Shown: positions 1 to 57,397 of the stretch, one piece after another
Layout: the number at the start of each line of letters is the position of its first letter
How positions within the stretch are numbered: position 1 is the first letter of the stretch
Source: Candidatus Nomurabacteria bacterium
GTDB lineage: Bacteria; Patescibacteriota; Minisyncoccia; Phycocordibacterales; UBA5272
Reading direction: 5' to 3'
NCBI GenBank assembly: GCA_003518045.1
Contig: DOZK01000020.1
Coordinates: 19,292-76,688, forward strand
DNA: 57,397 nucleotides
Notes under the pieces: generated by a model
Seen by the model: the letters and a program-made list of their open reading frames with translations, nothing else
Databases searched by the model: none
What the model was told of the DNA's origin: nothing
Translations under genes and position numbers: made by a program

Positions 1-14
1 ACTTTTTGTATCTG

Positions 15-86
15 TGCCCCCGGCAGGAATCGAACCTGCAATAACGGCTTAGAAGTCCGCAGTTATATCCATTTAACTACAGGGGC
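15..86 (-). tRNA. tRNA-Arg (anticodon TCT)
   Basis: Reverse complement folds as a 72-nt cloverleaf: acceptor GCCCCTG/CGGGGGC, T-arm GCAGG-TTCGATT-CCTGC, anticodon loop CT-TCT-AA. One A:G mismatch at the base of the anticodon stem. No encoded CCA. Confidence 0.8.
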
Positions 87-148
87 GTGGTTATATACTA
101 GCAAAAATATAATATATTGCACGCGTTAGCCCTTATTTTCTTTTGTAG

Positions 149-502
149 TTATTTTTTGGTTATTAATTTTACTCCAACATGACAATCTTTCAACAATTCT
201 GTTTTTTCAATACTAGTTGTTATAGAAATAATTTTTTCACTTTGTTTTATTAGTTCAGTATTCACTTTATATACGAGAGCCTCCAGTGTGTCGAAACGAT
301 TTTCTGTGCAAATCTTTATTATCGACTTTCGCATTGTTCCATAACACAAAGAGTCGTCAAAAATATCTTTCTTGGCTAAAATCTTATGAAACCGTGCTAA
401 CACTTCTGTATTTATTAGAAATTCTTGAGGGACAATTTTTTCTTTTTCTCTTAATCCATGAATTGCCCTAATCCTTAAATCTTTTATTAGTAATATGTAC
501 AT
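149..502 (-). CDS. folB: dihydroneopterin aldolase (FolB family)
   Basis: 117 aa. N-terminal pattern IKDLRIRAIHGLREKEKIVPQEFLINTEV followed by DDSLCYG...FDTLEALV matches the FolB layout (I.gl....hG....E....Q.f..d..l......D.l..t.dY). Confidence 0.65.
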   Translation of the reverse strand: MYILLIKDLRIRAIHGLREKEKIVPQEFLINTEVLARFHKILAKKDIFDDSLCYGTMRKSIIKICTENRFDTLEALVYKVNTELIKQSEKIISITTSIEKTELLKDCHVGVKLITKK

Positions 503-1208
503 AATTTATATTTTTTAGATTTGTAAAAAGTGGCTGATACATGTCATCTCGTATATCAATATGAAGCTCCTTCTTATTTATTTTTTCACAAAATTTTATA
601 TCGGTATTTGTTATGACCGCGAGAGGTTTACACTCATTTCCTTCTCCCATAGTAAAGACAGCTCCTGTTGCTAGACTATCTGCTACATCAACTCTTGAGA
701 CTTTAAATTTTCTACCAAAAATATCACGCTTTCCTATATAATCTTTTATCCCACTAAAACCAGCATAACCAAGAGCAACCCCAGTAACACCAGCACGAAG
801 TGGGAGTATGCGACTATCTGTAATAATTATTCCAAGATTTTTTATTTTGTATTTTTCTTGTAATTCTTTACGGATTTTCTTTGCAGAAAGAAAACTATTT
901 TTAGGAAGAAGAATTAATTTTCCATTTGCATTTGACTCATCTATTCCGGCGGAGGCCATTACTACTCCGTCTTTTATTGTGAGCCACGCATAACGCGTCT
1001 TTATAGCAAATTCACTTTCTAATTTAATATATTTTTCTTTTGTTTTTTCGTTTTCTATTATTACAGTTCTGTTTTCTGATAAGGCAACTATTTTGGAGGT
1101 AATTACAATTACAGAATTTTCTTTTACATTTTTTATGTTTTTAATTATGAAGGAAATTAAATTTTCTCCTTCATTAAATATTTTTGTTTTTATTGGTTGT
1201 ATTTTCAT
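468..1208 (-). CDS. F420-0:gamma-glutamyl ligase-like (CofE family) protein
   Basis: 246 aa. ITSKIVALSENR and ASAGIDESNA-type motifs typical of the CofE/FbiB ligase fold. Overlaps the folB start, so probably co-transcribed; a folate-type substrate is possible. Confidence 0.55.
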   Translation of the reverse strand: MKIQPIKTKIFNEGENLISFIIKNIKNVKENSVIVITSKIVALSENRTVIIENEKTKEKYIKLESEFAIKTRYAWLTIKDGVVMASAGIDESNANGKLILLPKNSFLSAKKIRKELQEKYKIKNLGIIITDSRILPLRAGVTGVALGYAGFSGIKDYIGKRDIFGRKFKVSRVDVADSLATGAVFTMGEGNECKPLAVITNTDIKFCEKINKKELHIDIRDDMYQPLFTNLKNINYVHITNKRFKD

Positions 1209-1254
1209 GTGAGGAATGTTAGGGGGTAAATTATAAAACTTTTGTATTTTATCT

Positions 1255-1414
1255 TGTCATACTCGCGAAGGCGGGTATCCAGAGTCTTCTGATTTAAGTA
1301 AGCAGTAACCAGTGGGCAGCCTGCCTCGCCGGCAAGGCGGGTAAGCAGTAATACAAATGCAGACACTGGACCCGCCAGCCGGCGAGGCAGGTTCCCGTTT
1401 TCACGGGAATGACA
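1255..1414. repeat. TGTCA...TGACA multi-hairpin intergenic repeat, long variant (copy 1)
   Basis: Starts TGTCA-[TACTCGC gaag GCGGGTA]-TCCAGAGTC and ends CAGACACTGGA-...-[TTCCCG ttttca CGGGAA]-TGACA. The interior is homologous to 29020-29133 (gtaagcagtaaccagtgggcag ... cagtaatacaaat.cagacactggacccgcc). Confidence 0.8.
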
Positions 1415-1452
1415 TGAGTGCGGGTTTCGTAATTCAAAGTAAGCTTATAAAG

Positions 1453-1485
1453 AAAAAGCGCCGCCCGATAGGGGTGGCGCTTTTT
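1453..1485. terminator. bidirectional intrinsic terminator-like hairpin
   Basis: aaaaaGCGCCGCCCgataGGGGTGGCGCttttt: GC-rich stem flanked by an A-run and a T-run. Confidence 0.6.
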
Positions 1486-1812
1486 AGCACACAAAACCCT
1501 ATCTTTTGCGGAGATAAAGAGTTTTATTAGCAAAACTTGACCAAGTCATTGTATGGGAGTTGTTTAACATAGTTGTATAGTAGCAGAAAAATTAGGGAGG
1601 GGCGAGAGGTGGAAGTTTCTATAAATATAAGGGTCGGTCACCACTTTGGTATTTTATTTCATATCTTCGATACTCATAAAACACTCAAAGTCGCGACCCC
1701 GGGAAAAACCGACAAAAAAGTATTTCAAAAATAATTGAGCCCAATTTTTGAAACACTTTTTCGTAGACCGGTTTTTCGTTCGACCCCTACGAAAAGTGCT
1801 AAAAGCACTTTT

Positions 1813-1882
1813 CTCTATCTCCCACAAATACTAAAAAACACTATCTGCAGATAGTGTTTTTTAGTATTTGTGGGAGATAGAG
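1813..1882. repeat. 70-nt perfect palindrome overlapping the tRNA-Val 3' end
   Basis: ctctatctcccacaaatactaaaaaacactatctg|cagatagtgttttttagtatttgtgggagatagag. The right arm (1871-1882) is the 3' acceptor/T-stem strand of tRNA-Val. The inner part looks like an A/T-flanked terminator. Confidence 0.9.
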
Positions 1883-1943
1883 GGGTCGAACCTCTGACCT
1901 GATGAGTGTAAATCAACTGCTCTACCAACTGAGCTAATCTCCC
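1871..1943 (-). tRNA. tRNA-Val (anticodon TAC)
   Basis: Reverse complement GGGAGATTAGCTCAGTTGGTAGAGC...: acceptor GGGAGAT/ATCTCCC, T-arm AGAGG-TTCGACC-CCTCT, anticodon loop TT-TAC-AC. Confidence 0.85.
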
Positions 1944-1969
1944 TAATATGTGTTATAGTAACCCATATT

Positions 1970-2701
1970 ATGGATTTCCGCAAGATATACGAAGACAACC
2001 ACACTTTAGTCATAGATAAGACTATTGGCATTATGGTGCACCCAGATGAGAGACAGGACGAAAAGACTATCTCTGACTGGTTTAAAGAAAACTACAATGT
2101 TTTAGGTGCGGGAGAGCTTTCGCGTGAAGGTATAGTTCACAGGCTAGACCGTAATACAACGGGAGTGTTAATTCTTGCAAAAGATAAAATTGCCTACACC
2201 TCATACAAGAAACAATTTAAGGATCACACCGCAAGAAAAGTTTATCGAGCAATTGTTGAAGGAAATTTAAAAAATGATATAGGAATGATATCTGCTCCGC
2301 TTGCTCGTGCTAAAAGTGATTTCCGCAGACGCACTATTGTTGATATGTTTTCAGGTGATCAAAGAGGGGAGGAAAGAGAAGCCATTACTCGCTATAAAGT
2401 TTTGTCTCGTTCCAAAACAAAAGACGGCAGATCTTTTACTTATGTTGAGTGCTATCCATTAACCGGACGCACACATCAAATTCGTGCGCACTTTAGAGGT
2501 ATTCGTCATCCAATTATTGGAGACGATTTATATGGTTCGGAAATCGGAAAAGATTTAGCTCCTAGGTCTATGCTTCATGCATATTCATTAACGCTGGATA
2601 TTCCAGGAGAAAAAGAAGGGAAGGTAACAAAAACCTTTATTGCTGATATTCCAGAGGATATGATTGAAGTTTTAAAGCGTCTTCTATTGGATGGAAAATA
2701 A
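1970..2701 (+). CDS. RluA-family pseudouridine synthase (no S4 domain)
   Basis: 243 aa. The catalytic HRLDRNTTGVLILAK motif plus GRTHQIRAH and a RluA/RluD-type C-terminal region. Confidence 0.85.
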   Translation: MDFRKIYEDNHTLVIDKTIGIMVHPDERQDEKTISDWFKENYNVLGAGELSREGIVHRLDRNTTGVLILAKDKIAYTSYKKQFKDHTARKVYRAIVEGNLKNDIGMISAPLARAKSDFRRRTIVDMFSGDQRGEEREAITRYKVLSRSKTKDGRSFTYVECYPLTGRTHQIRAHFRGIRHPIIGDDLYGSEIGKDLAPRSMLHAYSLTLDIPGEKEGKVTKTFIADIPEDMIEVLKRLLLDGK

Positions 2702-2843
2702 ACATGGATTAAACATTAGTTTTTGTATTTATCTAACATCTAAAATCTATTGTCTAATGTCTACCCAAAAGCTGTTGCTTATATAGATTTTTTGTGTTAA
2801 AATACCCCCACTTAGATTACTACATAGAATCTTGTAAGAAATT

Positions 2844-3272
2844 ATGAAAACAACTATTAAGTTAACACCCGTTGATATTGAAGTCCGTAAAGGACTTGAT
2901 TTTGCATCTGGAGACATTGTTCGTGTATGGAATAAAATCAAAGAAGCTGATGGAAAGACAAGACTTCAAGCTTTTGAAGGAATGGTTCTTGCTCGAAAGC
3001 ATGGTACAGAGATAGGTGGGACTTTCACAATTCGTAAAGTTGCGTCAGGTGTTGGAGTGGAACGTGTATTCCCACTTTATTCTGTAATGATTGATAAGAT
3101 TGAATTAGTCCGTCATGCGAAAACTCGTAGAAGTAAACTTTATTATGTTCGCGATAAGGCATTACGTGATGTACGTAGAAAGTTAAAGAAAGATGTTAAA
3201 GTTGTAAAGAAAGGAAGTACAACAACAACCGAAGTAGCTGTAGAAGAAACTCCGGAAGAAGTTACAGCATAG
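2844..3272 (+). CDS. rplS: 50S ribosomal protein L19 with acidic/Thr-rich C-terminal tail
   Basis: GDIVRVWNKIKE...RLQAFEGMVLARKHG...FTIRKVASGVGVERVFPLYS...IELV is the canonical L19 core. Confidence 0.9.
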   Translation: MKTTIKLTPVDIEVRKGLDFASGDIVRVWNKIKEADGKTRLQAFEGMVLARKHGTEIGGTFTIRKVASGVGVERVFPLYSVMIDKIELVRHAKTRRSKLYYVRDKALRDVRRKLKKDVKVVKKGSTTTTEVAVEETPEEVTA

Positions 3273-3281
3273 TAAAAATAA

Positions 3282-3310
3282 AAAGAGCGAGGCCGTAGGC
3301 CTCGCTCTTT
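3282..3310 (+). terminator. intrinsic terminator after rplS
   Basis: AAAGAGCGAGGCC-gta-GGCCTCGCTCTTT followed by agttttt. Confidence 0.75.
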
Positions 3311-3366
3311 AGTTTTTAATTTTTCCGTGTTAGTATTTCAATACCTCATAAGAAATTAAATTAAAT

Positions 3367-3451
3367 GCCCAGGTGGGGAAATTGGTAGACCCATTACCTT
3401 GAGGTGGTAACGTCGAAAGACATGCTGGTTCAAGTCCAGTCCTGGGCACCA
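3367..3451 (+). tRNA. tRNA-Leu (anticodon GAG), CCA encoded
   Basis: Acceptor GCCCAGG/CCTGGGC, anticodon stem-loop TTACC-TTGAGGT-GGTAA, long variable arm, T-loop TTCAAGT, 3' ACCA. Confidence 0.9.
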
Positions 3452-3456
3452 AATTT

Positions 3457-3488
3457 AAAAACACTAAGTCACTCGACTTAGTGTTTTT
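3457..3488 (+). terminator. intrinsic terminator after tRNA-Leu
   Basis: aaaaACACTAAGTC-actc-GACTTAGTGTttttt. Confidence 0.75.
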
Positions 3489-3584
3489 ACATTTTATGCT
3501 CAAATTAAAAGAATTCCTCGCTCTTCAAAAAATATCGAAAATGTGTTAGAGTAAAACCCTAATTCGGAAACGAATTGTGTATAT

Positions 3585-3657
3585 GGTGCCTATAGTGTAA
3601 TGGTTAGCACGCGGGCTTGTGGAGCCCTCAGTTCCGGTTCAAATCCGGATAGGCACA
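3585..3657 (+). tRNA. tRNA-His (anticodon GTG) with candidate extra 5' G(-1)
   Basis: G-GTGCCTA...TAGGCAC-A, anticodon loop TT-GTG-GA, T-arm TCCGG-TTCAAAT-CCGGA. Confidence 0.85.
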
Positions 3658-3712
3658 CACGTATTTTAAGAAAACCCCTTAAGAGGGGTTTTCTTGTGTG
3701 TGCCTATCCGGA
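3644..3712. repeat. compound hairpin pairing the tRNA-His 3' end with its trailer
   Basis: tccggataggcacacac (3644-3660; the last 14 nt of the tRNA plus 3 nt) is perfectly complementary to gtgtgtgcctatccgga (3696-3712). The pair encloses a 12-bp terminator hairpin AAGAAAACCCCT-taag-AGGGGTTTTCTT. Confidence 0.9.
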
Positions 3713-3792
3713 GGAAAAGGGACTGGAATACATAAATTATACCTAAAAATACACATAATTTACGTTTATAATAAATACTTAAAAATTTAGAA

Positions 3793-4080
3793 TTGATATA
3801 CTCTTTAAATATGGAATCCCAAATTAAACAAATACAAGAAGATTTAGAAATAATAAAAAATCGAAACAAAAAAGTCGAGCAGAATAAAGCTTGGGAGACA
3901 AGTTTTTTTCGTAAGATTTCAATAATAGTAATAACTTACATTGTTGCATCCTTAGTTATGTATTTTATCGGAGTTCCAAACTTTTTACTTAATGCCCTCA
4001 TTCCAACTATTGGATTTTTCCTCTCAACCCTCTCATTTTCTTTCTTAAAAAATTGGTGGATAGAAAAATTTGCTAAATAA
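3793..4080 (+). CDS. small membrane protein (hypothetical)
   Basis: 95 aa. Charged coiled N-terminus followed by two hydrophobic segments. The start may be the internal MESQIK. Confidence 0.4.
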   Translation: MIYSLNMESQIKQIQEDLEIIKNRNKKVEQNKAWETSFFRKISIIVITYIVASLVMYFIGVPNFLLNALIPTIGFFLSTLSFSFLKNWWIEKFAK

Positions 4081-4098
4081 GTTTACAATAGTAGACAT

Positions 4099-5352
4099 AT
4101 GTCAAAAAATAAAATACTAAGCATAGCTATTTCCTTACTTGTTATTCCTCAAATTACTTTTGCTGTTTGGTGGAACCCTATTTCTTGGTTTAGTTTTAAT
4201 AAAACAAAACAGACAAAAGAAATTGTAGGAAAATCTGCGGAACAGAGTGGCTTAAATTCAGTAATTACTAAAGCAACTAGCTCTAATTTTTTAGTCGGTA
4301 GTACAAGTAAAGAATCACAAAAAAAGATTTTAGAAGAAGTAAAAAATAAAGAATTAGAATACAAAAAAATTTTAGCCGATAGAAAAAACGCGAAGGAACA
4401 AATAGAAAAAAATACTGAGATTTCTAAAAAAGAAAATACGATCAGTCCAGCACAAAATGAGACAACAAAAAGTAACGGAGTTAATTTAACCATCGTTACA
4501 AACCAAGGTGGAAGTATTTTCTATCCAGAAAATACTATTTTTTGTCATAATCTAGAAACTTGTAAAAAAACTTTCTCCGGGAACAAAAAAATTAATTTAA
4601 AAGCAATCCCTATGGAAGGCTACGCTTTTAAAGAATGGTCAGAAGCTAGTTGTGGTAAGTCTTTAGAATGTATTATTAATACGCTGGAAGATATGACCGT
4701 ATATGCTAGATTTGAAGTTAAGAAACCAATAGAACGTACTGGACGTATCACCTCAATATCTCATCCGTCCGAAACTTGTTATGTAACACTAGGGAGAGAG
4801 AATTGTAATATTCCTTTACGATGGGTAAATAATACAGCCCTCGATATGTTAATTAATCTTGATGGAACAGAATATTACATATCAACAGAGGATAAAAATA
4901 GTTTTCCGTATCCACTGGATGCTGATCCAGTAGAAATTGCTAAAGCAGAAACTGAAAATGCGACAGGCCTTACTTTTCTTACATTAGAACGAGGTACTCA
5001 TAAAATTTCTCTTACTGGTGGCGGAAAGACATTAGATACAGTTAATATAAACGTAGAATGTGCTACTGATACTTCTTGGGATGGTAGAAAGTGTTGGCAA
5101 AAAGGAGCTAATCAACTTTTTATTTTTAGAGAAGAAGGGGTAGTTATTAAATCAGATTTACCAGGTATCAATTGTGGTTATAATCCAGAAAAATGTTTAG
5201 CTGGTTTTGCTTCAGGAAAAATAGTTACATTAAAAGCAATAGTAGCGAAAGGCCGCTCTTTCGGTGAGTGGACAGGGGATTGTTCTGGTAAAGAATTAAC
5301 TTGTACATTGTTGATGGACAAGCAAAAAAATGTCGGGGTTAAAATAAGGTAA
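4099..5352 (+). CDS. secreted/anchored protein with two Cys-containing InlB-B-repeat-like modules
   Basis: N-terminal hydrophobic signal/anchor. Internally duplicated pattern C..(n)C...LKAIP.EGY.F.EWS...CG....C......M.VYA.F (around aa 150-205 and 355-415). Confidence 0.5.
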   Translation: MSKNKILSIAISLLVIPQITFAVWWNPISWFSFNKTKQTKEIVGKSAEQSGLNSVITKATSSNFLVGSTSKESQKKILEEVKNKELEYKKILADRKNAKEQIEKNTEISKKENTISPAQNETTKSNGVNLTIVTNQGGSIFYPENTIFCHNLETCKKTFSGNKKINLKAIPMEGYAFKEWSEASCGKSLECIINTLEDMTVYARFEVKKPIERTGRITSISHPSETCYVTLGRENCNIPLRWVNNTALDMLINLDGTEYYISTEDKNSFPYPLDADPVEIAKAETENATGLTFLTLERGTHKISLTGGGKTLDTVNINVECATDTSWDGRKCWQKGANQLFIFREEGVVIKSDLPGINCGYNPEKCLAGFASGKIVTLKAIVAKGRSFGEWTGDCSGKELTCTLLMDKQKNVGVKIR

Positions 5353-5354
5353 AT

Positions 5355-6002
5355 ATGAAATTAAAATCATTAGCAAAAATAGATTTGCCGAGGGAGAAGC
5401 TTCAGAAGTATGGAGTTAATAAGCTCAAAGACCATGAACTTTTGGCTCTTTTGCTTGGTTCTGGAATTAAAGATACAAATGTATTAGAACTTTCAAAAAA
5501 GATTTTAAAAAATATAGAAAAGGATGGAATTGATAAAATTACTTTAGAAAAACTTTTGGTAATTAAAGGCCTCGGTAAAGCAAAATCCTCACAAATTATT
5601 GCATTATTGGAACTCGGAAAGCGTTTGCATACAGACCGTAATCCCGAAGTATTATCAGCACAAGATGTATGGAATCTATGTGCAGACTTTCGTGAATCAA
5701 AGAAAGAACATTTTGCAGCATTTTTTTTAGATACTCAAAGTCGTCTAATAGAAAGGCAAATTATTTCAATCGGAACTTTAAATACAAGTCTTGTTCACCC
5801 GCGCGAAGTTTTTGAACCAGCTATAAAACTTTCAGCAGCGTCAATAATTATCGCCCACAATCACCCGTCAGGGTCACTTGAACCTTCAAAAGAAGATAAA
5901 AAAGTTACCGAACGACTCAAACAATCAGGGGAATTACTTGGAATTGAAGTCGTTGACCATATTGTTCTTTCAAAATCAGGGTTTTTAAGTATAAAGTCAT
6001 AA
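5355..6002 (+). CDS. radC: RadC-family JAB/MPN domain protein
   Basis: HhH-like N-terminus (ELLALLLGSG, IKGLGKAKSSQI) and the JAMM motif HNHPSGSLEPSKEDKKVTERL. Confidence 0.85.
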   Translation: MKLKSLAKIDLPREKLQKYGVNKLKDHELLALLLGSGIKDTNVLELSKKILKNIEKDGIDKITLEKLLVIKGLGKAKSSQIIALLELGKRLHTDRNPEVLSAQDVWNLCADFRESKKEHFAAFFLDTQSRLIERQIISIGTLNTSLVHPREVFEPAIKLSAASIIIAHNHPSGSLEPSKEDKKVTERLKQSGELLGIEVVDHIVLSKSGFLSIKS

Positions 6003-6084
6003 AATTACATTTAAATTAAACAGTAACAAGTGTGTGTGTCTAAAAATGATTGACATTTAAAATATAGTTTGATAATATGTAATT

Positions 6085-6684
6085 ATGTTTAGAAAAGTTA
6101 AATTACAAGATATTGCTGAGGTATATACAGGATATACCTTTCGTGAAGCCGTTTTGCCTGCATTAAATGGTAATATTTCTGTTTTACAGGCAAAAGATAT
6201 TATTCAAAATGAGTCTATTTTAAACACAAGTGGTCTTACCAAAGTTTCTCTCGAACTATCTCGCAGTAATTCATATGTTTTATATAATGACATTCTTTTA
6301 ATATCTCGCGCTAGAGGTCCTGGAAGTTTTCGGTCAACTATTTTTGAGAGTAAAGAAAAAAACGTAATAGCGTCCTCATCTATTTTTATAATACGCATTA
6401 CAGATAAAATTATTTTACCTAAATACATTTCAATATATTTAAACTCCTCAGATGGGCAGAATGATTTGGTACAATTATTATCAGGTTCATATATAAAAAC
6501 AGTGCCACGAAAAAATTTAGAAGAATTACAGATACCGATACCATCACTCCAAAAACAAAAAATATTTATAGAACTCAATGAAAATATTAAACAACAAGAA
6601 AAGATTTTAGAAAGGAAAAAAGAAATAAAACAAAACATTATTAACACAGCATTCACTAATTTAGTTAGAGAACAAAAGATATGA
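6085..6684 (+). CDS. half-size Type I restriction specificity subunit (single TRD)
   Basis: 199 aa. Starts VKLQDIAEVYTGYTF like an HsdS target-recognition domain and ends in a coiled conserved region (LQKQKIFIELNENIKQQEKILERKKEIK). Confidence 0.65.
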   Translation: MFRKVKLQDIAEVYTGYTFREAVLPALNGNISVLQAKDIIQNESILNTSGLTKVSLELSRSNSYVLYNDILLISRARGPGSFRSTIFESKEKNVIASSSIFIIRITDKIILPKYISIYLNSSDGQNDLVQLLSGSYIKTVPRKNLEELQIPIPSLQKQKIFIELNENIKQQEKILERKKEIKQNIINTAFTNLVREQKI

Positions 6685-7007
6685 AAACAAAAACAGAAAA
6701 CACAATAGCAGAATCGATGAAAGTGGAAATTGCTTTCCCTGAGTGTGTTCATATAGAGCTTGTTCGGGCAAATGATATAAGACATTATGAAATATTTTTG
6801 TGGTTAATTTCTTTGTCTATGTCTGTATCCTCTGGTTTTTGGGTATCTTTTGCCACAACACCTTTTAATAAAGTCTTACTCGCAGTTAGTCTTTCTTTTA
6901 CTTTGTTTACATTAGTTTTTGGAGCTGTAGCTTATTATTATCGTTTAAAGATAAAAGATACGAAACTAAAAAAGATTCTTATATTAGATAATTTTAACAA
7001 TAAATAA
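6681..7007 (+). CDS. small two-TM membrane protein (hypothetical)
   Basis: 108 aa. ATGA start/stop overlap with the preceding gene. Two hydrophobic helices. Confidence 0.4.
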   Translation: MKTKTENTIAESMKVEIAFPECVHIELVRANDIRHYEIFLWLISLSMSVSSGFWVSFATTPFNKVLLAVSLSFTLFTLVFGAVAYYYRLKIKDTKLKKILILDNFNNK

Positions 7008-7010
7008 ACC

Positions 7011-8519
7011 ATGACAAAAAAATACACACAAGAAGATCTGAACAAAATTCTCTGGGGGGCAGCAGATTCTTCTCGCATACAATTAAATGGGGCGGACTAT
7101 ATGAACTACGTATTGCCGATGCTTTTTTTTAAGTATCTCAGTGACAAATCAAAGCAGGAACACGAAGAATATAAAAAACGTTTTGGAAATGATGAGAAAC
7201 GTATTGAAGAAAAAATGAAGCTTAGTCGTTTCTATTTACCACTGAAATCCTCATTTGATTATATTTATTCTATTTTGGAGCAAGATAATTTAGGTGAAGA
7301 AATAAACAAAGCACTTCATCGTATAGAAGATACAAACAAAGAAAAATTAGAAGGTGTATTCAGTGTTGACTTCAACTCTGAATCAACTCTTGGGAAATTA
7401 AATGAGAGAAACAAAATGCTTCGCCACCTCGTGCAGGATTTCACCAAAATTGATTTGTCAGATGTGAGTGATGACATCATTGGTAACTCATATATGTATA
7501 TGATTGAACGCTTTGGAGCTGACGCTGGAAAAAAAGCGGGGGAATTTTTTACGGTAAGAAATGTTGCGAAGCTCGTAGCAAAATTAGCAGAACCAAAACC
7601 AGGAGCTCGTATATGCGACCCATGTTCAGGTTCCGGTGGCCTACTTTTGCTCGCTGGTGAAGAAGTAGAAAAGCAAAGTTCAAAAAATTATGCCCTCTAT
7701 GGACAAGAATCTACTGGTTCAACATATCAACTCGCTCGTATGAATATGTTCCTTCATGATAAAGATTCGGCCCGATTAGAATGGGGAGATACATTAAATA
7801 ATCCGCTTCTTGTAGAGAATGATCATTTAATGAAGTTTGACACTATCGTGAGTAACCCACCGTTCTCTCTTAAAAAATGGGGAGCCGAACAGGCAGAAGG
7901 AGATAAATATAATCGTTTTTGGCGTGGCATTCCACCAAAAGATAAAGGAGACTTTGCTTTTATTACACACATGGTAGAGACTGCAAAAGCAAAGACAGGG
8001 CGTATAGCTGTAATCGTTCCACATGGAGTTTTATTCCGAAGTGGAGCAGAAGGAAAAATTCGTGAGCAATTAATAAAAGAAAATATTATTGATGCAGTCA
8101 TTGGGCTCCCTTCAGGACTATTCCAGACAACTGGTATTCCTGTTGCTATTCTCATCATAGACCGCTCTCGTGAAAAAGGCGGAGAAAACGAAAGCAAGAA
8201 AGATATTTTCTTTGTTGAGGCGTCAAAAGAATTTAAGGCCAACAAAGCACAGAATATTCTTACAGAAGAAAATATTGATAAGATTTATTCTACATACAAG
8301 AATCGTAAGAATGTTGCAAAGTTTGCTCGTAAAGTTGATTTTAAGGAGTTGGAAGAAAATGATTTTAATCTCAATATCACTCGCTATGTAGATACTTTTG
8401 TAGAAGAAGAACCCGTTGATATTAAAGCAAACTTGAAAGAGCTTGCAGAACTTGAGCCAGAGCTTCAAAAGCTAGAAAAGCAAATGGTCGTATATTTAAA
8501 GGAATTAGGAATTAAATGA
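7011..8519 (+). CDS. hsdM: Type I R-M N6-adenine DNA methyltransferase subunit
   Basis: HsdM N-terminal domain (LWGAAD...Y...VLPMLFFKYLSD), SAM motif DPCSGSGGLL and catalytic NPPF (VSNPPFSLKKWG). Confidence 0.92.
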   Translation: MTKKYTQEDLNKILWGAADSSRIQLNGADYMNYVLPMLFFKYLSDKSKQEHEEYKKRFGNDEKRIEEKMKLSRFYLPLKSSFDYIYSILEQDNLGEEINKALHRIEDTNKEKLEGVFSVDFNSESTLGKLNERNKMLRHLVQDFTKIDLSDVSDDIIGNSYMYMIERFGADAGKKAGEFFTVRNVAKLVAKLAEPKPGARICDPCSGSGGLLLLAGEEVEKQSSKNYALYGQESTGSTYQLARMNMFLHDKDSARLEWGDTLNNPLLVENDHLMKFDTIVSNPPFSLKKWGAEQAEGDKYNRFWRGIPPKDKGDFAFITHMVETAKAKTGRIAVIVPHGVLFRSGAEGKIREQLIKENIIDAVIGLPSGLFQTTGIPVAILIIDRSREKGGENESKKDIFFVEASKEFKANKAQNILTEENIDKIYSTYKNRKNVAKFARKVDFKELEENDFNLNITRYVDTFVEEEPVDIKANLKELAELEPELQKLEKQMVVYLKELGIK

Positions 8520-8523
8520 CTAT

Positions 8524-9771
8524 ATGAAAAATGTATCTTTATTACTCATTAATAAAACAAAGAACAAGGAGTCATATAATTTATCTTTTGAAGGAAAAGA
8601 TACTGGATTTTTAGTGTTAGAGAAATTTAAAAATGGAAATATTACCAGGTATCCATTTTATAGCTTTGGTGGTGATATTAAAAAAAGATATGACTCAATC
8701 CTTAAGATCACAACAATTGGTGGTAAAAAACCATCTTCCGGTATATCAACAAACGTAACAGGGGGTTTTGGGTTCACAAAGCCAAAAGGTATACAGGATT
8801 TATTTTATTTTTTCCAAGAAAAATATCCGAAAATTAACGAGATTGTTTTTTCAGAAAAGGGAAAGATAGAAGTTAAAGAAAATAAATTAAATATCTTAAT
8901 ATCTGACTTTAAAAAAATCGAATTAAGAACAGAAAAGCATAAAGAAAAACAAGGCAAAGAAACGAGACAAGCATATCAAAATATATTCAACTCTATTTTG
9001 CCAACTAAATTTTTAGTTGCCCAAAAGATTAAGTATACAGAAAATGATTTGTCTAATTTTTTTAGGCAGTATGATATTGATCAAATGAAGTTATCTCTAG
9101 AAGATTCTGAAGTTATTAAAGGATTTATTGATAATAAAATTTTAAGCAAAGAGATTTTATTATCATCAAAAAGCCAAATCGATACCTTATATGTTGAAGA
9201 TATACTTATAAGATATAAAGATCTTATGAAGAAAAGTACAAAAGAGGAAGAGTGGCAAGTATTTTTTAATAAAAACAATTGGATATTTAGCAATGTATTC
9301 TTTTTCCCAGTTTCTTTTACAAAGGATAAGTTTAATGTTGGTGGGAATAATATAACTGAAACTAATAATGATAAAATTGTAGATTTTTTATATAAAAATA
9401 ATCTGACCAGCAATGTTGCTTTTATTGAAATAAAAACTCATAAAACTCCAATAGTGATGAAGACTGAGTATAGAAAGGGTGTATTTCCTATAACTAAGGA
9501 TTTATCAGGTTCAATAATTCAAGTCCAAGATCAAAAAAATGAATTATTGAAAAATTTCTACGCAAAATTAGGTGGTTCAGATCTTCAAATTTCTAACTCA
9601 AGATGTGTGGTCATTGTTGGAAATTTAACAAATTTAAATCAAAAACAAAAAGATAGTTTTGATTTGTTTAGAATGTCAAATAAAGAGGTAGAAATTATTA
9701 CGTTTGATGAATTACTAAATAAAATTGAGTATACATTGAATCTGTTCAAGAAAACTCCAAAAATAAAATAG
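8524..9771 (+). CDS. PD-(D/E)xK nuclease candidate, Shedu (DUF4263)-like, embedded in the R-M operon
   Basis: 415 aa. C-terminal block IVDFLYKN...VAFIEIKTHKTPI...IIQVQDQ...CVVIVGNL...EVEIITFDELL matches the D...E.K...Q...iiiG...v.i.TyDeLl layout I recall for DUF4263. No recognisable N-terminal domain. Confidence 0.45.
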   Translation: MKNVSLLLINKTKNKESYNLSFEGKDTGFLVLEKFKNGNITRYPFYSFGGDIKKRYDSILKITTIGGKKPSSGISTNVTGGFGFTKPKGIQDLFYFFQEKYPKINEIVFSEKGKIEVKENKLNILISDFKKIELRTEKHKEKQGKETRQAYQNIFNSILPTKFLVAQKIKYTENDLSNFFRQYDIDQMKLSLEDSEVIKGFIDNKILSKEILLSSKSQIDTLYVEDILIRYKDLMKKSTKEEEWQVFFNKNNWIFSNVFFFPVSFTKDKFNVGGNNITETNNDKIVDFLYKNNLTSNVAFIEIKTHKTPIVMKTEYRKGVFPITKDLSGSIIQVQDQKNELLKNFYAKLGGSDLQISNSRCVVIVGNLTNLNQKQKDSFDLFRMSNKEVEIITFDELLNKIEYTLNLFKKTPKIK

Positions 9772-9772
9772 T

Positions 9773-10882
9773 ATGAAAACTAATCAATTACAAAAAAATA
9801 TTCCTACTGGATGGCAACAATTAAAACTTGGTGATTGTTTGGTGATTAAGCATGGTAAACCTCAAAAAGAAATTGAAGTAGTTGGTGGTAAATATCCAAT
9901 TCTTGCAACTGGTGGAATCATCGGAAGAACCAATACGCCTTTATATTCAAAACCTTCTGTCTTAATTGGTAGAAAGGGCACTATTGATAAACCTAGATAT
10001 ATGGACACTCCGTTCTGGACAGTGGATACATTATTTTATAGTCATATAAAAGAAAATTCTATCGCAAAATATTTATTTTATAAATTTAATACCATTAAAT
10101 GGTATGACTACAACGAAGCTTCAGGCGTTCCAAGTTTGTCAGCATCAACTATTTCTAAAATAAAAATAAACTTACCACCCATCCTTGAACAGAATCGTAT
10201 AGTCTCAGTTATTGAAACATGGGACAAATCAATTGAAAAACTTATATTGAAAATTGAAATTAAGAAACAAATCAAAAAAGGTTTGATGCAGGATTTGCTG
10301 ACTGGTAAAAAACGATTGAGTGGTTTTAAAGATAAATGGGAAATTGTAAAATTAGGAGATTTAATAATTAAACAAGAAAAAACAAACAGGCAATCTGGGC
10401 ACTCCTTAGACACCGGCATGTATCCATTTTTTAATAATTCATCAAAAGGATTTGACCAATATCTTAATGAGTTTGATTTTGATGGTGAGATGTTAATTGC
10501 TAATACTGGTGGTGTCGCATATTTTGATTATTATTTTGGGAAATTTGCTGTGATGTCAGACTGCTTTGTTTTTACCTCAAAAGAAAATTGTAAATTTCTG
10601 TTTTATATTCTAAAAAGGTTAGAAGATTTAATTAATCATAAAGGTTTTACTGGTTCAGGTATCAAGCATCTTGATAAAAAATTCTTTTTTAAATTAAAAA
10701 TAGAACTCCCTTCCATTAAAGAACAAGTAGAAATTGCGGATATTATTACAATCGCAGATGGAGAAATAAAACAATTAGAAAAGAAACTATCTCTTATTAA
10801 AGATCAAAAACGATATCTCCTCAACAATCTCATAACTGGCACAATTCGTACCCCAGAAAATTTATTAGTAAAAGTTAAATAA
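9773..10882 (+). CDS. hsdS: Type I R-M specificity subunit (two TRDs)
   Basis: 369 aa. Two TRD halves, each followed by the conserved LPPILEQNRIV / LPSIKEQVEIA spacer helices. Confidence 0.85.
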   Translation: MKTNQLQKNIPTGWQQLKLGDCLVIKHGKPQKEIEVVGGKYPILATGGIIGRTNTPLYSKPSVLIGRKGTIDKPRYMDTPFWTVDTLFYSHIKENSIAKYLFYKFNTIKWYDYNEASGVPSLSASTISKIKINLPPILEQNRIVSVIETWDKSIEKLILKIEIKKQIKKGLMQDLLTGKKRLSGFKDKWEIVKLGDLIIKQEKTNRQSGHSLDTGMYPFFNNSSKGFDQYLNEFDFDGEMLIANTGGVAYFDYYFGKFAVMSDCFVFTSKENCKFLFYILKRLEDLINHKGFTGSGIKHLDKKFFFKLKIELPSIKEQVEIADIITIADGEIKQLEKKLSLIKDQKRYLLNNLITGTIRTPENLLVKVK

Positions 10883-10887
10883 AATTT

Positions 10888-11109
10888 ATGAAAACATACA
10901 CAGATGGAGACAATGATTCAAATATTATGGGTTACGATTACGGGGAAAGTTGGATAAGGGTATACTTTAAAGATAATTCAGAATACGAATATGCGGGTGG
11001 AGAGGTTGGGCAGTATGTGATTGATCAAATGAAATATCTTGCAGATAGTGGGGAAGGATTAAATTCATTTATTGGTAAAAATAAACCAAAGTATTCATCC
11101 AAGAGGTAG
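10888..11109 (+). CDS. KTSC-domain small protein
   Basis: 73 aa. IMGYDYGESWIRVYFKDNSEYEYAG...Q...LADSGEGLNSFI fits the KTSC pattern (igYd...l.V.F..g..Y.Y..v.......a.S.G.y.n..i). Confidence 0.55.
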   Translation: MKTYTDGDNDSNIMGYDYGESWIRVYFKDNSEYEYAGGEVGQYVIDQMKYLADSGEGLNSFIGKNKPKYSSKR

Positions 11110-11156
11110 ACATATGAACTTGTTACAAAAATTAACTAGTTGAAATTAAAAACAAT

Positions 11157-11993
11157 ATGAAAAAAATAATACAAAAAAATATACATCCAGCAGTTTTTGA
11201 ATCAAAAGAAGTGCGAAGAGTGTGGAAAGATGAACAATGTTTTTTTGTTGTGGAGGATGTAGTTCAGGTATTGATCGAATCTAGTGATTCAAAGCAATAC
11301 ATTCAAAAGATGAAGAAAAGAGATGTTGAACTTGGTCAAGGGTGGGTACAAATTGTACATACCCTTGACGTGCCAACTGTAGGTGGTCTTCAAAAGATGA
11401 ATTGTGCTGATTTACAAGGGGTATTTCGTATTATTCAATCTATCTCATCACCAAAGGCTGAACCTTTCAAACAGTGGCTGGCAAAAGTTGGGCAAGAGCG
11501 AATAGAAGAAATGCAAAATCCAGAAATTGCTCTTAATCGTTCACGGGAATATTGGCAGAAACATGGTAGAAGTGAAAAGTGGATACAACAAAGAATGATG
11601 GGGCAAGAAACAAGAAACAAATTAACTGATTATTGGAAAGAGTCTGGCGTAAAAGAAGGGGAAGAATATGCGATTTTAACAAATATCATTCATTCTGAAT
11701 GGGCTGAAGTTTCTATTAAGGATCATAAGAAAATTAAAGGTTTGAAATCGCAAAATTTGCGTGATCACATGAGTGAGGCGGAATTGATTTTTACGGCACT
11801 TGCAGAACTTTCAACAAGACAAATAGCAGAGTCAGGAGAAATTGTAGGTTTTGAAGATAATAAAATTCCAGCTAGGAGGGGTGGTAAAATTGCAAAAGAC
11901 GCAAAGCTGGCTCTAGAAGAAAAGACTGGTAAAAAGGTAGTAAACAATGAGAATTATTTACCACCAGCAAAGAGTAAGAAATTAATTAAATAA
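11157..11993 (+). CDS. Bro-N / DinD-like DNA-binding protein
   Basis: 278 aa. N-terminal Bro-N-like segment (FESKEVRRVWKDEQCFFVVEDVVQVL) and a DinD-like C-terminal region (RNKLTDYW...LRDHMSEAELIFTALAELSTRQIA). Confidence 0.5.
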   Translation: MKKIIQKNIHPAVFESKEVRRVWKDEQCFFVVEDVVQVLIESSDSKQYIQKMKKRDVELGQGWVQIVHTLDVPTVGGLQKMNCADLQGVFRIIQSISSPKAEPFKQWLAKVGQERIEEMQNPEIALNRSREYWQKHGRSEKWIQQRMMGQETRNKLTDYWKESGVKEGEEYAILTNIIHSEWAEVSIKDHKKIKGLKSQNLRDHMSEAELIFTALAELSTRQIAESGEIVGFEDNKIPARRGGKIAKDAKLALEEKTGKKVVNNENYLPPAKSKKLIK

Positions 11994-11997
11994 ATAT

Positions 11998-14900
11998 ATG
12001 TTATTAGAGAATGTAAATTTTGATGAAGCAAAACAATCACAACTTCCGTTTGTAGAGTTGCTTTTGAATATGGGTTATACATATGTTTCTGTGCAAGAAG
12101 CTCTAAAGCAGAGAGGTGGCGATACTTCCAATTTTATACTCTCAGATATTGCTACACAAAAGTTGATGGAGATAAACAGTTATGAAATTGATGATGTTGA
12201 ATATAAGTTTAGTGAAAAAGATGTGCGAGATGTTATTGATGAGCTTGAGCATATGCAATATGAAGGCATCATAGATACTGCGCAAAAAATTTATAATATG
12301 ATTATGCCAACAAGTGGTGGCAAAACTATAACAGTAAATCATGGTGGTAAAAAGGTTTCTAAAAATTTTAGGTTTATAGATTTTGAAAATCCTTTAAATA
12401 ATTCTTTTCATGTGTCAGCAGAATTTGTAGTTAGTGGTAAACAAAATATTCGTCCAGACATTGTTTGTTTTATAAATGGCATACCTTTTGTTGTTATTGA
12501 GAATAAAAAATCAAGTGTTGCTATAGTTGAGGCCATTGGTCAATTAAATAGATATCAAAGTCCTGAATATTGTCCAAAGCTTTTTACATACACACAGCTT
12601 CTTGTCGGCACAAACGGTAAAGAATTACAGTATGGGACAACTGGCACTGGAAATAAGTTCTATGCTGTCTGGAAAGAAAAAGGAATGGATGAGGAGGATT
12701 TAAATAAAAAGATAATCGAACTTATCAAAAAGCCAATCGATGCCGATACCTATGCAAAAATCCTGCAAGATCTTAATGGATATACTGAAGGACATAAACA
12801 AAGAACTGATAGAATTCCTACAGAGCAAGACAGAGGTGTTGTTTCTTTGTTTGAAACAAAGAGACTTTTGGATTTAACAAAGAATTATATTTTATTTGAT
12901 GCTGGTGTGAAAAAGCTTTCACGTTATCAGCAGTATTTTGCCATTCATAAAATGCTTAAATGTGTGGAGGAAGAAGAAATAAGTGAGCAGGGGATTACAA
13001 GACGAAAGGGTGGGCTTGTTTGGCATACTCAAGGGTCTGGTAAGTCTTTAACTATGGTTATGTTTGTAAAAGCTCTTATTGAGGATCCAAAGATTTTGAG
13101 TCCACGCGTTATTATTGTGACTGATCGTAAAGATTTGGATAAACAAATAAAGGATACTTTTAAAAATTGCAATCTTAAGAAAGAAGTTGTTCAGGCAACA
13201 AGTGGAGAAAATCTTTTGAAATTAATCAAAGAAAAAGATCTGTCTGTGATTACTACTTTGGTTCATAAGTTTCAATCAGCAGCTAAGAAAAAGTCAGGCT
13301 TTGTTGATAATGATAAAAATATATTTGTTCTTGTAGATGAAGCACATAGAAGTCAAAGTGGTATGGCGAATATAGAAATGAATCGTATTATTCCAAATGC
13401 TTGCTATATAGGTTTTACTGGTACTCCGCTCATGAAAAATGAAAAGGAAAGTTGGAGAAAGTTCGGTGGATATATAGACAAGTACACTATTGATGATGCT
13501 CTTCAAGACAAAATTATTTTACCTCTTGTTTATGAAGGTAGATATGTTGAACTTGAACAAAATGCAGAGCAAATAGATAAACACACTGATAGAGTTTCGG
13601 AAGATATGAGTAAGAAATATAATAGTAGTCTGATAACAAAAAAGCATGTTATGCAACTTCAGAAGCAAATCACTTTTGATGTTATTGAGAATAATCCGCA
13701 GAGAATTGAGGAAATAGCTCGAGATATAGAAAAACATTTCATAAATAATTTTCAGCATACAGGATTAAAAGCACAAATTGTTGCCCCATCAAAATACTCA
13801 GCCGTCTTATTTAAGAAATATTTTGAGAGAAGTGGTAGTATTCGTACCGAGGTTGTTATTTCTGACGAGCATGAAGATGGAAATGTTGAAAATACACATA
13901 AAAAAGAAGTGGTGGAATATTTAAATACTATTCGCACCAAGCATAGTAGTGTGAGTAGTTATGAAAAAGATGTTATTGATAGTTTTAAACATAATGATGA
14001 AGGTGTTGAGATAATTATTGTTGTAGATAAATTACTTACGGGCTTTGACGCTCCAAGGAATACAGTTTTATATCTTGCAAAAAGTTTACATGATCATGGA
14101 TTATTACAGGCTATAGCGCGTGTTAATCGTTTGTATGAAAATAAGAAACTTCCCAAGACCTCTGGTTACATAATTGACTATTCGGAGAATGCTAAGAATA
14201 TAAAAACAGCTATGAAGCTTTTTGGTAATTATGATGAAGATGATGTGAAAGGAACATTAATTGATGTCAATCAAAAAATAAATGAATTAGAACAAAATTA
14301 TGGGCTTCTTAATGATTTGTTTAAAGAAATAAAAAATTCTACCGACGACGAGACGTATATTCAATTACTCAAAGATGAGCCGACTAGAGAGGTTTTTTAT
14401 AAAACACTGAATGATCTTATTAGAAATATGAATGAGTGTCTGGTATTACAAAATTTTGTGCATGAGTTTAAACATTTAGATATGTATAAACGAGATTTGA
14501 AAAAGTTTATGGAGCTTCGTAAATCTGCGAGTTTAATGTATAAAGAACAGGTTGATCTATCGGAGTATAAACAATCATTAGTAAAAATTCTAGATAAATA
14601 TGTCGATGCTAAGGGTATAGAATTACTTACAAAGCAGGTCAGTATTACTGATAAAAAAGATTTTGACGAAGCTGTAGAAAAGCTTCGTTCTGATAAATCA
14701 AAAGCAGAAGCTATAGCTGCTCAAACACAACGTACTATTACTGAGAGGGAGCATACAGATCCAGAGTTTTACAATCGTTTTTCTAAAAAGATTTCTGAGA
14801 TTCTTGAAAAGATGCGCCAGGGGAAATTGGCTGATGTAGAGGTCTTGAAACAGATGAGATTAATTCAAGATACAGTTATTGAAAAAAAGGATGTAGGGCT

Positions 14901-15216
14901 TCCTGCAAAAATTGAATCACAAAAAGGAGCTGATATATTTTATCGTAATTTACGAAATGAATTTGATGGGTTAAATTTAAGTGAAGAAATGTATATTTCT
15001 ACTATCCTTGATATTTTTTCTGTTCTTAAAAAAGAGGCAATAGTGGATTGGTATAAAAATGTTGATGTAAAACGTAAAATGAGAAGTAGCGTTGATGATT
15101 ATCTTTATGATGTTCTTAAGGTAGAAAAAGATATATCTATTGATAACAGCCAAGCTCAGTTTATTCTTAATACTATTATGCAATTAGCCGAAAATAACTT
15201 TGAAATTATCTCATAG
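11998..15216 (+). CDS. hsdR: Type I restriction enzyme R subunit
   Basis: 1072 aa. N-terminal PD-(D/E)xK (RPDIVCFINGIPFVVIENKK), helicase motif I WHTQGSGKSLTM, motif II DEAHRSQ, and C-terminal LLTGFDAPR and QAIARVNR. Confidence 0.93.
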   Translation: MLLENVNFDEAKQSQLPFVELLLNMGYTYVSVQEALKQRGGDTSNFILSDIATQKLMEINSYEIDDVEYKFSEKDVRDVIDELEHMQYEGIIDTAQKIYNMIMPTSGGKTITVNHGGKKVSKNFRFIDFENPLNNSFHVSAEFVVSGKQNIRPDIVCFINGIPFVVIENKKSSVAIVEAIGQLNRYQSPEYCPKLFTYTQLLVGTNGKELQYGTTGTGNKFYAVWKEKGMDEEDLNKKIIELIKKPIDADTYAKILQDLNGYTEGHKQRTDRIPTEQDRGVVSLFETKRLLDLTKNYILFDAGVKKLSRYQQYFAIHKMLKCVEEEEISEQGITRRKGGLVWHTQGSGKSLTMVMFVKALIEDPKILSPRVIIVTDRKDLDKQIKDTFKNCNLKKEVVQATSGENLLKLIKEKDLSVITTLVHKFQSAAKKKSGFVDNDKNIFVLVDEAHRSQSGMANIEMNRIIPNACYIGFTGTPLMKNEKESWRKFGGYIDKYTIDDALQDKIILPLVYEGRYVELEQNAEQIDKHTDRVSEDMSKKYNSSLITKKHVMQLQKQITFDVIENNPQRIEEIARDIEKHFINNFQHTGLKAQIVAPSKYSAVLFKKYFERSGSIRTEVVISDEHEDGNVENTHKKEVVEYLNTIRTKHSSVSSYEKDVIDSFKHNDEGVEIIIVVDKLLTGFDAPRNTVLYLAKSLHDHGLLQAIARVNRLYENKKLPKTSGYIIDYSENAKNIKTAMKLFGNYDEDDVKGTLIDVNQKINELEQNYGLLNDLFKEIKNSTDDETYIQLLKDEPTREVFYKTLNDLIRNMNECLVLQNFVHEFKHLDMYKRDLKKFMELRKSASLMYKEQVDLSEYKQSLVKILDKYVDAKGIELLTKQVSITDKKDFDEAVEKLRSDKSKAEAIAAQTQRTITEREHTDPEFYNRFSKKISEILEKMRQGKLADVEVLKQMRLIQDTVIEKKDVGLPAKIESQKGADIFYRNLRNEFDGLNLSEEMYISTILDIFSVLKKEAIVDWYKNVDVKRKMRSSVDDYLYDVLKVEKDISIDNSQAQFILNTIMQLAENNFEIIS

Positions 15217-15224
15217 AAAAAAAT

Positions 15225-15923
15225 ATGAAGAAATTTATTTTTGGTAATTTTGTGTATGAATATCAACTCATTAAACAAGTTAGAAAAACATTAAGTTTAA
15301 CCGTGACACCAGATCTTTTAATTATTCTTAAATGTCCGGAGCATACAGATAGCGAACGTATTGAAAAATTTTTAAAGAAAAAATGGTTTTGGTTAGAAAA
15401 GCAACTTTCTTTTTTTAAAAAATATCAGAGGAAGATTTATAAAAAAGAATATATTTCAGGGGAGGGGTATTTATATCTAGGCAGACAATACAAACTTCTT
15501 GTTAAGAATAGTAGGCAAGACAGTGTTTCTATTACTAAAGGCAAATTATTTATAAATACGACAAAAGCCGTTTCAAATAGCAAATATACTAGAAAATTGA
15601 TTGATGCTTGGTTTTTAGAAAAAACAAATAAAGTTTTTCAGGACAGATTTGTTGAGATGGTTTCTAAATTCGAGTATAAAACCATTCCAAAACTTGCAAT
15701 TAGAGATATGAAGAAACGTTGGGGAAGTTTTTTAAAGCAGGATAAGATTTTTTTGAACCCGAAACTTATTCATACCTCAAAAGATTGTATTGATTATGTG
15801 ATTGTTCATGAATTGTGCCATATAAAATACAAGAATCACAATATAAAGTTTTTTAATCTTTTAGAAGAAAAATATCCTAAATGGGAAAAAGTAAAAGAGA
15901 AGCTTGAGATGTATTTGGTTTAA
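15225..15923 (+). CDS. DUF45/YgjP-like (M48-type) zinc metallopeptidase
   Basis: WGSF...KIFLNPKLIH...IDYVIVHELCHIKYKNH has the HExxH motif in the context typical of R-M-linked DUF45 proteins. Confidence 0.8.
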   Translation: MKKFIFGNFVYEYQLIKQVRKTLSLTVTPDLLIILKCPEHTDSERIEKFLKKKWFWLEKQLSFFKKYQRKIYKKEYISGEGYLYLGRQYKLLVKNSRQDSVSITKGKLFINTTKAVSNSKYTRKLIDAWFLEKTNKVFQDRFVEMVSKFEYKTIPKLAIRDMKKRWGSFLKQDKIFLNPKLIHTSKDCIDYVIVHELCHIKYKNHNIKFFNLLEEKYPKWEKVKEKLEMYLV

Positions 15924-16170
15924 ATTAAATCAAACGTATTAGAGTTAGCTATGGCTTAACTCTAATCAAATGTGATTAGTTAGAGTTAATTATTTGAAGG
16001 TTTGGATAACAATAACATTGAACATTAATGTTTTTAGAGAGTTTTTCATGACCATGGGATTATAATTGTGAAAAACTTGACCCGCAGGACCTTATAAGGT
16101 TGTAATCAAATTTTGAAATTTAAAAAAATTGACTGTTAGCCGGTGGCTATCCCTGATATACTAGCAAAAT

Positions 16171-17439
16171 ATGGCCCACATTATCTCTAACTTCGACAGT
16201 ATTGCCACCAATCAGTTAAGAATAGATGCTTTATCAATTCTGGAAAAGGGGAGCTTAGCAATAGACACTAATTTAGTTGTTAAAAGAGCCATTTCATTAG
16301 AAAATGAAATTCTTTTTGTTCATGGACATAAATATAATTTAAAAGATTATGATAAGGTTTTTGTTTTTGGATTTGGAAAGGCGTCTTGTAAAGCCGTACA
16401 AGAAATAGAAAGTATTTTAGGAAATAAAATAGCAGGTGGAATAGTAATTGATAAACATATAAGTGAATGTAATTATGTAAAAGTATATAAAGGCTCTCAC
16501 CCGCTTCCAACATCGTACAATGTTGAAATCTCACAAAAAATAAAAGACTTGGCTGAAAGTTTAACAGAAAAAGATTTAGCAATAGTTGTTGTCTCAGGTG
16601 GAGGCTCTGCACTTTTGTGTTTACCACAATCTGAGTGCGAGCAAGGCAGTGAATTGTATTCTAATTTCCTTAAAGCTGGAGGGAATATAAAAGAATTAAA
16701 TATTTTACGTAAACATATTTCGACAATTAAAGGAGGGGGACTCGCTAAATTTTTATATCCAGCAACAGTGGTGAGTCTAGTTTTCTGTGATGTCCCAGGA
16801 GACCATTTCGGAGAGGTGGCATCTGGTCCAACTTATTTAGACCACTCAACTGTAGCTGATGCTGAAGCATTACTTACAAAACATAATATAAAAAATGTTT
16901 TTAGATTAAATGAAACTCCGAAAGAAGAAAAGTATTTTGAAAATGTAAGAAATGTTCCCATTGTTTCAAATAAAGAAGCATTGCGTGCGATGGAATTGGA
17001 AGCTAAAGAAAGAGGCTATGAAGTTATTCTTTTAGGGGATGAAGTTTATGACACACCGGAGATTTTTCTTAAAAATGCATATTCTGCTTTAAAAAATAAA
17101 AGTGTTGTAATAGCTGGTGGAGAGCTTTCTATTGCTCTTAAAAAAGAAGGTGGGATTGGAGGCAGAAATCTTTACACTGGAACTGAGGCATTAAATATAA
17201 TTAGTGATACAGATTTATTTATCGCATATGCATCAGACGGAATAGATAATAAATCGGTATATGCTGGTGCAGTTATTGATGCTGAAACTAAAAGAAAAAT
17301 AAAAGATAGAAATTTAGATGTAGAAAAGTTGCATGAAGACAATAAAGATAATGAAATCTTTGAAGAAATCGGGGAGGTAATAATCACAGGGGATACCGGA
17401 AGTAATGTTTCGGACCTTTATTTAATGATGAGAAATTAA
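16171..17439 (+). CDS. glycerate kinase, MOFRL/DUF4147 family (2-phosphoglycerate-forming type)
   Basis: FGFGKAS, VVSGGGSALL, LR..IS.IKGGGLA, GGE....LKKEGGIGGRNLY and ASDGIDNKS motifs. Confidence 0.75.
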   Translation: MAHIISNFDSIATNQLRIDALSILEKGSLAIDTNLVVKRAISLENEILFVHGHKYNLKDYDKVFVFGFGKASCKAVQEIESILGNKIAGGIVIDKHISECNYVKVYKGSHPLPTSYNVEISQKIKDLAESLTEKDLAIVVVSGGGSALLCLPQSECEQGSELYSNFLKAGGNIKELNILRKHISTIKGGGLAKFLYPATVVSLVFCDVPGDHFGEVASGPTYLDHSTVADAEALLTKHNIKNVFRLNETPKEEKYFENVRNVPIVSNKEALRAMELEAKERGYEVILLGDEVYDTPEIFLKNAYSALKNKSVVIAGGELSIALKKEGGIGGRNLYTGTEALNIISDTDLFIAYASDGIDNKSVYAGAVIDAETKRKIKDRNLDVEKLHEDNKDNEIFEEIGEVIITGDTGSNVSDLYLMMRN

Positions 17440-17450
17440 TTTAAAAAAGT

Positions 17451-18671
17451 ATGAGTAAAATAAAAAGCATAAGTGCAGAAATAATTAATGACTCAAGAAA
17501 TATTCCTACACTTTCTGTCTCTGTAATTGATGATTTAGGGAATATTGGTATTTGTATGGTTCCCTCTGGTGCTAGTACTGGTAAATATGAAGCTTTTGAA
17601 TTACGAGATGACGGTACAAGTAAAGGCGGAGTTACAAAAGCACAGGAAATTATAAATACAAAAATAAATGATGCACTTCTAGGAATGGACGTTGATAATC
17701 AAAGAGAAATTGATAATTTACTTCTAAAATTAGATGGAACTTCTAATAAAACTAACTTAGGAGGAAATAGCATGATAGGAGTAAGTATTGCAGTTGCAAA
17801 ATCTGCTTCTAAATCAGTTGGTAAAGAATTTTATGAATATTTAGAAACTTTGGCTGAAGTAACATCCTCCATTACTTGTCCAAAATTATATTTTAATTTA
17901 ATAAATGGTGGCAAACATGCAAATACGCAATTAGCTTTTCAGGAATATCATTTAGTTCCTCAAGTGGAAAGTGTTAAAGAGTCATTAGATATAGCCCAAA
18001 AAGTACAAGATGCTCTTGGGAATATTATTTCAGAAAAATATGGTGATGTGGCACGCGGGGACGAAGGGGGTTATGCGGTTCCAACAGAAAATATACGCGA
18101 GCCACTAGAGCTTTTATCTCAAGCAGTAAAAATTTGTGGTGTAGAAGATAAAGTCATGTTTGCGTTAGATGTTGCCGCTTCATCTTTTTATGATGAGTCT
18201 ACAGAATTATATAAAATTGGTAATGAAGAACACACAAAAGAGGAATTACGAGATACATATATTTCTTTTGCAGAATCTTTCCCAATAATTTCCATTGAAG
18301 ACCCATTCTTTGAAGAAGATTTTGAAGCTTTTAGAGATTTGCAATTAGCAATTCCAGAAGTAACAATTGTTGGAGATGATTTAACTGTAACTAATGTTGA
18401 AAGATTAAAGAGGGCTGTCTCCATTGCAAGGATAAAGGGAATGATTATCAAACCAAATCAAATTGGCACACTTTCAGAAACGATAGACACTATTACTTTT
18501 GCTCAAAAAAATAATATTAAATGTATAGTAAGCCACAGAAGCGGAGAGACATTAGATGATATGATTGCAGATATAACAATTGCTTTTAAAACTTTTGGAA
18601 TGAAGTCCGGTGCGCGTGGCCCGAAAGAAAGAGAAGTGAAATATCAAAGATTAAGTGCAATACAAAAATAA
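17451..18671 (+). CDS. eno: enolase
   Basis: SRNIPTLSVSV, PSGASTGKYEA.ELRD, IKPNQIGTLSET, SHRSGET. Confidence 0.92.
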   Translation: MSKIKSISAEIINDSRNIPTLSVSVIDDLGNIGICMVPSGASTGKYEAFELRDDGTSKGGVTKAQEIINTKINDALLGMDVDNQREIDNLLLKLDGTSNKTNLGGNSMIGVSIAVAKSASKSVGKEFYEYLETLAEVTSSITCPKLYFNLINGGKHANTQLAFQEYHLVPQVESVKESLDIAQKVQDALGNIISEKYGDVARGDEGGYAVPTENIREPLELLSQAVKICGVEDKVMFALDVAASSFYDESTELYKIGNEEHTKEELRDTYISFAESFPIISIEDPFFEEDFEAFRDLQLAIPEVTIVGDDLTVTNVERLKRAVSIARIKGMIIKPNQIGTLSETIDTITFAQKNNIKCIVSHRSGETLDDMIADITIAFKTFGMKSGARGPKEREVKYQRLSAIQK

Positions 18672-18673
18672 AT

Positions 18674-19480
18674 ATGGAAAGGAAAACAAATATCATAGCA
18701 ACAATAGGTCCGGCCACTAATAAAAAAGAAATTCTTTTACAGATATTACCTTTGATTGATATGGTTAGGCTTAATTTTTCTTGGGGGACACATGAAGAAA
18801 TGTCAGAAATAATTTCTTTAGTGAGAGAAGTAAGTGAGAAGATTGGTAAAAAAATTCTTATCATACAAGATTTATCAGGGCCCCGTACTCAAGAAAAAGA
18901 TGGGCATCATTTTACAGATGGTGCTACAGAAGTCCTTACAGAAAAAGATTTAAATGATTTGGTTTTTGGAGTTTCAAAAAATGTGGATTATGTCGCAATG
19001 TCTTATGTTGGGAAAGTAGATGACATAAAAGACTTACGTAATCATATGACAATTTTGGGCGCAAATATTCCAGTAATTGCAAAAATAGAAAGAAAAATCG
19101 CTGTGGAAAATATTGAGACAATTATTGATGAGTCAGATGCAATAATGATTGCAAGAGGGGATTTAGGATTAGCATTTCCGATAGAAGAAATTCCATTCCT
19201 TGAAAGAAGAATACTTTCAGCCTGTAATAAGAAAAATAAATATGTAATAGTTGCAACTGAGATGTTGCTTTCTATGGTAAAAAAAGATAGACCAACAAGA
19301 GCAGAAGTTACAGATGTTGCTTTCGCCGTTACAGGTGGAGCAAGTGCGGTGATGTTATCTGAAGAAACAACAGAAGGGGATTATCCAGTTGAAACCGTGA
19401 AGATATTGGATAGAATAATTAGAAACGCAGAGGCCCATAAGGTTTTATTTTGGCTAGAGAGCAGTGAAGTAGAAAAGTAA
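18674..19480 (+). CDS. pyk: minimal pyruvate kinase (A-domain barrel only)
   Basis: 268 aa. KTNIIATIGPA, RLNFSWG, DLSGPR, LTEKDL.DL.FGV...VDYVAMSYV, IAKIE, MIARGDLG, ATEMLLSM, PTRAEVTDVA and MLSEETTEG are all present. The B-lid and C-terminal domains are absent. Confidence 0.7.
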   Translation: MERKTNIIATIGPATNKKEILLQILPLIDMVRLNFSWGTHEEMSEIISLVREVSEKIGKKILIIQDLSGPRTQEKDGHHFTDGATEVLTEKDLNDLVFGVSKNVDYVAMSYVGKVDDIKDLRNHMTILGANIPVIAKIERKIAVENIETIIDESDAIMIARGDLGLAFPIEEIPFLERRILSACNKKNKYVIVATEMLLSMVKKDRPTRAEVTDVAFAVTGGASAVMLSEETTEGDYPVETVKILDRIIRNAEAHKVLFWLESSEVEK

Positions 19481-19613
19481 CCTTTTATACTTCATGCGAG
19501 CGACGACAAAAAAAGTTTCGCTAAATGTAGTAAGCTATAGTTATTATGAACGAAGTGAATTTTTAATAGTGTTCTACATGTTCGCACTGAGAAAACTTTA
19601 TAATAATAAAAAT

Positions 19614-20585
19614 ATGACAAAATTAATTTACATTACACGAGCTATACCGGAAGTTGGTATTCAAATTATGAAAGATAATGGTTATATAGTTGATATTGGC
19701 TCTACAGATGACGCCCCATCAAAAGATGAATTGATAAAAACATTATCACAAAAACCATATGATGCTCTTGTTTCATTTTTGACTGACAGTATTGATAAAG
19801 AAATTTTTGACGCGTGTCCAACTATAAAAATAGTTGCGCAATATGCGGTTGGTTTTAATAATATTAATTTAGAAGATGCAAAAGAAAGAAATATTGTTAT
19901 AACAAATACTCCTGGATGTTCATCACGTGCTGTTGCTGAACACGCAGTTGCCCTCATGCTTTCATTAACAACAAGAGCAACTGAAGGAGACGAATATATT
20001 AGATCTGGGAAATTTACTGGATGGATGCCGGGATTATTAAATGGAGTTGATTTAACAGGAAAGACAATTGGTATTTTAGGTGGGGGTGCAATTGGGCAAG
20101 AGGTTGCATCTATTTTACATTTTGGATTTAATTGTCCGATTATTTATTCTGACGTTAAAGAAAATATTTTTTTGAAAGAAAAAATCGGTGCTACTTTTAT
20201 GGATAAAGAAAGTTTATTAAAACAAAGCGATATAGTTACACTGCATGTTCCGCTATTGCCTACCACTAAGCATTTAATAAATAAAGACACTTTTAGCTTA
20301 ATGAAAAAAGAAGCGTTTTTAATTAACACTTCACGCGGGCCTGTAATTGATGAAGTTGCCTTAGTCGAAGCTCTAAAAAATGGAGTTATAAAAGGTGCAG
20401 GGTTAGACGTTTTTGAATTTGAGCCAGCAATTACAGCCGGTTTGGAAGATATTCCGGACGTCGTTCTTACTCCGCATATTGCCTCATCACGTGCCAGCGT
20501 CCGAGCTGAAATGGCAAAAATAGTCGGACAAAATGTAGTTAATTTTTTCGAAAAGGGCGTAGCTTTGAATGAAGCTAGTTGTTAA
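19614..20585 (+). CDS. D-2-hydroxyacid dehydrogenase (glycerate dehydrogenase / hydroxypyruvate reductase type)
   Basis: NAD motif GILGGGAIGQEVA, then LINTSRGPVIDE, GAGLDVFE.EP and TPHIAS. Start moved to the ATG at 19614 (MTKLIYITR), because the 40-aa upstream extension of the ORF track is low complexity. Confidence 0.8.
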   Translation: MTKLIYITRAIPEVGIQIMKDNGYIVDIGSTDDAPSKDELIKTLSQKPYDALVSFLTDSIDKEIFDACPTIKIVAQYAVGFNNINLEDAKERNIVITNTPGCSSRAVAEHAVALMLSLTTRATEGDEYIRSGKFTGWMPGLLNGVDLTGKTIGILGGGAIGQEVASILHFGFNCPIIYSDVKENIFLKEKIGATFMDKESLLKQSDIVTLHVPLLPTTKHLINKDTFSLMKKEAFLINTSRGPVIDEVALVEALKNGVIKGAGLDVFEFEPAITAGLEDIPDVVLTPHIASSRASVRAEMAKIVGQNVVNFFEKGVALNEASC

Positions 20586-20630
20586 ATCCCTTCTAGGGTT
20601 ATATTCCTCGTCAGCTTGCTCTAGTATCAG

Positions 20631-20728
20631 TGTCATCCTAGGCTTGACCTAGAATCCAGTGTCCACTGGATTCCAAATCCTCGCCTTCGTGATTACACTA
20701 TGGCGTGGCAAGCAAGTTTGGAAAGACA
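20631..20728. repeat. TGTCA multi-hairpin repeat (copy 2, third hairpin expanded/degenerate)
   Basis: TGTCA-[TCCTAGG cttga CCTAGAA]-[TCCAGTG tc CACTGGA]-[TTCCAAA ...39 nt... TTTGGAA]-AGACA. Confidence 0.7.
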
Positions 20729-20808
20729 TACGATACCCCGCCCTCGAGCTTTGAGGTAGTTCATTAGCCATTAATTGTAAAAACTGCTATAATATAAAAA
20801 TATTAAAC

Positions 20809-22491
20809 ATGAAGCGCCACAAATATATCTTTGTTGTTGGGGGCGTTATGTCAGGGGTAGGTAAAGGAATTACCACCTCATCTATTGGGACCATTTTTCA
20901 AGCCAAGGGTTACAGTGTAAATATAATAAAAGCAGATCCATATTTGAATGTGGATGCTGGAACAATGAACCCAACAGAACACGGAGAAGTTTTCGTTTTA
21001 AATTGTGGACTAGAAACAGACCAAGACATGGGGAATTATGAGCGCTTCCTAAATCGTGATGCGAGCGAACTTGATTATATGACTTCCGGTATGGTTTATA
21101 GTTCTGTTATTAAACGCGAGCGAGAGCTTGGCTATAAAGGTAAATGTGTTGAGGCTGTTCCACATATTCGTGAAGAAATAACTTCACGCATAATTGCTAG
21201 TGCTAAGAAAAGTAAATCTGATATTTCTATAATCGAAATTGGTGGAACAATAGGGGACTATCAAAACATAATGTTTATAGAAGCGGCACGTGTTTTAAAA
21301 TTAGAAAACCCAGAAGATGTAGCTGTGATTATGGTTTCCTTCCTTCCAATTCCAGGAACTCTTGGAGAAATGAAATCCAAGCCAACACAAAATGCTGTGA
21401 GACAGCTTAACTCTTATGGATTAAATGCGGACTTTATTATTGCTCGTAGTGAATTTCCATTAGACGACAGAAGGAAAGAAAAAATTGCAATTTCTTGTAA
21501 TGTGCCAGCTATGCGTATTATTTCTGCGCCAGATATAGAAAGTATTTATGATGTTCCAGAAAATTTTGAAAAAGATAAATTAAGTGAAATGTTGGAAAAG
21601 ATGATGCATATGAAATCTCGTAAAATGGATTTGTCAGCGTGGTCTTCTTTTGTGAAGAAAGTTAAAAATACAAAAAAGGAAGTTACTATAGCAATTGTTG
21701 GAAAATATTTTGATACTGGAGACTTCGTTTTATCAGACGCTTATGTTTCTGTTATCGAAGCAATAAAGTTTTCAGCTTTCACGCAAGGTGCAAAACCAAA
21801 AATTATTTGGATGAATTCAAAACATTTTGAAGGTGATATTAAAAAAGCTGAAAGTCTATGTAAAGAACAATTTGCAAATGTTGATGGAATTATAGTGCCA
21901 GGAGGTTTCGGTGAAACTGGAGTAGAAGGAAAAATGCGCGTTATAAAATATGCTCGTGAAAATAAAATACCATATTTTGGACTTTGTTACGGTATGCAAT
22001 TAATGGTTGTAGAATATGCGAGAAATATGGCAGGATTAACTGACGCCCACACGACAGAAATAAATAAAGACACAAAATATCCAGTGATTGATATTATGGA
22101 ATCTCAGAAGAAGCACATGAAAGATGGGAATTACGGAGGGTCAATGAGATTGGGCGCTTATCCTTGTGAATTAAAATCAGGAAGTATTGCAAGAAAAGCA
22201 TATGAAAATGCTGGGAAGGGAAAAATTTCAGGTGATAAATATACAATTAGTGAGCGTCATCGTCATAGATTTGAAGTTAATAATCAGTATATTGAAGATT
22301 TAAAAAAGGCAGGACTTATTTTCTCGGGGACGTCCCCCGATGGTAGTCTTATGGAAATAGCTGAGCTTCCAAAATCCGTTCACCCATTTTTCCTAGGTAC
22401 ACAATTCCACCCAGAATTATTAGCTCGCCCACTTGATCCACATCCTCTATTTACAGATTTTATAAAAGCCGCACTTTCGGTTAAGAAATAA
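20809..22491 (+). CDS. pyrG: CTP synthase
   Basis: FVVGGVMSGVGKGITTSS, glutaminase motif GLCYGMQ, and RHRHRFEVN...GTQFHPE. Confidence 0.95.
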   Translation: MKRHKYIFVVGGVMSGVGKGITTSSIGTIFQAKGYSVNIIKADPYLNVDAGTMNPTEHGEVFVLNCGLETDQDMGNYERFLNRDASELDYMTSGMVYSSVIKRERELGYKGKCVEAVPHIREEITSRIIASAKKSKSDISIIEIGGTIGDYQNIMFIEAARVLKLENPEDVAVIMVSFLPIPGTLGEMKSKPTQNAVRQLNSYGLNADFIIARSEFPLDDRRKEKIAISCNVPAMRIISAPDIESIYDVPENFEKDKLSEMLEKMMHMKSRKMDLSAWSSFVKKVKNTKKEVTIAIVGKYFDTGDFVLSDAYVSVIEAIKFSAFTQGAKPKIIWMNSKHFEGDIKKAESLCKEQFANVDGIIVPGGFGETGVEGKMRVIKYARENKIPYFGLCYGMQLMVVEYARNMAGLTDAHTTEINKDTKYPVIDIMESQKKHMKDGNYGGSMRLGAYPCELKSGSIARKAYENAGKGKISGDKYTISERHRHRFEVNNQYIEDLKKAGLIFSGTSPDGSLMEIAELPKSVHPFFLGTQFHPELLARPLDPHPLFTDFIKAALSVKK

Positions 22492-22497
22492 AATAAA

Positions 22498-23724
22498 ATG
22501 GTATTCTCAAAACTAAAATCTATTTTTAGTAATAAAGAAATTCCTTACGGAATACGTTTGATTACAAAGGTAACAAGTATTAGATGGTTTGGTTGGGGTT
22601 TTGCTGAAACCTTAATCCCAGTTTTACTTTTTTCATATGGAAATAGTTTTGCTGAGGCGGGACTTTTAAATGCAGCAGTTGATATTACTTTTATTTTGTC
22701 TCTTCCAATTATTGGAATGTTTGCAGATAAAGTAAGGGCAACAACTTTAATTTTGATTGGAGCTTTTCTTTATATATTTGTCGGGCTAGGATATTTCCTT
22801 ACGGGAGTTACTGGTATGGTAATATTTTTGGTCTTAGCAAGATTGATAAATGGAGTTAGCTGGGGGTTGGATGTTGTTGGACGAGATACATATTTTAGAA
22901 GACATGTAGATAAAAGTAAAATAGCAACTGCTTTTGGATATTTTGATACAGTTGCTAATTTTTGGTGGGTCGTGTCTGCAATTATTGGAATATTTCTTGT
23001 TAAATATTTTTCTATTACAAATTTACTTTTTCTAATTACACCATTTGCGGTTATCAGCCTTTTAGTGGTTTCAAAGTTTAGAAAGAAGGAAGAAAAAATT
23101 CACCCAGTTGCGACTCAAAAATTTTCGATTAATTTCTTAAAAGAAATTAAAGATTGGAGTTTGATGTTAAAAAGTATTGTCGGATTTAATTTCTTAATTT
23201 CTTTTACAGGAGCGGTGGTTATATTTTTCTTACCAATTGAAGTTTATCGAGATGGTGGAAGTTTAACTTTAGTAATACTTATGGGTATAGCTTATATATT
23301 ACCGACACTCACCGGATGGAGTTTGGGAAAATTATTTGATACTAAAGGTTATAAAACACTCGGAACAAGTTTAATTATTTTTGCATTATTACTTCTATCA
23401 CTTTCGTTTTTAACGAGTTTCTCTTGGAGGATAGCCATAATGTTTATTATAAGCATAATACTTGAACTTATTTCTGTAGGTAGTAATGAGCTGATTACAG
23501 CCACCGCAACACCAGAACATTTTGGTAGGGTGGAGGGTGTTATGAAAAGTATTACAACTATTGGTGCTATGATGGGACCTCTAATCGTTGGAATTTTAAT
23601 TGATATGACCAGTGCAAGTAGTGCATATATTTCTCTAGCTGTTATTATTTTTTCTCTAGCGATTATTTTTAAGGTATTAGATAGACAAGGATTTATAGAG
23701 AAATACGTTTTTATAGAAAGATAA
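22498..23724 (+). CDS. MFS-type transporter
   Basis: 408 aa. About 11-12 hydrophobic segments and an MFS-like loop motif (GMFADKVRA). Confidence 0.65.
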   Translation: MVFSKLKSIFSNKEIPYGIRLITKVTSIRWFGWGFAETLIPVLLFSYGNSFAEAGLLNAAVDITFILSLPIIGMFADKVRATTLILIGAFLYIFVGLGYFLTGVTGMVIFLVLARLINGVSWGLDVVGRDTYFRRHVDKSKIATAFGYFDTVANFWWVVSAIIGIFLVKYFSITNLLFLITPFAVISLLVVSKFRKKEEKIHPVATQKFSINFLKEIKDWSLMLKSIVGFNFLISFTGAVVIFFLPIEVYRDGGSLTLVILMGIAYILPTLTGWSLGKLFDTKGYKTLGTSLIIFALLLLSLSFLTSFSWRIAIMFIISIILELISVGSNELITATATPEHFGRVEGVMKSITTIGAMMGPLIVGILIDMTSASSAYISLAVIIFSLAIIFKVLDRQGFIEKYVFIER

Positions 23725-23750
23725 TAATATTTGCGTGATACAATATAAAT

Positions 23751-24152
23751 ATGAAGAATGATCTTAATTTACCCCATGTTCATACTCAAGACCAGCCAAA
23801 ACTTGTAAAAGAAGGAGTGTTTATTATTGATAAAGAAGTTTGGAGTACGCAAAAAAGAATTGCTAGAATTTATGGACGAAGTGTTCCAACTATAAATGAC
23901 CATTTGAAAAAAATGTATAGAGAGAAAGAATTAACGAAGGCATTAACGGAAAGAGCTTTAATGGTTACACAAAAAGAAGGTAAAAAAGAAGTGGCACGTA
24001 AAACTTATGTTTATAATACCGATGTTGTAATTGCTATAGGCTTTCGCGTGAAAGGGGAATGGGGAAAAGAATTTCGCATCTGGGCCAGAGAAGTCGTAAG
24101 AGAAAGTTATGACCCGTTGGAACAAATTAAACATTTAGTGGTTAGGAGGTAA
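23751..24152 (+). CDS. RhuM-family protein, N-terminal portion only
   Basis: VWSTQKRIARIYGRSVPTINDHLKKMY.EKEL...YNTDVVIAIGFRV....G.EFRIWAREV matches the RhuM signature. At 133 aa it is much shorter than typical family members. Confidence 0.55.
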   Translation: MKNDLNLPHVHTQDQPKLVKEGVFIIDKEVWSTQKRIARIYGRSVPTINDHLKKMYREKELTKALTERALMVTQKEGKKEVARKTYVYNTDVVIAIGFRVKGEWGKEFRIWAREVVRESYDPLEQIKHLVVRR

Positions 24153-24242
24153 TTTTAGTAGGTAGTAAATAGTGGGTAGTAGGTAGTTGGATACACACAG
24201 GAGATAAAATATTCAATGAAACAATTTTGTTATTCAAAAATA

Positions 24243-24277
24243 CAGACACTGGATTCCAAATTAAATTTGGAATGACA
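24243..24277. repeat. partial TGTCA-family repeat (one and a half hairpins)
   Basis: cagaCACTGGA-[TTCCAAA ttaa ATTTGGAA]-TGACA. Confidence 0.6.
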
Positions 24278-24317
24278 TGAATACGAATTTGTATTACTAC
24301 GCACTACGCACTACTTA

Positions 24318-25898
24318 CTAACAACTTGCATCTGGCGGTAATATCCTTTGCTTAATATAAGAAACATCAACCCCTATTTTTTTATTAGTATTTAAAATAT
24401 TATTTGGGTCCCAAATATTTTTTACTTTAGAAAATATTTCAATTATTTTTGGAGAATAAAATAATGGCAAAAAGGCTGTACCAATTAGTCCGTCTCCACT
24501 GCCCGCGCTACCACTACCTTTATATTTTTTTGCTATAGAAAAACAAGCTTCAGTCGCATTTATAACTTTGTCAGCAAAAGTATTTATATCATTCGGGATA
24601 AATGTAATAACAGAAATATGCCCGCTACCTACATTTCCAGTGGTATTAAAAATTAAATGATTTTCATTATGATATTTTTCTATAGCAAGTAAAGTCTCAG
24701 GTAAATTTTCTATTGGAACAATTATTCCATCGCCTGTAATACAAGGGATTACAGTTTGGCCACTATAGCTTTCTAATAATTTTTTTACATGAGAAGGTTC
24801 AGTAAAATTATGAAGATAATTATCTCCACGCATACAAGTAATACTCTCGGAAGGTAAATTTAATTCCTTCACCAACCTTAATTGTTTTTCATGTAAAGCT
24901 TTTTCATCATTTCCTGATTGTGTAGCGACAAGCGTTAAAACATGTGGAGTAGAAGATGAATATATTTCTTTATCCTGCCCACCAAAAGTACTTGAAAGAT
25001 TTTCGAGTAAGACATCATACATAAAAAGATTATCTACCCCGTTTACTTTACAGGCCAAAATACAATCAGGAAGATTTTGATATTCTGGTATTCTTATCCG
25101 TATTGTTTTTTTAAATAGTGGTCTAGGGATAGTTCTTAATTTAATACTTGTGATTATTGCAAGAGTTCCTTGAGAGCCAATTATATTATTTATTAATTGT
25201 CTTGGCCCGATGCTTTGCCCCCAAATGTTAAACCCTGAATTATCTTCAGAACATGTTGGCTTTCCTCCACGAATAATATGTGTCTCCGTTGATAAAAGCG
25301 GGAAAAGAGATTGATAAATAGAAAGTAATTTTCCGCTCGGCGTTATTCCATCTTCGATTATATGTTGCTCCCCGTTGGAAAGAACAATAGATAATCCAAT
25401 CACCCAAGAATTAATGCCACCATGTTCAAACGAAGAGGGACTAACATTTTTTGTAGCAACAACACCACCTATTGTATCGTTATCATTTTGTTCTGTTAAA
25501 AAAGGTATCTCTAAATTCCAACCAGATAAATGTTCCCTTATTTTTTTGCAACTAACACCAGGGTCAACATTTATAATATTACCAAGCATGTCGACATGTT
25601 TTATGCGGTTAAAATATTTTGTCATATCAATTACAATGCCTTCAACTAAAGAAGCTCCGCTAGCATTGTTCCCATTACCTTTTACAGCAACTGGTATTTT
25701 ATATTCATCAGCACAAGCAATTATTTTTTTAATATCCTCTACTGTTTTTGGATAGGTAATTATATGTGGGAGTATTTTGCATGAAGAAAAATCTCGACTA
25801 TTTTTTTCTAAAGCATGATAGGAAGTATCTATTTCTCCACCTAATGTTCTTGCTAAATCTGTATAAAGTGTGGGGACTCGTGAGTTTTTAAAGTCCAT
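24318..25898 (-). CDS. FAD-linked oxidase (FAD_binding_4 / GlcD-like)
   Basis: 526 aa. N-terminal PCMH-type FAD-binding region (PHIITYPKTVEDIKKII..A....IPVAVKGNGNN..G) and a C-terminal oxidase domain. Confidence 0.7.
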   Translation of the reverse strand: MDFKNSRVPTLYTDLARTLGGEIDTSYHALEKNSRDFSSCKILPHIITYPKTVEDIKKIIACADEYKIPVAVKGNGNNASGASLVEGIVIDMTKYFNRIKHVDMLGNIINVDPGVSCKKIREHLSGWNLEIPFLTEQNDNDTIGGVVATKNVSPSSFEHGGINSWVIGLSIVLSNGEQHIIEDGITPSGKLLSIYQSLFPLLSTETHIIRGGKPTCSEDNSGFNIWGQSIGPRQLINNIIGSQGTLAIITSIKLRTIPRPLFKKTIRIRIPEYQNLPDCILACKVNGVDNLFMYDVLLENLSSTFGGQDKEIYSSSTPHVLTLVATQSGNDEKALHEKQLRLVKELNLPSESITCMRGDNYLHNFTEPSHVKKLLESYSGQTVIPCITGDGIIVPIENLPETLLAIEKYHNENHLIFNTTGNVGSGHISVITFIPNDINTFADKVINATEACFSIAKKYKGSGSAGSGDGLIGTAFLPLFYSPKIIEIFSKVKNIWDPNNILNTNKKIGVDVSYIKQRILPPDASC

Positions 25899-26100
25899 GT
25901 TCGTAAAGGCTCTTGCCGTTTAAATATAATAGATAGGCGAGTATTAACAGTATAAGAATAATAGTTGAAATAAGTGCTATTCTTCGTAATTTTGAATAAG
26001 CATTATTTTCAGGAAAAGTTTCAGGTAAAGATGGGACCGCTTCTTCATTTACCACTCCACTATTTATTTCTGTGTTTTGATTATAGGAAGTATCTATCAT
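25888..26100 (-). CDS. small single-TM protein (hypothetical)
   Basis: 70 aa with a C-terminal hydrophobic helix. Its 3' end overlaps the start of the oxidase gene. Confidence 0.3.
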   Translation of the reverse strand: MIDTSYNQNTEINSGVVNEEAVPSLPETFPENNAYSKLRRIALISTIILILLILAYLLYLNGKSLYEHGL

Positions 26101-26215
26101 ATTTTTAGTATAACGTGTTTTTGCGCAATTTGTTTGTCAACACTGTCCACACCTAGCAATTGGTAAAAAGTTATATAATAAGAGTATTAATTATTAATAG
26201 TCCCACTTATTTTTT

Positions 26216-28258
26216 ATGAAATCCCTCGCATCTTTTTTCTCAAAAGTTTATAAATATGTAACAGCTTTTATAGTTGTTGGTTCACCTTTATTTTTTATAC
26301 CAAAGACTAGTTTTTTACCAGAAATTACATATCAAATTACTATGACAATAGCGATAAGTATAGCGATTATCTCATATGTTATTTCGGCGCTCATCACTAG
26401 GACATGGCATACAATTTCTAAGCTTGAATTTCTAGCCTATGTACTATTTTCTTTGTCCGTAGTTGGGTCTGTTATTTTTGCACGCAACCCAGTGTCTTCT
26501 CTGTTTGGAGAATCACTCAATGCTTATAGTGCCGTAGCACTTCTATCTTTGGTTGCTGTTATGTATTTAGTGCGAACTCTGCCAGAACAATTTCGTCATA
26601 AGTTAAAGATGATTTTAGTCGGGGTATTAGGAATTTCATCAATAGTATTTATTTGTTTGATGATATTTATTGGTCAAATTATGGAGGTTCTAGCAAAACT
26701 TTTTAGTGGCTTCACTTCTCCAACAGCATTGGCCTCATATATTGGAATTTTTGTGGTAACAATGTTTTTCTATGTTAAAAAATCTAGACTCTCTACAGCT
26801 TACAAAATTGCTTTAGCATTTTCAGCTGTTGTTATTTTAGCTTGGATTGTTGCTCTTTCTGCAAGTGATGCCAATCGTCCAAATTTTACAGATTCGTTAA
26901 TAGTTGGAAAAGAAGTTCTCGTTAATGATGGAGTATTCGGAATTGGTGCTAATGGTTATTCTCGTGCATGGCAATTGTATCGCCCACAAAGTGTTATAGC
27001 TTCACCATCTTTTGGTTCAGATTTTGAACAGGGACTTGGAACAACAACTACGCTTTTCACAACAGTTGGTATTTTTGGAGTAATAGCATTTATTCTTCTC
27101 GGGCTTTCTGCACTTTATAGTACATACAGAAGTTATCGTGAAGAAACAGAGACAGAAGAAAAAGTCATACTAGGCATTCTTCTCCTAATTCTTACTTACT
27201 TTACTTTAATTTCTTGGGTAATACCGCTATCTTACGCAATGCTTGTTACTTGGATGGTTGTGGCAGGATTAGGTCTTGCAAAAGCAAAACTCACAGCCTT
27301 TCATCCTAATAAAGCAGTCGCATTTATTCTTGTTCCGCTAGCTGTTGTATTGGTTTTGTATTCTTATATGAGTATAAATAAAATAAGAGCTTTCACGTAC
27401 TTCAACAAAGCTCAAGCGGCAGTATCAGCAAGTGATAAAACAGTTAATGTAAATAATTTAATTGCACAAGCTACGCGTATATATCCATATGACGGATTTT
27501 ATAGATGGGAAATAGAATATATTATCAGTCAAGAAAGAGTTTTGGTTTCTCAAGAAGTAAAAGACCAGGAAGCCATGAAGACAGCATATTTAGAAAATTC
27601 TCAAAAAGCAGTTGATGCTGGAAAAATGGCGATAACAATTAATCCAGATAATTATCAAAATTATGTTTCATTAGGACGTGCTTACGAATTAGCTATTGTT
27701 TTCGATAAGGAAGCTGCTTACAGTAATGCAAATAAATCATATAAGGAAGCGATTAAACTTTATCCGGAGAATCCTTACCTTTATGTGCTTTTGGCTCGCC
27801 TTGAGGCATCAGCTGGCACCAAGGAGGGGGTTAGACTTCAGCTAACAGAAGCTCTAAAGAAAAAAGAGAATTTTGCTGACGCTCTCTATTTAATGAGTCA
27901 GCTTGAAGCTTCAGAAAGTAAAATAGAGGAAGCTATTAAATATGCATTAGATGCTGTAAAGAATGCTCCTGGGGATCCATTGGTTTATACACAGGTAGGA
28001 CTTCTATATTATGGAAAGAAAGATTATCAAAATGCTTTTAATTATTTAAATGAAGCTCAAAAGAAAGACCCAACTAATGCCAGTGTTGCTTATTTCTTAG
28101 CTTTAACATTAAGAGATGGAGGACAACCAGAGGCCGCAAAACAAATCGGACAAGAATTATTGAAACGTAATCCTGGTAATGCTGACCTTGAGACCTTCCT
28201 TAAATCAATAGATGCATTAGAGGCACAAGCCACTTCCAAAACATCTGCTAAAAAGTAG
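26216..28258 (+). CDS. polytopic membrane protein (O-antigen ligase/polymerase-like) with C-terminal TPR repeats
   Basis: About 10 TM segments in the first ~400 aa, then TPR-like repeats (YVSLGRAYE..., A..SYKEAIKLYPENP, GLLYYGKKDYQNAFNYLNEAQKKDP). Confidence 0.6.
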   Translation: MKSLASFFSKVYKYVTAFIVVGSPLFFIPKTSFLPEITYQITMTIAISIAIISYVISALITRTWHTISKLEFLAYVLFSLSVVGSVIFARNPVSSLFGESLNAYSAVALLSLVAVMYLVRTLPEQFRHKLKMILVGVLGISSIVFICLMIFIGQIMEVLAKLFSGFTSPTALASYIGIFVVTMFFYVKKSRLSTAYKIALAFSAVVILAWIVALSASDANRPNFTDSLIVGKEVLVNDGVFGIGANGYSRAWQLYRPQSVIASPSFGSDFEQGLGTTTTLFTTVGIFGVIAFILLGLSALYSTYRSYREETETEEKVILGILLLILTYFTLISWVIPLSYAMLVTWMVVAGLGLAKAKLTAFHPNKAVAFILVPLAVVLVLYSYMSINKIRAFTYFNKAQAAVSASDKTVNVNNLIAQATRIYPYDGFYRWEIEYIISQERVLVSQEVKDQEAMKTAYLENSQKAVDAGKMAITINPDNYQNYVSLGRAYELAIVFDKEAAYSNANKSYKEAIKLYPENPYLYVLLARLEASAGTKEGVRLQLTEALKKKENFADALYLMSQLEASESKIEEAIKYALDAVKNAPGDPLVYTQVGLLYYGKKDYQNAFNYLNEAQKKDPTNASVAYFLALTLRDGGQPEAAKQIGQELLKRNPGNADLETFLKSIDALEAQATSKTSAKK

Positions 28259-28259
28259 C

Positions 28260-28934
28260 ATGACTATTAATGAGATACAATTAAACGTAGACCAACTAAA
28301 AGAAAGGCATCCAAAATTAAATGAAGAGCTAATGTCTACTTTGCTTTTGGCGGGTGGTTGGGACGAGAGTTCCATTAAAGAAGCTGTGATGCTTTTTAAG
28401 TCAGGACAAATTAATGAGAAATCTAATTTAGCACTTCCGCATCAGGATAACGTTTCTCTTTTAGAATTACCAAAACTTTCTTTACTCGAAGAAAAAAAAG
28501 AAGACAAAGAAATAATAGAAGAAACACAGAAAGAATCTTTAGTTACTTCTCTTGTTGATAATTCGTTGACTAATAAAATAAAAGTAAAAGCAACTCTGCC
28601 GGACGATTTACCTCTGAAACCATTTGAGGCATCTCATAATATTTGGACATTCTCAAGATATAAAGATATATTCCACGGAAATGAAAAAGAAGAAGACATT
28701 GAGGAAAAAGTAGAAGAAAAGAAAGTGCCTGAAAAAGAAATGCCGAAAGTAGAAGTGGCAGAGAAAGAGGAGAAAATTATAATTCCAGAACAGAAAGTAT
28801 CTAAAGTTGAAAAATTATCTTTAGTAAAAGTTCCAATAACAAAAGAAGATGAAAGAATTATTCTAACTATTGGAATGCTTTTACTTATAGTGGTGATACT
28901 TGTTATTTATATGTATTTGAATGGAAGAATCTAA
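28260..28934 (+). CDS. hypothetical protein, Glu/Lys-rich, C-terminal TM anchor
   Basis: 224 aa. The start overlaps the previous stop region. A low-complexity EK-rich middle and a terminal hydrophobic helix. Confidence 0.4.
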   Translation: MTINEIQLNVDQLKERHPKLNEELMSTLLLAGGWDESSIKEAVMLFKSGQINEKSNLALPHQDNVSLLELPKLSLLEEKKEDKEIIEETQKESLVTSLVDNSLTNKIKVKATLPDDLPLKPFEASHNIWTFSRYKDIFHGNEKEEDIEEKVEEKKVPEKEMPKVEVAEKEEKIIIPEQKVSKVEKLSLVKVPITKEDERIILTIGMLLLIVVILVIYMYLNGRI

Positions 28935-28993
28935 ACTAGTTAGGGGTTAGAAGTTAGGAGTTAGAAGTTTTTAAATTACAAAATTTGATTTTG

Positions 28994-29133
28994 TGTCATT
29001 CCAAACTTGATTTGGAATCCAGTGTCTTTAATTTAAGTAGGCAGTAACCAGTGGGCAGTAATCAGTAATACAAATACAGACACTGGACCCGCCTTGCCCG
29101 GCGAGGCAGGCCCTGATTTTCATCAGGATGACA
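28994..29133. repeat. TGTCA multi-hairpin repeat, long variant (copy 4)
   Basis: TGTCA-[TTCCAAA cttga TTTGGAA]-TCCAGTGTC...cagtaaccagtgggcag...CAGACACTGGA-[cccgccttgcccggcgaggcagg]-[CCCTGAT tttc ATCAGGA]-TGACA. Confidence 0.8.
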
Positions 29134-29252
29134 ACAAAAACATCCGAGTTTTATAAGACAAAGCAGTGCCGTAGGCACTGCTTTTGTATTACTTTATGGA
29201 CTTTATAAACTTTACAGACTTTATGGACTTATACATGTTAAACTGAACTTCT

Positions 29253-30029
29253 ATGGAAAACAAATACGAATATAAAAAGTTTACTTTTATTAGTGGTTCT
29301 ATTGCTCTCATTACTATTGCATTGCTCGCATTGGTTATGAGTTTATCAGAGTGGAAATTGATGAGTCGTGGTGGGTCTAATTCCGCATCCATCACAGTTT
29401 CAGGTGAAGGGGAAATAACAGCTGCACCGGATATTGCTACTGTTAATTTCACAATACGTGAATCTGCTAAGACAGTACCTGAGGCACAAAAATTAGCTGA
29501 AGCAAAAATGGTTAAGGCTCTTGCTTCACTCACTGCATTAGGAATTGATAAAAAAGATACAAAAACAATTTCTTATACAGTAAATCCAAAGTATGAAAAT
29601 CAAATGATTTATTGTATTACTGTTCCTTGTCCAGCTGGCAAGACAGTCATAACTGGTTATGAAATAAGCGAATCAATACAAGTTAAAGTAAGAAAAATTG
29701 AAAAAGCAGGGGAGGTGCTAGGTGCATTAGGAACAATTAATATCACAGAAATAAGTGGTCCAGAATTTACAGTTGATGATATTAATAAAGCACAATCTGA
29801 TGCCAAGGTAAAAGCAATAGCTGACGCTAGAACAAAAGCAGAAGCTACAGCAAAGGCGCTTGGCGTATCATTAGGTGCAGTTATTCAATATTCCGAAGAT
29901 AATGGTGGATATTATCCAGTTGCCTATGGAATGGGTGCTATGAAAAGTCAGGCTGTGGATTCTGTCTCTGTACCAACAGGGGAGAGTGTTATAAAGGCGC
30001 GAGTGAGTGTTACGTATTCAGTGAACTAG
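29253..30029 (+). CDS. SIMPL-domain (DUF541) periplasmic/envelope protein
   Basis: N-terminal TM, then ITVSGEGEITAAPDIATVNFTI and the characteristic C-terminal V.V.Y layout. Confidence 0.8.
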   Translation: MENKYEYKKFTFISGSIALITIALLALVMSLSEWKLMSRGGSNSASITVSGEGEITAAPDIATVNFTIRESAKTVPEAQKLAEAKMVKALASLTALGIDKKDTKTISYTVNPKYENQMIYCITVPCPAGKTVITGYEISESIQVKVRKIEKAGEVLGALGTINITEISGPEFTVDDINKAQSDAKVKAIADARTKAEATAKALGVSLGAVIQYSEDNGGYYPVAYGMGAMKSQAVDSVSVPTGESVIKARVSVTYSVN

Positions 30030-30187
30030 TTAGGGGTTAGAAGTTAGGGGTTAGAGGTAAATACAGATAACAGATTTCAGATTGACGAACGAAGGTGAGG
30101 AGACACTGAGCACAGTAGTGCGAAGTGTTAGAAGTTAGGGGTTAGGAGAGAATACAGAAACCAGAAGATAAATATCAGAAAATACAC

Positions 30188-30214
30188 AAAAACGGCACCT
30201 TCGGTGCCGTTTTT
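30188..30214 (+). terminator. intrinsic terminator
   Basis: aaaAACGGCACC-ttcg-GGTGCCGTTtttg. Confidence 0.75.
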
Positions 30215-30247
30215 GTCTTGTAAAATAAGGATTTTAAGTGATTTATA

Positions 30248-30276
30248 TTGACATTTAGCTAAAAACGTGCTATTCT
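30248..30276 (+). promoter_or_regulatory. sigma70-like promoter upstream of DGR target 1
   Basis: TTGACA, a 17-nt spacer, then TATTCT. Confidence 0.5.
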
Positions 30277-30309
30277 GTATTAGATAATCGCTCTTTTACA
30301 GTTTTAGAT

Positions 30310-30376
30310 GTTTACCATAGCTTCAAGCCTTAATTCTTATTAGGTTTTTGAAAAAAAGTTTGAAGCTATGGTAAAC
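30310..30376 (+). promoter_or_regulatory. 5'-leader hairpin (17-bp perfect stem, 33-nt loop)
   Basis: gtttaccatagcttcaa ... ttgaagctatggtaaac, located between the predicted promoter and the ATG at 30438. Confidence 0.6.
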
Positions 30377-30437
30377 CGATGTTTCGGAACCCGCCAGCAA
30401 GCTACCCGTAAGGAGTAGCGCTCAATGGAGAAATTAC

Positions 30438-31082
30438 ATGAGCACAAAATCAACTGCCACGTTCCCACAAGCCGCGCATCTATTGACCTTGTTTGGTCAG
30501 AAAGATGTTAGCAAGGAACAGTTTGGTCAACTCGTTGACCTTGGACTGCTTTCTGACTTGCTTGATTCCGACCCGACGAAGGTCGACCGCGACAAGTTTC
30601 GGGATGTGCTTGGTCTCAAAATCACAGTGACACCTGTTGCTGAATTGGTGAGTTCAATCATCACCGTTGACCGTTCTGTTTGCCCATCGTACCCCGATTG
30701 GGTGACAAAGGTTATTTACCCGCAATTTGTGGGTATGGGCCCAGTGGGTTACGATGTAACCACACTCAAGCAGTGGCTACATGACGATCAGAAATCTGGT
30801 GTCGTGGCTGGCAACCTGATTCATGAATACCTGAAGAGCAACAAAATGCTTGAAGGGTGTCTCGGTCTTCGTGACCTGGAAGAAATACAGAAGAAGGGTA
30901 TCGCCTTTTTCCGGAAATATTTCCAGGGCAAGGCCGTCTTCGGATGGAAGTCTGTCGTACGGGACTCGAATGGCGACCTGCGTGTGCCGTGTCTGGTCGA
31001 GGACGGTGGTGAGGTTCTTCTGAACTGGCGCTGGCTTGTCTTTGACTGGTTCTCCAATAACCCCGCGCTTCGTTTCGTTTGA
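30438..31082 (+). CDS. DGR target protein 1 (variable C-terminus)
   Basis: 214 aa and visibly GC-rich. The C-terminal 41 aa (VVRDSNGDLRVPCLVEDGGEVLLNWRWLVFDWFSNNPALRFV) are encoded by VR1. The terminal ..RF.-type ending resembles CLec-fold DGR targets. Confidence 0.8.
   Translation: MSTKSTATFPQAAHLLTLFGQKDVSKEQFGQLVDLGLLSDLLDSDPTKVDRDKFRDVLGLKITVTPVAELVSSIITVDRSVCPSYPDWVTKVIYPQFVGMGPVGYDVTTLKQWLHDDQKSGVVAGNLIHEYLKSNKMLEGCLGLRDLEEIQKKGIAFFRKYFQGKAVFGWKSVVRDSNGDLRVPCLVEDGGEVLLNWRWLVFDWFSNNPALRFV
30955..31077 (+). repeat. DGR variable repeat VR1
   Basis: Gap-free 123-nt alignment to 31400-31522 with 17 mismatches, all opposite adenines of the TR copy. Confidence 0.85.
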
Positions 31083-31132
31083 ACTTCGGGCTTGGTCACT
31101 TTGTTTTTTAGACACTTTGACCTTAACCCTTT

Positions 31133-31170
31133 GTCCCGCACCTAGTGATAGTGTGCGGGACTTTTGTTTT
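31133..31170 (+). terminator. hairpin/terminator just 3' of VR1
   Basis: GTCCCGCAC-ctagtgatagt-GTGCGGGAC followed by ttttgtttt. Confidence 0.65.
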
Positions 31171-31177
31171 GTATACT

Positions 31178-31573
31178 AAAACCGAGAGTAGATAATGAAT
31201 GCATGATTATGGTTATGCATCATCGAAATCAGTATCCATATGTCCAGAATATTTAAGATTATAGTTTTAAATAGCGTGGCGTATGTAGACACTTCAAAAA
31301 TGAAGTTACTTGGTATGGTGTGCTAGACATTGTTATGTCAAATAAAATTCAGCCCTGAGATTTTTCAAGGGGTGGTGATATAGATGGCATATTATATAAT
31401 CGTACGGAACTCGAATGGCAACCTGAATGTGCCGTATCTGATCGAGAACGATGGTAAGGTTATTCTGAACTGGAACTGGCTTGACAATGACTGGAACTCC
31501 AATAACCCCGCGCTTCGTTTCGCAACTTATTTCATTTCTAAATGCCAACATTTTATGTTGGCATTTAGTTTTT
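31178..31573 (+). ncRNA. putative stand-alone DGR template RNA 1 (leader + TR1 + terminator)
   Basis: TATACT box at 31172-31177. A 51-nt leader (31184-31234) is 43/51 identical to 49820-49870. TR1 follows, then the terminator CTAAATGCCAACA-tttta-TGTTGGCATTTAG plus a T-run (31538-31573). Confidence 0.5.
31400..31522 (+). repeat. DGR template repeat TR1
   Basis: Asn-codon-rich (AAC/AAT) in the VR frame (RNSNGNLNVPYLIENDGKVILNWNWLDNDWNSNNPALRF). It is the adenine-bearing partner of VR1. Confidence 0.85.
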
Positions 31574-31760
31574 CTTTTCTGCTTGTTGTTTTGTTAATTG
31601 CCCATTCCATCCACCTAGCATTTTACCTATTTCGTTTGTTTTCTCAGAAAGAGAAATATATTTTTTGGTATCGAGTGATTTTGTTTCAAATAAAATTAGT
31701 ATAAGAATATTAAACGTATCTAGCTTTCGAATCGCTATACGAACAAAGGTAATAAAGATA
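31565..31760 (-). pseudogene. truncated avd (accessory variability determinant) remnant
   Basis: The minus-strand frame reads ...RIAIRKLDTFNILILILFETKSLDTKKYISLSEKTNEIGKMLGGWNGQLTKQQAEKKN*. This aligns to the C-terminal half of the Avd at 50330-50725. There is no N-terminal half and no start codon. Confidence 0.7.
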
Positions 31761-31837
31761 ATGAAAAATCCGCTGTGTTTGAAGCAGCGGTTTTTTGTTT
31801 TCAGCTTAGACTTAGTCGAAGTCCAGAGGCTCTCATG

Positions 31838-32242
31838 TCATACTTTGCCCGCAATGAATTGCTTAACCAGTAGAGGAATTTCTTCCAAAGTTTCATACCT
31901 GGCGAAGGTGTAGCATGGTTCGTTGATTCCAAGCACTAACCGTGTTACAAGGGCATTTGTTTGAGCAAGTGCGAGTGTTGGTTTGCCGTTTTTTTCAACA
32001 GCAGTACTCAACTCGTATCCAAGTCCGGTCGACGGGTGGTCCACAAGGGCGATAAAGACATCACACTTTGCAACACAGTTGTGTATGTCCCAAACATAGA
32101 CATCTTCGGCCGTCCCGGCAACTAACCCAAGGAAGTCGAACACGAAATGTCCGTCCTCCCTGAGAGCTATTTTTAGGATATCCACAGCCCGCTTAAATTC
32201 CTCTGAAGCATGCGTCAGTGCGCAGCCAACATAGATCTTCAT
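31838..32242 (-). CDS. nucleoside 2-deoxyribosyltransferase-like protein
   Basis: 134 aa and GC-rich. MKIYVGCAL...CDVFIALVDHPSTGLGYELSTAVEKNGKPTLAL fits the iYlAGp...cD.vva.ld....d.Gt..E.G.A...gKP pattern. Confidence 0.5.
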   Translation of the reverse strand: MKIYVGCALTHASEEFKRAVDILKIALREDGHFVFDFLGLVAGTAEDVYVWDIHNCVAKCDVFIALVDHPSTGLGYELSTAVEKNGKPTLALAQTNALVTRLVLGINEPCYTFARYETLEEIPLLVKQFIAGKV

Positions 32243-32355
32243 GGAAAAACTCCTCAGGTTGGTAGCGTCCGGAGACGTAAACAGGGTTATCGAACGAGTC
32301 CATATTTACTCTAAAGTATTTATTATAAAGTGTCAATGCTTATTATTTTTAGGTA

Positions 32356-32384
32356 TTGACTTGTTATCTTAATTCCTGTAATAT
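32356..32384 (+). promoter_or_regulatory. sigma70-like promoter for secE-nusG
   Basis: TTGACT, a 17-nt spacer, then TAATAT. Confidence 0.5.
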
Positions 32385-32471
32385 ACAAAGTAACAAATGC
32401 CCGCGGGGGTGTTTTTTAGAATAAAGGTTATAAGTGCGTAACAAATTAACCGAAATTAAACTAATCACATT

Positions 32472-32654
32472 ATGAATCTATTAAATTATTTTAAGGAGAC
32501 AAAAGCAGAACTTAAAGAAGTTACTTTTCCTAAAACTTCACAAACAGTAACTTATACAATACTCGTTGTTGTTATTTCTATTGTAGTTGCTCTAGTGTTA
32601 GGAGGAGTAGATCTTGGTTTCAAAACAATATTAGCAAAGCTTCTCGCCCGCTAG
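32472..32654 (+). CDS. secE: preprotein translocase subunit SecE
   Basis: 60 aa. The E.K.ELKKVTFP-like N-terminus plus a single TM, sitting immediately upstream of nusG. Confidence 0.8.
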   Translation: MNLLNYFKETKAELKEVTFPKTSQTVTYTILVVVISIVVALVLGGVDLGFKTILAKLLAR

Positions 32655-32723
32655 TATTGTATTTGTATTTTGTGTTTATGTATTAACTAATAACTATTAA
32701 CCAGTAACTAATAACTACCCATC

Positions 32724-33269
32724 ATGGCTAAACAAGAATTCACCGGAGAGCGTCATTGGTATGCAATCCATACATATAGTGGTTACGAAAACGCAGTACA
32801 GCGTAATTTAAAACAACGCATTGAATCTCTTCAAATGGAAGATAAAATTTTCGACGTGGTTGTACCAGTAGAAAAGAAAATTAAAGTTAAAGGAACAAAG
32901 CGTGTTGAAGTCGAAGAGAAAGTTTATCCTGGATACATTCTAGTAGACATGATTGTGGATGATAATAGTTGGTATGTTGTTCGTAATACACCCCGCGTTA
33001 CAGGATTCGTTGGCGCAGGAACAACTCCAGTTCCACTTTCTCAAAAAGAAATTGATTATCTTTTGAATAAAATGAAATCAGGCGAAGTAGAACATGAGAT
33101 TGTGGTAGAGGTAGGGGAATTAGTTTCTATTATTGATGGTCCATTTAAAGAATTCGAAGGAAAGGTAAGTGAAGTAGATAAGTCACGTGGGAAGTTGAAG
33201 GTGCTGGTGAATATGTTTGGACGAGAGACGCCCGTCGAGCTTGATTTTTTGCAGGTTAAAAAAATATAA
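32724..33269 (+). CDS. nusG: transcription termination/antitermination factor NusG
   Basis: [14 protein letters not shown]...YPGYILV...VRNTP.VTGFVG and a KOW domain ([16 protein letters not shown]). Confidence 0.92.
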
Positions 33270-33446
33270 ATTACTTCATCTGCTTTGTTGCAAAGGATTT
33301 TTCCTCCCGCAACGTACCCCTAAGTACGTTTTGGTCGAAAAAATCCTTTGCGCCTCGCATCTAAAGCAATTTCTATCTTTTTAAAAATCGAGGGTTGTCA
33401 AAACCAATAAAACCTGATAGAATAAGCAAACTTTTCAAATCACATT

Positions 33447-33857
33447 ATGGCAAAGAAAATTACAAAATACGTGAAAGTTCAAATTGAGGCAGCAAAGGCA
33501 ACCCCCGCTCCTCCACTTGGTCCTGCCTTAGGTCAGGCTGGTGTTCAGATTGGGGATTTCGTTAATAAATTTAACGCAGCAACTCAAGGGAAGCAAGGAA
33601 GAATGACAGTAAAGATTTATGTTTACGAAGATCGTACTTACGATTTCGTTATCAAAACTCCTACTGCCACATCTTTAGTTATGAAGTCTGCAAATGTTGC
33701 AAAAGGTAACTCAAAAGGTGAAGCCGGAACAATTTCAAAAGAAAAAGTTCGTGAAATTGCAGAAATTAAATTGAAAGATTTAACAGCTCACACAGTTGAA
33801 CAGGCGATGAAGATTATAGAGGGGACTGCAAGAAGTATCGGAATTACCGTAAAGTAG
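33447..33857 (+). CDS. rplK: 50S ribosomal protein L11
   Basis: KVQIEAAKATPAPPLGPALGQAGVQI..F...FN and a conserved C-terminal domain. Confidence 0.95.
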   Translation: MAKKITKYVKVQIEAAKATPAPPLGPALGQAGVQIGDFVNKFNAATQGKQGRMTVKIYVYEDRTYDFVIKTPTATSLVMKSANVAKGNSKGEAGTISKEKVREIAEIKLKDLTAHTVEQAMKIIEGTARSIGITVK

Positions 33858-33889
33858 TTACAAAATCACTTAGAGGATATTTTATAAAC

Positions 33890-33914
33890 AAAAACCACCT
33901 AAAAGGTGGTTTTT
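33890..33914 (+). terminator. intrinsic terminator directly after rplK
   Basis: aAAAACCACC-taaaa-GGTGGTTTTTg. Confidence 0.8.
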
Positions 33915-33947
33915 GTTTATATTCGAGATTTTTGCTAGTATTGTTAT

Positions 33948-35051
33948 ATGTATGAAACAGGATATGGGGCGCTACCATCACAGAAATTGCGAGAATTTAT
34001 AGAAAAAGGGGATTTCAAAAATGTGGAAGAAAAAAATATTAGTCCAGCGTCTATTGATGTTACTGTCTCAGGAGAGTGGTATAGAATAGATGGAGTCTTT
34101 TTACCAAAGACCGGCGAGACTATTCCTTCACTTATAAAAAAATTACATGGTGCGCGTCACGCAATTCAAGAGCCGTTGGAACATGGCATAGTTTATATCG
34201 CACGCATCAACGAGTCTTTTGATTTACCAGAAGATATTTATGCATATTGCAATCCAAAATCCTCCACCGGACGCCATGATTTACATGTTCGCATCGTAAA
34301 AGACGGTGTCGCTAGATATGACACTTTACCAAAAGGAAGTAAAGGAGATTTGTGGGCAATAGTTGTGCCACGTTCGTATCCTGTTTTGCTTACACCTGGA
34401 TTTGCAATTAGCCAGGTAAGATTTTTTAATAAAAACACAAGATTTAAAGAGTCAGATTTAGATATTGAATGGCATAAAAAACCATTAGCATATCATTTAA
34501 ATGGTGAGCCATATTCTTATGAAAGTTTTCGTATGAAAGATTCTGATGGATCAATTTTACTTCGCCTTGATTTATCGCAAGACATTGTTGGTTATGAATG
34601 TCGAGGCTCAAATATTGTAGTTGATTTAAGTTCAACAAATAACACAATTGATTCTTCACGGCATTTTATTCCAATTAAAAAAACAGGGGACAGTATTGTT
34701 TTACGTAAAGATAGTTTTTATATTCTTTCAACAAAAGAAGCTTTAAGAGTTCCACCATACCTCGCAAGTGAAATGGTTGATATGGATTCAAGAACTGGAG
34801 AATTTCGTACTCATTATGCAGGATTTTTCGACCCAGGGTGGGGATGTGGACTAGACGGCGAAGGAAAAGGTAGACCTATAACACTCGAGATTCGTACTTT
34901 TGAAGATGTTATTATTTCTAATGGTCAACCAATTGGAAAAGTTAAATTTGAAAAGATGGCAGATATTCCAGAAGTTCATTATGACCAAAAGAATTCAAAT
35001 TATTTAATTCAATCAGGTCCAAAATTGGCGAAGCAGTTTAAAACGGATTAA
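33948..35051 (+). CDS. long-form 2'-deoxycytidine 5'-triphosphate deaminase-like protein
   Basis: 367 aa. GALPSQKLREFIEKG...ISPASIDVTVSGEWYRI..VFLP resembles the ~360-aa DCD family (G.Lp.q.i..l...g.i....iqPASlDLrLG..ayRv.aSFLP). Confidence 0.65.
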   Translation: MYETGYGALPSQKLREFIEKGDFKNVEEKNISPASIDVTVSGEWYRIDGVFLPKTGETIPSLIKKLHGARHAIQEPLEHGIVYIARINESFDLPEDIYAYCNPKSSTGRHDLHVRIVKDGVARYDTLPKGSKGDLWAIVVPRSYPVLLTPGFAISQVRFFNKNTRFKESDLDIEWHKKPLAYHLNGEPYSYESFRMKDSDGSILLRLDLSQDIVGYECRGSNIVVDLSSTNNTIDSSRHFIPIKKTGDSIVLRKDSFYILSTKEALRVPPYLASEMVDMDSRTGEFRTHYAGFFDPGWGCGLDGEGKGRPITLEIRTFEDVIISNGQPIGKVKFEKMADIPEVHYDQKNSNYLIQSGPKLAKQFKTD

Positions 35052-35053
35052 AT

Positions 35054-35539
35054 CTAGCGTGTATAAACAGTAAAATTAATCGGATAAGGATTTTCTTCTC
35101 CTTTTTCAATTTTGTTTTCCGATTCTTTCTTCCAAATAATATTATCTATTTCCGGAAAAGTTGTATCACCAACAAATTCTTCGTCAATGTGGGTTATATA
35201 TAATTTATCGACGATAGGAATGAATTGTTTGTAAATATCAGCACCACCTATTACAAAAGCTTCTTCATTTGAGTTTTTAAAAATAGAGGCAACTTCATCA
35301 ACAGAATGGAATACTTCTACTTCAGGATATGAAAATGTTTCATCACGAGTAATAACAATATTTCTTCTATTGGGAAGAGCTTTACCAATTGATAGAAAAG
35401 TTTTTCTTCCCATAATTATTGGGTGTCCACTTGTAGTAGTTCTAAAAAATTTCATATCAAGTGGAATATTCCAAAGAAGTTTATTCTCATTTCCGATTAC
35501 ATTATTTTTTGCTACGGCTGCGATAATAGATAGGGACAT
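35054..35539 (-). CDS. folA: dihydrofolate reductase
   Basis: ISIIAAVAKNNVIGNENKLLWNIPLDMKFFR..T.GHPIIMGRKTF.SIG..LPNR.NIVITR. Confidence 0.9.
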   Translation of the reverse strand: MSLSIIAAVAKNNVIGNENKLLWNIPLDMKFFRTTTSGHPIIMGRKTFLSIGKALPNRRNIVITRDETFSYPEVEVFHSVDEVASIFKNSNEEAFVIGGADIYKQFIPIVDKLYITHIDEEFVGDTTFPEIDNIIWKKESENKIEKGEENPYPINFTVYTR

Positions 35540-35540
35540 A

Positions 35541-36497
35541 TTAAACAGCGATTGGTGCTTTTATAGAATCATGAGGATTATAGTCAACCAATTCAAAATC
35601 ATTTATTGTAAAGCTCTCGATATCTTTTATATCAGGATTTATTTTCATTTCAGGCATTGAGCGTAAATCATTTCTGCGAGCAAGTTGAACATCTGCTTGT
35701 GCCAAGTGATTGTTATATAAATGAACGTCTCCACCTGTCCAAACGAATTCTCCAGGGGTAAGTCCAGTTACCTGAGCAATCATCATAGTTAGAAGTGCAT
35801 ATGAAGCAATATTAAATGGTACACCTAAAAATGTATCACAACTTCTTTGATAGAGCTGGCAAGAAAGTTTCCCGTCAGCAACATAGAATTGGAATAAACA
35901 GTGACAAGGTGGAAGACCAGCCTTTGCCATCTCGTCGATGTCTGCAACATTCCAAGCAGACACAATCATACGTCTGTCATTTGGATTCTTTTTTATTTGT
36001 TCGATAACATTTTTTAATTGATCAATGTGACCTCCATTTGGTGTTGGCCAGTTTCGCCACTGATAACCATAAATAGGGCCGAGACTCCCATACTCTTTTC
36101 TGAAATCCATATCAGTTTTTATTTTTTCTACGAAAGCTTGCATTTGTGTTTTCCATTCGTCACTATTTACAATAGGCATTGGTAAACTATTTCTTTGCAA
36201 ATATGATTTGAATGGCCACTCATCCCAAATGTGTACATTGTTTTCTGCTAAATAACCTAAATTATTATCACCACGGACAAACCATAATAATTCGTGAATA
36301 ATAGATTTGATCGGAAGTTTTTTTGTTGTTAAAAGCGGAAAGCCTTTTGATAAATCAAATCGCATTTGATGTCCAAAAATTGATAAAGTACCTGTTCCAG
36401 TACGGTCTCCTTTTTGTACCCCTTCACTCTTAATACGTTCTATAAGGTCAAGATATGTGTTATCTACGTGATATGTTTTCATGTATGAAGTATACAT
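35541..36497 (-). CDS. thyA: thymidylate synthase (ThyA)
   Basis: [48 protein letters not shown]. Confidence 0.95.
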
Positions 36498-36624
36498 TAG
36501 GCACAGAATTAAAGGCAGTATTTACATGTTTTGAGTTATGTTGTAAAGCCAATTTATGTCTTTTTATATTATTCTTAAAACATGTTACGCTAGGAGTATA
36601 TTAATCGCTAATATCACCAATTAA

Positions 36625-37797
36625 ATGAAAGACAAAATCATTGAAAAATTAATTAAAGCAGAGGACGCAAGGCAGAAAAAAGTTATCAATTTAATTGCAT
36701 CAGAAAATTATGTTTCTGATGACGTACTTAAAGCACTCGGCTCCTCACTTACAAATAAATATTCAGAAGGTTATCCAGGACGAAGATATTATGGTGGAAA
36801 TGTATTGATTGACCAAGTGGAAAACATCGCACGTGAGCGCGCGCTTTCCCTCTTTAAATTAGACCCTAAGAAGTGGCATGTGAATGTACAGCCTCTTTCT
36901 GGCTCTCCTGCAAATTTCGCTGTCTACGCGGCTTTTGTGCCATTAGGTGGCAAAATAATGGGCCTCAAGCTCTCAAGTGGTGGACATTTAACTCATGGAC
37001 AGTCAGTTTCTATGACTGGGAAAATTTGGAAGCAAGTTCCATATTCTGTAGATGAAAAAACAGAAATGCTGAACTATAAAGAAATTGAAAAAATTGCGAT
37101 GGATGAAAAGCCAGATATTATTGTTGCTGGATTTACTGCATATCCAAGAGTGGTTGATTTCAAAAAATTTGCATCAATTGCAAAAAAAGTTGGCGCACTT
37201 TTGATGGTAGATATGTCCCACTTTGCTGGACTAGTTGCAGGGGAGGCATACCCAACTCCTTTCCCATATGCTGATGTTGTAACAACAACTGTTCATAAAA
37301 CACTTCGTGGTCCACGTGCGGCTATGATTTTTGTTCGCAGGGATAAACGTGAGATGGATAAGAAAATTGATAAGACAATTATTCCAGGACTTCAAGGTGG
37401 GCCACATAATAATCAAGTTGCAGCGGTAGCAATTGCTCTTAAAGAAGCTTCTACTCCAGCATTTAAAAAATATGCAAAGCAAGTTGTGAAAAACGCACAA
37501 GCCTTCGGTGTAGCACTTGAGAAAAAAGGTTGGCGAGTAATTACAGGTGGGACTGACTCACATTTACTTTTGGTTGATACTTGGGCAAATGGAAAAGGAT
37601 TATCTGGAAAAGAAGCGAGTGATAAATTAGAAGGTGCTGGAATTATTGTAAATATGAATACAATTCCACAAGACCCACGTGGCGTGATGGATCCGTCAGG
37701 TATTCGTGTAGGAACTGCAGCCGAGACAACTCGTGGTGCAAAAGAAAAAGATTTCGTGGAGATTGCAAATAAAATGGATAAGGTACTTCGTGGCTAA
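36625..37797 (+). CDS. glyA: serine hydroxymethyltransferase
   Basis: LIASENYVS, YSEGYPGRRYYGG, TTTVHKTLRGPR (PLP lysine). Confidence 0.95.
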   Translation: MKDKIIEKLIKAEDARQKKVINLIASENYVSDDVLKALGSSLTNKYSEGYPGRRYYGGNVLIDQVENIARERALSLFKLDPKKWHVNVQPLSGSPANFAVYAAFVPLGGKIMGLKLSSGGHLTHGQSVSMTGKIWKQVPYSVDEKTEMLNYKEIEKIAMDEKPDIIVAGFTAYPRVVDFKKFASIAKKVGALLMVDMSHFAGLVAGEAYPTPFPYADVVTTTVHKTLRGPRAAMIFVRRDKREMDKKIDKTIIPGLQGGPHNNQVAAVAIALKEASTPAFKKYAKQVVKNAQAFGVALEKKGWRVITGGTDSHLLLVDTWANGKGLSGKEASDKLEGAGIIVNMNTIPQDPRGVMDPSGIRVGTAAETTRGAKEKDFVEIANKMDKVLRG

Positions 37798-37800
37798 ATT

Positions 37801-38463
37801 ATGAAAGGAAAGTTTATTGTAATTGAAGGAACTGACGGCTCTGGAAAAGGGACGCAAGTGAAACTTTTAATTCAGCGTTTAAAAGCCGATGGTGTTCCTG
37901 TCGAAATGGTGGACTTTCCTCAATATGAAAATCCATCGAGCTATTTTGTTGCAAAATATTTACGTGGTGAATATGGTACAGCGGAAGACGTTGGTCCATA
38001 TCGTGCATCAATGTTTTACGCACTTGATAGATATGATAAATCTTTCGAAATTAAAAAATGGTTAGACGAAGGAATATATGTGATAGCCAATAGATATGTT
38101 TCTGCGAATATGGGGCATCAAGCCGGAAAGATTGACGACTCGGTGGAGCGCGATAAATATTTAGAGTGGCTTAATAATCTTGAATATAAAATTTTTGGAA
38201 TACCTGTGCCGGACCAAACTATTTTTCTATTTGTTCCACCAGAACTTGGACAAAAAATGGTAAATCATAAAAATGAGCGTAATTATACAAATGGAAAAAA
38301 GATGGATATACATGAGGCCGATATTACTCATTTGAAAAAGGCATCTGAGGCATATATTTATGTTGCAGAAAAATATGGCTGGAGAACTATTAATTGTTCA
38401 AAAGATGGAGTAATGTTGAGCCGTGAAGTTATTAATGAAGAAATATATAATGCGATTGCTTAA
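37801..38463 (+). CDS. tmk: thymidylate kinase
   Basis: P-loop FIVIEGTDGSGKGTQ and the DRY-type motif (ALDRYD). Confidence 0.88.
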   Translation: MKGKFIVIEGTDGSGKGTQVKLLIQRLKADGVPVEMVDFPQYENPSSYFVAKYLRGEYGTAEDVGPYRASMFYALDRYDKSFEIKKWLDEGIYVIANRYVSANMGHQAGKIDDSVERDKYLEWLNNLEYKIFGIPVPDQTIFLFVPPELGQKMVNHKNERNYTNGKKMDIHEADITHLKKASEAYIYVAEKYGWRTINCSKDGVMLSREVINEEIYNAIA

Positions 38464-38485
38464 TTACAAAACGCACCTTCTTGTA

Positions 38486-38548
38486 TGTCATCCTGATGAA
38501 AATCAGGATCCAGTGTCCACTGGATTCCAAATCAAGTTTGGAATGACA
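38486..38548. repeat. TGTCA multi-hairpin repeat, archetypal 63-nt three-hairpin unit (copy 5)
   Basis: TGTCA-[TCCTGAT gaaa ATCAGGA]-[TCCAGTG tc CACTGGA]-[TTCCAAA tcaag TTTGGAA]-TGACA. Three 7-bp hairpins are closed by a 5-bp stem. Confidence 0.85.
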
Positions 38549-38580
38549 CAAACACAAGTTTCCTGATTTAAAAAATATTT

Positions 38581-39003
38581 ATGTTTAAACTAAAAATTAA
38601 AATCTTAAATAAAGAGGCAAAGATACCAAGCTACGCCACAGCCGGGGATGTTGGATTGGACATGTATTCTCTCGAAGATAAAATAATGAAACCAGGCGAG
38701 CATCATATTTTCTTTGTTGGGTTTGCATTAGAGTTTCCAATTGGATATGGAGCTTTTGTGAAAGATAAGAGTGGTATCTCAAAAGCCGGGCTACATACTA
38801 TGGGTGGTGTATATGATGCAGGGTATCGCGGAGAATATAATGTTCATCTTGTAAATTTAAGCGACAAAGATTATGAGATAAAAAAGGGAAACAAAATTGC
38901 GCAACTAGTTATTTTGTCGGTAGAGCTTCCAGAAATTGAAATAGTTGATGAACTTTCAGAGTCAAAAAGAGGAGAGGGAAGGTTTGGGAGTACGGGGAAA
39001 TAG
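38581..39003 (+). CDS. dut: dUTP diphosphatase
   Basis: AGDVGLDMYS, GVYDAGYRGE, RGEGRFGSTG. Confidence 0.9.
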   Translation: MFKLKIKILNKEAKIPSYATAGDVGLDMYSLEDKIMKPGEHHIFFVGFALEFPIGYGAFVKDKSGISKAGLHTMGGVYDAGYRGEYNVHLVNLSDKDYEIKKGNKIAQLVILSVELPEIEIVDELSESKRGEGRFGSTGK

Positions 39004-39072
39004 TTATAAATTACAAAATAATACAAGCACGATTGTGAAGAATAGACTTGTCGTAGATAATTATTCTTAATA

Positions 39073-39612
39073 TTAAGAACGGTCGTTTATTTCTTGTTGA
39101 CTCTTTTTATATTTTTCAAATAAATCAACCAAAGTTAAAAACTCACCCAAGCATTCTCTCCTTTTCTTTAAGAATGTTATAGTAATTTCTGAAATAAAAA
39201 GATTTTCCAAGTCTAAATATTCTCCAGCTTCTTTGTATTTTTTTAGAATATCTTTTGCTTTATTTTTATTATAGCCTGCAGAATAAGCGTCTGAGTTATT
39301 CAAGGTATTTAATATTACACACTCTAAATACGGAGATATTTCAATTAAGGTGATTTTATTTTCTAAAGCCTTTAATCTCAACTCATCTGATATTTTAGGT
39401 GTGGCATCTACTACACAATATTTTTCGTATTCACCAAGTACATTAATACATTTTCGTAAAACTTCTTCAGCCGAGCCACCTTGCCCACCTTGGACTGAAA
39501 ACTGTCTGTTACAACCATAAGCAACTTTAATCGCATTAACAAAATACTTATCAGACACACCCTCACAATAAATTAATATCTGTGGGGTATAGATTTTTTT
39601 AGATATGCTCAT
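39073..39612 (-). CDS. RloB-like / TOPRIM-like small protein (partner of the ATPase)
   Basis: 179 aa. ILIYCEGVSDKYFVNAIK resembles the RloB N-terminal ilivcEGekTE.nYf motif, and there is a downstream acidic motif YCVVDAT. It lies 6 nt downstream of the ATPase gene. Confidence 0.5.
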   Translation of the reverse strand: MSISKKIYTPQILIYCEGVSDKYFVNAIKVAYGCNRQFSVQGGQGGSAEEVLRKCINVLGEYEKYCVVDATPKISDELRLKALENKITLIEISPYLECVILNTLNNSDAYSAGYNKNKAKDILKKYKEAGEYLDLENLFISEITITFLKKRRECLGEFLTLVDLFEKYKKSQQEINDRS

Positions 39613-39618
39613 AAATTA

Positions 39619-40824
39619 TTATAATTTAGGAACGCCACCGTAATAGCCAGAAATATACCTGTTGTAGAAATTTTCTCCATTTCTAACATCTGAGCCAAAA
39701 TCATCAAGTCTACTTAATTCGGTTGCCCCGTCATCATTTTTCTCAGCTATGAATATTTGGTATTTATCTAACATATTCATGACGCTATGTGAATGAGAGC
39801 TGAATAATAGTTGGGCATTATTGACGTTCTTTTCTTCGTCCAAAAAGAGACTAACTAGTTCTGTGACTATTCTCGGGTGAAGATATGCATCCAGTTCATC
39901 TATAATTACAGGTGTTCCCTTCTGAAGAGCTGAAACAATTAAACGTAAATGTCCAATTAGTTTCTGTGTCCCTCTCGATGCGTCAGCCATATCACTTTCA
40001 TAAATTTTTCCTTTGAAAATATGTTTTTCCTTACTACTTTTTAATGAAAATTGGTTTGGGGATATCTCTGTTTTTTCGATAAACACCTCTTCAAGGCCTA
40101 AGTCATATTTTCTTAGAATTTCCTCAACATTACCCTTTAATTTTTTATCATTATCTAAAGCTATTAAATCAACGATACCGTTACTGTCAAAATTCCATCC
40201 AATAGATGGAACATTTGTTGAAACATTCCTCCAGTAGTTAGTAAGCTCAACTAATAGGGGAATATTTAAGATTACACCAATACTAAAGATGCTAATGTCA
40301 CTTCTTTGGACAATATCAATTTCAGTCGGGAAACCTTTAAGATTTGATTTTATTAAATACTTAGCAAGCTCACCGCTAAACTCTCTAGAAAAGACAGTGG
40401 CCGTACCAGTTTTAATTGTCGCGTCCTTTGTTTGTTTTAGGATTTCACTTAAAATCTTATCTCTTGATAAAGAGATGTTATATTCGTATCTAGTATTATC
40501 TTTTTCAAAGACTATTTCAAAACTTGTGATTTCCTCACTATCAAAAAATTTTTTGTATAAGTTTTTGAAAGCAGTGTTTTCTTGTTTTAAGATTAAAGAT
40601 TGTAAGAACGCAAAAGCTTTGAGTATATTTGTTTTACCCGATGCATTTGCCCCAACCAGCATTCCTAATTTGGATACTCTATCTATAACAGAATTGGAAT
40701 ATCCAAAATTGTCAGGAGCCTGTTTGCCTACTGACAGATTAAGAACCTGCTCATTTTTTATTGAATAAAAATTACGTACTTTTAATGAAATTATCATATA
40801 TTTATTGTCGTGTAATTGTATCAA
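39619..40824 (-). CDS. AAA_21/ABC-type ATPase (AbiLi/RloA/AriA-like)
   Basis: Walker A GANASGKTNILKAFAF, Walker B/D-loop PVIIDELDAYLHP, and an H-loop region LLFSSHSHSV. The track start is TTG; an ATG at 40797 (MIISLKVRNFYSIK) is the more likely start. Confidence 0.7.
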   Translation of the reverse strand: MIQLHDNKYMIISLKVRNFYSIKNEQVLNLSVGKQAPDNFGYSNSVIDRVSKLGMLVGANASGKTNILKAFAFLQSLILKQENTAFKNLYKKFFDSEEITSFEIVFEKDNTRYEYNISLSRDKILSEILKQTKDATIKTGTATVFSREFSGELAKYLIKSNLKGFPTEIDIVQRSDISIFSIGVILNIPLLVELTNYWRNVSTNVPSIGWNFDSNGIVDLIALDNDKKLKGNVEEILRKYDLGLEEVFIEKTEISPNQFSLKSSKEKHIFKGKIYESDMADASRGTQKLIGHLRLIVSALQKGTPVIIDELDAYLHPRIVTELVSLFLDEEKNVNNAQLLFSSHSHSVMNMLDKYQIFIAEKNDDGATELSRLDDFGSDVRNGENFYNRYISGYYGGVPKL

Positions 40825-40939
40825 ATTATTATAAAAAAGTCAATTAATTGTAAAAACCATGTAACTTATTGACTTTTTTAGGTATATTTTATAACTTTTC
40901 TCTTAAATCTTGTGGATTATTTGTAGAGTTAAATTGAAA

Positions 40940-41788
40940 TTAATCTCGTAGATTATATGCTTGCAATAAATTTTCAAACAATGAAACAATAGTCATTGGT
41001 CCAACACCACCTGGTACTGGACTTATCGCATCTGCTTTTTCAGAAATTGATGATAATAAAACATCACCTGAAACTTTATTATCTTCTCCTACAGTTATTC
41101 CAACATCGACTATTACACAATTTTCTTTTATATATTCTTCTTTAATTAAATTAGGCTGACCGATAGCAACAATTAAAATATCAGCTGATTTCGTAATCGA
41201 AGCTAAATCTTTTGTGTGACTATGACAAATAGTTACAGTTGCGTTTCTATTTATGGAAGCAAGAGCCGTTGGTTTTCCAACAAGAGATGATCTGCCGACT
41301 ACCACAACATTTTTTCCATCGAGCGAGATATTATAATTAGAAAGTAAAGTAAAAATGCCTTTTGTAGTTGCAGGTAAAATTATTTCATTATTTTCATAAA
41401 CATGACGAAGATTAAATGAAGTCATTCCATCGACGTCTTTTTTAGGATCTATTGCATCTAATATTATCCAAGGACGAATAGTTTTAGGAAGAGGAAGCTG
41501 AACAATTATTCCATGTACCGAAGCATCACTGCTAAAGCTATTTATATTTTTAACTAAATCATTCTCTGTAATGTTATCTTCATATTGTGTGTGGGTAACA
41601 GTAGCTCCGACACGAGTGGCGAATAGTTTTTTGTATTGTATATATTTTGTAGAAGCAGGATTATTCCCTACTTGAATAATCACTAAATGTGGCTTAGTAG
41701 AAAGCTCGGAGATTTTTGTTGAAAGAATTTGTTCATGTTCCTTTGCAACTTCAGTCCCGTTTAATATTGTGAGAGGTTTGTTATTCAT
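40940..41788 (-). CDS. folD: bifunctional methylenetetrahydrofolate dehydrogenase/cyclohydrolase
   Basis: VQVGNNPAS..Y...K, VVVGRSSLVGKP.A, PVPGGVGPMT. Confidence 0.9.
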   Translation of the reverse strand: MNNKPLTILNGTEVAKEHEQILSTKISELSTKPHLVIIQVGNNPASTKYIQYKKLFATRVGATVTHTQYEDNITENDLVKNINSFSSDASVHGIIVQLPLPKTIRPWIILDAIDPKKDVDGMTSFNLRHVYENNEIILPATTKGIFTLLSNYNISLDGKNVVVVGRSSLVGKPTALASINRNATVTICHSHTKDLASITKSADILIVAIGQPNLIKEEYIKENCVIVDVGITVGEDNKVSGDVLLSSISEKADAISPVPGGVGPMTIVSLFENLLQAYNLRD

Positions 41789-41860
41789 ATTGCCAACAAT
41801 AACACAAAAGATTGTATTTGATAAGTTCGTTTTTCATAAAAAATGCGTTAGTATAGAGAT

Positions 41861-43576
41861 ATGAATTCCTACAAAGATATATTTGAAGTGCTTAAAAGTA
41901 AGGTAAGTGAGGGTGCTGTCTTTTCTTTATCTCAACCAGAAGATGCTCTGCATGGTGATTTTGCAACGAATATTTCTTTTATTCTTGCGAAAGACAAAGG
42001 TGGCTCTCCAAAATCTGTAGCTGAAGAATTGGTACCCGTTTTACAAGAAGAACTAATTGATATTGTAGAAAAGATAGAAGTAGCTGGTCCGGGGTTTATT
42101 AATTTCTTTTTGAAAGATGAAATTAGAACAGATGAAGTCAAAGAATTAGCAGAAGGGGCTGTTGTAATTTCTGAAAATAAAGGAAAGGTAATGGTGGAAT
42201 ATACTGACCCAAATTGTTTTAAAGTTTTTCATATTGGACACTTGATGGCAAATGCAATAGGGGAAGCAACTGCAAGATTATATGAGGCAAGTGGTTATGA
42301 TGTCATGAGAGTTTGTTATCCATCAGATATTGGTAGAAATGTTGCTATGGGTGTTTGGGGTGTAATGCAAAAAGAAAATGAAAAACCAAAAGCTGATGCA
42401 GAACTTAAAGATAAGATTTCCTTTTTGGGAATGTGTTATGCCTTTGCAAATGGTGAATTTGAAAGTAATGAAAAATCAAAAGCATCCATTGCAGAAGTTA
42501 ATAAAGCAATTTACGAAGGAACTGACCTGCCTACCGGCGAGGCAGGCGTAAAAGTTATGGAAGTGTATGCGGAGGGGAGAGCCTTATCATTAGAATATTT
42601 TGATAAACTTTATGAAAAATTAGGAACGACTTTTGATAAAACTATTTTTGAATCTGAAGTTGCAGAACCTGGGGCAGAAATTGTAAAAGCAAATATGGGA
42701 AAAATATTTGAAGAGTCAGATGGTGCTGTTGTTTATAAAGGGGAGCAAGATGGATTACATACGAGAGTATTTTTAACAACACAAGGACTTCCAACATATG
42801 AAGCAAAAGAGTTAGGAAATTATGAAAAGAAATTAGAGAGTTTACCCGAGGCTTCTTTTTATGTAGTTATTACTGCGAATGAACAAAATGAATATTTTAA
42901 AGTTGTAAATAAAGTTACACAAAAAATTCATCCAGAATTAACAGATAAACTTGTACATATTGGACACGGCATGATGAGACTACCATCGGGAAAGATGGCA
43001 TCACGAACTGGAAATGTTATTGGAGCGGAAGATTTGCTAGATATGATTACTGAAAAGCTAAAAGAAAAATTGGCTGATAAAGTTGTAGCATTTTCGGATA
43101 GCACACAATTATTAAATGATATTGCGGTTGGTGCGATAAAGTTTTCTATTTTAAAACAAGCCCCAGGCGGAGATATTGTTTTTGATTTTGATAAATCAAT
43201 TTCTTTTGAAGGGGACTCAGGGCCATATTTGCAATATACTCACGCGAGAATTTGTACGCTTTTAGAAAAGGCGAAAGAAGCAGATATAAATACAGAATCT
43301 TATGTTGTCGAAAATCCTGAAAGAGAATTAGAGCAAGTTTTAATTGGTTACAGGCAGACGCTCGAAAAATCTTTTAAAGATTTAGGTCCGCATCATATTG
43401 TTCAATATTTACTTTCACTTACAAGAGCATTCAATGCTATGTACGGACGTACACAAATTGTTGATGTGAATAATAAAGAGAAGAGTGCTTATTATGTGAT
43501 GCTTGCAACTGCTACACAAAAGATTTTAGCTCATGGTTTGCATACGTTAGGAATTAAAGCCCCAGAGAGAATGTGA
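41861..43576 (+). CDS. argS: arginine--tRNA ligase
   Basis: 571 aa. EYTDPNCFKVFHIGHL (HIGH-type), a DALR anticodon-binding C-terminus (GAIKFSILK...) and a terminal ...ERM. Confidence 0.9.
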   Translation: MNSYKDIFEVLKSKVSEGAVFSLSQPEDALHGDFATNISFILAKDKGGSPKSVAEELVPVLQEELIDIVEKIEVAGPGFINFFLKDEIRTDEVKELAEGAVVISENKGKVMVEYTDPNCFKVFHIGHLMANAIGEATARLYEASGYDVMRVCYPSDIGRNVAMGVWGVMQKENEKPKADAELKDKISFLGMCYAFANGEFESNEKSKASIAEVNKAIYEGTDLPTGEAGVKVMEVYAEGRALSLEYFDKLYEKLGTTFDKTIFESEVAEPGAEIVKANMGKIFEESDGAVVYKGEQDGLHTRVFLTTQGLPTYEAKELGNYEKKLESLPEASFYVVITANEQNEYFKVVNKVTQKIHPELTDKLVHIGHGMMRLPSGKMASRTGNVIGAEDLLDMITEKLKEKLADKVVAFSDSTQLLNDIAVGAIKFSILKQAPGGDIVFDFDKSISFEGDSGPYLQYTHARICTLLEKAKEADINTESYVVENPERELEQVLIGYRQTLEKSFKDLGPHHIVQYLLSLTRAFNAMYGRTQIVDVNNKEKSAYYVMLATATQKILAHGLHTLGIKAPERM

Positions 43577-43689
43577 TTTCTCGCCAGGGACAAAGAGCGA
43601 GAAATAATCCAGCCACACTGTGTGTGGCTGGGTAAATTTTGTATTTTTGAAAATTGGAAATTGATAATTGAAAATTTTGTAATTCCGTT

Positions 43690-43876
43690 GTATTATAAAG
43701 ATATAGCATCGACGGGACTAATCACCCCAGAGCACGGGAAGAAATCCGCAAGGAAAGTAGAACCCATTTAACGAGGGGATAGAAATATCCTGAATACAAG
43801 GTGGTACCACGAATTAAAAAATCGTCCTTGGAAAACAATAATCAAAAAGTATTGTTTTCTGTGGACGATTTTTTAT
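43690..43876 (+). promoter_or_regulatory. T-box leader upstream of ileS
   Basis: Conserved T-box core acaaGGTGGTACCACGaa at 43796-43813. It is immediately followed by the terminator AAAAATCGTCC...GGACGATTTTTT (43816-43874). ATC (Ile) triplets lie upstream at 43721-43723 (ctaATCAcc) and 43744-43746. Confidence 0.7.
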
Positions 43877-43883
43877 ATAATTT

Positions 43884-46800
43884 ATGAACGAAAACAACAA
43901 ACAAAAAACAATATCAGAAAAAGAGCAAGAGATTTTAAATTTCTGGCAGGAAAATAAAATCTTTGAAAAATCAATTGAAACTCCAGCTGGTGAAAAAGCC
44001 AAAGGAGATTTCTCTTTTTATGATGGCCCACCATTTGCAACAGGGCTACCACACTTTGGCCATATTCTTGCGGGAACAATAAAAGATGCAATTCCTCGTT
44101 ATCAAACGATGAATGGTAAAAGTGTTCGTCGTAAATGGGGATGGGACTGCCACGGTCTTCCAATTGAAAATTTGATTGAGAAAAAATTAGGACTAAAAAG
44201 TAAAAAAGATATTGAAGATTTTGGTGTTGGAAAATTTAATAAAGATGCGAATGACAGTGTTCTTCAATATGAAGAAGAGTGGAAAAAAGTAATGCCAAGA
44301 TTAGGCAGATGGGCAGATATGGAACATCCATATAAAACAATGGACGCGACTTATACAGAAAGTATTTGGTGGTCATGGAAAACTTTATATGAAAAAGGTC
44401 TTGCTTATGAGGGGAATAAAATGATGCATATTTGTCCACGTTGTGAGACGCCACTTGCTCAATCAGAAGTTGGTCTTGAATATCATGATGTTACGGATTT
44501 ATCTGTAACAGCAAAGTTTGAACTAGTAGATGAGCCGGGGACTTTTGTTTTAGCGTGGACTACAACGCCGTGGACATTACCAGGAAATGTAGCTCTTGCT
44601 CTCAGTAAAGACGCCGAGTATGTAAAAGTCTTATCAAAAGAAGAGGGGAGTACAGAGCAAGAAGTAAGTAAATACATTGTTGCAAAAAGTCGACTAGAGG
44701 AGGTTTTTAAGGGTAAGGAATATGAAATAGTTGAAGAATTTAAAGGAGAGAAATTAGTTGGCAAATCATATAAACCACTATTCCCATATTTTGAAGATAA
44801 AGAAATTGAGAATAAAGAAAATATTTGGAAAATTTGGCATGCGGATTTTATTACTCTTGATACCGGTACTGGTATTGCTCATGAAGCACCAGCATTCGGT
44901 GCGGAAGATATGGAACTTGCAAAGGCAAATAATATTCCTGTAATTAAGCATGTAAAAATGGATGGAACTTTTACAGCGGACGTTACAGATTTTGCTGGAA
45001 TGAAAGTAAAAGTAAAAGATGATACTCAATCGGCTGACATTGAAATAATAAAATGGCTAGCACACAATGGAGAACTTTTTGAAAAGCATAAAATAATTCA
45101 CTCATACCCACTTTGTTGGAGATGTAAAACCCCGTTACTTAACTATGCGACATCAAGTTGGTTTGTTGATGTTCCAAAAATGAAAGATAGATTAATTGAA
45201 GAAAATAAAAAAATTATTTGGGTGCCAGAGCATATTCGAGATGGGCGATTTGGAAAATGGCTAGAGGGTGCGCGTGAATGGGCGGTCTCACGTACTCGTT
45301 ATTGGGGTGCGCCACTTCCAGTTTGGAAAAATGAAGATGGGGAGATGATTATAATTGGCTCTTTAAAAGAATTAGCTGAGAAAAATAAACAACAACCAAA
45401 AAATATTTATTATGTAATGCGTCATGGAGAAGCCGAAAGTAATGTAGCAGGGATAATTGACTCAGATGGAAGTGAAACTAATAATCTTACAGAAAAAGGA
45501 ATAGCACAGGCAAAACTAAGCGCAGAAAATCTTAAAGATAAAAATATTGATGTGATTTTTACTTCGCCATTTTTAAGAACAAAGAAAACAGCAAAAATAG
45601 TTTCAGATATTTTAGGTGGTGTTGAAATTATTGAAGATATGCGTCTTAAGGAAGTCAATGTAGGTATTTATGACAAAAGAAAAGTGTCTGACTATTTGAA
45701 AGAAGTTGGAAAATTAAAATATCTTACACTGGATAATCGTGTTAAAGGAGGGGAAACACACAGAGAGGTTATGAATCGTATGGTGCAGGTGTTTATGGAA
45801 ATGGAAGAAAAATATGAAGGGAAAAATATTTTATTTGTTACCCACGGTGGGCCAGCCAGGATGTTTGTAGCTGGTGCGCATAATCTTACAGAAGAAGAAT
45901 TACTTATTGATGAAGCAACTGATGAAGCAAAACTTTATCCAAAAAACGCAGAAGTTGTAAAAGTCTCGCCATTAATAATTCCTCGTGATGAAACTGGGGC
46001 TGTTAATCTTCATCGTCCTTATATTGATAACACTGAACTATTAGTTGATGGGAAAACATATAAACGTATTCCGGATGTATTTGATTGTTGGTATGAATCA
46101 GGTTCAATGCCATTTGCTCAACTTCACTATCCGTTTGAAAATAAAGAAATTTTTGCAAAAAATTATCCGGCAGATTTTATTGCCGAAGGTTTAGACCAAA
46201 CACGCGGATGGTTTTATTCACTTATCAATTTAGGTGTAGGATTATTTGATAAAGCTCCGTATAAACATGTGGCAGTGAATGGACTTATTATGGCAGAGAC
46301 GGGTATGAAGTTATCAAAGAGTGAGAAAAATTATACAGACCCAATGGAGCTTGTAGAAAAGTATGGGGCGGACTCTATGCGTTACGCACTGTTATCTAGT
46401 CCAGTTGTAAAAGGGGAGAATTTACTTTTTGGTGATGATATTGTTTCTGATATTTATAAAAAGTTAGTTTCTCGATTATTAAACGTGCTTTCATTATATG
46501 AAATGAATAAGCCTGAAAATGTTATTGCAAAAAATACATCAAGTGATGTATTAGATAGATGGATGATTTCTAGGGTGCATGAATTATTGCGTGATGCGAC
46601 AAAAGGATATGACTCATATAAATTAGATGAAGCGACTCGTGGGACAGGAGATTTAATCGATGATATTTCTGTTTGGTATACAAGAAGATCACGCGAAAGA
46701 TTAAAGGGTGATATGGGTGAGGAAAGTCAAATGCGTGCTTACGTTACTTTGACTTATGTATTACAAACATTAGCAAAAACTATGGCACCAGTTATGCCAT

Positions 46801-47345
46801 TCACTGCTGAAATTGTTTATAAAGCTTTAAATGGTGAAAGAGAGTCTGTCCATCTTGAAAGTTGGCCAACAGTTGGAGTTATTGAAGATGAAGTTATAAA
46901 AGAAATGAAAAATGTAAGAGATATAGTTACGGTTGCTCTTTCACTTCGAACACAATCTAAAATCGCAGTTCGTCAGCCACTTCAAAAAATTACTCTGAAA
47001 GATGAGATAAAAAGCGAGTATCACCAAATAATTTTGGACGAACTTAATGTTAAAGAAATCGCATTTGCTAATTCTTTAACTGAGGTCTGCGTATTAGATA
47101 CAGAAATTACTGAAGAATTAAAATTAGAAGGGGACGTGAGAAATCTTATGCGTGCCGTACAAGATGCTCGTAAAGAAAAAGGATTAACTCCGCAAGATTC
47201 TATTATTCTTTTGACAGATTATTCTGTGCCAGAAAAGTTTAAAGAAGTATTAATGAATACTTGTAAAATTAGTGAAATAAAAGGAGGAAGCGGAAAATAC
47301 AAAGCTGAGACCGGAGTAGGGGAGGTGTCGTTTGATATAAATTAA
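43884..47345 (+). CDS. ileS: isoleucine--tRNA ligase (type 2-like) with an inserted histidine-phosphatase domain
   Basis: HIGH (PHFGHILAG), WDCHGLP, an editing domain, WAVSRTRYWGAPLPVW, and KMSKS (MKLSKSEKN). About 195 extra aa with RHG/PGAM motifs sit between IIIGSLKEL and NLHRPYID. Confidence 0.93.
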   Translation: MNENNKQKTISEKEQEILNFWQENKIFEKSIETPAGEKAKGDFSFYDGPPFATGLPHFGHILAGTIKDAIPRYQTMNGKSVRRKWGWDCHGLPIENLIEKKLGLKSKKDIEDFGVGKFNKDANDSVLQYEEEWKKVMPRLGRWADMEHPYKTMDATYTESIWWSWKTLYEKGLAYEGNKMMHICPRCETPLAQSEVGLEYHDVTDLSVTAKFELVDEPGTFVLAWTTTPWTLPGNVALALSKDAEYVKVLSKEEGSTEQEVSKYIVAKSRLEEVFKGKEYEIVEEFKGEKLVGKSYKPLFPYFEDKEIENKENIWKIWHADFITLDTGTGIAHEAPAFGAEDMELAKANNIPVIKHVKMDGTFTADVTDFAGMKVKVKDDTQSADIEIIKWLAHNGELFEKHKIIHSYPLCWRCKTPLLNYATSSWFVDVPKMKDRLIEENKKIIWVPEHIRDGRFGKWLEGAREWAVSRTRYWGAPLPVWKNEDGEMIIIGSLKELAEKNKQQPKNIYYVMRHGEAESNVAGIIDSDGSETNNLTEKGIAQAKLSAENLKDKNIDVIFTSPFLRTKKTAKIVSDILGGVEIIEDMRLKEVNVGIYDKRKVSDYLKEVGKLKYLTLDNRVKGGETHREVMNRMVQVFMEMEEKYEGKNILFVTHGGPARMFVAGAHNLTEEELLIDEATDEAKLYPKNAEVVKVSPLIIPRDETGAVNLHRPYIDNTELLVDGKTYKRIPDVFDCWYESGSMPFAQLHYPFENKEIFAKNYPADFIAEGLDQTRGWFYSLINLGVGLFDKAPYKHVAVNGLIMAETGMKLSKSEKNYTDPMELVEKYGADSMRYALLSSPVVKGENLLFGDDIVSDIYKKLVSRLLNVLSLYEMNKPENVIAKNTSSDVLDRWMISRVHELLRDATKGYDSYKLDEATRGTGDLIDDISVWYTRRSRERLKGDMGEESQMRAYVTLTYVLQTLAKTMAPVMPFTAEIVYKALNGERESVHLESWPTVGVIEDEVIKEMKNVRDIVTVALSLRTQSKIAVRQPLQKITLKDEIKSEYHQIILDELNVKEIAFANSLTEVCVLDTEITEELKLEGDVRNLMRAVQDARKEKGLTPQDSIILLTDYSVPEKFKEVLMNTCKISEIKGGSGKYKAETGVGEVSFDIN

Positions 47346-47397
47346 TTATTCTTCAGTTTTTCACTGGACCAATTCTTAATTACAAAACTCCAACGCA

Positions 47398-47498
47398 TGT
47401 CATTCCAAACTTGATTTGGAATCCAGTGTCCACTGAAATTATAAGGCACTGGACCCGCCTTGCCGGCGAGGCAGGTCCTGATTTTCATCAGGATGACA
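47398..47498. repeat. TGTCA multi-hairpin repeat, four-hairpin variant (copy 6)
   Basis: TGTCA-[TTCCAAA cttga TTTGGAA]-[TCCAGTG ...18 nt... CACTGGA]-[cccGCCTTG ccgg CGAGGCagg]-[TCCTGAT tttc ATCAGGA]-TGACA. Confidence 0.85.
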
Positions 47499-47574
47499 CG
47501 GGGAAACATTGGTGTCGTAATTGCCTTAAAAGTAAAGAAGTTGCAATTCTATATGTTTTTGTTACTATGAAAAT

Positions 47575-47820
47575 ATGAGTAAAATAACATTAAAAAATAA
47601 CAGAGAATATACTGCTTTTTTTGAGGAAAATGAACTCGGAGGATATACAATTACTGTGCCTGCACTTCCTGGGCTTGTTACAGAAGCAAAAGATATGAAG
47701 CAAGCAAAGGTTGTGTTACAAGATGCCATTACTTGTTATATTGAGGGGCTAAAGAAATCAAAAGTAGAAATACCAAAAGAAAGTTTTGTTGCAAGTATGC
47801 GTTTGCAGTTTGCTGTGTAA
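47575..47820 (+). CDS. hicB: HicB-family antitoxin
   Basis: 81 aa. YTAFFEENELGGYTITVPALPGLVTEAKDMKQA...DAI..YIEGL is the UPF0150/HicB N-domain pattern. Confidence 0.75.
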   Translation: MSKITLKNNREYTAFFEENELGGYTITVPALPGLVTEAKDMKQAKVVLQDAITCYIEGLKKSKVEIPKESFVASMRLQFAV

Positions 47821-47825
47821 TTCGT

Positions 47826-48044
47826 ATGCCAAAACTTCCAATTCTTACACCAAAAAAGTTAGTAAAAATTTTGTGTAAAATTGGTTTTTATATTCATCAT
47901 CAAACAGGGAGCCACATTAACTTACGCCATAGTATTAAAAATAATTTACATGTGGTTATTCCTTATCATACGAGAGATTTAGCTCCAAAAACTCTCAAGT
48001 CAATTATTATGCAAGCAGATATTTCCATAGATGATTTATTATAA
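47826..48044 (+). CDS. hicA: HicA-family mRNA interferase toxin
   Basis: 72 aa. LTPKKLVKIL.K.GF...HQTGSHINLRH...VVIPYHTRDLAPKTLKSII. Confidence 0.8.
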   Translation: MPKLPILTPKKLVKILCKIGFYIHHQTGSHINLRHSIKNNLHVVIPYHTRDLAPKTLKSIIMQADISIDDLL

Positions 48045-48054
48045 TTAAAAAACC

Positions 48055-49737
48055 ATGCCACCAAAAAAATTTGAAGGAAAGTTTGGAATACCACAATCTA
48101 ATTCTATTGACTCAGAGCTTACCTCCGCACTCTATAGACTTCCAGACTCAATAAGTCTGCCTTTTATAGAAAGCATGACAGAAGATATCGTTAGTAAAGT
48201 AAATAAAAGATTAGAAGAAATGTATGAGGAATCTTTATTAGGAAATGATAAAGGTATTGCAAATGTGAGAATTAGACGTGCTCTTTCTGATGAACAAAGA
48301 AAAATACTTCAACTCAAACTTACAAGGCACTTTGAAGACAATGGTGAATCTGCAAAAATAGACGTACCAGTATGTGTTGATGCACTCATAGAGTCACCAA
48401 GATTTTTAGAGAGTATGAAAGGAAGTATGGACAAACTTTTTGCAATGCATGAAATGAAGATATTACAAAAGATTGCCGAATTAAGACGTAAACGAGCAGA
48501 GATGAGTGGAGATGAATCTTTGTATAATCCTTATGAAAATCTTTTTGAAACAAGCAGTGGCAAATATTGTATGGCAAGACTTTTGAATATGCCTCATTTA
48601 GAAGAAGAGTCTGAATATATGGATCATTGTGTTGGAACAAGTACAAGCTATGTTAACAAAATCAAGAAAGGTGAGGTCGAGATACTTTCTTTTCGAGACA
48701 CATCAACTAATAATCCAATCGCTACTATTGAGTATGATCTTAAGAGTAAAAGATTACTACAGATAAAATTAATGAGTGATAAGTTGCCAAAGTTAAGCGA
48801 CTCATTTTCTGCTGATTTATTAGAAGCAATAGAAAAATTGGAGACGACAACAAATGATCTAGGTGTTCCTAGAGTTATTGAGGGTAGTCTAGCTAAGGAC
48901 ATGAAGACACTCCTATCTTTACAAGAGAAATCCAAAAAACAAGAAGTATATACAAGAGATGACCTTTTATTTCTATATGAAATTAGTTCACCTATCCAAT
49001 GTTTTGATAGTGGAAGAGATCCACTTATTGATGAGTTATTGCGAAAAAGAAACCGCCAAGAAGACATACAACTCCTTTGTAATTGTGAGTCACAGTTTAT
49101 TGCATTTGACTTCATTGATATCAATGAACAAACTCAAGTTTTCTGTGAAGACACAGGGAAGAAAATCACTTTTGTTGATTTTCGTCTAGAAGCAAACCAA
49201 AAGAAACTCCCGCAACTTCTCGAACTCGCACAGCACATCAAAGAAAGTGGTAGTCCCGCGAGACCGGATATGTCATTTGAAGGTGGAATAGTAACTATAG
49301 ATATATCAGAAGAAAAATTAAAAGATACAAAGACAGTCTTACAATCATACAAAGAAGCAGACAGTAGCTCTCCATCATGGGTATGGGATGAATGGATAAA
49401 CGCACCCTATACTAAACCAAAATTACCACTAGAAACTATTATTTTGTCATATAACAAAGATACAAACACAAGAGAATCATCAGATAAAATTGTATCAGAT
49501 ATGAATAGATTAGGATTAAGACCTGCAACATTAGAAGAACTTATTGCTCTTGGAGTAATAAAACCAGAATTTAATAAACGAAGTGGCTCTTACCTTGTTG
49601 AACTAACAAAATATTCTTTGGATGGTGGTTCCTACGTTCCCTGCGTGGACTGGGGTGGCGACGAGCGTGACTTGGTCGGGTATGAGTGGGGGAGTAGGTG
49701 GATTGACAGGAATCGTTTTGTTTGCGTTCGCAAATAG
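48055..49737 (+). CDS. DGR target protein 2 (variable C-terminus)
   Basis: 560 aa. The last ~40 aa (SLDGGSYVPCVDWGGDERDLVGYEWGSRWIDRNRFVCVRK) are encoded by VR2, and the ..RFVCVRK ending is typical of CLec-fold DGR targets. A central MDHCVGTSTSYVNKIKKGEVEILSFRD block is reminiscent of PcfJ-like domains (weak call). Confidence 0.8.
   Translation: MPPKKFEGKFGIPQSNSIDSELTSALYRLPDSISLPFIESMTEDIVSKVNKRLEEMYEESLLGNDKGIANVRIRRALSDEQRKILQLKLTRHFEDNGESAKIDVPVCVDALIESPRFLESMKGSMDKLFAMHEMKILQKIAELRRKRAEMSGDESLYNPYENLFETSSGKYCMARLLNMPHLEEESEYMDHCVGTSTSYVNKIKKGEVEILSFRDTSTNNPIATIEYDLKSKRLLQIKLMSDKLPKLSDSFSADLLEAIEKLETTTNDLGVPRVIEGSLAKDMKTLLSLQEKSKKQEVYTRDDLLFLYEISSPIQCFDSGRDPLIDELLRKRNRQEDIQLLCNCESQFIAFDFIDINEQTQVFCEDTGKKITFVDFRLEANQKKLPQLLELAQHIKESGSPARPDMSFEGGIVTIDISEEKLKDTKTVLQSYKEADSSSPSWVWDEWINAPYTKPKLPLETIILSYNKDTNTRESSDKIVSDMNRLGLRPATLEELIALGVIKPEFNKRSGSYLVELTKYSLDGGSYVPCVDWGGDERDLVGYEWGSRWIDRNRFVCVRK
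49615..49733 (+). repeat. DGR variable repeat VR2
   Basis: Gap-free 119-nt alignment to 50038-50156 with 15 mismatches: 14 opposite TR adenines and one opposite a TR thymine (TR position 50068). Confidence 0.85.
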
Positions 49738-49813
49738 TACTTAGGTTTTAGTTACTTTACTTTTGCTTTAGAACTTTTGACTTAAACAAATTTTAGAAGT
49801 ATCACGTATACTA

Positions 49814-50235
49814 GAACATGAGAGTAGATAATGAGTGTATGGATATTTTTATACAACATCGAAATCAGTAGGGTATAGATGAGAATTCAAGTACAAGAAT
49901 AATGTATAGGAAGAGTATCTATATTTGTTTCAAAAAAGAAATCTACTTGGCGTAGTTATGTTAAGTATTATTATACTAGCTTAAATTCAACATATGGTTG
50001 CGACTGTGTGTGGTGGTATGCATGCATAACTACGAAATCTTTGGATGGTGATTCCTACGTTCCCTACTTGAACTGGAATGGCGACAAGCGTAACTTGAAC
50101 AGGAATGAGTGGAGGAATAGGTGGAATGACAGGAATCGTTTTGTTTGCGTTCGCAATTTAATTTCTTTACATAACACGACCTCCGAGTCCAAGACATGAG
50201 TCTGCTGACTCAGGAGGTCGTGTTATGTTTTTTTG
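49814..50235 (+). ncRNA. putative stand-alone DGR template RNA 2 (leader + TR2 + terminator)
   Basis: TATACT box at 49807-49812, then the conserved 51-nt leader at 49820-49870 and TR2. A long hairpin follows, ACATAACACGACCTCC(gagtc)...(gactc)aGGAGGTCGTGTTATGT plus a T7 run (50169-50235). Confidence 0.5.
50038..50156 (+). repeat. DGR template repeat TR2
   Basis: The adenine-rich partner of VR2. In the VR frame it reads SLDGDSYVPYLNWNGDKRNLNRNEWRNRWNDRNRFVCVR, with many AAY Asn codons. Confidence 0.85.
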
Positions 50236-50245
50236 TATGAATTTG

Positions 50246-50319
50246 TGTCATTCCCGCGAAGGCGGGAATCCAGTGTCCAAATGAGTATGGGCCTGGATTC
50301 CCGCCTTCGTGGGAATGAG
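50246..50319. repeat. TGTCA multi-hairpin repeat (copy 7, partly degenerate)
   Basis: TGTCA-[TTCCCGC gaag GCGGGAA]-[TCCAG ...19 nt... CTGGA]-[TTCCC gccttcgt GGGAA]-TGAG. Confidence 0.7.
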
Positions 50320-50329
50320 TTACGAAAAA

Positions 50330-50725
50330 CTAATTAAGCTGTTTTACAACTTGATTATGCCAACCACCGAGCATCTTACCTATTTCGTGTAACTTTTCGC
50401 TGAGTGCTATATATTGTTTTGTTTCAAAGGCTTTTATAGTATGTGCCACACGAAGCATTACTTTTGCAGTATCGAGTAGTTGTATCGCTTTCTGAATATA
50501 TTGTAGCTTCTGTTCTTTCTTCACAAAAAGTGCCGATGAAGTATATTGGATAACTTCACATAGGAGAGTATCTATTTTTACACCGAGCGAGTATCTATGA
50601 ACTTTTGGAAAGTGTATGATGTAGGAATGCCAAAGTACATAAGCAACTTCGAGTTTGAGGATAAGAGGAGGAGTACTGATTTCGTGGGGGGGGGGGCGAT
50701 ATTCATAGCAAAAAGTGTAACACAC
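50330..50725 (-). CDS. avd: DGR accessory variability determinant (Avd, four-helix-bundle family)
   Basis: 131 aa. FPKVHRYSLGVKIDTLLCEVIQ...LDTAKVMLRVAH...LSEKLHEIGKMLGGW fits Avd / 23S-IVS-type four-helix-bundle proteins. It is divergent from the RT. The only ATG start places a C11 tract (RPPPH) inside the 5' end. Confidence 0.75.
   Translation of the reverse strand: MCYTFCYEYRPPPHEISTPPLILKLEVAYVLWHSYIIHFPKVHRYSLGVKIDTLLCEVIQYTSSALFVKKEQKLQYIQKAIQLLDTAKVMLRVAHTIKAFETKQYIALSEKLHEIGKMLGGWHNQVVKQLN
50686..50696. repeat. G11/C11 homopolymer tract
   Basis: Eleven consecutive G on the plus strand. The tract lies within avd codons 10-13 and 62 nt upstream of the annotated RT start. Confidence 0.95.
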
Positions 50726-50757
50726 AGTATGATGATATTGTTACTTTTGAAAAGCTA

Positions 50758-51579
50758 TTGGAATCATGGAATGATTTTGTGAGTGGGAAAAGAAAGAGAG
50801 AAGATGTGAATACATTTGCATTACGGCTGTCTGATAATTTGATTGACCTTTTTTATGAACTAAAAAGCGATGTGTACATTCATGGAAATTACGAAGAGTA
50901 TGTTATTTGCGACCCGAAGAAGCGTATCATTCATAAAGCAAGTGTGAGAGATAGAGTAGTGCATCGACTACTCTATAATGCTTTGTATAGCTATTTCGAT
51001 AGACGATACATCTATGACTCATATAGTTGTCGAATTGGAAAAGGAACACATAAAGCACAAGCTAGATTTAGATATTTTGTAAATGCTGTAAGTAAAAATT
51101 ATACGAAACCATGTTATGTTCTCAAGTTTGATATTAAGAAATGTTTTGAAAGTATTGATGCTGACATTCTTAAAAATATACTTTTCACACATATACAAGA
51201 TGAGCGATTAAAAAGTCTTGTCTTTAAAATTATTGATAGTTTTCCGAAAGGATTGCCACTAGGAAATTTAACTTCACAGTTATTCATTAACATCTATCTT
51301 CATGAATTAGATTGGTATGTAAAGCAGACACTTCATTGCACGCATTATTTTAGATATGCGGATGATATGGTTGTTATTTCTCATGATAAAAAAGAATTAG
51401 AAAATTTCTACAAGCAATTACAAATTTTCTTGAAACAGGAACTTCATCTGACAACACATAAAAAAGTAATTAGTAGTATCTACTCAGGAATTGATATTCT
51501 CGGGTTAGTTTTCTTTGCAAAGTATCAGAGATTGCGAAGGAGTACAGAGAGGAGAAAGAATGCGAGAGGTGGTAAATAA
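50758..51579 (+). CDS. DGR-type reverse transcriptase
   Basis: RT motifs: KKRIIHKASVRDRVVHRLL, FDIKKCFESID, the DGR-diagnostic LPLGNLTSQLFINIYL ([LIV]GxxxSQ), and YADDMVVIS. The annotated start is TTG, and homology (YDDIVTFEKLL) continues upstream to the stop at 50677 without an ATG. Confidence 0.85.
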   Translation: MESWNDFVSGKRKREDVNTFALRLSDNLIDLFYELKSDVYIHGNYEEYVICDPKKRIIHKASVRDRVVHRLLYNALYSYFDRRYIYDSYSCRIGKGTHKAQARFRYFVNAVSKNYTKPCYVLKFDIKKCFESIDADILKNILFTHIQDERLKSLVFKIIDSFPKGLPLGNLTSQLFINIYLHELDWYVKQTLHCTHYFRYADDMVVISHDKKELENFYKQLQIFLKQELHLTTHKKVISSIYSGIDILGLVFFAKYQRLRRSTERRKNARGGK

Positions 51580-51698
51580 CAAACATACCGTTTTGCGTTT
51601 ATTAACTAACAACTATAAACTAGTAACTATTGAATGTAATTGTATTCTGTATTATCTGGTATCTAAAATCTAATGTCTAACGTCCACTATCTATCCCC

Positions 51699-52253
51699 AT
51701 GTCTATCGAAAAATACGTAACCAAAGCCTTAGTAATAACTTCTTTTGACCAAAGCGAAAATGATCGTGTGTATAAAATGTTCACACGCGAATTTGGTTTG
51801 ATTATTGCTCACGCTAAAAGTATTCGTAAATTAGAAAGTAAATTACGCGCGCATATTCTTCCACGAACAGTTAGCTTTGTTACCTTGGTAAAAGGAAAAG
51901 AAGTTTGGCGCCTCGTTGGTGCTGAAGAACAAAAAGCATCATCTACAATTATTCATGAAGTTACAGAATTAATTTCTCGATTTATTCACGGTGAAGAACC
52001 ACATAAAGTTCTTTATGATAGAGTCGAAGAATTTCTCGAAAAGTCAGATGCTTATGACAAACAAAAAGCAAGAATTTTATTTTATTATATTTTGCTTGTT
52101 GAGCTCGGTTATGCAGATGCAAAAGTTATTGGTGCAAAAAGTATAAAAGAATATAGAGATTGGAATATAGATGATTTATACACACATTTTCTTTTATCTG
52201 AAAAACAAATTAAGGAGCATATAAGAAACGTTGTTAAGGATATACAATTATAA
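51699..52253 (+). CDS. recO: short RecO-like DNA repair protein
   Basis: 184 aa. N-terminal OB-fold pattern (ALVITSFDQSENDRVYKMFTREFGLIIAHAKSIRK..SKLR..L.P). Confidence 0.55.
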   Translation: MSIEKYVTKALVITSFDQSENDRVYKMFTREFGLIIAHAKSIRKLESKLRAHILPRTVSFVTLVKGKEVWRLVGAEEQKASSTIIHEVTELISRFIHGEEPHKVLYDRVEEFLEKSDAYDKQKARILFYYILLVELGYADAKVIGAKSIKEYRDWNIDDLYTHFLLSEKQIKEHIRNVVKDIQL

Positions 52254-52360
52254 GTAGAAGGTGGAAAGTAGATGGTGGAGGGCAGAAGTTTCTATACACA
52301 TATATTATTAACCATTTTCCACTCTCTACTTTCTACTCTCCACTTGCTATACTGTCTTAC

Positions 52361-54232
52361 ATGAACCCAGAAGAAAATGAAGATATGCATCAGATTGATG
52401 ATTTGGAGCACAAATTATATGACCCTAAACAAGTAAATGGTGAAGATAGTCTTCATCATGTCCATAATCATAAAGAGGTAGACCTTCCAACAGATTGGGG
52501 AGAAAATACTCCAATAATTACACCAGTAGAAGAAAAAGAAACGAGTTTTTCTTTTGGTACAAAAGTGCTTTTCACTGCACTTATATTTTTATTTGTCGTA
52601 CTTTCGTTTACCGCATGGAGAGTTTTATCTTCTCGTAATGTTGTCTCTTTAGATAATATTGATATTACATTAGATAGTAAACCCTATGTAGACGGAGGGG
52701 AGACTACCCCGTTTAGTGTTTCTGTTTTTAATAGAAACACTTCATCATTACAAGAGGCTGTGATTATTATTTCTTATGAAAAAGGTATTGGTGTTTTAGA
52801 CGAACAACAAAAAGTTTATGAAAAGAGAGTACTCGGTACAATTTTACCAAACTCTCTCAAGAAAGAAGATTTAAATATTACTTTATATGGTGCGGCAGAT
52901 GAGGTGAGAGTTATTTCTGTTAAGTTAGAATATAAAGTTGCTGGAGCTAATGCAGTTTTTAATAAACCTGCCACGACTCAAGTGGTTCTAAAGACTCCAC
53001 CGCTCTCTGTTCACATAGATGGACAAACTAGCTTGGTACAAGGACAGAATAGTACCTTTAATGTTTTTGTTTCTAATAACACTTCGATAGAAATTAAAGA
53101 TAGTTTAGTTGTTTTATCCATACCTACAACTTTTACTTTAAATAAAACAGAACCAAAACCAAATACAAAAGGAATGATGTGGAGTATTCCTTCTATTTTA
53201 CCTGGAGCCACATCTACCATAACAATAAGTGGGTCTTTTGCTGGAATGCCAGGCGAAGTAGATACAATTAAAGCGAGTGTTGGGGCTGCCTCAACGGCCG
53301 TTAATCAAATGGGAGTTGTTTATTCGCAAGAAGCCCACAGTATTTCTATAACCTCTCCACTTTTATCTTTAGGGTCTAGATTAGAAACAGATAGAGGAGG
53401 TGCCGAGAGTTTACGTTATGGTGATAAAGCCATTGTTACTATTTTTTATGAAAATAAAAATGACAAAGCACTACGAGATGTTTTAGTGGTTGCAAATATT
53501 GGTGGCACGGCCCCAATTATATCGGGGATTTCCTCCGACGGTGGGTATTATGATTCAATTAATAAAACTGTAACATTTAATCCTGTTACTAACCGCGAAT
53601 TAAGTTCCGTAGCCCCTGGGGCTAAAGGAGAATTTAAGATTTATATACCAGTTGTTTCAAAGGGAAATAATTCACCAAAACTTACTCTTGTCATAAATGG
53701 AACAGCAACATCAGTCTCAAAAGATGACACGGCTACACAAATTTCTAAAGTTTGGAATGTGGAGGGAAGCGCTAACCTTAATGCTTTCACTTCTTATAAA
53801 AATTCTACTTTTACAAATACTGGACCTATTCCTCCTAAAGCAAATGTTAATACAACATATGGTGCACATTTAATTGTATCTGCTCAAAATTCTTTAGTTA
53901 ATTCTCGAGTATCATTTATACTTCCAGCTTATGTAACTTTTACCGGAGTTTATGCAACTGGAACAAATGTAACTTATGATAACAGAACCAGAACAGTTGT
54001 TTGGGATATAGGAAATATTTCAGCTGGGGGTGTAGTTTCTAACGATATTCAAATCAGTGTAAAACCTTCTCAAAGTCATGTAGGGCAAACTCCACCTATA
54101 ACCTCTAGCGTAACTTTGGAAGCGGATGAAGCAGACAGCAAAGCTCGTATAAGAAATATATCTAATGCACTTACAACAGAGCTTTTAAGAGAACAGGGGT
54201 CAGTGGATATTTCTCACGTAGTTGCGAATTAG
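52361..54232 (+). CDS. large membrane-anchored extracytoplasmic protein with beta-rich (DUF11/CARDB-like) repeats
   Basis: 623 aa. One TM (VLFTALIFLFVVLSFTAW) followed by repeated Ig-like beta segments. No catalytic motif seen. Confidence 0.4.
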   Translation: MNPEENEDMHQIDDLEHKLYDPKQVNGEDSLHHVHNHKEVDLPTDWGENTPIITPVEEKETSFSFGTKVLFTALIFLFVVLSFTAWRVLSSRNVVSLDNIDITLDSKPYVDGGETTPFSVSVFNRNTSSLQEAVIIISYEKGIGVLDEQQKVYEKRVLGTILPNSLKKEDLNITLYGAADEVRVISVKLEYKVAGANAVFNKPATTQVVLKTPPLSVHIDGQTSLVQGQNSTFNVFVSNNTSIEIKDSLVVLSIPTTFTLNKTEPKPNTKGMMWSIPSILPGATSTITISGSFAGMPGEVDTIKASVGAASTAVNQMGVVYSQEAHSISITSPLLSLGSRLETDRGGAESLRYGDKAIVTIFYENKNDKALRDVLVVANIGGTAPIISGISSDGGYYDSINKTVTFNPVTNRELSSVAPGAKGEFKIYIPVVSKGNNSPKLTLVINGTATSVSKDDTATQISKVWNVEGSANLNAFTSYKNSTFTNTGPIPPKANVNTTYGAHLIVSAQNSLVNSRVSFILPAYVTFTGVYATGTNVTYDNRTRTVVWDIGNISAGGVVSNDIQISVKPSQSHVGQTPPITSSVTLEADEADSKARIRNISNALTTELLREQGSVDISHVVAN

Positions 54233-54279
54233 AAATAAGTCTGTAAAGTCCATAAAGTTGAAAGCAAAATTCGCAATTG

Positions 54280-54346
54280 TGTCATTCCCGCGAAGGCGGG
54301 AATCCAGTGTCCAGAACCTGGATTCCAAATCAAGTTTGGAATGACA
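54280..54346. repeat. TGTCA multi-hairpin repeat (copy 8)
   Basis: TGTCA-[TTCCCGC gaag GCGGGAA]-[TCCAG gtgtccagaac CTGGA]-[TTCCAAA tcaag TTTGGAA]-TGACA. Confidence 0.85.
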
Positions 54347-54435
54347 CAGGTTCCATTGGTTGGTTTAATTGAACTTTGTAAACTTTTAACTTTATGGACT
54401 TTCAACTAACCTAATTTTTATGTTAGGATAGTTGT

Positions 54436-55488
54436 ATGAAAGAAACAATCAGGGTAGTTATTCCGTCAACAACAATTATAAAAATTTTAGCCTGGATTAC
54501 TATTTTTGCAGGGTTGTTTATCGTTAGCGATTTAGTCATCGCCCTACTCGTGGCTGTGGTAATTGCTTCAGCTGCAGAAATGCCAATTAAAATGATGAAG
54601 GGTTGGGGAATACCACGAGGGCTTTCTGTTACTGTAATATTTTTAACTTTAATTGCCGTAATTACATCCATCGCTTTTATTTTTATACCACCACTAGCTG
54701 ATGACATAGCGCGCTTTGTTAAAGTTCTACCTCAGATTTTAGACTCAGTTCGTATTTTTGGAAGTGATATGGGATTTAAAGATTTGTCTTTATATATTTC
54801 TGAATTAGCAAAAGGTATTTCAAAGGGTCAAATTCTAACAATTATTAAAGATGCAATTTTTGGTTCAACTGGATTTTTTGCGACGACCTCCGTATTTCTC
54901 CGTGGAGCCGTTACCACAGTTCTTACTTTTGTTATGGCTTTTTATTTAGCTCTTGAGGAACGTGGCGTGCAGAAATTTTTACGTTTAATTAGCCCAAAAA
55001 TTTACGAATCTTATATTGAAGATTTGTGGACACGTGCGCAGAAAAAAATTGGACTTTGGATGCAAGGACAGATTTTGCTTTCCCTACTCGTCGCACTTTT
55101 GGTTTATGTTCCAAACTTAATTCTCAATATGCCATACGCCGCACTTTTATCAGTGCTTGCTTTTGCAGGTGAATTAGTTCCAATGATTGGTCTTACTTTC
55201 TCTGCAATTCCTGCGGTATTTATTGCATGGACTCACGGCGGGACATCGCTTCTAATTACAGTTTCTGTAATTTATTTAATTATTGGACAATTAGAAAGTC
55301 ATGTTCTTTATCCGAGAGTAATGAATAAATTAGTTGGCGTTCCATCTGTTGTAGTTATTATCGCACTTGTTGTTGGGGCAAAGTTGGCAGGTATTTGGGG
55401 AGTTATACTTTCAGTTCCATTGGCTTCTATTTTAATGGAATTAGCTAGCGATTTAGAAAAAAGAAAGAATCTTCCAGAAGAAAAATAA
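54436..55488 (+). CDS. AI-2E family (PerM/UPF0118) transporter
   Basis: 350 aa with about 8 TM segments. The conserved C-terminal P.....G...G..G..L..P pattern is present (VGAKLAGIWGVILSVPLAS). Confidence 0.75.
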   Translation: MKETIRVVIPSTTIIKILAWITIFAGLFIVSDLVIALLVAVVIASAAEMPIKMMKGWGIPRGLSVTVIFLTLIAVITSIAFIFIPPLADDIARFVKVLPQILDSVRIFGSDMGFKDLSLYISELAKGISKGQILTIIKDAIFGSTGFFATTSVFLRGAVTTVLTFVMAFYLALEERGVQKFLRLISPKIYESYIEDLWTRAQKKIGLWMQGQILLSLLVALLVYVPNLILNMPYAALLSVLAFAGELVPMIGLTFSAIPAVFIAWTHGGTSLLITVSVIYLIIGQLESHVLYPRVMNKLVGVPSVVVIIALVVGAKLAGIWGVILSVPLASILMELASDLEKRKNLPEEK

Positions 55489-55491
55489 ATT

Positions 55492-56958
55492 ATGAATAAA
55501 CCATTTTATATAACAACGACACTTCCATATGTAAATGCAGAGCCACATTTGGGTCATGCGATGGAATTTGTGCGGGCGGATGTCATCACAAGATATAAAA
55601 AGTTACAAGGCTATGATGTATTTTTTAATACAGGAATGGATGAACACGGCACTAAGATTTTAGAAGGGGCAATAAAAGAGGGAATAGATGTACAAGAATA
55701 TGTTGATAGAAATTCAGCACGATTTAAAGAGTTATATCCCAAGCTCGGTATTACGAACGAAATTAATTTTATTCGCACAACAGAAGAGCGCCATATAAAA
55801 GCAGCAGAAGAGATGTGGAAGAGATGTAATGACAACGGCTACATTTATAAAAAAGAATATGAAGCGAAATATTGCGTTGGTTGCGAACTTTATAAAACAG
55901 ATAGTGAATTAGTTGACGATAAATGTCCTATTCATCCGAATCGAGAAATAGAAATTATTAAAGAAGAAAATTATTTTTTTGCTTTTTCAAAAGTTGAAAG
56001 TAAATTGCGCGAACTTTATGAAAAGAATCCAACTTTAGTTATTCCAGATTTTCGTTTTAATGAAATTAAAGCTTTCTTAGATAGGGGATTGGAAGATTTT
56101 TCTATTTCACGTTTGAAAACAAAGATGCCATGGGGAGTGCCTGTACCAGGGGATGATGAGCATGTAATGTATGTTTGGTTTGATGCCTTAACAAGTTATA
56201 TTTCTACACTTGAGTGGCCTGAAGCGGGGGATTTTGAAAAATATTGGGAACAATCTGGAGCCGAGAAACGAGAGGTAATTCAATATTGTGGAAAGGATAA
56301 TCTTCGTCAGCAATCTCTAATTTGGCAGGGAATGCTTTTAGCTGCAGGACTTCCAACTACTACAAATATTATTATTGATGGATTTATAATTTCCGGCGGG
56401 CAAAAAATGAGTAAGTCCATTGGAAATGTAATTAATCCATTTGATATTCTTGAAATGTTTAAAGAGTTAACTGATTATCCGGAAGATGTTCTTCGTTTTA
56501 TTTTGCTCCATGAAGTGCCGAGTTTTGAAGATGGAGATTTAACTGTTGAATCAATTAAAATTGCTTATACAGCATATTTAGCAAATGGAATTGGGAATTT
56601 AACGAGTAGAATAATGAGAATGTTAAATACATATAATATTGATAATATAGAAATCCCAGCAAATAGTTGGACTAATGAATTTATAGCTACATTAGAATCT
56701 TATGACACGAACAAGGGGATTAAATATGTAATGCATGAAGTAAAGTCTCTTGATGAATATATTCAGTCTACAGAACCTTTTAAACTTATTAAAACAGATA
56801 AAGAAAAAGCTGAAGTTATTCTTAGGGAGTGTGCGGTTAGATTGTATGGGATAGGAAGAATGCTTAATCCTTTCATGCCGAAAACTGGAGCTATGATAAA
56901 AAGTTTAGTAAAGGAAAATAAAATGCCAGAAAAGCCACTTTTCAATAGACTTCCATAA
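55492..56958 (+). CDS. metG: methionine--tRNA ligase (short form)
   Basis: TLPYVNAEPHLGHA (HIGH), WGVPVPGD, and KMSKS (QKMSKSIGNV). Confidence 0.95.
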   Translation: MNKPFYITTTLPYVNAEPHLGHAMEFVRADVITRYKKLQGYDVFFNTGMDEHGTKILEGAIKEGIDVQEYVDRNSARFKELYPKLGITNEINFIRTTEERHIKAAEEMWKRCNDNGYIYKKEYEAKYCVGCELYKTDSELVDDKCPIHPNREIEIIKEENYFFAFSKVESKLRELYEKNPTLVIPDFRFNEIKAFLDRGLEDFSISRLKTKMPWGVPVPGDDEHVMYVWFDALTSYISTLEWPEAGDFEKYWEQSGAEKREVIQYCGKDNLRQQSLIWQGMLLAAGLPTTTNIIIDGFIISGGQKMSKSIGNVINPFDILEMFKELTDYPEDVLRFILLHEVPSFEDGDLTVESIKIAYTAYLANGIGNLTSRIMRMLNTYNIDNIEIPANSWTNEFIATLESYDTNKGIKYVMHEVKSLDEYIQSTEPFKLIKTDKEKAEVILRECAVRLYGIGRMLNPFMPKTGAMIKSLVKENKMPEKPLFNRLP

Positions 56959-57318
56959 ATGAAAAAGATTTATAATAAATTGGTTAGGGATAAGATGATT
57001 GATATTTATAAGCACGATGTAGAAAATAAAATCAGTGCCAGCGCTTATAGTGCACGCTATATGGAAAGAGAGGAAACATTGGAAAGATTGAAAGATAAAT
57101 TACTGGAAGAAGCCCAAGAAGTTTTTGACGCATATGGAGATGAAGACAAAACACATTTAAAAGAAGAAATAGCTGATGTGATAGAAGTGGTAGATGCAAT
57201 ACTTTTCCATAACAATATTTCTCTAGAAGAAGTTTTAAAAATTCGTGATGCTAAAAAAGAAAAAAGAGGAGGTTTTGAAAAAGGCTTATACTTGGAAAGC
57301 ATAGATTACTTTGATTAG
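56959..57318 (+). CDS. MazG/PRA-PH-like nucleoside triphosphate pyrophosphohydrolase
   Basis: 119 aa. YNKLVRDKMIDIY... and EEIADVIEVVDAI match the small house-cleaning NTP-PPase family. Confidence 0.6.
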   Translation: MKKIYNKLVRDKMIDIYKHDVENKISASAYSARYMEREETLERLKDKLLEEAQEVFDAYGDEDKTHLKEEIADVIEVVDAILFHNNISLEEVLKIRDAKKEKRGGFEKGLYLESIDYFD

Positions 57319-57325
57319 TGTGCTA

Positions 57326-57356
57326 CATAGGGGTACCCTATGAGGGTACCCCTATG
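57326..57356. terminator. 14-bp palindromic hairpin after the last gene
   Basis: CATAGGGGTACCCT-atg-AGGGTACCCCTATG. There is no clear T-run. Confidence 0.45.
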
Positions 57357-57397
57357 TGAATTGATTATAATTTCCGGGTTAATTAACATTTAGTGTT

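Follow-up and report, generated by a model that had tools for sequence, protein, structure and literature searches.

The DGR of BPP-1 consists of mtd with its variable repeat (VR), avd, the template repeat (TR), the Sp region and the reverse transcriptase (RT) gene brt. Its RT-Avd requires a duplex that flanks TR and a stem-loop that binds Avd (10.1101/2023.10.23.563531), and, according to work cited in PMC5758913, its avd-TR-brt segment functions in trans off a plasmid. In the remote DGR targets of Treponema and Legionella the variable gene lies far from the RT, and its diversification is presumed to take place in trans (PMC5758913). The literature also covers incomplete DGR loci and their possible use in trans, which have been discussed for Thiohalocapsa PB-PSB1, where the trans cases are VRs that match the TR of another locus and the loci with a disrupted RT are explained by intact structural variants (PMC10907252); an RT-less DGR cassette has also been noted in Nanoarchaeota (PMC4372165). 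Structured RNAs near RT genes have been described as the RT-n motifs of Rfam, of which RT-10 corresponds to the Sp region of BPP-1 (PMC5737381). The literature that we searched describes neither a naturally occurring RT that works with two different TR-RNA genes nor a template RNA with a leader domain matched to a heterologous resident RT. Surveys of DGRs start from the RT and give each a single TR, so that RT-less TR/VR cassettes are missed, discarded or scored as remnants.

We analysed a 57,397-nucleotide stretch of contig DOZK01000020.1 (the window) from a groundwater MAG of Candidatus Nomurabacteria. It contains a resident DGR (cassette 2) and, 19 kb from the resident RT, a cassette that has no RT and carries its own TR (cassette 1). 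A promoter-like site (30248-30276, + strand; TTGACA-17-TATTCT with TG, a consensus match only) precedes the target gene T1 (30438-31082, +), which encodes a 214-residue member of a Parcubacteria DGR variable-protein family (HCC06198.1) and ends in the variable repeat VR1 (30955-31077, +). The terminator of T1, a hairpin followed by a T-run (31135-31159, +), lies within a family-conserved stretch 3' of VR. A -10-like box, TATACT (31172-31177, +), the putative promoter of the TR RNA, is situated 6 nt 5' of the leader start, and the other cassettes have a similar box at about the same distance. The leader of the TR1 RNA comprises domains P0/P1 (31184-31234, +), which are of the RT2-clade variant (GAGAGTAGAT-AATG ... 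CATCGAAATCAGTA), and domains P2-P5 (31235-31399, +), which are of the T1-family type, and is followed by the template repeat TR1 (31400-31522, +). A post-TR tail, CAACTTATTTCATTT (31523-31537, +), leads into a 14-bp stem-loop with a T-run (31538-31568, +), which is the terminator of the TR1 RNA and a candidate Avd-binding stem-loop. The strand AAATGAAGT inside the P2-P5 segment (31298-31306, +) and the tail strand ATTTCATTT (31529-31537, +) form a long-range duplex, as indicated by covariation across cassettes. On the opposite strand, an avd remnant of the T1-family type (31571-31753, -) retains helices 3-4 only and has no start codon. A GC-rich gene adjoins the cassette (31838-32242, -); the hairpin at 31770-31790 serves as its terminator and sits at the junction from which the RT and the 5' half of avd are missing.

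Cassette 1 resembles the BPP-1 element in the adenine-specific differences between TR and VR, in the location of VR at the 3' end of the target and in the combination of a stem-loop just 3' of TR with an upstream-downstream duplex; the post-TR duplex is analogous to the cPRT Stop duplex (10.1101/2023.10.23.563531). It differs in lacking an RT and a functional Avd, in having its structured RNA mostly 5' of TR (~215 nt), whereas the Sp region of BPP-1 lies 3', and in the opposite-strand orientation of avd in its intact relatives. Unlike the remote targets, which use the single RT-adjacent TR (PMC5758913), cassette 1 has its own TR, promoter, leader and terminator. With the Thiohalocapsa and Nanoarchaeota loci it shares a TR/VR pair with a disrupted or absent RT in a genome that holds other DGRs (PMC10907252, PMC4372165).

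VR1, the last 41 codons of T1, aligns with TR1 over 123 nt without a gap. All 17 mismatches fall at adenines of TR1 (nine A to G, five A to T and three A to C) and none of the 91 non-A positions of TR1 differs in VR1; as TR1 contains 32 A, the probability that 17 random mismatches would all hit A is 1.9e-12. The codons of TR1 are of the usual DGR kind, with 11 AAY codons and one stop-capable AAG. The preliminary description had reported this alignment and had read the absence of non-A differences as a sign of recent activity; the pattern is confirmed, but the reading is weaker than was claimed, since the deletion in cassette 1 may simply be recent. Neither Pfam nor NCBIfam has a match to the T1 protein, and by sequence it matches no solved structure. 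Its AF2 model has a pLDDT of 83.8; a Foldseek comparison with the PDB gave no match with an E value below 0.5, and the best weak matches are C-type-lectin-like (1ukm_B, 8oks_B and 3wbr) and not significant.

Cassette 2 comprises the target gene T2 (48055-49737, +), with a PcfJ-like N-terminal part and VR2 at 49614-49733, a TR2 RNA leader of the RT2-clade type (49820-50036, +), TR2 (50037-50156, +), avd2 of the bAvd/DivGenRetAVD family (50330-50725, -) and RT2 (50701-51579, +; profile match from 50680), which is of the DGR type, with LGNLTSQ and YADD motifs. TR1 differs from TR2; VR1 matches TR1 only and TR2 matches VR2 only, so the two templates are distinct and have separate targets, as had been proposed, and cassette 1, whose VR1 has no match to TR2, is not a VR-only remote target. 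No third leader or TR and no remote VRs were found within the window. We searched for RTs with a profile built from 19 related DGR RTs and scanned over six frames; the single match in the window is RT2 (50680-51576), and the ~9.5 kb to the left of the window contain no RT. The earlier statement that the only local RT lies 19 kb away in a second DGR is thus borne out, with 'only' applying to the window and left flank (~67 kb of a MAG contig that is 77 kb long) and not to the whole genome.

Cassette 1 itself has neither a DGR-clade RT (none within 19 kb) nor a functional Avd. In tblastn searches, residues 54-113 of an intact family Avd map to 31750-31571 (-), in agreement with the claim that only the C-terminal part of avd survives. 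The frame of this stub is open for 72 codons, without an ATG, GTG or TTG start, and is 54-68% identical to T1-type Avds and 46% identical to Avd2, the lowest value among 23 comparisons; its divergence is within the normal range of intact Avds. In intact relatives of T1, avd (-) and RT (+) follow directly 3' of TR, from which we conclude that cassette 1 has lost both. The deletion may be recent, as the stub has kept an open frame and its divergence does not exceed that seen among intact Avds. A stand-alone PF05635 protein to the left of the window was considered as a relocated Avd and rejected, as BLAST shows no similarity between it and Avd2, the stub or a T1-type Avd.

More than 200 homologs of T1 occur in Parcubacteria. 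On long contigs, the order in intact T1-type loci is target-VR, a structured leader RNA of ~215 nt, TR, stem-loop, avd (-) and RT (+), which constitutes a compact and complete DGR. Of 55 loci surveyed in reference MAGs, ~20 are complete, ~25 (about half) are solo targets, with TR, avd and RT all absent, and five are RT-less with a TR. One of the RT-less loci (L021) has an avd stub and 13/13 VR/TR mismatches at A, and lies on the same contig as a complete DGR (L056), 13 kb away, with a clearly different TR; this pair is a second instance of the layout of the window. Two others (L023 and L047) have neither avd nor RT, with 12/12 and 14/14 mismatches at A and intact leaders, and another (L060) has five mismatches, four of them at A. 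The RT-less cassettes of four other genomes keep 53-55 of 55 consensus leader pairs and are no more decayed than complete ones. Several T1-type loci can occur in a single MAG (L021, L056 and L064 in one, L011 and L041 in another). Decay is also visible in the family: the RT of L007, the fifth locus of the RT-less group, is truncated (15/15 mismatches at A), and L068 is a decayed, truncated RT2-type cassette. With about half of the loci solo and some DGRs visibly decaying, RT-less cassettes may represent a transient step in the loss of DGRs.

An alignment of 26 cassettes shows the -10-like box followed by a conserved leader of ~215-230 nt that reaches TR. RNAalifold predicts 55 base pairs in this leader, 41 of them with compensatory changes; 96.2% of the cells are paired, compared with 37-47% in slid controls, and none of 500 shuffles reaches the observed value. 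The leader segment AAATGAAG pairs with the post-TR tail segment CTTCATTT, and the pairing covaries between cassettes, with the variants AACGAAG/CTTCG in L017 and L044, AAATGAAAAT/ATTTTCATTT in L039 and AAAGAAAT/ATTTCTTT in cassette 2 and its relatives. The elements that flank TR in the RNA, the 3' stem-loop and the long-range duplex, are present and covary across 26 to 28 cassettes; by analogy with BPP-1, those of cassette 1 may serve an RT-Avd in the same way. The deletion in cassette 1 spared the -10 box, the leader, TR, the long-range duplex around TR and the stem-loop/terminator. Its leader retains all 55 consensus pairs, the top value in the set, of which only 15 are G-C, compared with 23-33 in the other T1-type cassettes except the AT-rich L039 (16). 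The preservation of 55/55 pairs with 15 G-C pairs indicates that the drift towards AT has been compensated and that selection has acted on the RNA structure in this lineage. The low GC content of the leader (0.33 versus 0.42-0.55) is therefore not a sign of decay.

The two parts of the cassette 1 leader have different affinities, a mosaic that lay outside the preliminary description and that we regard as the most interesting element of the locus. The P0/P1 segment is closest to that of cassette 2, with 43/53 positions identical (81%), and the runner-up has 36/53 (no T1-type cassette exceeds 68%). The P2-P5 segment belongs to the T1 type, and among its 25 comparators none is less similar to it than cassette 2; the leader reverts to the T1 type right after ...CAGTA. 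Cassettes 1 and 2 have common states at alignment columns 2, 3, 9, 61 and 67 that are absent from 23 or 24 of the 24 others, and the pairs 2-67 and 9-61 are A-U in these two cassettes and G-C in 24/24 others, a compensatory change. The T1-type consensus of P0/P1 is GGTAGTAGGCGAAT...CCGAATCCAGTA, whereas two independent RT2 relatives from other metagenomes (L067 and L068; RTs 73-74% identical) also have a leader start of the form GAGAGTAGATAATG...CATCGAAATCAGTAG. That both share the P0/P1 variant shows that the RT2 clade inherited it from a common ancestor and that cassette 1 acquired it. A bias towards AT as the source of the shared states was ruled out, because two of the changes, T to G in column 3 and a change to G in column 15, run against such a bias and the AT-rich T1-type cassettes L039 and L047 retain the T1-type motif. 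Host lineage was likewise rejected: L067 carries the variant together with homologs of T2, Avd2 and RT2 in a different gene context, so the variant follows the type of cassette. The patch differs from cassette 2 at 10/53 positions, most of them in the stem and loop of P1, and to judge from this comparison it is no fresh copy of the resident sequence.

In public assemblies, the 12 contigs with VR1, which come from at least five samples, all carry one and the same allele, and the 90% cluster of T1 consists of one sequence. VR2, which serves as a control, has three alleles, and the 90% cluster of T2 holds three 560-residue proteins that differ in VR2 only. The DNA of cassette 1 is 100% identical in all five contigs fetched, among them that of ERZ909576, a sample with both loci. 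One contig of ERZ909576 differs from the window at five positions in 19,343 bp, and all five lie in VR2 at adenines of TR2, which demonstrates that RT2-Avd2 is active in nature; VR1 in this sample is unchanged. Ongoing diversification of VR1 is thus not seen in the consensus of assemblies from a few related samples, a comparison of low power, and the contrast between the two repeats speaks for slower change at VR1 than at VR2 rather than for none at all. Invariance of VR1 across populations had been named as an observation that would count against the earlier proposal; what we find goes part of the way, with one VR1 allele against three VR2 alleles, and with VR2 but not VR1 changed in ERZ909576. 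A search of a metagenome collection that lacks this contig, using TR1 with every A as a wildcard, returned no matches, the known locus included.

The reading that we favor, with a probability of roughly 45%, is that cassette 1 is served in trans by the resident RT2-Avd2. Its ancestor was a complete T1-type DGR, with target-VR, a leader-TR RNA gene, an opposite-strand avd and an RT, from which a deletion took the RT and the 5' half of avd and left the self-contained TR1 RNA gene. The TR1 RNA would be transcribed from its own promoter and bound by the RT-Avd from cassette 2, 19 kb away, then reverse-transcribed with misincorporation at adenines, and the cDNA would replace VR1. What would make the TR1 RNA usable by RT2-Avd2 is its P0/P1 segment, in which it has the same sequence variant as the RNA that belongs to the resident RT. 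The preliminary description had suggested that one RT/Avd may serve two template RNAs; the full set of RNA elements and the RT2-clade P0/P1 speak for this, as do the selection on the RNA gene, the activity of RT2 and the recurrence of clean RT-less cassettes. Against it stand the invariance of VR1, the young appearance of the avd stub and the restriction of the RT2-type sequence to P0/P1, the rest of the leader being of the other type. If homing at VR1 did continue after the deletion, any current homing appears to be slower than at VR2.

Nearly as likely is a static, recently orphaned relic, in which homing at VR1 stopped once RT and avd had been deleted and the cassette is turning into a frozen solo target. 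The A-only pattern of VR1 and TR1 may then be a fossil of a recent deletion, as would be the leader and the open stub, and the RT2-type patch in P0/P1 would be older than the loss or a functionless product of recombination. Such a relic accounts well for a VR1 that is invariant in all assemblies when VR2 varies even within one sample, and for a stub that is stop-free over 72 codons and 54-68% identical to intact Avds. It also fits the family as a decay series, from ~20 complete loci through five RT-less loci with a TR to ~25 solo genes, with the truncations of the L007 RT and the L068 cassette along the way; the persistence of solo T1 genes implies that the T1 protein can do without ongoing diversification. 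However, the P0/P1 segment carries seven derived states of the clade of the resident RT, two as compensatory pairs and some against the AT bias, which would be unexpected under neutrality, and the identity between T1-type and RT2-type leaders is too low for ordinary homologous gene conversion. The RT-less cassettes in four other genomes, as undecayed as complete ones and with A-only mismatches, also weigh against a relic.

It is improbable that a second, cognate T1-type RT-Avd elsewhere in the genome, rather than RT2, serves cassette 1. The RT search covered ~67 kb of one contig, related genomes hold several T1-type loci (L021/L056/L064 and L011/L041), and the complete DGR near L021, L056, is of like type, all of which leave room for such an enzyme; nevertheless, none is present in the window or the left flank, and the leader would then have no reason to carry the RT2-clade variant in P0/P1. 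Chance or an ordinary duplication unrelated to DGR mutagenesis, for which the lack of an adjacent RT is the sole point in favor, is already refuted by the probability of about 2e-12 for A-only mismatches and by the homology of cassette 1 along its whole length to complete DGR cassettes.

Should service in trans by RT2-Avd2 be true, the number of diversified genes in the streamlined genomes of the Candidate Phyla Radiation (CPR) is underestimated, and small genomes obtain several hypervariable proteins at the cost of one enzyme. A broader, speculative reading, which we consider unlikely on present evidence, is that the short 5' P0/P1 domain acts as an adapter that chooses the RT-Avd, and that an orphan TR-RNA gene could be rescued by taking up the adapter of a heterologous resident DGR. 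One enzyme would in that event drive several independent template/target pairs, and RT-less satellites would be maintained parts of a dispersed DGR rather than debris. The mosaic leader suggests a specific and testable RNA determinant of RT-Avd specificity, which is relevant to the confinement of mutagenesis to chosen genes and to the engineering of multiplexed DGR mutagenesis. However the question of trans service ends, the strongly covarying leader RNA that this lineage has 5' of TR is of value for comparison with the BPP-1 RNA.

No family in Rfam 15 covers the whole leader. Cassette 2 and L006 have no match to RT-16 (RF03019), and the match in cassette 1 (31292-31404), which is full-length and weak, is below the gathering threshold (25.6 bits versus a threshold of 50; E value 0.1-0.19). 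At this sub-threshold score, the matched segment resembles RT-16 in its AUAAAAU-CA-GCC...GGC-GGUGA blocks.

The leader of the RT-less DGR cassette, cassette 1, carries within window 31290–31306 the sequence AAATGAAG, which can pair either with a local CTTCA to form a small hairpin or with CTTCATTT downstream of the TR (31529–31537), and both alternatives are possible at the equivalent region of all cassettes. The two pairings are mutually exclusive, so the TR RNA may switch conformation between them. In T1, the target gene of this cassette, the 5′ untranslated region contains a perfect 17 bp inverted repeat (GTTTACCATAGCTTCAA/TTGAAGCTATGGTAAAC, window 30310–30376), which may form a regulatory hairpin. 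The edges of cassette 1 are also break points of independent assemblies. Two Logan contigs end at window 31216, inside the P1 hairpin of the first leader domain, further contigs end at 31657 and 31675, and others begin at 30046 and 30059. The breaks may stem from a heterogeneous population or from structural variants of this locus.

In the complete DGR, cassette 2, the divergent avd2 and RT genes are separated by a run of 11 G residues (window 50686–50696); the P0128 reading frame implies 12 G residues at this place in another assembly. Gene calls vary between assemblies, with Avd ranging from 64 to 152 amino acids and RT from 266 to 327 amino acids. The tract could be phase-variable and control the DGR enzymes, or it could reflect homopolymer sequencing noise. 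A repeat family, each member a palindrome some 45 nt long (GTCATTCC...GGAATCCAGTGTC or the complement of this), occupies intergenic positions at window 1240–1286, 24247–24290, 28969–29026, 38518–38561, 47373–47430, 50231–50277 and 54265–54359; one copy lies between the TR2 stem-loop and the end of avd2.

Two decayed DGRs were found among the related loci. The locus L068 (3577–4651) retains the target, leader and TR and has lost avd and the N-terminus of the RT, and L007 (11451–11858) retains avd together with an RT reduced to its C-terminal third. Enzyme genes seem commonly to be lost before the RNA gene in these genomes. Target genes of the T1 family are GC-rich, with a GC content of 0.48–0.60 and a GC3 of 0.56–0.80 even in hosts at 32–40% GC (loci L006–L063 compared with their flanks), the sole exception being L039. 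This composition suggests frequent horizontal transfer of the cassettes or selection on composition.

About 9 kb to the left of the window, a stand-alone gene (9783–10145 of record L115) encodes a 120-residue protein of PF05635, the 23S rRNA intervening-sequence protein family, which shares a four-helix-bundle fold with Avd. BLAST detected no similarity between this protein and Avd2 or the T1-type Avds. Within the window, a HicB/HicA toxin–antitoxin pair (47575–48044) lies immediately 5′ of the cassette 2 target gene, and an isoleucyl-tRNA synthetase-like protein of 1153 amino acids (43884–47345) contains an inserted histidine-phosphatase (His_Phos_1) domain at residues 510–673. According to the annotation of record L114, window 6085–10882 is a defence island of type I restriction-modification genes (HsdM and two HsdS), with an SduA_C (Shedu-like) gene lying between them and RadC adjoining.

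Follow-up and report, generated by a model that had tools for sequence, protein, structure and literature searches.

The window analysed in this work is a stretch of DNA of 57,397 nucleotides (C11:19292-76688) from a genome of Candidatus Nomurabacteria (CPR/Patescibacteria), labelled G000, which consists of 825 kb in 37 contigs with 35.6% G+C. A 63-nt element (38486-38548), hereafter the archetype, is located between the dTMP kinase (tmk) and dUTPase (dut) genes. The archetype reads TGTCA, three hairpins, and TGACA exactly as the original prediction had described it. The entity that is repeated genome-wide is shorter. It is ~32 nt long and consists of TGTC, an 8-bp stem beginning with AT, a loop, the complementary stem, and CCAG(TGTC). 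The true unit is half of the reported 63-nt element, and the archetype is a tags-outward pair of units with overlapping tails. Together with two outer arms, the archetype forms a 107-nt composite (38462-38568) that occupies nearly the whole tmk-dut spacer. The features of this composite are as follows.

38462..38472, plus strand: outer arm AATTACAAAAC, 13 nt outside the left tag, overlapping the tmk stop codon
38486..38517, plus strand: left unit; tag TGTC (38486-38489), hairpin ATCCTGAT-GAAA-ATCAGGAT (38490-38509), tail CCAGTGTC (38510-38517)
38518..38548, minus strand: right unit; tag TGTC (38545-38548), hairpin ATTCCAAA-CTTGA-TTTGGAAT (38524-38544), tail CCAGTG (38518-38523)
38558..38568, minus strand: degenerate outer arm, AATCAGGAAAC on the minus strand

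The loops of the units are either 4 nt (GAAA, GAAG, GCAG, and GGAG) or 5 nt (CTTGA), and one stem-loop type is ATTCCAAC-GAAA. Of the 206 units of G000 that were detected by their hairpin, 178 carry the TGTC tag. A second hairpin, CCTGCCTCGCCGGCAAGGCGGG, lies between the first hairpin and the tail in 27 units. The three-hairpin junction with a closing stem that had been proposed for the archetype is recovered as the predicted single-strand fold of the doublets (Z-scores of -4.4 to -5.75 in five folds). This four-way junction is a valid predicted fold of the doublet. What has been defined by biochemistry as the unit of recognition is the single tagged hairpin.

The dUTPase encoded beside the archetype (38581-39003) is 41-50% identical to those of most members of the genus, including the syntenic sister genome G014, and 69% identical to that of G022. 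In contrast, most of the flanking proteins are 65-98% identical to those of G014. The dUTPase gene may have been replaced in this genome.

The other seven copies that had been reported for the window are present at their coordinates, and the genome census identified no further copies in the window. The copy at 24243-24277 had been described as partial, but it is a complete single unit. These copies are listed below.

1229..1434: long composite; outer arms 1229-1239 and 1424-1434, left unit 1255-1286, heptamer-satellite centre, and a right extended unit that ends at 1414 and has an extra CCTGCCTCGCCGGCTGGCGGG hairpin
20631..20728: doublet; left stem with one mismatch, right hairpin loop with a 34-nt insertion
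24243..24277, minus strand: single unit with the tag at its right end; ATTCCAAAT-TTA-ATTTGGAAT, tail CCAGTGTC
28994..29133: long doublet; left unit TTCCAAA, CAGTAAC/CAGTGGG heptamer centre, right extended unit TCCTGAT, outer arm 28974-28984
47378..47522: composite 3' of ileS; outer arms 47378-47388 and 47512-47522, doublet 47398-47498 with left unit TTCCAAA and right extended unit TCCTGAT
50246..50319: doublet; left unit ATTCCCGC-GAAG-GCGGGAAT (fits the published SRM motif), right unit degenerate
54280..54346: heterodimer; left unit ATTCCCGC (SRM-matching), right unit ATTCCAAA

The central 16-mer of the archetype, TCCAGTGTCCACTGGA, has five matches in the window (both strands, at most two mismatches) that represent three loci, where the expectation from shuffling is 0.02. 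The 34-nt loop insertion at 20679-20712 is CTCGCCTTCGTGATTACACTATGGCGTGGCAAGC, and similar insertions in loops or stems occur in units of G021 (L208) and G001 (L220). Tandem heptamer satellites of varied sequence (CAGTAAG/CAGTGGG, CACTACG, GTTAGRA, TTTCAAT, and GAAACTG) adjoin units at 1287-1361, 24290-24320, 28940-28970, and 29028-29075 of the window. They are also found beside units at many other loci of G000 and upstream of several genes.

The contig ends of G000 are repetitive as well. Nearly all of the 74 ends consist of about ten recurring sequences of 20-25 nt. One of them, GGTTAATTAACATTTAGTGTTG, is found at ~20 ends, and others are CCTGAATTCTCGCCCTAATCGCA, CTTGAATTAAACCCTCAACCTA, TTCCTATAATACAAAACAGTA, and TGAATTACGAAACCCCAAA. 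Judging from these ends, the assembly seems to be missing at least one long high-copy repeat.

Unit census, stem pairing, and genomic context

The genome-wide census that the original prediction had proposed as a check identified ~200 units (201-206) in G000. The units form 137 clusters, among which are 54 tags-outward pairs, 39 right-hand singles, 36 left-hand singles, and one tags-inward pair. All copies had been described as intergenic. This is correct for the window, whereas 10 of the 137 clusters genome-wide lie in frame inside long ORFs.

Stem pairing was assessed with two tests in which pairing is not presupposed. Anchoring on the TGTCA...CCAG flanks only gave 173 matches in G000, and 156 of these can form a stem of 6 bp or more. 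Shuffled genomes gave 17-33 matches, with such a stem in 0-1 of them. Covariation was then scored on 47 distinct flank-anchored units. The stem covariation that had been claimed from the window is borne out, with 96.5% of cells paired compared with 79.2% after shuffling, and none of 500 shuffles reached 96.5%. Cells with changes on both sides of a pair number 68 compared with 18.8 in the shuffles. Compensatory changes occur at six of the eight stem pairs, and every slid control collapses.

Most dimers of G000 (49 of 54) are heterodimers. The commonest pair is TCCTGAT with TTCCAAA, which accounts for 13 of the 54 doublets. This pair occurs in discrete length classes and identical 63-nt copies are found at several loci, which indicates that dimers propagate as dimers. 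Eleven copies were recovered by pattern, and four of them share an identical 6-nt centre.

One alternative is that the family acts primarily at the RNA level, as terminators, as mRNA-stabilising 3' structures, or as a structured non-coding RNA family. The strong predicted fold, the covarying pairing, and the location of the window copies after genes agree with such a role, and CGTC-tagged REPs in other species also cluster near the 3' ends of genes. However, the terminator and mRNA-module functions that had been suggested find no positional support in the genome. The contexts of the clusters (72 tandem, 25 convergent, and 18 divergent) follow the spacers that are available (464, 97, and 96), and the median distances to the upstream stop codon (110 nt) and to the downstream start codon (116 nt) are alike. 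The orientation bias of single units is weak (25 vs 13), the hairpins are not followed by a U-tract, and units are also found in frame inside genes. The search of the window against Rfam at the gathering threshold returned three tRNAs only and no match to the units. The published SsnA nuclease, which is introduced below, does not bind RNA. A primary role at the RNA level is improbable.

A conventional MITE would explain the composites differently. Under this reading, an unassembled transposase would move the whole 107- to 206-nt composite with the outer inverted repeat AATTACGAAAC at its ends, and the Ssn hairpins would be cargo or a preferred target. The outer arm AATTACGAAAC is enriched beside the tags (9-16 nt outside the tag in 43 of 200 units, compared with 1.3% in the background). 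Both arms are present in six doublets of G000, and three of the window copies are two-armed. Six contig ends stop in TGAATTACGAAAC, which hints at a longer repeat with such a terminus. Nevertheless, four fifths of the units are without an outer arm, and so are the copies that carry ssnA. Target-site duplications are not visible in 11 aligned copies or in the comparisons with the sister genome, where the intergenic flanks are too diverged for exact empty sites to be recognised. No IS110-type gene was identified, and of the transposase families covered (the Y1 and IS110 types) none is linked to the TGTC family. In addition, CGTC dimers nested in unrelated palindromes have already been described (PMC3733652). 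We regard a MITE as an unlikely source of the family, about on a par with the RNA-level role.

The predicted partner nuclease

The Ssn system was described in 2025 for Neisseria meningitidis (NMV_0044, CDD cd10448; Chenal et al., Nat Commun, PMC11893778). SsnA is a 94-aa single-domain GIY-YIG nuclease that binds the hairpin of its target, the NTS (CGTCATTCCCGCGMAVGCGGGAATCYRG), as single-stranded DNA (PMC11893778). Binding depends most on the C after the palindrome, the cut falls a few nucleotides upstream, and the three bases preceding the palindrome matter for cutting (PMC11893778). The enzyme is inactive on the reverse strand, on double-stranded DNA, and on RNA, and the activity of the Neisseria enzyme is abolished when the stem sequence is changed with pairing kept (Chenal et al., PMC11893778). 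Activity has been shown for the enzymes of Neisseria, N. elongata, N. wadsworthii, and Wolbachia (PMC11893778).

Genes enclosed by a tags-outward pair of units were identified in five cases in G000, and two of these pairs enclose a 94-aa GIY-YIG gene. The two coding elements have the order left unit, ssnA, right unit.

G000 C36:21482-21856: left unit, ssnA, right unit; protein at C36:21536-21817
G000 C16:8179-8544: left unit, ssnA, right unit; protein at C16:8230-8511

Each gene starts 5-25 nt downstream of the left tail, and its stop codon directly adjoins the right tail. Both proteins match Pfam GIY-YIG (PF01541) over their whole length (E = 2e-15 and 3e-18). The GIY/YIG tyrosines and the glutamate, as read from the sequence, are Y7, Y18, and E65, one off the published Y6, Y17, and E64. 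These two are the only SsnA-type genes that tblastn identified in G000. Bracketed homologues are also found in G001 (three, on C12, C33, and C31) and in G010 (one, on C57), and the brackets of G001 are near-perfect inverted copies of the unit of roughly 30 bp.

Close homologues of SsnA (at least 53% identity) are confined to G000, G001, G010, and G021, all of which belong to the eight unit-bearing genomes among the 41 compared (one-sided Fisher p ~7e-4, uncorrected for relatedness). Two unit-bearing genomes, G014 (26 units) and G029 (13 units), are without a close ssnA. The C36-type gene has the same gene close by in G001 and G021, which is compatible with a resident gene and equally with a mobile one. 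In proteobacterial contigs, homologues 54-60% identical to the CPR proteins adjoin the exact 27-mer GTCATTCCCGCG-NAG-GCGGGAATCCAG.

The published SRM pattern has 99 matches in G000 compared with 0-1 in 10 shuffles. The archetype lies outside the pattern, as does the AT-rich half of the family, which nevertheless has the tag, the geometry, and the tail in common with it. These AT-rich stems (TCCTGAT, TTCCAAA, and TTCCAAC) make up about half of the units and include both halves of the archetype. The published SRM search motif undercounts low-G+C variants.

The original prediction had named a RAYT/IS200-like transposase as the cognate enzyme. In a classical REP/REPIN system, a RAYT (Y1 HUH) transposase moves the elements in trans, and such elements would share the architecture of a tag and a hairpin that forms inverted dimers. 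G000 has four Y1-transposase matches, namely one IS200-type TnpA with its own ends and three RAYT-like proteins of 207-256 aa. One RAYT-like protein was scanned and matches PF01797 (E = 1.5e-9) and NF047646 (E = 1.9e-13, below the curated cut-off of NF047646). However, the hairpins beside each RAYT-like gene are particular to that gene and in one case GTAG-tagged, and no RAYT-like gene is flanked by TGTC units. The Y1 genes also do not track the units across the 41 relatives, where G014 and G029 carry units without a Y1 gene and 16 unit-free genomes have one. The literature likewise found no RAYT link for CGTC REPs. A RAYT partner is very improbable, the least likely of the alternatives considered.

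The three RAYT-like genes (C9:230-451, C9:2729-2950, and C33:12792-13019) lie outside the window and are bracketed by their own hairpin doublets, GTAG-TAGGCCCGGCCTA, TACGAAGGCAAGGCCTTCGTA, and CAAGGCAAGGCCTCGGTG, which have few copies. The genes and their hairpins are predicted to make up a REPtron system of low copy number in this CPR genome, distinct from the TGTC family. A truncated TGTC unit directly adjoins the C33 copy on its right side. An IS110-type recombinase is the enzyme of a Neisseria phage that targets dRS3. It was also considered as a partner and was rejected, as G000 has no such gene.

The partner of the TGTC units is a predicted Ssn nuclease of the GIY-YIG type and not a RAYT/IS200-like transposase. 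The element at the tmk-dut spacer is most probably (about 0.8) a dimer of two Ssn-related hairpin motifs (NTS/SRM; CGTC/TGTC-tagged REPs) with the tags outward and the CCAG tails facing each other. The 63-nt element is a putative gene-less relative of the NTS-ssnA-NTS element. The suggestion that the copies are REP/BIME-like was right in kind, and the anatomy of the unit is that of the CGTC/TGTC-tagged REP superfamily.

Evidence for turnover of the units among related genomes

The distribution of the units in the genus is patchy, with counts of 145, 35, 26, 8, 3, 2, and 1, and otherwise 0. Across 13 regions aligned between G000 and G014, many units of one genome have no counterpart in the other, a positive outcome for the mobility check that had been proposed. 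About eight sites are occupied in both genomes and have conserved flanks but a different distal stem and loop. In one example, CCGC-CTCC-GCGG is replaced by CAAC-TTTC-GTTG and the surrounding 40 nt are unchanged.

Units are inserted in frame in at least four housekeeping-type genes, which encode a UvrD-like helicase, MnmA, an FNR-like protein, and a reverse transcriptase, and also in one giant ORF of 3,614 aa. In translation the inserts read VIPAKAGIQ...LDSRLRGND without a stop codon, and they add 22-28 residues to proteins such as MnmA and the UvrD-type helicase. In the FNR-like gene, a 66-nt in-frame doublet is missing in G014. A full-text literature search for the encoded peptides (IPAKAGIQ and others) returned no match.

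At the C16 ssnA site, next to the same upstream gene, G014 has a single perfect palindrome, TGTCATTCCCGCGCAGGCGGGAATGACA, in place of the left unit, ssnA, and right unit. This type of palindrome is found nowhere else in the 41 genomes. The palindrome can be read as the collapse of two hairpins with the loss of ssnA, which would explain the units without a nuclease in G014. Solo palindromes were considered as a general target site and were rejected, as just one is present in the 41 genomes.

An empty site for the archetype was not found in seven other assemblies, all of which carry the element or break inside it. The tmk-dut spacer is 3 nt in the relative G022, which is too diverged to give exact boundaries. 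On one scaffold (L151, ENA ERZ28563784 scaffold_1081), the archetype and dut are joined to a TraC/TraG-like conjugation gene block and not to tmk, with the break exactly at the left tag of the archetype. The join reflects either recombination at the repeat or an assembly error in which an identical 63-nt copy, for example the one at C36:20930, was bridged.

The mechanism proposed here is drawn from the enzymes described in PMC11893778. Each unit would fold into an 8-bp hairpin once the DNA is single-stranded, as on the lagging-strand template or during DNA uptake. SsnA would bind the hairpin and the following C and cut a few nucleotides 5' of the tag, and it would not act on double-stranded DNA or RNA. 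Repair or copying after the cut, together with recombination between palindromic hairpins, could spread, reshuffle, and delete the units. Several points count against the Ssn reading. The two nucleases of G000 face about 30 stem variants, although the Neisseria enzyme does not tolerate a changed stem sequence, and the stems of the archetype fall outside the SRM pattern. The units of G014 and G029 without a close ssnA and the missing empty site for the archetype are further such points.

A further and tentative proposal, which we consider possible at well below even odds, is that the Ssn family in this CPR lineage is actively turning over through an undescribed process of copying, conversion, and deletion. 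This process would involve cassette-like exchange of hairpin tips, collapse of the two units and the ssnA between them to a single-palindrome footprint, AT-rich hetero-pairs that may need a relaxed or altered SsnA specificity, and the outer inverted repeat. If it is true, it would provide the first comparative evidence of the movement and decay of Ssn elements, and Ssn elements would remodel proteins in minimal genomes. The swapped tips, the in-frame gain, and the one-hairpin footprint at an ssnA site are concrete cases for tests of spread and decay.

CPR bacteria depend on DNA uptake. The array could be purely selfish or it could be used by the host, for example in policing incoming single-stranded DNA as in Neisseria. 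The repeat that is named here takes a noticeable share of scarce intergenic DNA (~200 units in 825 kb) and breaks assemblies. The two enzymes and the AT-rich sites could add specificities to the proposed single-stranded DNA tool set.

Comparison with known systems

The exact 27-mer GTCATTCCCGCG-NAG-GCGGGAATCCAG is found in more than 120 contigs from a very wide range of phyla. Its hosts include Neisseria, a Rickettsia endosymbiont, Planctomycetes, Dehalococcoidia, Saccharibacteria, and a Nanoarchaeota bin. It is also found in more than 120 IMG/VR viral or prophage contigs (L232-L311), several of which have 3-5 copies, and such contigs are possible vehicles for the spread of the NTS across phyla.

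The family in G000 resembles the Ssn/NTS system in its 27-28-nt core, in which the 27-mer is present verbatim, and in the conserved tag and C after the palindrome. The predicted 94-aa single-domain GIY-YIG nuclease, the NTS-ssnA-NTS architecture, the hundreds of copies, and the symbiont-type host are also shared. The differences include a CPR host with 36% G+C, AT-rich stems outside the SRM pattern in about half of the units, and a predominance of heterodimers (49 of the 54 dimers). The share of clusters in frame in long ORFs (10 of 137) also differs from N. meningitidis, where 2% of the NTS lie inside genes (PMC11893778).

CGTC-tagged REPs (CGTC-1 to CGTC-4) include dRS3 of Neisseria and RPE-6 and RPE-4 of Rickettsia (Di Nocera et al. 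2013, PMC3733652), and the dRS3/NIME elements of Neisseria have been described by Bentley et al. 2007 (PMC1797815). These REPs are defined by a tag that is often changed to TGTC, an 8-9-bp stem starting with AT, a 4-5-nt loop, and a CCA tail, and in 2013 they were apparently without a dedicated transposase (PMC3733652). The units of G000 share the TGTC variant of the tag, 8-bp stems starting with AT, loops of 4 or 5 nt, and the CCA tail. They also share inverted dimers with variable spacers, heterodimers, the lack of a RAYT association, and in-frame gene insertions such as that in the UvrD-type helicase gene. Insertion in frame into otherwise intact protein genes is likewise a feature of RPE-4 and RPE-6 of Rickettsia. 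In contrast, CGTC REPs have been reported in five phyla, none of them CPR. The mixing of 4-nt-loop and 5-nt-loop types within one dimer and the second hairpin in 27 units also set the family of G000 apart.

The likeness to REP/BIME and REPIN/RAYT elements (E. coli TnpA-REP; Pseudomonas) is more general. Tagged hairpins are arranged in inverted doublets in both, a nuclease gene is bracketed by its own repeats, and the hairpin would be recognised as single-stranded DNA. However, the tag is TGTC and not GTAG, and the enzyme is a predicted GIY-YIG nuclease and not a Y1 HUH transposase.

The findings in this work would extend the Ssn nuclease/hairpin system to CPR bacteria, whereas the enzymes characterised so far are those of Neisseria and Wolbachia alone. 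The kind of system is already known, and the AT-rich stems, the predominance of heterodimers, and the outer inverted repeat are new details.

What the first reader, a model, noticed from the sequence alone, without database searches (positions are those of the whole stretch)
45405..46000. Histidine-phosphatase (PGAM-like) domain inserted inside isoleucyl-tRNA synthetase
In type-2 IleRS the segments WAVSRTRYWGAPLPVW...IIGSLKEL and LHRPYID...DCWYESGSMPFA are separated by only about 15 residues. Here about 195 aa are interposed, and they carry every hallmark of the histidine phosphatase superfamily. The hallmarks are YVMRHGEAESN (the RHG catalytic His), LTEKGIAQA...IFTSPFLRTKKTA, GGETHREV and ILFVTHGG. 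The reading frame is continuous and both IleRS halves are intact, so this is a nested domain rather than a gene fusion artefact. A phosphatase embedded in the synthetase catalytic body could act on a nucleotide or aminoacyl-adenylate-related metabolite, or could be regulatory. I am not aware of this architecture.
Basis: partly seen in the sequence, partly recalled or inferred. Interest (0 to 1): 0.65.

Follow-up and report, generated by a model that had tools for sequence, protein, structure and literature searches.

The report
Active phosphatase nested inside isoleucyl-tRNA synthetase
This uncultivated small-genome bacterium carries a complete, apparently active histidine phosphatase inserted in a surface loop of its isoleucyl-tRNA synthetase, a widespread pairing mentioned once in 2013 whose purpose is still unknown.

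Summary
ORF 43884-47345 (1153 aa) is a type-2 IleRS with intact HIGH, KMSKS and editing motifs. About 197 residues (aa ~501-697) form a His_Phos_1 domain (Pfam E=7e-35; AlphaFold pLDDT 94.7) inserted in the variable CP3 subdomain.

It is not an assembly artefact. All 120 closest homologues and at least 29 Patescibacteria species genomes carry it, and the catalytic residues (R513, H514, R565, E590, H654) are invariant. dN/dS is 0.13-0.16.

It is phosphatase-type, not mutase-type: the dPGM-specific segments are missing.

In a sister IleRS clade the same phosphatase is a free ~195-aa gene overlapping the ileS start by 4-8 nt (6 of 8 contexts). Other IleRS carry two copies or a second insertion site. 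ValRS carries it at two further sites, and a Sua5 fusion exists.

The architecture is not unreported: Kantor et al. [quoted passage not shown] No functional study was found.

The substrate is unknown. My best reading is an autonomous phosphomonoesterase selected to be tethered to IleRS or ValRS.

The parts
43884..47345 (+). ileS gene encoding the 1153-aa IleRS with the nested histidine phosphatase (end includes the stop codon)
43884..45383 (+). IleRS N-terminal part (aa 1-500): first half of the Rossmann fold with HIGH (HFGH, aa 57-60, nt 44052-44063), CP core, CP1 editing domain (WTTTPWTLPGN aa 225-235; GTGIAHEAPAFGAEDME aa 328-344), CP2 and the first half of CP3
   Evidence: domain names from PMC7191050 and PMC7955072
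45270..45308 (+). CP2-CP3 linker AREWAVSRTRYWG (aa 463-475). It is homologous to the yeast IleRS segment that lines the tRNA 3'-end / reveromycin pocket, and the insert starts about 25 residues after it
45384..45974 (+). Nested histidine phosphatase (aa ~501-697), collinear with a whole free-standing ~195-aa phosphatase from its start to its last beta-strand
45420..45425 (+). R513-H514 of the RHG motif. H514 is the predicted phospho-accepting nucleophile
45576..45578 (+). R565, the second phosphate-binding arginine (SPFLRT motif)
45651..45653 (+). E590, the predicted general acid (Asp in the free-standing operon family)
45843..45845 (+). H654, the second catalytic histidine (THGG motif)
45975..47342 (+). 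IleRS C-terminal part (aa 698-1153): return linker PRDETGAVNLHRPYID, second half of CP3, second half of the Rossmann fold (DVFDCWYESG), KMSKS (KLSKS aa 809-813, nt 46308-46322), anticodon-binding domain and C-terminal DUF5915 domain
41861..43576 (+). argS (ArgRS), a conserved upstream neighbour of ileS in this lineage. It is context, not part of the feature

Best explanation
The gene encodes a bifunctional protein. It is a complete type-2 IleRS with intact synthetic and editing sites, and a whole PhoE/PspA-type histidine phosphatase is nested in its CP3 subdomain between the two halves of an ancestral zinc knuckle.

Shown:
- The phosphatase is an autonomously folding domain with a full catalytic set (R513/H514 nucleophile, R565, E590 acid, H654).
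- It is under purifying selection.
- It is inherited across a large part of the Patescibacteria.
- It belongs to a phosphatase family that is otherwise encoded as a separate gene overlapping the ileS start codon, or is inserted at other surface sites of IleRS and ValRS, sometimes in 2-4 copies that all keep the catalytic residues.

Inferred:
- The domain works as an independent phosphomonoesterase through a phospho-histidine intermediate. It is not a mutase.
- Selection favours its co-production and physical tethering with IleRS or ValRS.
- Tolerance of several attachment points and of extra copies points to a diffusible small substrate linked to the aminoacylation cycle or to nucleotide turnover, rather than to a precisely docked macromolecule.

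The substrate itself is not identified.
For: - Domain and fold: Pfam E=6.8e-35. The domain-only AlphaFold model has pLDDT 94.7 and pTM 0.91. Foldseek matches compact phosphatases (9mmh, 6s2q, PspA, PhoE, Rv2419c, CobC) at TM 0.70-0.77.
- Catalytic residues are invariant in 121 of 121 close homologues. The full six-position signature (R, H, N, R, E, H) is found in 137 of 168 domain copies, and nearly all the rest differ only at the Asn position or carry Asp for Glu; both copies of the two-domain IleRS keep it.
- dN/dS of the insert is 0.13-0.16.
- Not an artefact: all 120 best hits carry PF00300, from independent assemblies, and 29 GTDB species genomes have it at the same site.
- The free-standing protein is collinear with the insert.
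- Operon link: the phosphatase gene overlaps the start of an insert-free ileS by 4-8 nt in L030, L036, L039 (two tandem copies), L040, L044 and L046, which is 6 of 8 contexts.
- Independent insertions: a second IleRS site, tandem copies, ValRS at the GWP|FHPTS loop and at CP3, and a Sua5 fusion.
- Not a mutase: the dPGM equivalog score is far below its cut-off, the mutase-specific residues and the ~29-aa segment are absent, and related genomes encode iPGM.
- IleRS is intact: HIGH, KMSKS and the editing motifs are present and invariant.
Against: - No substrate or activity evidence exists. The small-molecule inference rests only on architecture.
- All operon examples fall in one IleRS clade, so they may reflect a single historical event rather than repeated selection.
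- The ValRS insert is patchy among close relatives. In one comparison the IleRS insert has higher synonymous divergence than its host (dS 0.52 against 0.24). Both would also fit a mobile, exchangeable domain.
- The domain tree is unresolved.
- The full-length model is poor outside the insert (pLDDT 69, pTM 0.52), so the geometry relative to the synthetic site is unknown.
Confidence: 0.6

Rival explanations
1. A hitchhiking housekeeping phosphatase. The domain has a general metabolite-phosphatase role unrelated to aminoacylation. It sits in IleRS or ValRS only because surface loops such as CP3 tolerate insertions and an essential, constitutively expressed gene is a safe place in a minimal genome.
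For: - CP3 is known to be structurally variable.
- The same IleRS lineage also accepted NUDIX, GNAT and a Y1-transposase-like domain, and NCBIfam has an ileS_w_GNAT model.
- ValRS relatives gain and lose the domain freely.
- Two free-standing copies lie in other contexts.
- From my own knowledge, ileS operons with unrelated genes (ribF, lspA) are well known in other bacteria.
Against: - Among the 150 best relatives of the domain, the only fusion hosts are IleRS (about 80 proteins), ValRS and Sua5.
- There are at least four or five independent insertion sites in just two paralogous synthetases.
- The overlapping-gene arrangement is kept over 57-97% phosphatase identity.
- Catalytically intact copies are multiplied within one synthetase.
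Confidence: 0.25
2. A macromolecule-directed phosphatase. It either removes a 2'/3'-phosphate from damaged tRNA 3' ends before charging, or acts as a protein phosphatase that reverses inhibitory phosphorylation of the synthetase, as a counter to HipA-type kinases.
For: - The insert begins about 25 residues after the CP2-CP3 linker that lines the tRNA 3'-end pocket.
- From established knowledge, the superfamily includes protein and phospho-histidine phosphatases (SixA, Sts, PGAM5); there are weak SixA-model hits.
- All hosts (IleRS, ValRS, Sua5) are tRNA-linked enzymes.
Against: - The several different attachment sites, including the junction before the anticodon-binding domain, and the 2-4 copies per protein argue against a precisely positioned active site.
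- The SixA score is below its cut-off.
- There is no geometric evidence.
Confidence: 0.1
3. The domain is the cell's cofactor-dependent phosphoglycerate mutase, supplying a glycolytic step from within IleRS.
For: The best NCBIfam hit is dPGM_arch. Kantor et al. called the SR1 domains 'phosphoglycerate mutase domains'.
Against: - The score of 96.6 bits (whole protein; 101.5 for the insert alone) is far below the cut-off of 225.
- The closest structures are phosphatases.
- Related Patescibacteria encode iPGM.
Confidence: 0.04
4. An assembly chimera, an intein or another non-functional insertion.
For: None beyond the unusual architecture.
Against: - Hundreds of independent assemblies share it, on contigs up to 532 kb.
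- The reading frame is continuous and composition is uniform.
- Pfam finds no Hint or intein domain, and there are no splice-junction residues.
- Purifying selection and invariant catalytic residues.
Confidence: 0.01

Closest known systems
SR1 (Absconditabacteria) IleRS noted by Kantor et al. 2013, mBio (PMC3812714)
   Same: A Patescibacteria IleRS interrupted by histidine-phosphatase ('phosphoglycerate mutase') domains. Relatives of that multi-insert type appear here as P0196 (NUDIX + His_Phos) and as P0174, P0177 and P0123 (two His_Phos at two sites).
   Different: The window protein has a single insert in CP3 and no NUDIX domain. The 2013 paper gives one descriptive sentence, with no analysis of site, catalytic residues, distribution or function.
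Compact bacterial histidine phosphatases: PhoE (1h2e), PspA phosphoserine phosphatase (4ij5), Aquifex riboflavin-pathway HFP (9mmh), Rv2419c, CobC
   Same: The same fold and catalytic residues, a similar ~200-aa size and no mutase tail.
   Different: Identity is only 20-24%. All family-specific NCBIfam cut-offs are missed, so no substrate can be transferred. Those enzymes are free-standing, and this one is nested in a synthetase.
Type-2 (eukaryote-like) IleRS, e.g. P. megaterium IleRS2 (8c8u), T. thermophilus (1ile), yeast (7d5c)
   Same: Full-length homology apart from the insert (E about 1e-190 to 1e-210), with the same motifs and domain order.
   Different: About 197 extra residues in CP3. 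The CP3 zinc-knuckle cysteines, kept in T. thermophilus, P. megaterium and some nested relatives, are lost here.
Other enzymes fused to His_Phos domains: PFK-2/FBPase-2, mycobacterial RNase H/acid phosphatase Rv2228c, TFIIIC tau55 (from established knowledge)
   Same: A histidine phosphatase covalently joined to a second activity. The NCBIfam RNase H/acid phosphatase model gives a sub-threshold hit.
   Different: Those are end-to-end fusions. Here the phosphatase is nested inside another domain, and the partner is an aminoacyl-tRNA synthetase.
IleRS with a GNAT domain (NCBIfam NF040702 ileS_w_GNAT)
   Same: An IleRS carrying an extra catalytic domain, recognised by curators as an exception family. 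P0204 combines GNAT with His_Phos.
   Different: A different inserted domain and position. The window protein scores 306 bits against a cut-off of 1999.

Membership tests
Isoleucyl-tRNA synthetase (TIGR00392), type 2 | Equivalog HMM score above the curated cut-off | tested here: met
   844.1 bits against 621.4. Type-2/eukaryote-like structures match at about 1e-190 to 1e-210, against 1e-85 for type-1 S. aureus.
Isoleucyl-tRNA synthetase (TIGR00392), type 2 | Class I signature motifs HIGH and KMSKS, and CP1 editing motifs | tested here: met
   HFGH aa 57-60, KLSKS aa 809-813, WTTTPWTLPGN aa 225-235, GTGIAHEAPAFGAEDME aa 328-344. All are invariant or nearly so in homologues.
Isoleucyl-tRNA synthetase (TIGR00392), type 2 | Isoleucylation of tRNA-Ile | not testable with these tools
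   Biochemical assay needed.
Histidine phosphatase superfamily, branch 1 (PF00300) | Pfam gathering score | tested here: met
   120.9 bits against 21.7, E=6.8e-35.
Histidine phosphatase superfamily, branch 1 (PF00300) | Catalytic core: RHG nucleophilic His, two Arg, second His, acidic proton donor | tested here: met
Histidine phosphatase superfamily, branch 1 (PF00300) | Alpha/beta fold of the superfamily | tested here: met
   Model pLDDT 94.7. Foldseek probability 1.00 and TM 0.70-0.77 to PhoE, PspA, 9mmh and others.
Histidine phosphatase superfamily, branch 1 (PF00300) | Phosphatase activity through a phospho-histidine intermediate | not testable with these tools
   Enzyme assay with an H514A control needed.
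Cofactor-dependent phosphoglycerate mutase (dPGM) | Equivalog HMM cut-off | tested here: not met
   dPGM_arch scores 96.6 bits for the whole protein and 101.5 for the insert alone, against 225. The other dPGM models are far lower.
Cofactor-dependent phosphoglycerate mutase (dPGM) | Mutase-specific substrate residues (R90, Y92, R116/R117, N186) and the C-terminal tail | tested here: not met
   EVNVG replaces ERHYG, the ~29-aa segment is absent, HGG replaces HGN, and there is no tail (reference sequence from memory, so indicative).
Phosphoserine phosphatase PspA / alpha-ribazole phosphatase CobC / SixA | Equivalog HMM cut-offs | tested here: not met
   Whole protein / insert alone: PspA 65.2 / 69.6 against 350; CobC 77.5 / 82.1 against 162.9; SixA 42.8 / 46.7 against 74.5.
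Intein | Hint domain and splice-junction residues (Cys/Ser/Thr at position +1, terminal His-Asn) | tested here: not met
   No Hint or intein family in Pfam. The junctions read ...EKNKQQPKN and ...LIIPRDETG.
Mupirocin-resistance IleRS (MupA/MupB) and ileS_w_GNAT | NCBIfam exception-model cut-offs | tested here: not met
   MupB 702.6 and MupA 655.7 against 1900; ileS_w_GNAT 306.1 against 1999.

The most novel reading that the evidence does not exclude
The phosphatase is a dedicated, previously unrecognised accessory activity of the class Ia synthetases IleRS and ValRS in Patescibacteria. It would process a phosphorylated species tied to the aminoacylation cycle: a nucleotide product or by-product, a phosphorylated adenylate-mimicking inhibitor, or a phosphorylated tRNA 3' end. 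Its repeated independent capture as a coupled gene, at CP3, at the Rossmann loop, at the anticodon-domain junction and in multiple copies would then reflect selection for this coupling. That would be a new kind of synthetase-associated catalytic module.
Probability: 0.3. Interest if true: 0.8.

Novelty: new member of a known kind. Interest (0 to 1): 0.55.

Why it matters
Aminoacyl-tRNA synthetases rarely carry additional catalytic domains in bacteria, and a complete second enzyme nested inside the catalytic body is unusual. Here one phosphatase family has been joined to IleRS and ValRS many times and in several ways, across a huge uncultivated bacterial radiation with minimal genomes. That is the signature of a functional partnership nobody has characterised. 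Identifying the substrate could reveal a new housekeeping or protective step linked to tRNA charging, or a new route of nucleotide or phosphate economy in these symbiotic bacteria. Even if the coupling proves incidental, the system is a natural example of domain insertion into CP3 without loss of synthetase function, which is useful for engineering. The free-gene and nested forms give a ready-made experimental comparison.

Tried and rejected
- **Assembly chimera:** rejected by the breadth of independent assemblies.
- **Intein or self-splicing element:** no Hint domain or junction residues.
- **Known RNA leader upstream of ileS (T-box or other):** the Rfam gathering scan of the whole window found only tRNAs.
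- **Mutase function:** HMM cut-offs and mutase-specific residues are not met.
- **Domain phylogeny, to decide between one insertion and many:** the NJ tree of 164 domain copies is unresolved, with inserted and free copies intermixed (the first attempt timed out).
- **Host tree, to decide which configuration is ancestral:** the adjacent-gene clade lies within the nested clades, but the tree is an unrooted NJ tree, so the direction is unresolved.
- **Second phosphatase copy in the window:** none found.
- **Free phosphatase next to valS in HP-less ValRS relatives:** none found.
- **Literature:** six searches with various wordings found only the 2013 sentence. The microcin-C/HIT paper mentioning Parcubacteria gave no direct link.
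- **Riboflavin-pathway lead from the top Foldseek hit:** not pursued, because identity is only 24% and the margin over other phosphatases is negligible.
Full report
**Observation.** The window has one continuous ORF at 43884-47345 (+), encoding 1153 aa. Pfam finds tRNA-synt_1 in two stretches (E=1.3e-131), Anticodon_1 and DUF5915. Between the two synthetase stretches it finds His_Phos_1 (PF00300) at aa 510-673, E=6.8e-35. NCBIfam's ileS equivalog scores 844 bits against a cut-off of 621. GC content and skews show no discontinuity at the boundaries.

**Where the insert sits.**
- Against P. megaterium IleRS2 (8c8u), query 498 aligns to chain 475 and query 706 to chain 485. About 9 residues there are replaced by about 207 here.
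- Structure papers place this segment in the CP3 subdomain (yeast 459-526, C. albicans 473-534). They describe CP3 as differing in topology and zinc binding between IleRSs.
- The preceding CP2-CP3 linker (AREWAVSRTRYWG, aa 463-475) is the segment that lines the tRNA 3'-end / reveromycin pocket in yeast IleRS.
- Several relatives with the insert keep CxxC upstream and CxC/CxxC downstream of it (L011, L016, L021, L022, L024, L029). The phosphatase is therefore lodged between the halves of the CP3 zinc knuckle, and the window protein has lost these cysteines.
- HIGH (HFGH), KMSKS (KLSKS) and the CP1 editing motifs are intact and invariant among homologues.

**Is the insert real and functional?**
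- All 120 best database hits (65-97% identity) carry PF00300. They come from JGI, ENA, NCBI and Logan assemblies, on contigs up to 532 kb, and are labelled Nomurabacteria, Parcubacteria, Pacebacteria or Gracilibacteria.
- A pattern scan of GTDB species genomes found 29 further Patescibacteria with a phosphatase at the same IleRS position. These include RAAC4_OD1_1, and insert identity ranges from 29 to 66%.
- R513, H514, N520, R565, E590 and H654 are invariant in 121 aligned sequences.
- A domain-only AlphaFold model is very confident (pLDDT 94.7, pTM 0.91). In the otherwise poor full-length model (pLDDT 69) the insert is the best-predicted region.
- dN/dS of the insert against two close relatives is 0.13-0.16, compared with 0.03-0.11 for the synthetase body.
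- A chimera, an intein or a decaying insertion are excluded.

**What kind of histidine phosphatase?**
- The closest solved relatives by sequence are PspA phosphoserine phosphatase, a 203-aa 'phosphoglycerate mutase' entry (9mmh), PhoE and CobC.
- By fold the closest are 9mmh (the Aquifex riboflavin-pathway phosphatase), mycobacterial hydrolase 1, PspA, PhoE, Rv2419c and CobC, at TM 0.70-0.77.
- Every family-specific NCBIfam model is far below its cut-off, so no substrate can be transferred.
The mutase-specific ERHYG, the ~29-residue segment with R116/R117, HGN and the C-terminal tail are absent.
- Related Patescibacteria encode iPGM.
- I therefore classify it as a compact phosphatase-type member, not a mutase.

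**Wider picture.** An exhaustive HMMER search with the insert found, among the best 150 cluster representatives, about 80 IleRS proteins or fragments carrying it and about 55 free-standing ~190-aa proteins. It also found unusual hosts:
- IleRS with two tandem copies in CP3 (P0251, P0128, P0146, P0205).
- IleRS with a second copy near aa 872, before the anticodon-binding domain (P0127, P0174, P0177, P0123).
- IleRS also carrying NUDIX (P0196), or a Y1-transposase-like domain plus GNAT (P0204).
- ValRS (P0182/P0390, and P0121 with four copies).
- A Sua5/TsaC fusion (P0138).

137 of the 168 domain copies keep the full six-position signature R-H-N-R-E-H. Nearly all the others differ only at the Asn position or have Asp for Glu, and both copies of the two-domain IleRS keep the signature.

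A search with ValRS P0390 showed that 32 of the 120 closest ValRS clusters list PF00300 (30 confirmed with my own HMM). They are interleaved with HP-less ValRS at 70-88% identity. ValRS has two recurrent sites. One is the GWP|FHPTS loop of the Rossmann fold (at least 20 clusters). The other is the CP3-equivalent position after WGHxIPVWY, which in P0406 and P0410 again lies between CxxC motifs. The family has thus entered two paralogous class Ia synthetases independently at four or five sites.

**The operon link.**
- In L030 (Paceibacterota) a free 196-aa phosphatase, 38% identical to the insert, is collinear with it from the start codon to the last strand.
- That gene ends in ATGA, which overlaps the start of an insert-free ileS that keeps the zinc knuckle.
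- Its homologues form a large family at 57-97% identity.
- In 6 of 8 distinct contexts the gene overlaps the ileS start by 4-8 nt, and L039 has two tandem copies. The two exceptions are L038 and L042.
- With the phosphatase masked, these IleRSs form one clade embedded among nested-type IleRSs in an NJ tree. The arrangement therefore probably arose once but has been kept over considerable divergence. Which state is ancestral is unresolved.

**Mechanism (inference).**
- The domain should hydrolyse a phosphomonoester through phospho-H514, with E590 as the acid.
- Co-translation, covalent nesting, multiple attachment points and copy multiplication fit selection for co-localisation with IleRS or ValRS and for throughput. 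They do not fit one fixed geometry.
- That favours a diffusible small substrate. Candidates to test are AMP or other nucleotides, dinucleoside polyphosphates, a phosphorylated inhibitor, or PPi. PPi is less likely, given that RAAC4 has a membrane pyrophosphatase.
- A hitchhiking housekeeping phosphatase is the main rival. tRNA-end or protein dephosphorylation and a mutase role are less likely.

**Novelty.** Kantor et al. [quoted passage not shown] Database annotators label such proteins 'class I tRNA ligase family protein' or 'valyl-tRNA synthetase/broad specificity phosphatase PhoE'. No paper in the searchable library analyses them. The window protein is a new member of an already noticed but uncharacterised architecture. 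The operon/nesting relationship, the multiple independent insertion sites and the catalytic conservation appear not to have been described.

Noticed in passing
window ~47350-51690: In close relatives (L049, L050) ileS is followed directly by recO, a 623-aa CLIPPER-like gene and an AI-2E transporter. In the window those genes start at 51699, 52361 and 54436. The intervening ~4.3 kb therefore looks like a lineage-specific insertion, possibly a mobile or defence element. It holds a HicB-like antitoxin (47575-47820), a PcfJ-like protein (48055-49737), a small minus-strand ORF (50330-50725) and a reverse transcriptase (RVT_1, 50758-51579).
   Followed up: partly
window 45384-45974 compared with L049: Against the 97%-identical relative, the insert is much more diverged than the synthetase body even at synonymous sites: dS 0.52 against 0.24, and amino-acid identity 87% against 99%. 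This suggests recombinational replacement of the insert or a locally different mutation or selection regime. It is unexplained.
   Followed up: no
P0204 and P0196 (related IleRS proteins): P0204 is an IleRS with an in-frame IS200-like Y1 transposase domain (aa 340-461) in the CP1 region, plus His_Phos and a GNAT domain. P0196 is an IleRS with a NUDIX domain (aa 226-343) plus His_Phos. IleRS in this radiation seems to be a hotspot for domain insertion.
   Followed up: partly
P0138: A 387-aa fusion of Sua5/YciO/YrdC (the threonylcarbamoyl-AMP synthase family) with a His_Phos domain closely related to the IleRS insert. It is a third adenylate-forming, tRNA-linked host, seen on a single 3.7-kb contig only.
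   Followed up: partly
L039 4400-5594 and L038 5001-7226: L039 has two tandem free phosphatase genes ahead of ileS, mirroring the tandem nested copies. In L038 the phosphatase sits next to the CLIPPER-like gene that normally follows ileS, as if ileS had been lost or moved from between them.
   Followed up: no
L047 1-1544 and L048 1-2185: HP-less ValRS relatives have one or two iPGM (cofactor-independent phosphoglycerate mutase) genes 2-3 kb upstream of a valS-tyrS-argS cluster. The proximity is probably a coincidence, but it shows these genomes have a separate mutase.
   Followed up: no
window 41861-43576, 43884-47345 and 55492-56958: Three class I synthetase genes (argS, ileS, metS) lie within 15 kb. 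The argS-ileS neighbourhood is conserved in several related loci (L030, L040, L044, L049, L050).
   Followed up: partly
window 39619-40824 (-): An AAA_21 / AbiEii-like ATPase ORF (E=1.9e-29), followed on the minus strand by a 178-aa ORF with no Pfam family (39073-39612). It may be a defence or toxin-antitoxin module.
   Followed up: no

Follow-up and report, generated by a model that had tools for sequence, protein, structure and literature searches.

We describe a gene cluster on the chromosome of a Candidatus Nomurabacteria bacterium that we identify as a diversity-generating retroelement (DGR) of architecture B3, in which mutagenesis is probably gated by a heritable and reversible phase switch, operated by slippage of a short poly(G·C) tract. 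The tract (50686-50696, G11 on the strand of the reverse transcriptase, RT) lies inside the head-to-head overlap of the 5′ ends of avd and the RT gene, and it looks like an on/off switch not described before. Coordinates refer to the window, the whole stretch of 57,397 nt that was analysed.

The RT gene (50597-51579 on the plus strand, as the open reading frame of the ON allele) encodes a protein whose closest match in the PDB is the Bordetella phage enzyme bRT (8ub7_A, E = 9.5e-35), with group II RTs at 6e-10 or worse. The LGNLTSQ and YADD motifs reported by the first-pass annotation are both present, line up with the corresponding motifs of bRT and conform to the patterns [ILV]GxxxSQ and Y[AM]DD. 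NCBIfam models of group II, retron and DRT enzymes all scored far under their cut-offs, and identity as a group II intron, retron or Abi/DRT RT was rejected; by sequence, the RT belongs to the DGR clade, as had been expected. Adenine-biased pairs of template repeat (TR) and variable repeat (VR) were found at 88 related RT loci, always with the TR on the RT strand. Between TR and RT, the 131-aa minus-strand frame at 50330-50725 that had been described as an Avd-type protein matches Pfam bAvd at 49.8 bits (cut-off 40); its NCBIfam DivGenRetAVD score, 58.9 bits, is under the equivalog cut-off of 80.

Variation in the VR of this element is adenine-specific. Repeat comparison identified TR2 (50038-50156, plus strand), which aligns without gaps over 119 nt with VR2 (49615-49733, plus strand), the last 40 codons of target gene 2. 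Of the 15 mismatches, 14 lie at TR adenines and the other at a TR thymine (T>G at 49645); each affects the first or second position of a codon in the target frame, and the adenine bias is highly significant (at least 14 of 15 mismatches at 31 TR adenines, hypergeometric p = 5.7e-9). In that frame 8 of the 39 codons of TR2 are AAY and no third codon position holds an A. Both the alignment and the AAY richness had been noted in the first-pass annotation and were reproduced here. Over their 3′-terminal 22-29 nt the two repeats match exactly, free of mutation, and beyond this they diverge abruptly.

TR2 was unchanged across all sibling contigs. A 13.7-kb contig from another sample (L129) differs from the window at 5 positions in 13,683 nt, all of them in VR2 and all at TR-adenine sites; the natural VR2 variants of L130 likewise sit at such sites, and the protein variants P0286 and P0318 have their differences confined to the VR. 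A sister lineage yielded four VR haplotypes, among which 30 sites vary, 23 of them at TR adenines. Judged from these consensus contigs, rather than from reads, the element is a real DGR that has been recently active in nature.

Target gene 2 (48055-49737, plus strand) encodes a 560-aa protein with a PcfJ-like domain at aa 126-241 (Pfam PcfJ, E = 1.5e-10) and, as the first-pass annotation had it, the VR at its extreme C-terminus, where VR2 supplies the final 40 residues (..NRFVCVRK). Of two AlphaFold models for target 2, one had a pLDDT of 94.7 and the other, of the 114-aa variable domain, 88.3. When the model of the variable domain was compared with the PDB by Foldseek, the top 14 matches were all C-type lectin-like (best E = 5.6e-3, prob 0.98; TM 0.44-0.52); Mtd, TvpA and AvpA themselves were not matched in this search, Pfam gave no lectin match, and a PDB sequence search gave no match at all. 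The predicted structure gives moderate support to the C-type lectin fold that had been suggested for the target C-terminus.

The gene order target, TR, inverted avd, RT does differ from that of the Bordetella prototype, as pointed out previously, but it is no oddity: passages of Wu et al. 2018 (PMC5758913) give architecture B3, TR-(avd)-RT, for 90% of CPR DGRs and place PcfJ-like targets in category g. The coordinates here follow the B3 order with avd on the opposite strand, and the same layout was found in 62 related loci. As those passages describe them, B3 CPR DGRs share with this element gene order, orientation, a CPR (Parcubacteria) host, the PcfJ-like N-terminal domain, the C-terminal VR and a placement of TR adenines in the first two codon positions; taken as a DGR, it is an ordinary new member of the CPR-typical kind. 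The searched passages of the same paper mention no simple repeat, homopolymeric or otherwise, where avd and RT meet, no conserved 5′ RNA domain, and no second, RT-less TR/VR cassette with an avd remnant.

The tract is the sole G/C run of 8 or more nucleotides in the 57-kb window, and it is positioned between the upstream start codons that we infer for the two genes and their conserved N-termini. A tract of 8-15 nt, with G always on the RT strand, occupies the avd/RT junction in 31 of the 62 related loci (27 of 56 distinct), and just 6 further G/C runs of this kind occur in the 601 kb of these loci (Poisson p about 1e-72). At four more loci (GA)n or (CT)n replaces the homopolymer at the junction. 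Half of the related loci are without a tract, so a DGR can function in its absence.

Tract length varies on otherwise identical DNA, with G11 in the window and in L001-3 and L129, G12 in L126 and L127, and G14 in L128; in the sister lineage G8, G9 and G10 occur on identical VR haplotypes with identical flanks. No indels were found elsewhere in 13.7-17 kb of identical sequence. In L128 a C>G change lengthens the run while the frame is kept, and N-terminal variants of the reading frame were found in two further RT clusters at 90% identity. Lengths were read from assemblies, not reads, and two assemblies of run SRR5306409 disagree (G9 and G8), a discrepancy that could stem from a mixed population or from homopolymer error.

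Length determines which frames are open. In sibling contigs with G12 or G14, avd and RT are both open: avd is read from the ATG at 50706-50704 through the poly-C as 125 aa (MNIAPPPHEIS.. or MNIPPPPHEIS..; P0126 is encoded by the G14 contig L128), and the RT reading frame starts at ATG 50597 (327 aa; P0124, encoded by G12 and G14 alleles) or at GTG 50684, preceded by AGGAGG. Adding one G to the window in silico (G12) regained MNIAPPPHEIS... In the G11 allele, avd is readable only from GTG 50725, giving the 131-aa frame, with its ATG out of frame, and the RT frame opens past the TGA at 50677-79, which leaves TTG 50758 as its first canonical start. The first-pass annotation had begun the RT at 50758, which is too far downstream, as the alignment to bRT starts at nt 50719; because of the stop at 50677-79, G11 has no canonical in-frame start ahead of the bRT homology. 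Its description of the DGR as complete holds in that all parts are present, but in the G11 allele the RT frame is cut off from every canonical start and avd cannot be read from its ATG. The NCBI (PGAP) annotation places the RT start at ATT 50701 (292 aa), downstream of the tract, and if this is the real start the RT is independent of the tract. Nor is G11 proof of inactivity, because L129, which is G11, bears new VR variants.

The coding sequences of avd and RT overlap in antiparallel fashion across the tract, so that a single slip changes the frame of each, and the frames of related loci show the same coupling. Canonical in-frame starts for both genes were present in 24 of 25 tract-less loci versus 12 of 27 tract-bearing ones (Fisher p = 5e-5). 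Avd is opened by exactly one length class at 13 loci, and at all 13 the RT, too, was open from an upstream start in that class. At the assembled length, the nearest upstream ATG was in frame with Avd in only 2 of 27 tract-bearing loci; most were off by +1, and offsets of both +1 and −1 occur, the window being −1.

This scarcity of in-frame avd starts fits an OFF-biased switch and recoding about equally well. In the latter case the tract would be a programmed slippage site, at which RNA polymerase stutter or +1 ribosomal frameshifting at CCC-C proline codons in avd yields a small, steady share of in-frame product from a frame that the genome encodes as ‘off’, and DGR activity would be constantly low with no toggle. 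Transcriptional slippage occurs on homopolymers of at least 9 nt, and CCC-C is a site where tRNA-Pro readily shifts by +1; 9 of the 13 single-class loci were assembled at the Avd-open length plus one, where the RT keeps an in-frame proximal start, and the VR variants arose on a G11 background. We nevertheless consider recoding rather unlikely, as one mechanism predicts a single direction whereas both offsets occur, genomic lengths truly differ between identical contigs, in-frame alleles exist, and the dinucleotide repeats at four loci suit DNA slippage better than proline-codon frameshifting.

The tract might instead be a neutral hotspot in an ordinary DGR, an error-prone homopolymer or assembly artefact coding Gly-Gly-Gly in the RT and Pro-Pro-Pro in Avd, with out-of-frame alleles as noise or decaying copies. 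Long G runs are error-prone in short reads, the two assemblies of SRR5306409 disagree, RT homologues read ‘GGGD’ across the tract, and half of the loci are tract-free. Against this stand an enrichment at one exact site of approximately 500-fold over background, seen with different assemblers and in independent studies, the presence there of (GA)n and (CT)n in other loci, the frame-preserving extension of the run in L128, the lack of any other indel in the identical sequence and the co-phasing of both genes’ frames; a need for Gly or Pro, moreover, does not explain all-GGG codons in a 34% GC genome, and we regard a neutral origin as quite improbable. We give very little credence to a purely transcriptional switch, in which the RT would start at ATT 50701 and Avd at a non-canonical codon, both within, so that a tract in overlapping 5′ UTRs or promoter spacers tunes divergent transcription. 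The PGAP start, the conservation of ‘ATTCAT’ right after the tract in several lineages and the lack of space for a classical intergenic promoter region accord with it, but tract-less relatives almost always have canonical ATG, GTG or TTG starts for both genes, in-frame alleles give long canonical-start frames for both genes in the same length class, and no promoter-like site that we found has the tract in its spacer.

Phase switching by tract slippage, the reading that we favour, has precedents in SSR contingency loci, which include poly-G/C tracts in Neisseria, Haemophilus and Campylobacter; at hifA/hifB of Haemophilus influenzae, a TA repeat common to two divergent genes sets transcription. 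What the tract shares with such loci is a homopolymer, 8-15 nt long and able to slip, near the 5′ end of coding sequence, and a frame-changing length polymorphism, here at the level of assemblies, among otherwise identical genomes, with frames that toggle between open and closed; as at hifA/hifB, a single repeat serves two divergent genes. The genes here are not for surface antigens or restriction-modification systems; they encode targeted-mutagenesis enzymes in a CPR host, and the position of the tract, where two coding sequences overlap antiparallel, is a further difference. We infer that switching is selected for and reversible.

TR2 is accompanied by RNA elements with putative functional roles. 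On its 5′ side, a conserved structured RNA domain (49817-49953, plus strand; covariance model 131 and 116 bits) has covarying helices that continue to about 50030. The covariance model finds 42 copies of this 135-nt domain at 40 loci, in every case on the strand of the RT; the copies that were compared with mapped repeats lie between VR and TR. Compensatory changes were seen in 37 of 40 pairs, with 87% of cells paired and 0 of 500 shuffles equal, and in 33 of 65 pairs of a six-sequence alignment; Rfam holds no matching family. Just upstream, a consensus scan marked the promoter-like site TAAACA-18-TATACT (49783-49812, plus strand), a putative promoter whose −10-like hexamer is kept in six aligned cassettes; the number of sites in the scan was not above that in shuffles. 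A strong hairpin with a U-run (50169-50228, plus strand; MFE −41.2 kcal/mol, z = −8.8) begins 13 nt past TR2, and hairpins directly 3′ of the TR were seen in many related loci (of 87 TR flanks in total, 40% had z < −2). Handa et al. (bioRxiv 10.1101/2023.10.23.563531) predicted an Avd-binding stem-loop just 3′ of the TR in 207 of 278 Avd-containing DGRs, CPR ones included, and the hairpin here is a candidate for such a stem-loop, for the terminator of the TR RNA, or for both. The REP-like palindromic repeat that follows (50231-50320; repeat families D4, D5 and D9), between this hairpin and the end of avd, is an insertion outside the DGR mechanism.

With BPP-1 (mtd-avd-TR-brt) the element shares a related RT (1e-34) with motif 4 xGxLTSQ and Y(A/M)DD, an Avd four-helix partner, adenine-specific transfer from TR to VR, a variable domain predicted to be of C-type-lectin type, and a stem-loop immediately 3′ of the TR. 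Unlike in BPP-1, avd is inverted and overlaps the RT head to head, the element is chromosomal rather than phage-borne, and the RT, like all its close homologues, stops at a point equivalent to about residue 285 of bRT. VR2 also differs in having no significant hairpin downstream (z = +0.8); one does follow VR1 of a second cassette (z = −5.4), and GC-rich inverted repeats after the VR occur in only 34% of DGRs according to passages of Wu et al. 2018 (PMC5758913). In BPP-1, whose RNA elements include the Avd-binding stem-loop and a cPRT stop duplex, the TR requires structured RNA both upstream and downstream (bioRxiv 10.1101/2023.10.23.563531), a further likeness, but there the upstream RNA is the 3′ end of the avd mRNA, whereas here a noncoding domain of ~135 nt, in which five helices covary, is dedicated to this position. 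Because avd fills the TR-RT spacer, any Sp-like functions must sit in the short 3′ hairpin and the 5′ domain.

The second cassette lies 18.6 kb upstream of the DGR. Its target gene 1 (30438-31082, plus strand, 214 aa), retrieved by a profile of target 2 at E = 8.7e-11, has a C-terminal domain homologous to that of target 2 and contains VR1 (30955-31077, plus strand). A copy of the 5′ structured RNA domain follows (31181-31316, plus strand; covariance model 101 and 108 bits), with compensatory changes relative to that of the DGR, and then TR1 (31400-31522, plus strand, by repeat comparison) with a hairpin and U-run after it (31538-31568, z = −6.6). Adjoining TR1 is an avd remnant comprising the C-terminal half only (31565-31753, minus strand; 46% identity to Avd aa 74-129, E = 2e-19). 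All 17 mismatches between VR1 and TR1 are at TR1 adenines, and the adenine-bias test gave p = 1.4e-13 when the repeat was extended to 30953 (19 of 19). The list of open reading frames in the window has no RT beside TR1, and the RT and Avd of the DGR probably also serve this cassette in trans.

In the mechanism that we propose, a self-contained noncoding RNA would be transcribed from the plus strand from the promoter-like −10 site, comprising the 135-nt 5′ domain and its adjoining helices, TR2 and the 3′ hairpin with its U-run. An RT-Avd complex would copy TR2 into cDNA with misincorporation at template adenines, and the cDNA would replace VR2, recoding the C-type-lectin-like tip of the PcfJ-domain protein. 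Since the 5′ ends of avd and RT overlap at the tract and the two genes diverge from it, slippage would alter both reading frames simultaneously: at n = 12, or in the G14 variant, the frames for the 125-aa Avd and the 327-aa RT are open together, and at n = 11, as in the window, the RT is disconnected from canonical starts and avd has lost the frame of its ATG. We regard as evenly poised the wider proposition that in many CPR bacteria the DGR machinery is a contingency locus in which one hypermutable tract or dinucleotide repeat toggles avd and RT together at random, and in which RT-Avd is brought to each TR by the 5′ RNA domain instead of by the avd mRNA. If this is true, only a subpopulation of cells would diversify its C-type-lectin-like proteins at any time, and RT-less satellite cassettes such as VR1/TR1 could be served in trans through the 5′ RNA domain.

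The diversity-generating retroelement (DGR) at 48055-51579 is active in nature. L129, a contig from SRR2177968, is identical to the window across 13,683 nt save for five bases (49693, 49702, 49703, 49706, and 49711), and all five lie inside VR2 and opposite TR adenines. Three sequences make up the 90% protein cluster of the target, and they differ solely at VR residues 547, 550, 551, and 553. In a sister lineage of related contigs (L131-L140), which has the same synteny as the window (HicB-HicA-target-TR-avd-RT-RecO), four VR haplotypes occur on otherwise near-identical 7-kb contigs, with 23 of the 30 variable VR sites opposite TR adenines. The repeat pair itself, VR2 (49615-49733) and TR2 (50038-50156), aligns without gaps over 119 nt with 15 mismatches, 14 at TR adenines and one at a TR thymine; given 31 A among the 119 TR2 bases, the hypergeometric chance of at least 14 of 15 falling at adenines is 5.7e-9. 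VR2 forms the last 40 codons of a 560-aa ORF (48055-49737), every mismatch is in codon position 1 or 2, and TR2 is rich in AAY codons (8 of 39) with no third-position A. On these and all other points of fact the first-pass annotation held, the RT start excepted.

Changes outside the adenine pattern were also seen. The VR2 change opposite the TR thymine is a T>G at 49645, and each sister-lineage VR haplotype carries one to three non-A changes. Contig L130 has a T>G at 49716, within the otherwise invariant 3' end of VR, and at 1.35x coverage this may be an error. Directly upstream of the target gene is a HicB/HicA toxin-antitoxin pair (47575-48044), preceded by an isoleucyl-tRNA synthetase gene (43884-47345, 1153 aa) in which a histidine-phosphatase domain (PF00300, His_Phos_1) lies between tRNA-synt_1 segments, as judged from Pfam matches of the identical gene in contig L001.

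Among solved structures, the RT frame translated from 50680 best matches the Bordetella phage reverse transcriptase (bRT; 8ub7_A; E=9.5e-35), with group II intron RTs far behind (6e-10 or worse), and its GLPLGNLTSQLF and RYADD motifs align with those of bRT. NCBIfam models for group II, retron, and DRT proteins all scored far under their cut-offs on the window RT. Among the related RT loci retrieved, 88 have a repeat pair of their own with adenine bias, and in every one of them TR and RT share a strand; this identifies the clade of the window RT as a DGR clade. Close homologues all stop 15-20 residues past motif 7, near bRT residue 285; this common end point rules out a C-terminally truncated enzyme and makes the short C-terminus a trait of the whole family. 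A UGA-recoded genome was ruled out because translation table 11 leaves long housekeeping ORFs unbroken. The NCBI record of the same RT, HCC06220.1, is filed under Candidatus Nomurabacteria bacterium, Parcubacteria group. The minus-strand ORF at 50330-50725 is an Avd, as had been proposed, scoring 49.8 bits against Pfam bAvd (cut-off 40), and falls short of the NCBIfam equivalog cut-off.

The target carries a PcfJ-like domain at aa 126-241 and a C-terminal domain that an exhaustive HMMER search recovered from 224 cluster representatives, where it again forms the extreme C-terminus; a word-indexed search had returned four homologues, and the exhaustive search followed by a profile search was needed. 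Single-sequence and profile searches of PDB sequences gave nothing useful. AlphaFold models of the C-terminus were confident, reaching pLDDT 94.7 (180 aa) and 88.3 (114 aa). In Foldseek searches, the 180-aa model gave only weak lectin matches in the PDB (E 0.09 or worse) and no meaningful match in BFVD, and trimming to 114 aa was needed for the lectin matches: the top 14 PDB matches of the trimmed domain were all C-type lectin-like domains (best E=5.6e-3, prob 0.98; TM 0.44-0.52). The fold had been anticipated by analogy with known DGR targets. Mtd, TvpA, and AvpA themselves were not matched by the trimmed domain in the PDB. The Foldseek matches lend moderate support to a predicted C-type lectin fold.

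The gene order had been presented as differing from the Bordetella phage prototype. It is not unusual: target-TR-(avd)-RT is architecture B3, and PcfJ-like targets are category g, in Wu et al. 2018 (PMC5758913), and in our own sample avd lies inverted directly upstream of RT in 62 related loci. With this order, known as the standard in CPR, and a category g target, the element adds one more ordinary case to a class already described.

The spacer between VR and TR is conserved and common to both cassettes in the window. Aligned with four related spacers, the two copies support seven helices in which 33 of 65 pairs show compensatory changes, a number reached by none of 500 shuffles. These structured, covarying 5' RNA domains lie at 49817-50030 and 31181-31400. 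After one round of iteration, a covariance model built on the first 135 nt found 42 copies in 40 B3-type loci, all on the RT strand, and every match checked against mapped repeats lay between VR and TR. In the resulting alignment, which was fitted to the model and so favours structure, compensatory changes appear in 37 of 40 pairs, and paired cells amount to 87%, as against 37-45% with partners slid. Covariation is the sole support for a small hairpin in a 51-nt conserved element, whose folding energy alone was not significant (z=-0.2 and -0.8). Rfam has no family for the domain: scans of the whole window at gathering thresholds and of 49500-50900 by E-value yielded tRNAs and spurious matches to miRNA hairpins, and nothing else.

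Five nucleotides upstream of the 5' domain, a promoter scan and the alignment place a -10-like TATACT (49807-12); overall, the promoter/terminator scan gave counts no higher than shuffles and missed the long TR hairpin. That hairpin, 13 nt 3' of TR2, folds at -41 kcal/mol (z=-8.8) and is followed by a U-run. A like hairpin follows TR1 (z=-6.6), and a hairpin comes directly after TR in many of the related loci inspected. Avd-binding stem-loops just downstream of TR have been predicted in 207 of 278 DGRs (Handa et al., bioRxiv 10.1101/2023.10.23.563531). We infer a discrete noncoding RNA of ~410 nt comprising the 5' domain, TR, and the 3' hairpin, with the 5' domain probably making up the 5' portion of the template RNA. 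The RNAs of CPR DGRs do not have the avd-TR-Sp layout of Bordetella; the domain offers a handle on their recognition and could serve to find orphan TR cassettes. A REP-like palindrome (50231-50320) sits as an insertion between the TR2 hairpin and the avd 3' end; related intergenic palindromes (GTCATTCC..GGAATCCAGTGTC and variants) occur at 1240-1286, 24247-24290, 28969-29026, 38518-38561, 47373-47430, and 54265-54359.

The second cassette, 18.6 kb upstream (30438-31753), comprises a 214-aa target ORF (30438-31082) with VR1 at 30955-31077, a 5' domain copy (31181-31316, 101-108 bits), TR1 (31400-31522) followed by its hairpin, and on the minus strand an avd remnant (31565-31753) that retains the C-terminal half only (46% identity, E=2e-19). 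The 17-19 positions that distinguish VR1 from TR1 are without exception TR adenines (p=1.4e-13), and the target 1 domain is homologous to that of target 2. The ORF list contained no RT next to this cassette, and a comparison of six contigs showed no variation in VR1. We infer that the RT and Avd of the downstream cassette serve it in trans. In locus L006, whose RT is 50% identical, a 5' domain-TR-avd-G11 module is duplicated in tandem (1617-2337 and 5288-6008, ~3.7 kb apart), with RT following the second copy only. Its resemblance to the satellite cassette of the window suggests that TR-avd modules duplicate recurrently.

Between the start of Avd homology (~50662, minus strand) and that of bRT homology (50719) lies a run of 11 G on the RT strand (G11, 50686-50696), the sole G/C homopolymer of at least 8 nt in the 57-kb window (34% GC). 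In the RT frame, TGA at 50677-79 precedes this tract and the first ATG, GTG, or TTG after it is at 50758, within the conserved N-terminus; this codon had been proposed as the RT start, but bRT homology already begins upstream of it, at 50719. GTG 50684, with AGGAGG upstream, and ATG 50597 are both in the +1 frame. On the minus strand, ATG 50706-04 is out of the Avd frame and the sole in-frame start is GTG 50725. One added G (G12) brings both genes into frame from those starts, giving an RT beginning MNFWKVYDVG...FVGGGGDIHSKKC and an Avd beginning MNIAPPPHEISTPPLILK. The DGR had been described as complete; all of its parts are present, but in the allele carried by the window RT is separated from canonical starts. 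NCBI calls the RT at 50701-51579 (292 aa) from a rare ATT and reduces Avd to a 64-aa C-terminal fragment (HCC06218.1, 50330-50524), while other gene callers on the same DNA give RTs of 266, 273, or 327 aa and Avds of 125 or 131 aa, by tract length. At such junctions, gene callers and DGR finders will give RT and avd wrong starts or break them up.

Tract length varies among otherwise identical sequences. All lengths are assembly consensus calls, and one run, SRR5306409, reads G9 in one assembly and G8 in another. G11 is carried by the window, L001-L003, and L129, whose new VR variants sit on a G11 background. Two contigs, L126 (SRR6487400) and L127 (SRR2177950), have G12 and are elsewhere 100% identical to the window, and L128 (SRR2177953) has G14 through a C>G change plus one added G, which gives the same frame as G12. 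Database proteins match the open alleles (a 327-aa RT, P0124; a 125-aa Avd, P0126). Seven sister-lineage contigs have a G9 tract, two have G10, and one has G8, and the same VR haplotype occurs with different tract lengths; both genes are open at G9, RT is read from a proximal start with Avd out of frame at G10 (P0328), and the RT ORF is truncated at G8 (P0329). N-terminal variants of like kind occur in two more 90% RT clusters.

The tract is also conserved in position. A G run of 8-15 nt lies exactly at the avd/RT junction, always with G on the RT strand, in 31 of 62 loci (27 of 56 distinct) that span RT identities down to ~41%, and (GA)n or (CT)n takes its place in four more. Only six other G/C runs of at least 8 nt occur in 601 kb of these loci. 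In one related locus, a G11 (L029:5611) lies just after TR near the avd 3' end and not at the avd/RT junction. Both genes have canonical in-frame starts in 24 of 25 loci without a tract but in just 12 of 27 with one (Fisher p=5e-5). Thirteen loci have a single length class that opens Avd from an upstream start, and in all 13 that class opens RT as well (chance 2/3 each).

All-GGG codons in AT-rich genomes, dinucleotide replacement, co-phasing, and length variation on identical backgrounds together point to selection having favoured a slippery repeat by which both genes are framed. A Gly or Pro motif as the object of selection does not fit these four observations. Contrary to expectation, the nearest avd ATG is in frame as assembled in only two of 27 tract-bearing loci, most being assembled at the in-frame length plus one. 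We therefore dropped the idea that assembled genomes are mostly ON and added a rival reading, recoding. The pattern could mean that OFF-biased populations are typical, and it could equally reflect +1 recoding on CCC-C codons. Were RT instead to begin at the rare ATT that PGAP chose (50701), it would be free of the tract.

A literature search for DGRs tied to homopolymers, phase variation, or contingency loci returned nothing relevant. As far as we could find, three features are new: a conserved repeat of variable length where avd and RT overlap, the structured RNA domain 5' of TR, and the RT-less satellite cassette. Unchecked retrohoming should be costly. If the tract does act as a switch, targeted hypermutation would have a simple gate at the population level in the slippage-prone repeat that frames RT and Avd.

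Follow-up and report, generated by a model that had tools for sequence, protein, structure and literature searches.

Two DGR loci lie in the window, that is, the whole stretch of 57,397 nt that was analysed (Candidatus Nomurabacteria bacterium, GCA_003518045.1, contig DOZK01000020.1, positions 19,292-76,688 of the forward strand). The genes and repeats of locus 2 are:

48055-49737, plus strand: target gene 2, with a PcfJ-like N-terminal domain (Pfam); its 3′ end is VR2
49604-49733, plus strand: VR2, a direct repeat with TR2; natural alleles differ nowhere else
50038-50156, plus strand: TR2 (template repeat); VR2 homology begins 4-5 nt past the end of helix P4 (see below)
50330-50725, minus strand: avd (accessory variability determinant), Pfam bAvd, E 5.4e-13
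50686-50696, strand not applicable: G11 tract at the head-to-head avd/RT junction
50701-51579, plus strand: DGR reverse transcriptase (RT), Pfam RVT_1, E 1e-18, with a YADD motif

A TR/VR pair differing at TR adenines, an adjoining DGR-type RT and Avd are thus all present in the window; membership of this RT in the DGR clade is read from context (its relatives all carry TR/VR pairs) rather than from a phylogeny. TR2 and VR2 show 20 mismatches, 16/20 at adenines, and the 4 non-adenine ones are found at the repeat's 5′ edge or close to it. The NCBI model of the RT (P0001, 100% identical) begins at ATT 50701, and the first canonical start is TTG 50758. TR and RT share a strand, the TR being upstream, and the avd gene between them is read from the other strand; this is architecture B3, TR-(avd)-RT (Wu et al. 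2018, PMC5758913). Gene order and orientation in that B3 class are identical to those of the window; the study's classification was of gene order only and did not extend to RNA structure, promoters or terminators (Wu et al. 2018, PMC5758913). The opposite-strand position of avd had been pointed out in a first-pass annotation of this DNA, and it is found both at locus 2 and in 20/21 relatives with an Avd match. Given this position of avd, the TR RNA cannot belong to an avd-TR-RT transcript.

Locus 1 is made up of fewer elements:

30438-31082, plus strand: target gene 1, intact; its 3′ end is VR1
30955-31077, plus strand: VR1, a direct repeat with TR1
31400-31525, plus strand: TR1, forming a repeat pair with VR1
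31586-31753, minus strand: avd remnant, C-terminal 56 aa only (tblastn E 1.7e-14, 46% identity to locus-2 Avd aa 74-129)

No RT is present at locus 1, and there is no second RT in the window. TR1 and VR1 differ by 17 mismatches, 17/17 at TR adenines. The opposite-strand avd gene of the first-pass annotation is the one at locus 2; locus 1 retains only the C-terminal remnant.

Locus 2 is active, as natural VR2 alleles show. Over 7,683 nt, one metagenome contig (L096) matches the window at all but 5 positions; each of the 5 substitutions falls in VR2, opposite a TR2 adenine. VR2 occurs as 3 alleles on 7 contigs.

Sequence signals on both sides of each TR suggest that the template RNA has a gene of its own:

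31133-31170, plus strand: predicted terminator of target gene 1, hairpin 31133-31161 followed by TTTTGTTTT (-21 kcal/mol, z -6.9), upstream of the putative TR1 promoter
31172-31177, plus strand: candidate -10 box TATACT of the TR1 RNA gene, its position shared with locus 2 and relatives
31538-31578, plus strand: predicted post-TR1 terminator hairpin, hairpin 31538-31568 with a 14-bp stem (-18.3 kcal/mol, z -7.3), then TTTTTCTTTT
49807-49812, plus strand: candidate -10 box (TATACT) for the TR2 RNA gene; the first conserved G comes 7 nt later (TAAACA-18-TATACT)
50169-50235, plus strand: post-TR2 hairpin and T7, hairpin 50169-50228 (-40.3 kcal/mol, z -9.2), an intrinsic-terminator-like 3′ end

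Both spacers carry GTATACTA (31171-31178 and 49806-49813), and the hairpin plus T-run after each TR is equally real; both had been reported before the present analysis. A -10-like hexamer stands 6-7 nt ahead of the first conserved G in 25/28 scored loci, GC-rich relatives included, a tally that is approximate since the 5′-motif anchors of the scoring script misfired at several loci; the hexamer position is also seen in the alignment. This position is fixed relative to the leader, and TAnnnT persists in loci of 45-59% GC, where a TATAAT stands out. A -35 element is weak or absent upstream of the TR RNA genes. At the other end, a stable GC-containing hairpin followed by a U-run, as in an intrinsic terminator, comes after both TRs. 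A hairpin with TTTTCTTT occupies the equivalent post-TR position in nearly all close relatives, and the post-TR1 hairpin sequence is identical in one of them (L060); L015 and L017 have no post-TR hairpin. These hairpins resemble ordinary terminators, not tetraloop-capped Avd-binding stems. Promoter and terminator function, and hence the 5′ and 3′ ends of the RNA, are predictions from these signals.

The leader and TR might instead have no promoter and be read through from the target mRNA as a target-VR-leader-TR transcript, perhaps processed, with 'TATACT' an AT-rich coincidence or part of the RNA. At locus 2, indeed, no terminator intervenes from the target stop codon (49737) to the -10 box, the -35 elements are poor, and the stretch between VR and the -10 box is itself conserved. 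However, a strong predicted terminator separates target gene 1 from its -10 box, terminator-like stems and T-runs also precede the -10 box in distant, GC-rich loci, TAnnnT keeps its place 6-7 nt ahead of the first conserved leader nucleotide even at 45-59% GC, and conservation of sequence and structure starts abruptly at GAGAG. Read-through therefore appears improbable. A discrete unit made up of -10 box, structured leader, TR and terminator-like hairpin, as originally proposed for the two cassettes, recurs in relatives with enough upstream DNA.

The leader is a structured RNA domain. The 51-nt block described earlier for the two spacers (31184-31234 versus 49820-49870) is 43/51 identical (84%) and is the sole such pair in the window, and a second patch common to both leaders (TTCAAAAA.GAA..TACTTGG) is likewise genuine. 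A conserved leader is thus present at both loci, as had been claimed; its extent has to be revised from 51 nt to ~215 nt with six helices:

49820-50034, plus strand: structured leader of the TR2 RNA (RNAalifold; covariance model match 217 bits)
P1 49822-29:49941-48; P2 49835-43:49848-56; P3 49872-94:49904-25, plus strand: predicted TR2 leader helices
P4 49951-61:50024-34; P5 49964-68:49973-77; P6 49990-98:50003-11, plus strand: further predicted TR2 leader helices
49857-71 (CATCGAAATCAGTAG), 49978-89 (AGCTTAAATTCA) and 50012-16 (GGTGG), plus strand: conserved junctions of the TR2 leader
31184-31396, plus strand: structured leader of the TR1 RNA (covariance model match 151.8 bits), of a subtype common to L060, L037, L048 and L069
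P1 31186-93:31304-11; P2 31199-207:31212-20; P3 31236-58:31267-89, plus strand: predicted TR1 leader helices
P4 31314-23:31386-96; P5 31326-30:31335-39; P6 31352-60:31365-73, plus strand: further predicted TR1 leader helices

The hairpin within the 51-nt block, TGCAT/ATGCA at locus 1 and TGTAT/ATACA at locus 2, is helix P2. Its C:G to T:A compensatory change, noticed from the two copies, extends to the whole helix, in which 9/9 pairs covary (38 sequences). Of the 59 pairs predicted by RNAalifold, 41 show compensatory changes; in the alignment of 38 sequences, double changes occur in 53/59 leader pairs, and 95.1% of cells are paired vs 68.6% in shuffles (0/500), with slid controls at 32-56%. 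The helix next to the template, P4, has 11 bp, compensatory changes in 11/11 pairs and 99% of cells paired, and its 3′ strand (P4b) ends 3-5 nt ahead of the TR/VR homology. P1 shows little covariation because its sequence is nearly invariant. The abundance of G-U pairs assigns the leader to the plus strand. Columns conserved at ≥90% are found at 20/97 unpaired vs 7/118 paired positions, and insertions of 13-110 nt occur at hairpin tips only. In Rfam, the gathering threshold returned tRNAs only, and a permissive search (E <= 10) of the region and four relatives returned only chance miRNA/sRNA matches on the terminator hairpin. The leader is a covarying plus-strand RNA, which fits the role of an RT/Avd recognition scaffold.

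The distribution of the leader follows the RT. A covariance model made from the two copies and their homologs, as had been suggested, detects the leader in 37 distinct related loci, each time immediately ahead of the TR; all are of B3 layout, with RTs down to 42% identity. Close relatives score 146-242 bits, and those with an RT of 42-51% identity score 20-77 bits. The leader was found in 18/18 loci collected by RT similarity in genomes with enough upstream DNA, and in 10/10 further loci reached through RT homologues; a metagenome motif scan (AGTAGATA-N24-36-TCGAAATCAGT) yielded 54 stretches, ~35 of which were chance matches without a leader, and contributed additional leader loci. Absence from relatives, the observation named at the outset as counting against a TR RNA gene, is not what is seen: every relative with enough upstream DNA has the leader. 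In these sequences the leader is found in strict co-occurrence with one RT/Avd clade, with which it co-diverges. In the B3 architecture it is the 'empty' VR-to-TR spacer that carries this leader family.

These data bear on whether the similarity of the spacers merely reflects common descent of duplicated cassettes, with no function. Both loci clearly derive from DGR cassettes of one layout, as such descent would have it, but divergence is far greater in the TRs and VRs than in the leader core, and persistence of the leader at 42% RT identity, with compensatory changes in 53/59 pairs, contradicts this explanation, which can practically be set aside.

A second duplex joins the leader to the other end of the template. 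A strand of the leader (p) is complementary to the linker that follows the TR (t):

49935-49942, plus strand: strand p of locus 2, AAAGAAAT, pairing with t; candidate primer strand
50161-50168, plus strand: strand t in the locus 2 linker, ATTTCTTT, complementary to p
31298-31306, plus strand: strand p of locus 1, AAATGAAGT
31529-31537, plus strand: strand t in the locus 1 linker, ATTTCATTT, complementary to p (AAATGAAGT), with p:t 9/9 paired

An unconstrained RNAduplex search of p against 300 nt downstream was dropped as too noisy, because p is A/U-rich and also complementary to the U-run after the hairpin; it was replaced by a position-restricted test of cognate against non-cognate pairs and by a gapless register count. 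Cognate p:t pairs are more stable than non-cognate ones (sum -62.4 vs -33.6 +/- 7.1 kcal/mol, permutation p = 2.7e-4, 9 sequence families). In the gapless register, which was picked by the analyst with a group-specific offset, 81.9% of cells are paired vs 57.4% in shuffles (0/500), covariation is 0.586 vs 0.200 in shuffles, and slid controls are 30-51% paired. The duplex is weak or imperfect in L003, L007, L012 and L079. In GC-rich relatives p:t reaches into the last 5 nt of the TR, and the TR end, GGAGU, is a better partner for P1b (ACUCC) than P1a is; the extended p:t and P1 are therefore perhaps alternative states. A gap of 8-10 nt separates strand p from the 5′ strand of P4 (P4a) downstream, which makes the p:t and P4 duplexes adjacent, as in BPP-1. 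P4 and p:t, both newly described here, together bracket the TR.

Each TR is probably the middle part of an independently transcribed plus-strand ncRNA of ~0.4 kb, in which the leader acts as a scaffold and P4 and p:t clamp the TR. The gene would run from a sigma-70-type -10 box through a start ~7 nt downstream, the ~215-nt leader, the ~120-nt TR and a 12-17-nt linker to the terminator hairpin and U-run; within the leader, P1-P6 would be joined by highly conserved unpaired junctions. The leader may serve as the 'DGR RNA' scaffold of the B3 clade, binding RT and Avd and positioning the template.

Comparison with BPP-1 gives this proposal its detail. The BPP-1 'DGR RNA' consists of the avd 3′ end, the TR and a 140-nt Spacer (Handa et al. 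2018 NAR; bioRxiv 10.1101/2023.10.23.563531), and the Spacer is also the RT-10 motif (Weinberg 2017). The BPP-1 RT-Avd, from the sole DGR studied in this way, requires flanking RNA (bioRxiv 10.1101/2023.10.23.563531). Using the published BPP-1 anatomy (Handa et al., bioRxiv 10.1101/2023.10.23.563531) and the BPP-1 sequence, several likenesses can be listed: the template is embedded in a structured ncRNA; a duplex of ~11 bp abuts the 5′ border of the TR, although its partner strand is upstream of the TR here and downstream in BPP-1; an adjacent duplex involves the TR 3′ end; the stop-duplex strand leads into a small stem-loop, then an A-rich single strand and another stem-loop; the TR is followed by a hairpin, the one after TR2 occupying the position of the BPP-1 Avd-binding stem-loop; and the partners are a DGR RT and Avd, with A-specific mutagenesis. 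The differences are also clear. Nearly the whole scaffold is 5′ of the TR here and 3′ of it in BPP-1, an extra 5′ domain (P1-P3) is present, the RNA has a predicted promoter and terminator of its own, and avd is on the other strand. Unlike in the BPP-1-type/RT-10 layout, only the 12-17-nt linker and one hairpin lie 3′ of the TR, followed by the opposite-strand avd. The covariance model (R1) gave no match in BPP-1, and the leader has no sequence similarity to the BPP-1 Spacer.

By analogy, the ~215-nt leader most likely does the job of the BPP-1 RNA scaffold in a rearranged order. It would be the counterpart of the BPP-1 Spacer plus avd flank, P4 that of the 'cPRT stop' duplex, and p:t that of the template:primer duplex. 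The series of elements here (p, P4a, stem-loop P5, A-rich single strand, stem-loop P6, P4b, TR, t, hairpin) would then represent a circular permutation of that in BPP-1 (a, TR, Avd stem-loop, p, a′, stem-loop plus AA, thumb ring, RT stem-loop), enlarged by the 5′ domain P1-P3; the match is one of topology. Under such a permutation, RT-Avd would bind the leader and prime from a strand near P1b, at a nucleotide within or next to ...AUCUACUUGG, and copying of the template would start at the G of ...CG|CAA, at G50153/C50154. A wider proposal is more tentative, if still a serious possibility: B3 DGRs, the dominant CPR type, may in general rely on a DGR RNA that is circularly permuted and encoded by a small gene of its own, with the primer strand, stop duplex and RT-binding elements 5′ of the template, a leader strand next to P1b priming a branched RNA-cDNA, and only the terminator hairpin remaining 3′.

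Retrons offer a further parallel. Their msr-msd ncRNA is separately folded and carries both the template and the 2′-OH priming nucleotide, and the cognate RT recognises structured regions outside the template. A template-carrying folded ncRNA and long-range pairing that brackets the template are features shared with the RNA described here. The retron ncRNA, however, lies directly upstream of its RT in one transcript, has no Avd, VR target or A-mutagenesis, and works with an RT of a different clade. The Rfam search of the region gave no match to any retron ncRNA family in Rfam.

Three other arrangements were considered and set aside. A U.A-U triple helix of the leader A-tract, the linker UUUCUUU and the post-hairpin UUUUCUUU was rejected; the post-hairpin U-run is more simply a terminator U-tract, because the locus-1 subtype alters the purine strand and linker together and not the U-run. 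Snap-back priming from the 3′ hairpin would involve pairing of the U-run with the upstream A-tract, which is found in GC-rich relatives only and not in the close group. GGUGG after P6 as the primer strand (cf. BPP-1 Sp47-56, UAGGUGGUCA) has no CACC-type complement near the TR 3′ end.

A cis-regulatory or stabilising role would assign the same fold to another task: the leader would be a ligand- or protein-responsive attenuator acting together with the terminator downstream, or a nuclease shield, forming the 5′ domain of the RNA, and neither RT-Avd scaffold nor primer. A complex multi-helical fold with conserved junctions is riboswitch-like, and p, being complementary to the 5′ flank of the terminator and to the U-run, could modulate termination. 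Yet the leader is strictly tied to, and co-diverges with, one RT/Avd clade, and its helices end exactly at the TR borders; moreover, the BPP-1 RT-Avd needs flanking RNA of this kind, for which the B3 clade offers no other candidate, with only 12-17 nt and a hairpin after the TR. Such a role is decidedly improbable, and an RT-Avd scaffold is the preferred reading.

Whether the RNA of locus 1 is still used can be judged from its leader and from natural alleles. Conceivably, the locus-2 RT-Avd employs the orphan TR1 RNA in trans to diversify target 1, which would keep the TR1 gene in being. The TR1 leader is structurally intact (151.8 bits, equal to relatives with their own RT; p:t 9/9 paired), retains all the invariant junction motifs common with locus 2, and is accompanied by an intact target gene and a repeat pair whose 17/17 mismatches fall at adenines. 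Against this stands the company that the subtype normally keeps: locus-1-type leaders go with a distinct RT/Avd sublineage, their own RT being 44-50% identical to the window RT and their own Avd 45-49%, whereas locus 1 has no RT and a 56-aa remnant of avd. Natural allele diversity, by which trans use was tested, gave no VR1 variants: VR1 and the rest of the target-1 protein are identical on 12 contigs from several samples, while VR2 has 3 alleles on 7, and a 15-billion-protein collection holds no variants of the target-1 protein. The metagenomes that yielded these contigs include SRR2177956, SRR2177968 and SRR6487400. Trans use, suggested by the first-pass annotation, is not supported by these observations and is rather unlikely; the simplest reading is a relic frozen after a single deletion. 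Locus 1 is, as far as its sequence tells, the remnant of a second DGR sublineage that has lost its own RT and Avd.

DGRs are most abundant in CPR and DPANN, and ~80% of CPR RTs are DGR RTs according to a review; the B3 layout accounts for 90% of a CPR DGR set (Wu et al. 2018, PMC5758913). Knowledge of template recognition and priming by RT-Avd comes entirely from one phage element of a different layout. A published conservation survey was limited to the 40 nt before and the 100 nt after the TR, so that a ~215-nt upstream scaffold would have escaped it. New here are a secondary structure of the B3 class that is backed by covariation, the two duplexes that bracket the TR together with a candidate primer strand, a calibrated covariance model, absent from Rfam, for detecting TR RNA genes including orphans, and natural-allele evidence for activity of the element in the window. 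A true permutation model would mean that re-threading of the RNA is tolerated by the DGR ribonucleoprotein. It would also make the template RNA a module that stands by itself, with a promoter, a scaffold, any TR and a terminator; in principle trans-acting, this module could be duplicated, exchanged or engineered apart from RT and Avd, and supplying it as a gene of its own would be useful for targeted hypermutation.

The protein half of the DGR may be under a separate control. Frame analysis was too crude to call ON or OFF states of the poly-G tract at the avd/RT junction; the tract is kept as G8-G11 in ~25 related loci and may give a slipped-strand on/off switch for this half of the element.

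The window comes from the chromosome of a CPR bacterium and carries two DGR cassettes, locus 1 and locus 2, each with a template repeat (TR) and a variable repeat (VR). Housekeeping genes (IleRS, NusG, RecO and tRNAs) surround both loci. The RT protein matches NCBI entry DEP94_02600 (Candidatus Nomurabacteria) with 100% identity; no RT gene was found at locus 1. At locus 1, all 17 TR/VR mismatches fall at TR adenines; at locus 2, 16 of 20 do.

Features of the two cassettes
30438-31082, locus 1 target gene
30955-31077, VR1, inside the locus 1 target gene
31133-31161 plus TTTTGTTTT, terminator between target gene 1 and the -10 box (-21 kcal/mol)
31400-31525, TR1
31538-31568, hairpin after TR1 (-18.3 kcal/mol, z -7.3)
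31586-31753, minus strand, locus 1 avd remnant, C-terminal 56 aa only
48055-49737, locus 2 target gene
49604-49733, VR2, inside the locus 2 target gene
~50038-50156, TR2
50169-50228, hairpin after TR2 (-40.3 kcal/mol, z -9.2)
50330-50725, minus strand, locus 2 avd
ending at 51579, plus strand, locus 2 RT

The first-pass annotation had described the VR-to-TR spacers of the two cassettes as homologous. The finding stands, and there is more to it than was first described. On re-check all of the sequence statements hold: GTATACTA is present at both loci, the shared 51-nt block is 43/51 identical, a C:G to T:A exchange is seen in its hairpin, and a second common patch exists. An HMM of the two spacers finds the whole spacer, beyond the 51-nt block, in relatives with 49-77% RT identity. 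With the RT as query, a search of GTDB at one genome per species yielded 24 loci. A filter picked up a TR/VR pair at 15 of them; there the order is VR, TR, RT, with the TR ~400-550 nt ahead of the RT, a layout matching the ‘B3, TR-(avd)-RT’ architecture, which makes up 90% of the CPR set of Wu et al. (2018, PMC5758913). RT homologues gave 10 further loci, all 10 of which carry the conserved spacer, and a metagenome motif scan about 10 more; the alignment set comprises 23 distinct full-length elements.

The conserved ~215-nt stretch upstream of the TR, here called the leader, has a conserved fold. RNAalifold with 21 leaders gives 59 base pairs in six helices (P1-P6), with compensatory double changes in 41. 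A covariance model derived from this alignment, as the first-pass annotation had proposed, locates the leader directly next to the TR in every close relative (146-242 bits). Weaker matches (20-77 bits) extend to distant relatives with 42-51% RT identity, among Uhrbacteria, Saccharibacteria and MAGs labelled Gammaproteobacteria, Lentisphaerae and Ignavibacteriae; one leader (locus L010) is missed because of an insertion in P6 and aligns by eye. In an alignment of 38 sequences, fitted to the model and hence biased towards structure, 95.1% of cells are paired versus 68.6% in column shuffles (0/500), and 53/59 pairs show changes on both sides. When the partner is shifted by 1-3 columns, pairing falls to 32-56%. 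An independent MAFFT alignment gives the same helices. Frequent G-U pairs identify the plus strand as the transcribed one. Only the P3 and P5 tips carry insertions (13-110 nt), and strict conservation lies mostly in unpaired junctions (GA.AGUAG, CGAAAUC, ACU, U.AA.UCA and GGUG).

The TR is bracketed by two duplexes. P4, an 11-bp helix enclosing P5 and P6, covaries at 11/11 pairs with 99% of cells paired, and its 3' strand (P4b) stops 3-5 nt ahead of the TR/VR homology. On the other side, leader strand p (8-9 nt, just 5' of P1b, the 3' strand of P1) is complementary to strand t in the linker that directly follows the TR. The pairing is AAAGAAAU with AUUUCUUU in most close relatives and AAAUGAAGU with ACUUCAUUU or AUUUCAUUU in the locus-1 subtype; among distant relatives it is UUGAUAAG with CUUGUCAA, CUUAUGAG with CUCAUGAG, or GCGGG with CCCGC. 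In a comparison of nine sequence families, p pairs much more stably with its cognate t than with non-cognate t strands (permutation p = 2.7e-4). With p:t set in a single gapless register, the paired share of cells is 81.9%, versus 57.4% in shuffles (0/500); double changes occur at 8/9 pairs, and slid controls reach 30-51%. As read from the sequences of GC-rich relatives, p:t runs on through ACUCC:GGAGU, the last five TR nucleotides, to a total of 12-14 bp. The leader strands of P4 and p:t are only 8-10 nt apart. With P4 before it and p:t after it, the TR becomes a loop clamped between two duplexes. P4 abutting the TR and the p:t duplex had both escaped the first-pass annotation.

The anatomy of the Bordetella phage BPP-1 RNA, the DGR model, is available from a cryo-EM preprint (Handa et al., bioRxiv 10.1101/2023.10.23.563531) and the BPP-1 sequence. 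Its 5' part runs from avd strand a through the TR and the Avd-binding stem-loop to primer strand p, which pairs with TR117-129; A56 primes. After p come 2 nt and strand a', which forms the 11-bp ‘cPRT stop’ duplex with a, then a short stem-loop plus AA, the single-stranded ‘thumb ring’ and the RT-binding stem-loop (same preprint). In the window-type RNA the order is P1a, P2, P3, p, P1b, P4a, P5 (a short stem-loop), an A-rich single strand, P6 (a UNCG-capped stem-loop), GGUGG, P4b, TR, t and the hairpin. If the ends of the BPP-1 RNA are joined and the circle is cut between the Avd stem-loop and p, exactly this order results, with an extra 5' domain in the window type. The window-type template RNA would thus be a circular permutation of the BPP-1 RNA, an argument from topology and not from homology; the leader has no sequence similarity to BPP-1, and the covariance model gives no match there. 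The leader probably serves as the RT-Avd scaffold and is a candidate primer source. Handa et al. restricted their survey to the 40 nt before and the 100 nt after TRs (bioRxiv 10.1101/2023.10.23.563531), so a ~215-nt upstream scaffold would have escaped notice.

Each TR had been proposed to be an RNA gene of its own, and this holds in part. An avd-TR-RT transcript is impossible, as the first-pass annotation recognized, since avd lies on the other strand. Nearly all elements have a TAnnnT hexamer (TATACT, TATGCT, TATAAT or similar) 6-7 nt ahead of their first conserved G (25/28, an approximate tally given misplaced script anchors in some loci), including loci of 45-59% GC. The hairpin and T-run reported after each TR are present and very stable in the window, and nearly every locus has a hairpin with U-run after the linker (L015 and L017 lack the hairpin). 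Upstream of the -10 box there is a target-gene terminator at locus 1, as in GC-rich relatives, but locus 2 has none, and the -35 element is weak. Both ends of the TR transcript are predicted. The leader family forms the template RNA gene of B3-type DGRs, widespread, covarying and outside Rfam (no matching family even at E <= 10); no description of it was found in the literature searched.

Locus 2 is active in nature. Its target protein belongs to a cluster of three members differing only within the VR. Apart from five substitutions, the contig of one member (L096; ENA ERZ909576, groundwater metagenome) is identical to window 45055-52737 across 7,683 nt. Every one of the five lies in VR2 and opposite a TR2 adenine; leader, TR, terminator, avd, RT and G11 tract are unchanged. 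This confinement to VR2 A-sites indicates activity, and the pair cleanly captures DGR activity within a CPR population. A third allele (protein entry P0242) differs in one VR codon.

Trans use of locus 1 had been raised as a possibility. Its leader subtype also occurs in L060, L037, L048 and L069, and such leaders normally accompany their own RT (44-50% identical to that of the window) and Avd (45-49%), which locus 1 has lost. The structure of the TR1 RNA gene is intact (151.8 bits; p:t 9/9 paired), so trans use may still occur. However, 12 contigs from several samples encode the same target-1 protein, VR1 included, with no variant found in the protein collection, and a frozen relic fits these data better.

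Several further features accompany the cassettes. HicB/HicA-like antitoxin and toxin genes adjoin them in close relatives, between RT and recO in L081/L082 (1789-2260) and before the target gene in L096 (2521-2990), hence also in the window (47575-48055). MITE/REP-like palindromic intergenic repeats (GTCATTCC...GGAATCCAGTGTC and partners) are scattered through the window, and the same element type is inserted in the P3 tip of the L001 and L092 leaders, so this tip tolerates insertions.

Window copies of the MITE/REP-like repeat
1240-1286
20631-20668
24247-24290
28994-29031
38518-38561
47398-47435
50246-50320
54265-54359

A G8-G11 homopolymer lies exactly at the head-to-head avd (minus)/RT (plus) junction in ~25 related loci and is kept even in ~30% GC genomes.

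Junction G tracts
50686-50696, window
3999-4008, L001
3115-3124, L002
3998-4008, L007
3299-3309, L060
2311-2320, L065
~20 other loci

The tract would read as GGG(G) in the N-terminal region of RT and PPP(P) in that of Avd. After the stop at 50677 in the window there is no canonical in-frame RT start (the NCBI start is ATT 50701); GTG 50684 would come in frame given a G12 tract. Tract length differs between near-identical contigs (L060 G11 versus L065 G10), and the tract could be a slipped-strand phase switch of RT/Avd expression. No report of DGRs tied to such tracts was found in the literature searched. One Paceibacteria MAG has at least three junctions of this avd/poly-G/RT type, two of them 3.7 kb apart on a single contig (L007, JBDHUS010000011.1, 2-337 and 3667-4008; L020 is from the same MAG), so several cassettes of this DGR type can coexist in a small genome.

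In relatives, a short CTYGG-like repeat array directly follows the VR stop codon, with 3-6 copies per 80 nt versus 0.2-0.4 expected, spaced 7-15 nt apart.

Post-VR repeat regions
31083-31126, window
49738-49790, window
80 nt after the VR, L008-L017 and L024

Conservation of this region extends to the AT-rich close group, where the units, CTT(T)AG/CTTGG, are degenerate. In sequence the unit is similar to leader strand P1b (ACUUGG/ACUCCG), and by analogy with the BPP-1 IMH/cruciform the array may be a target-site recognition signal.
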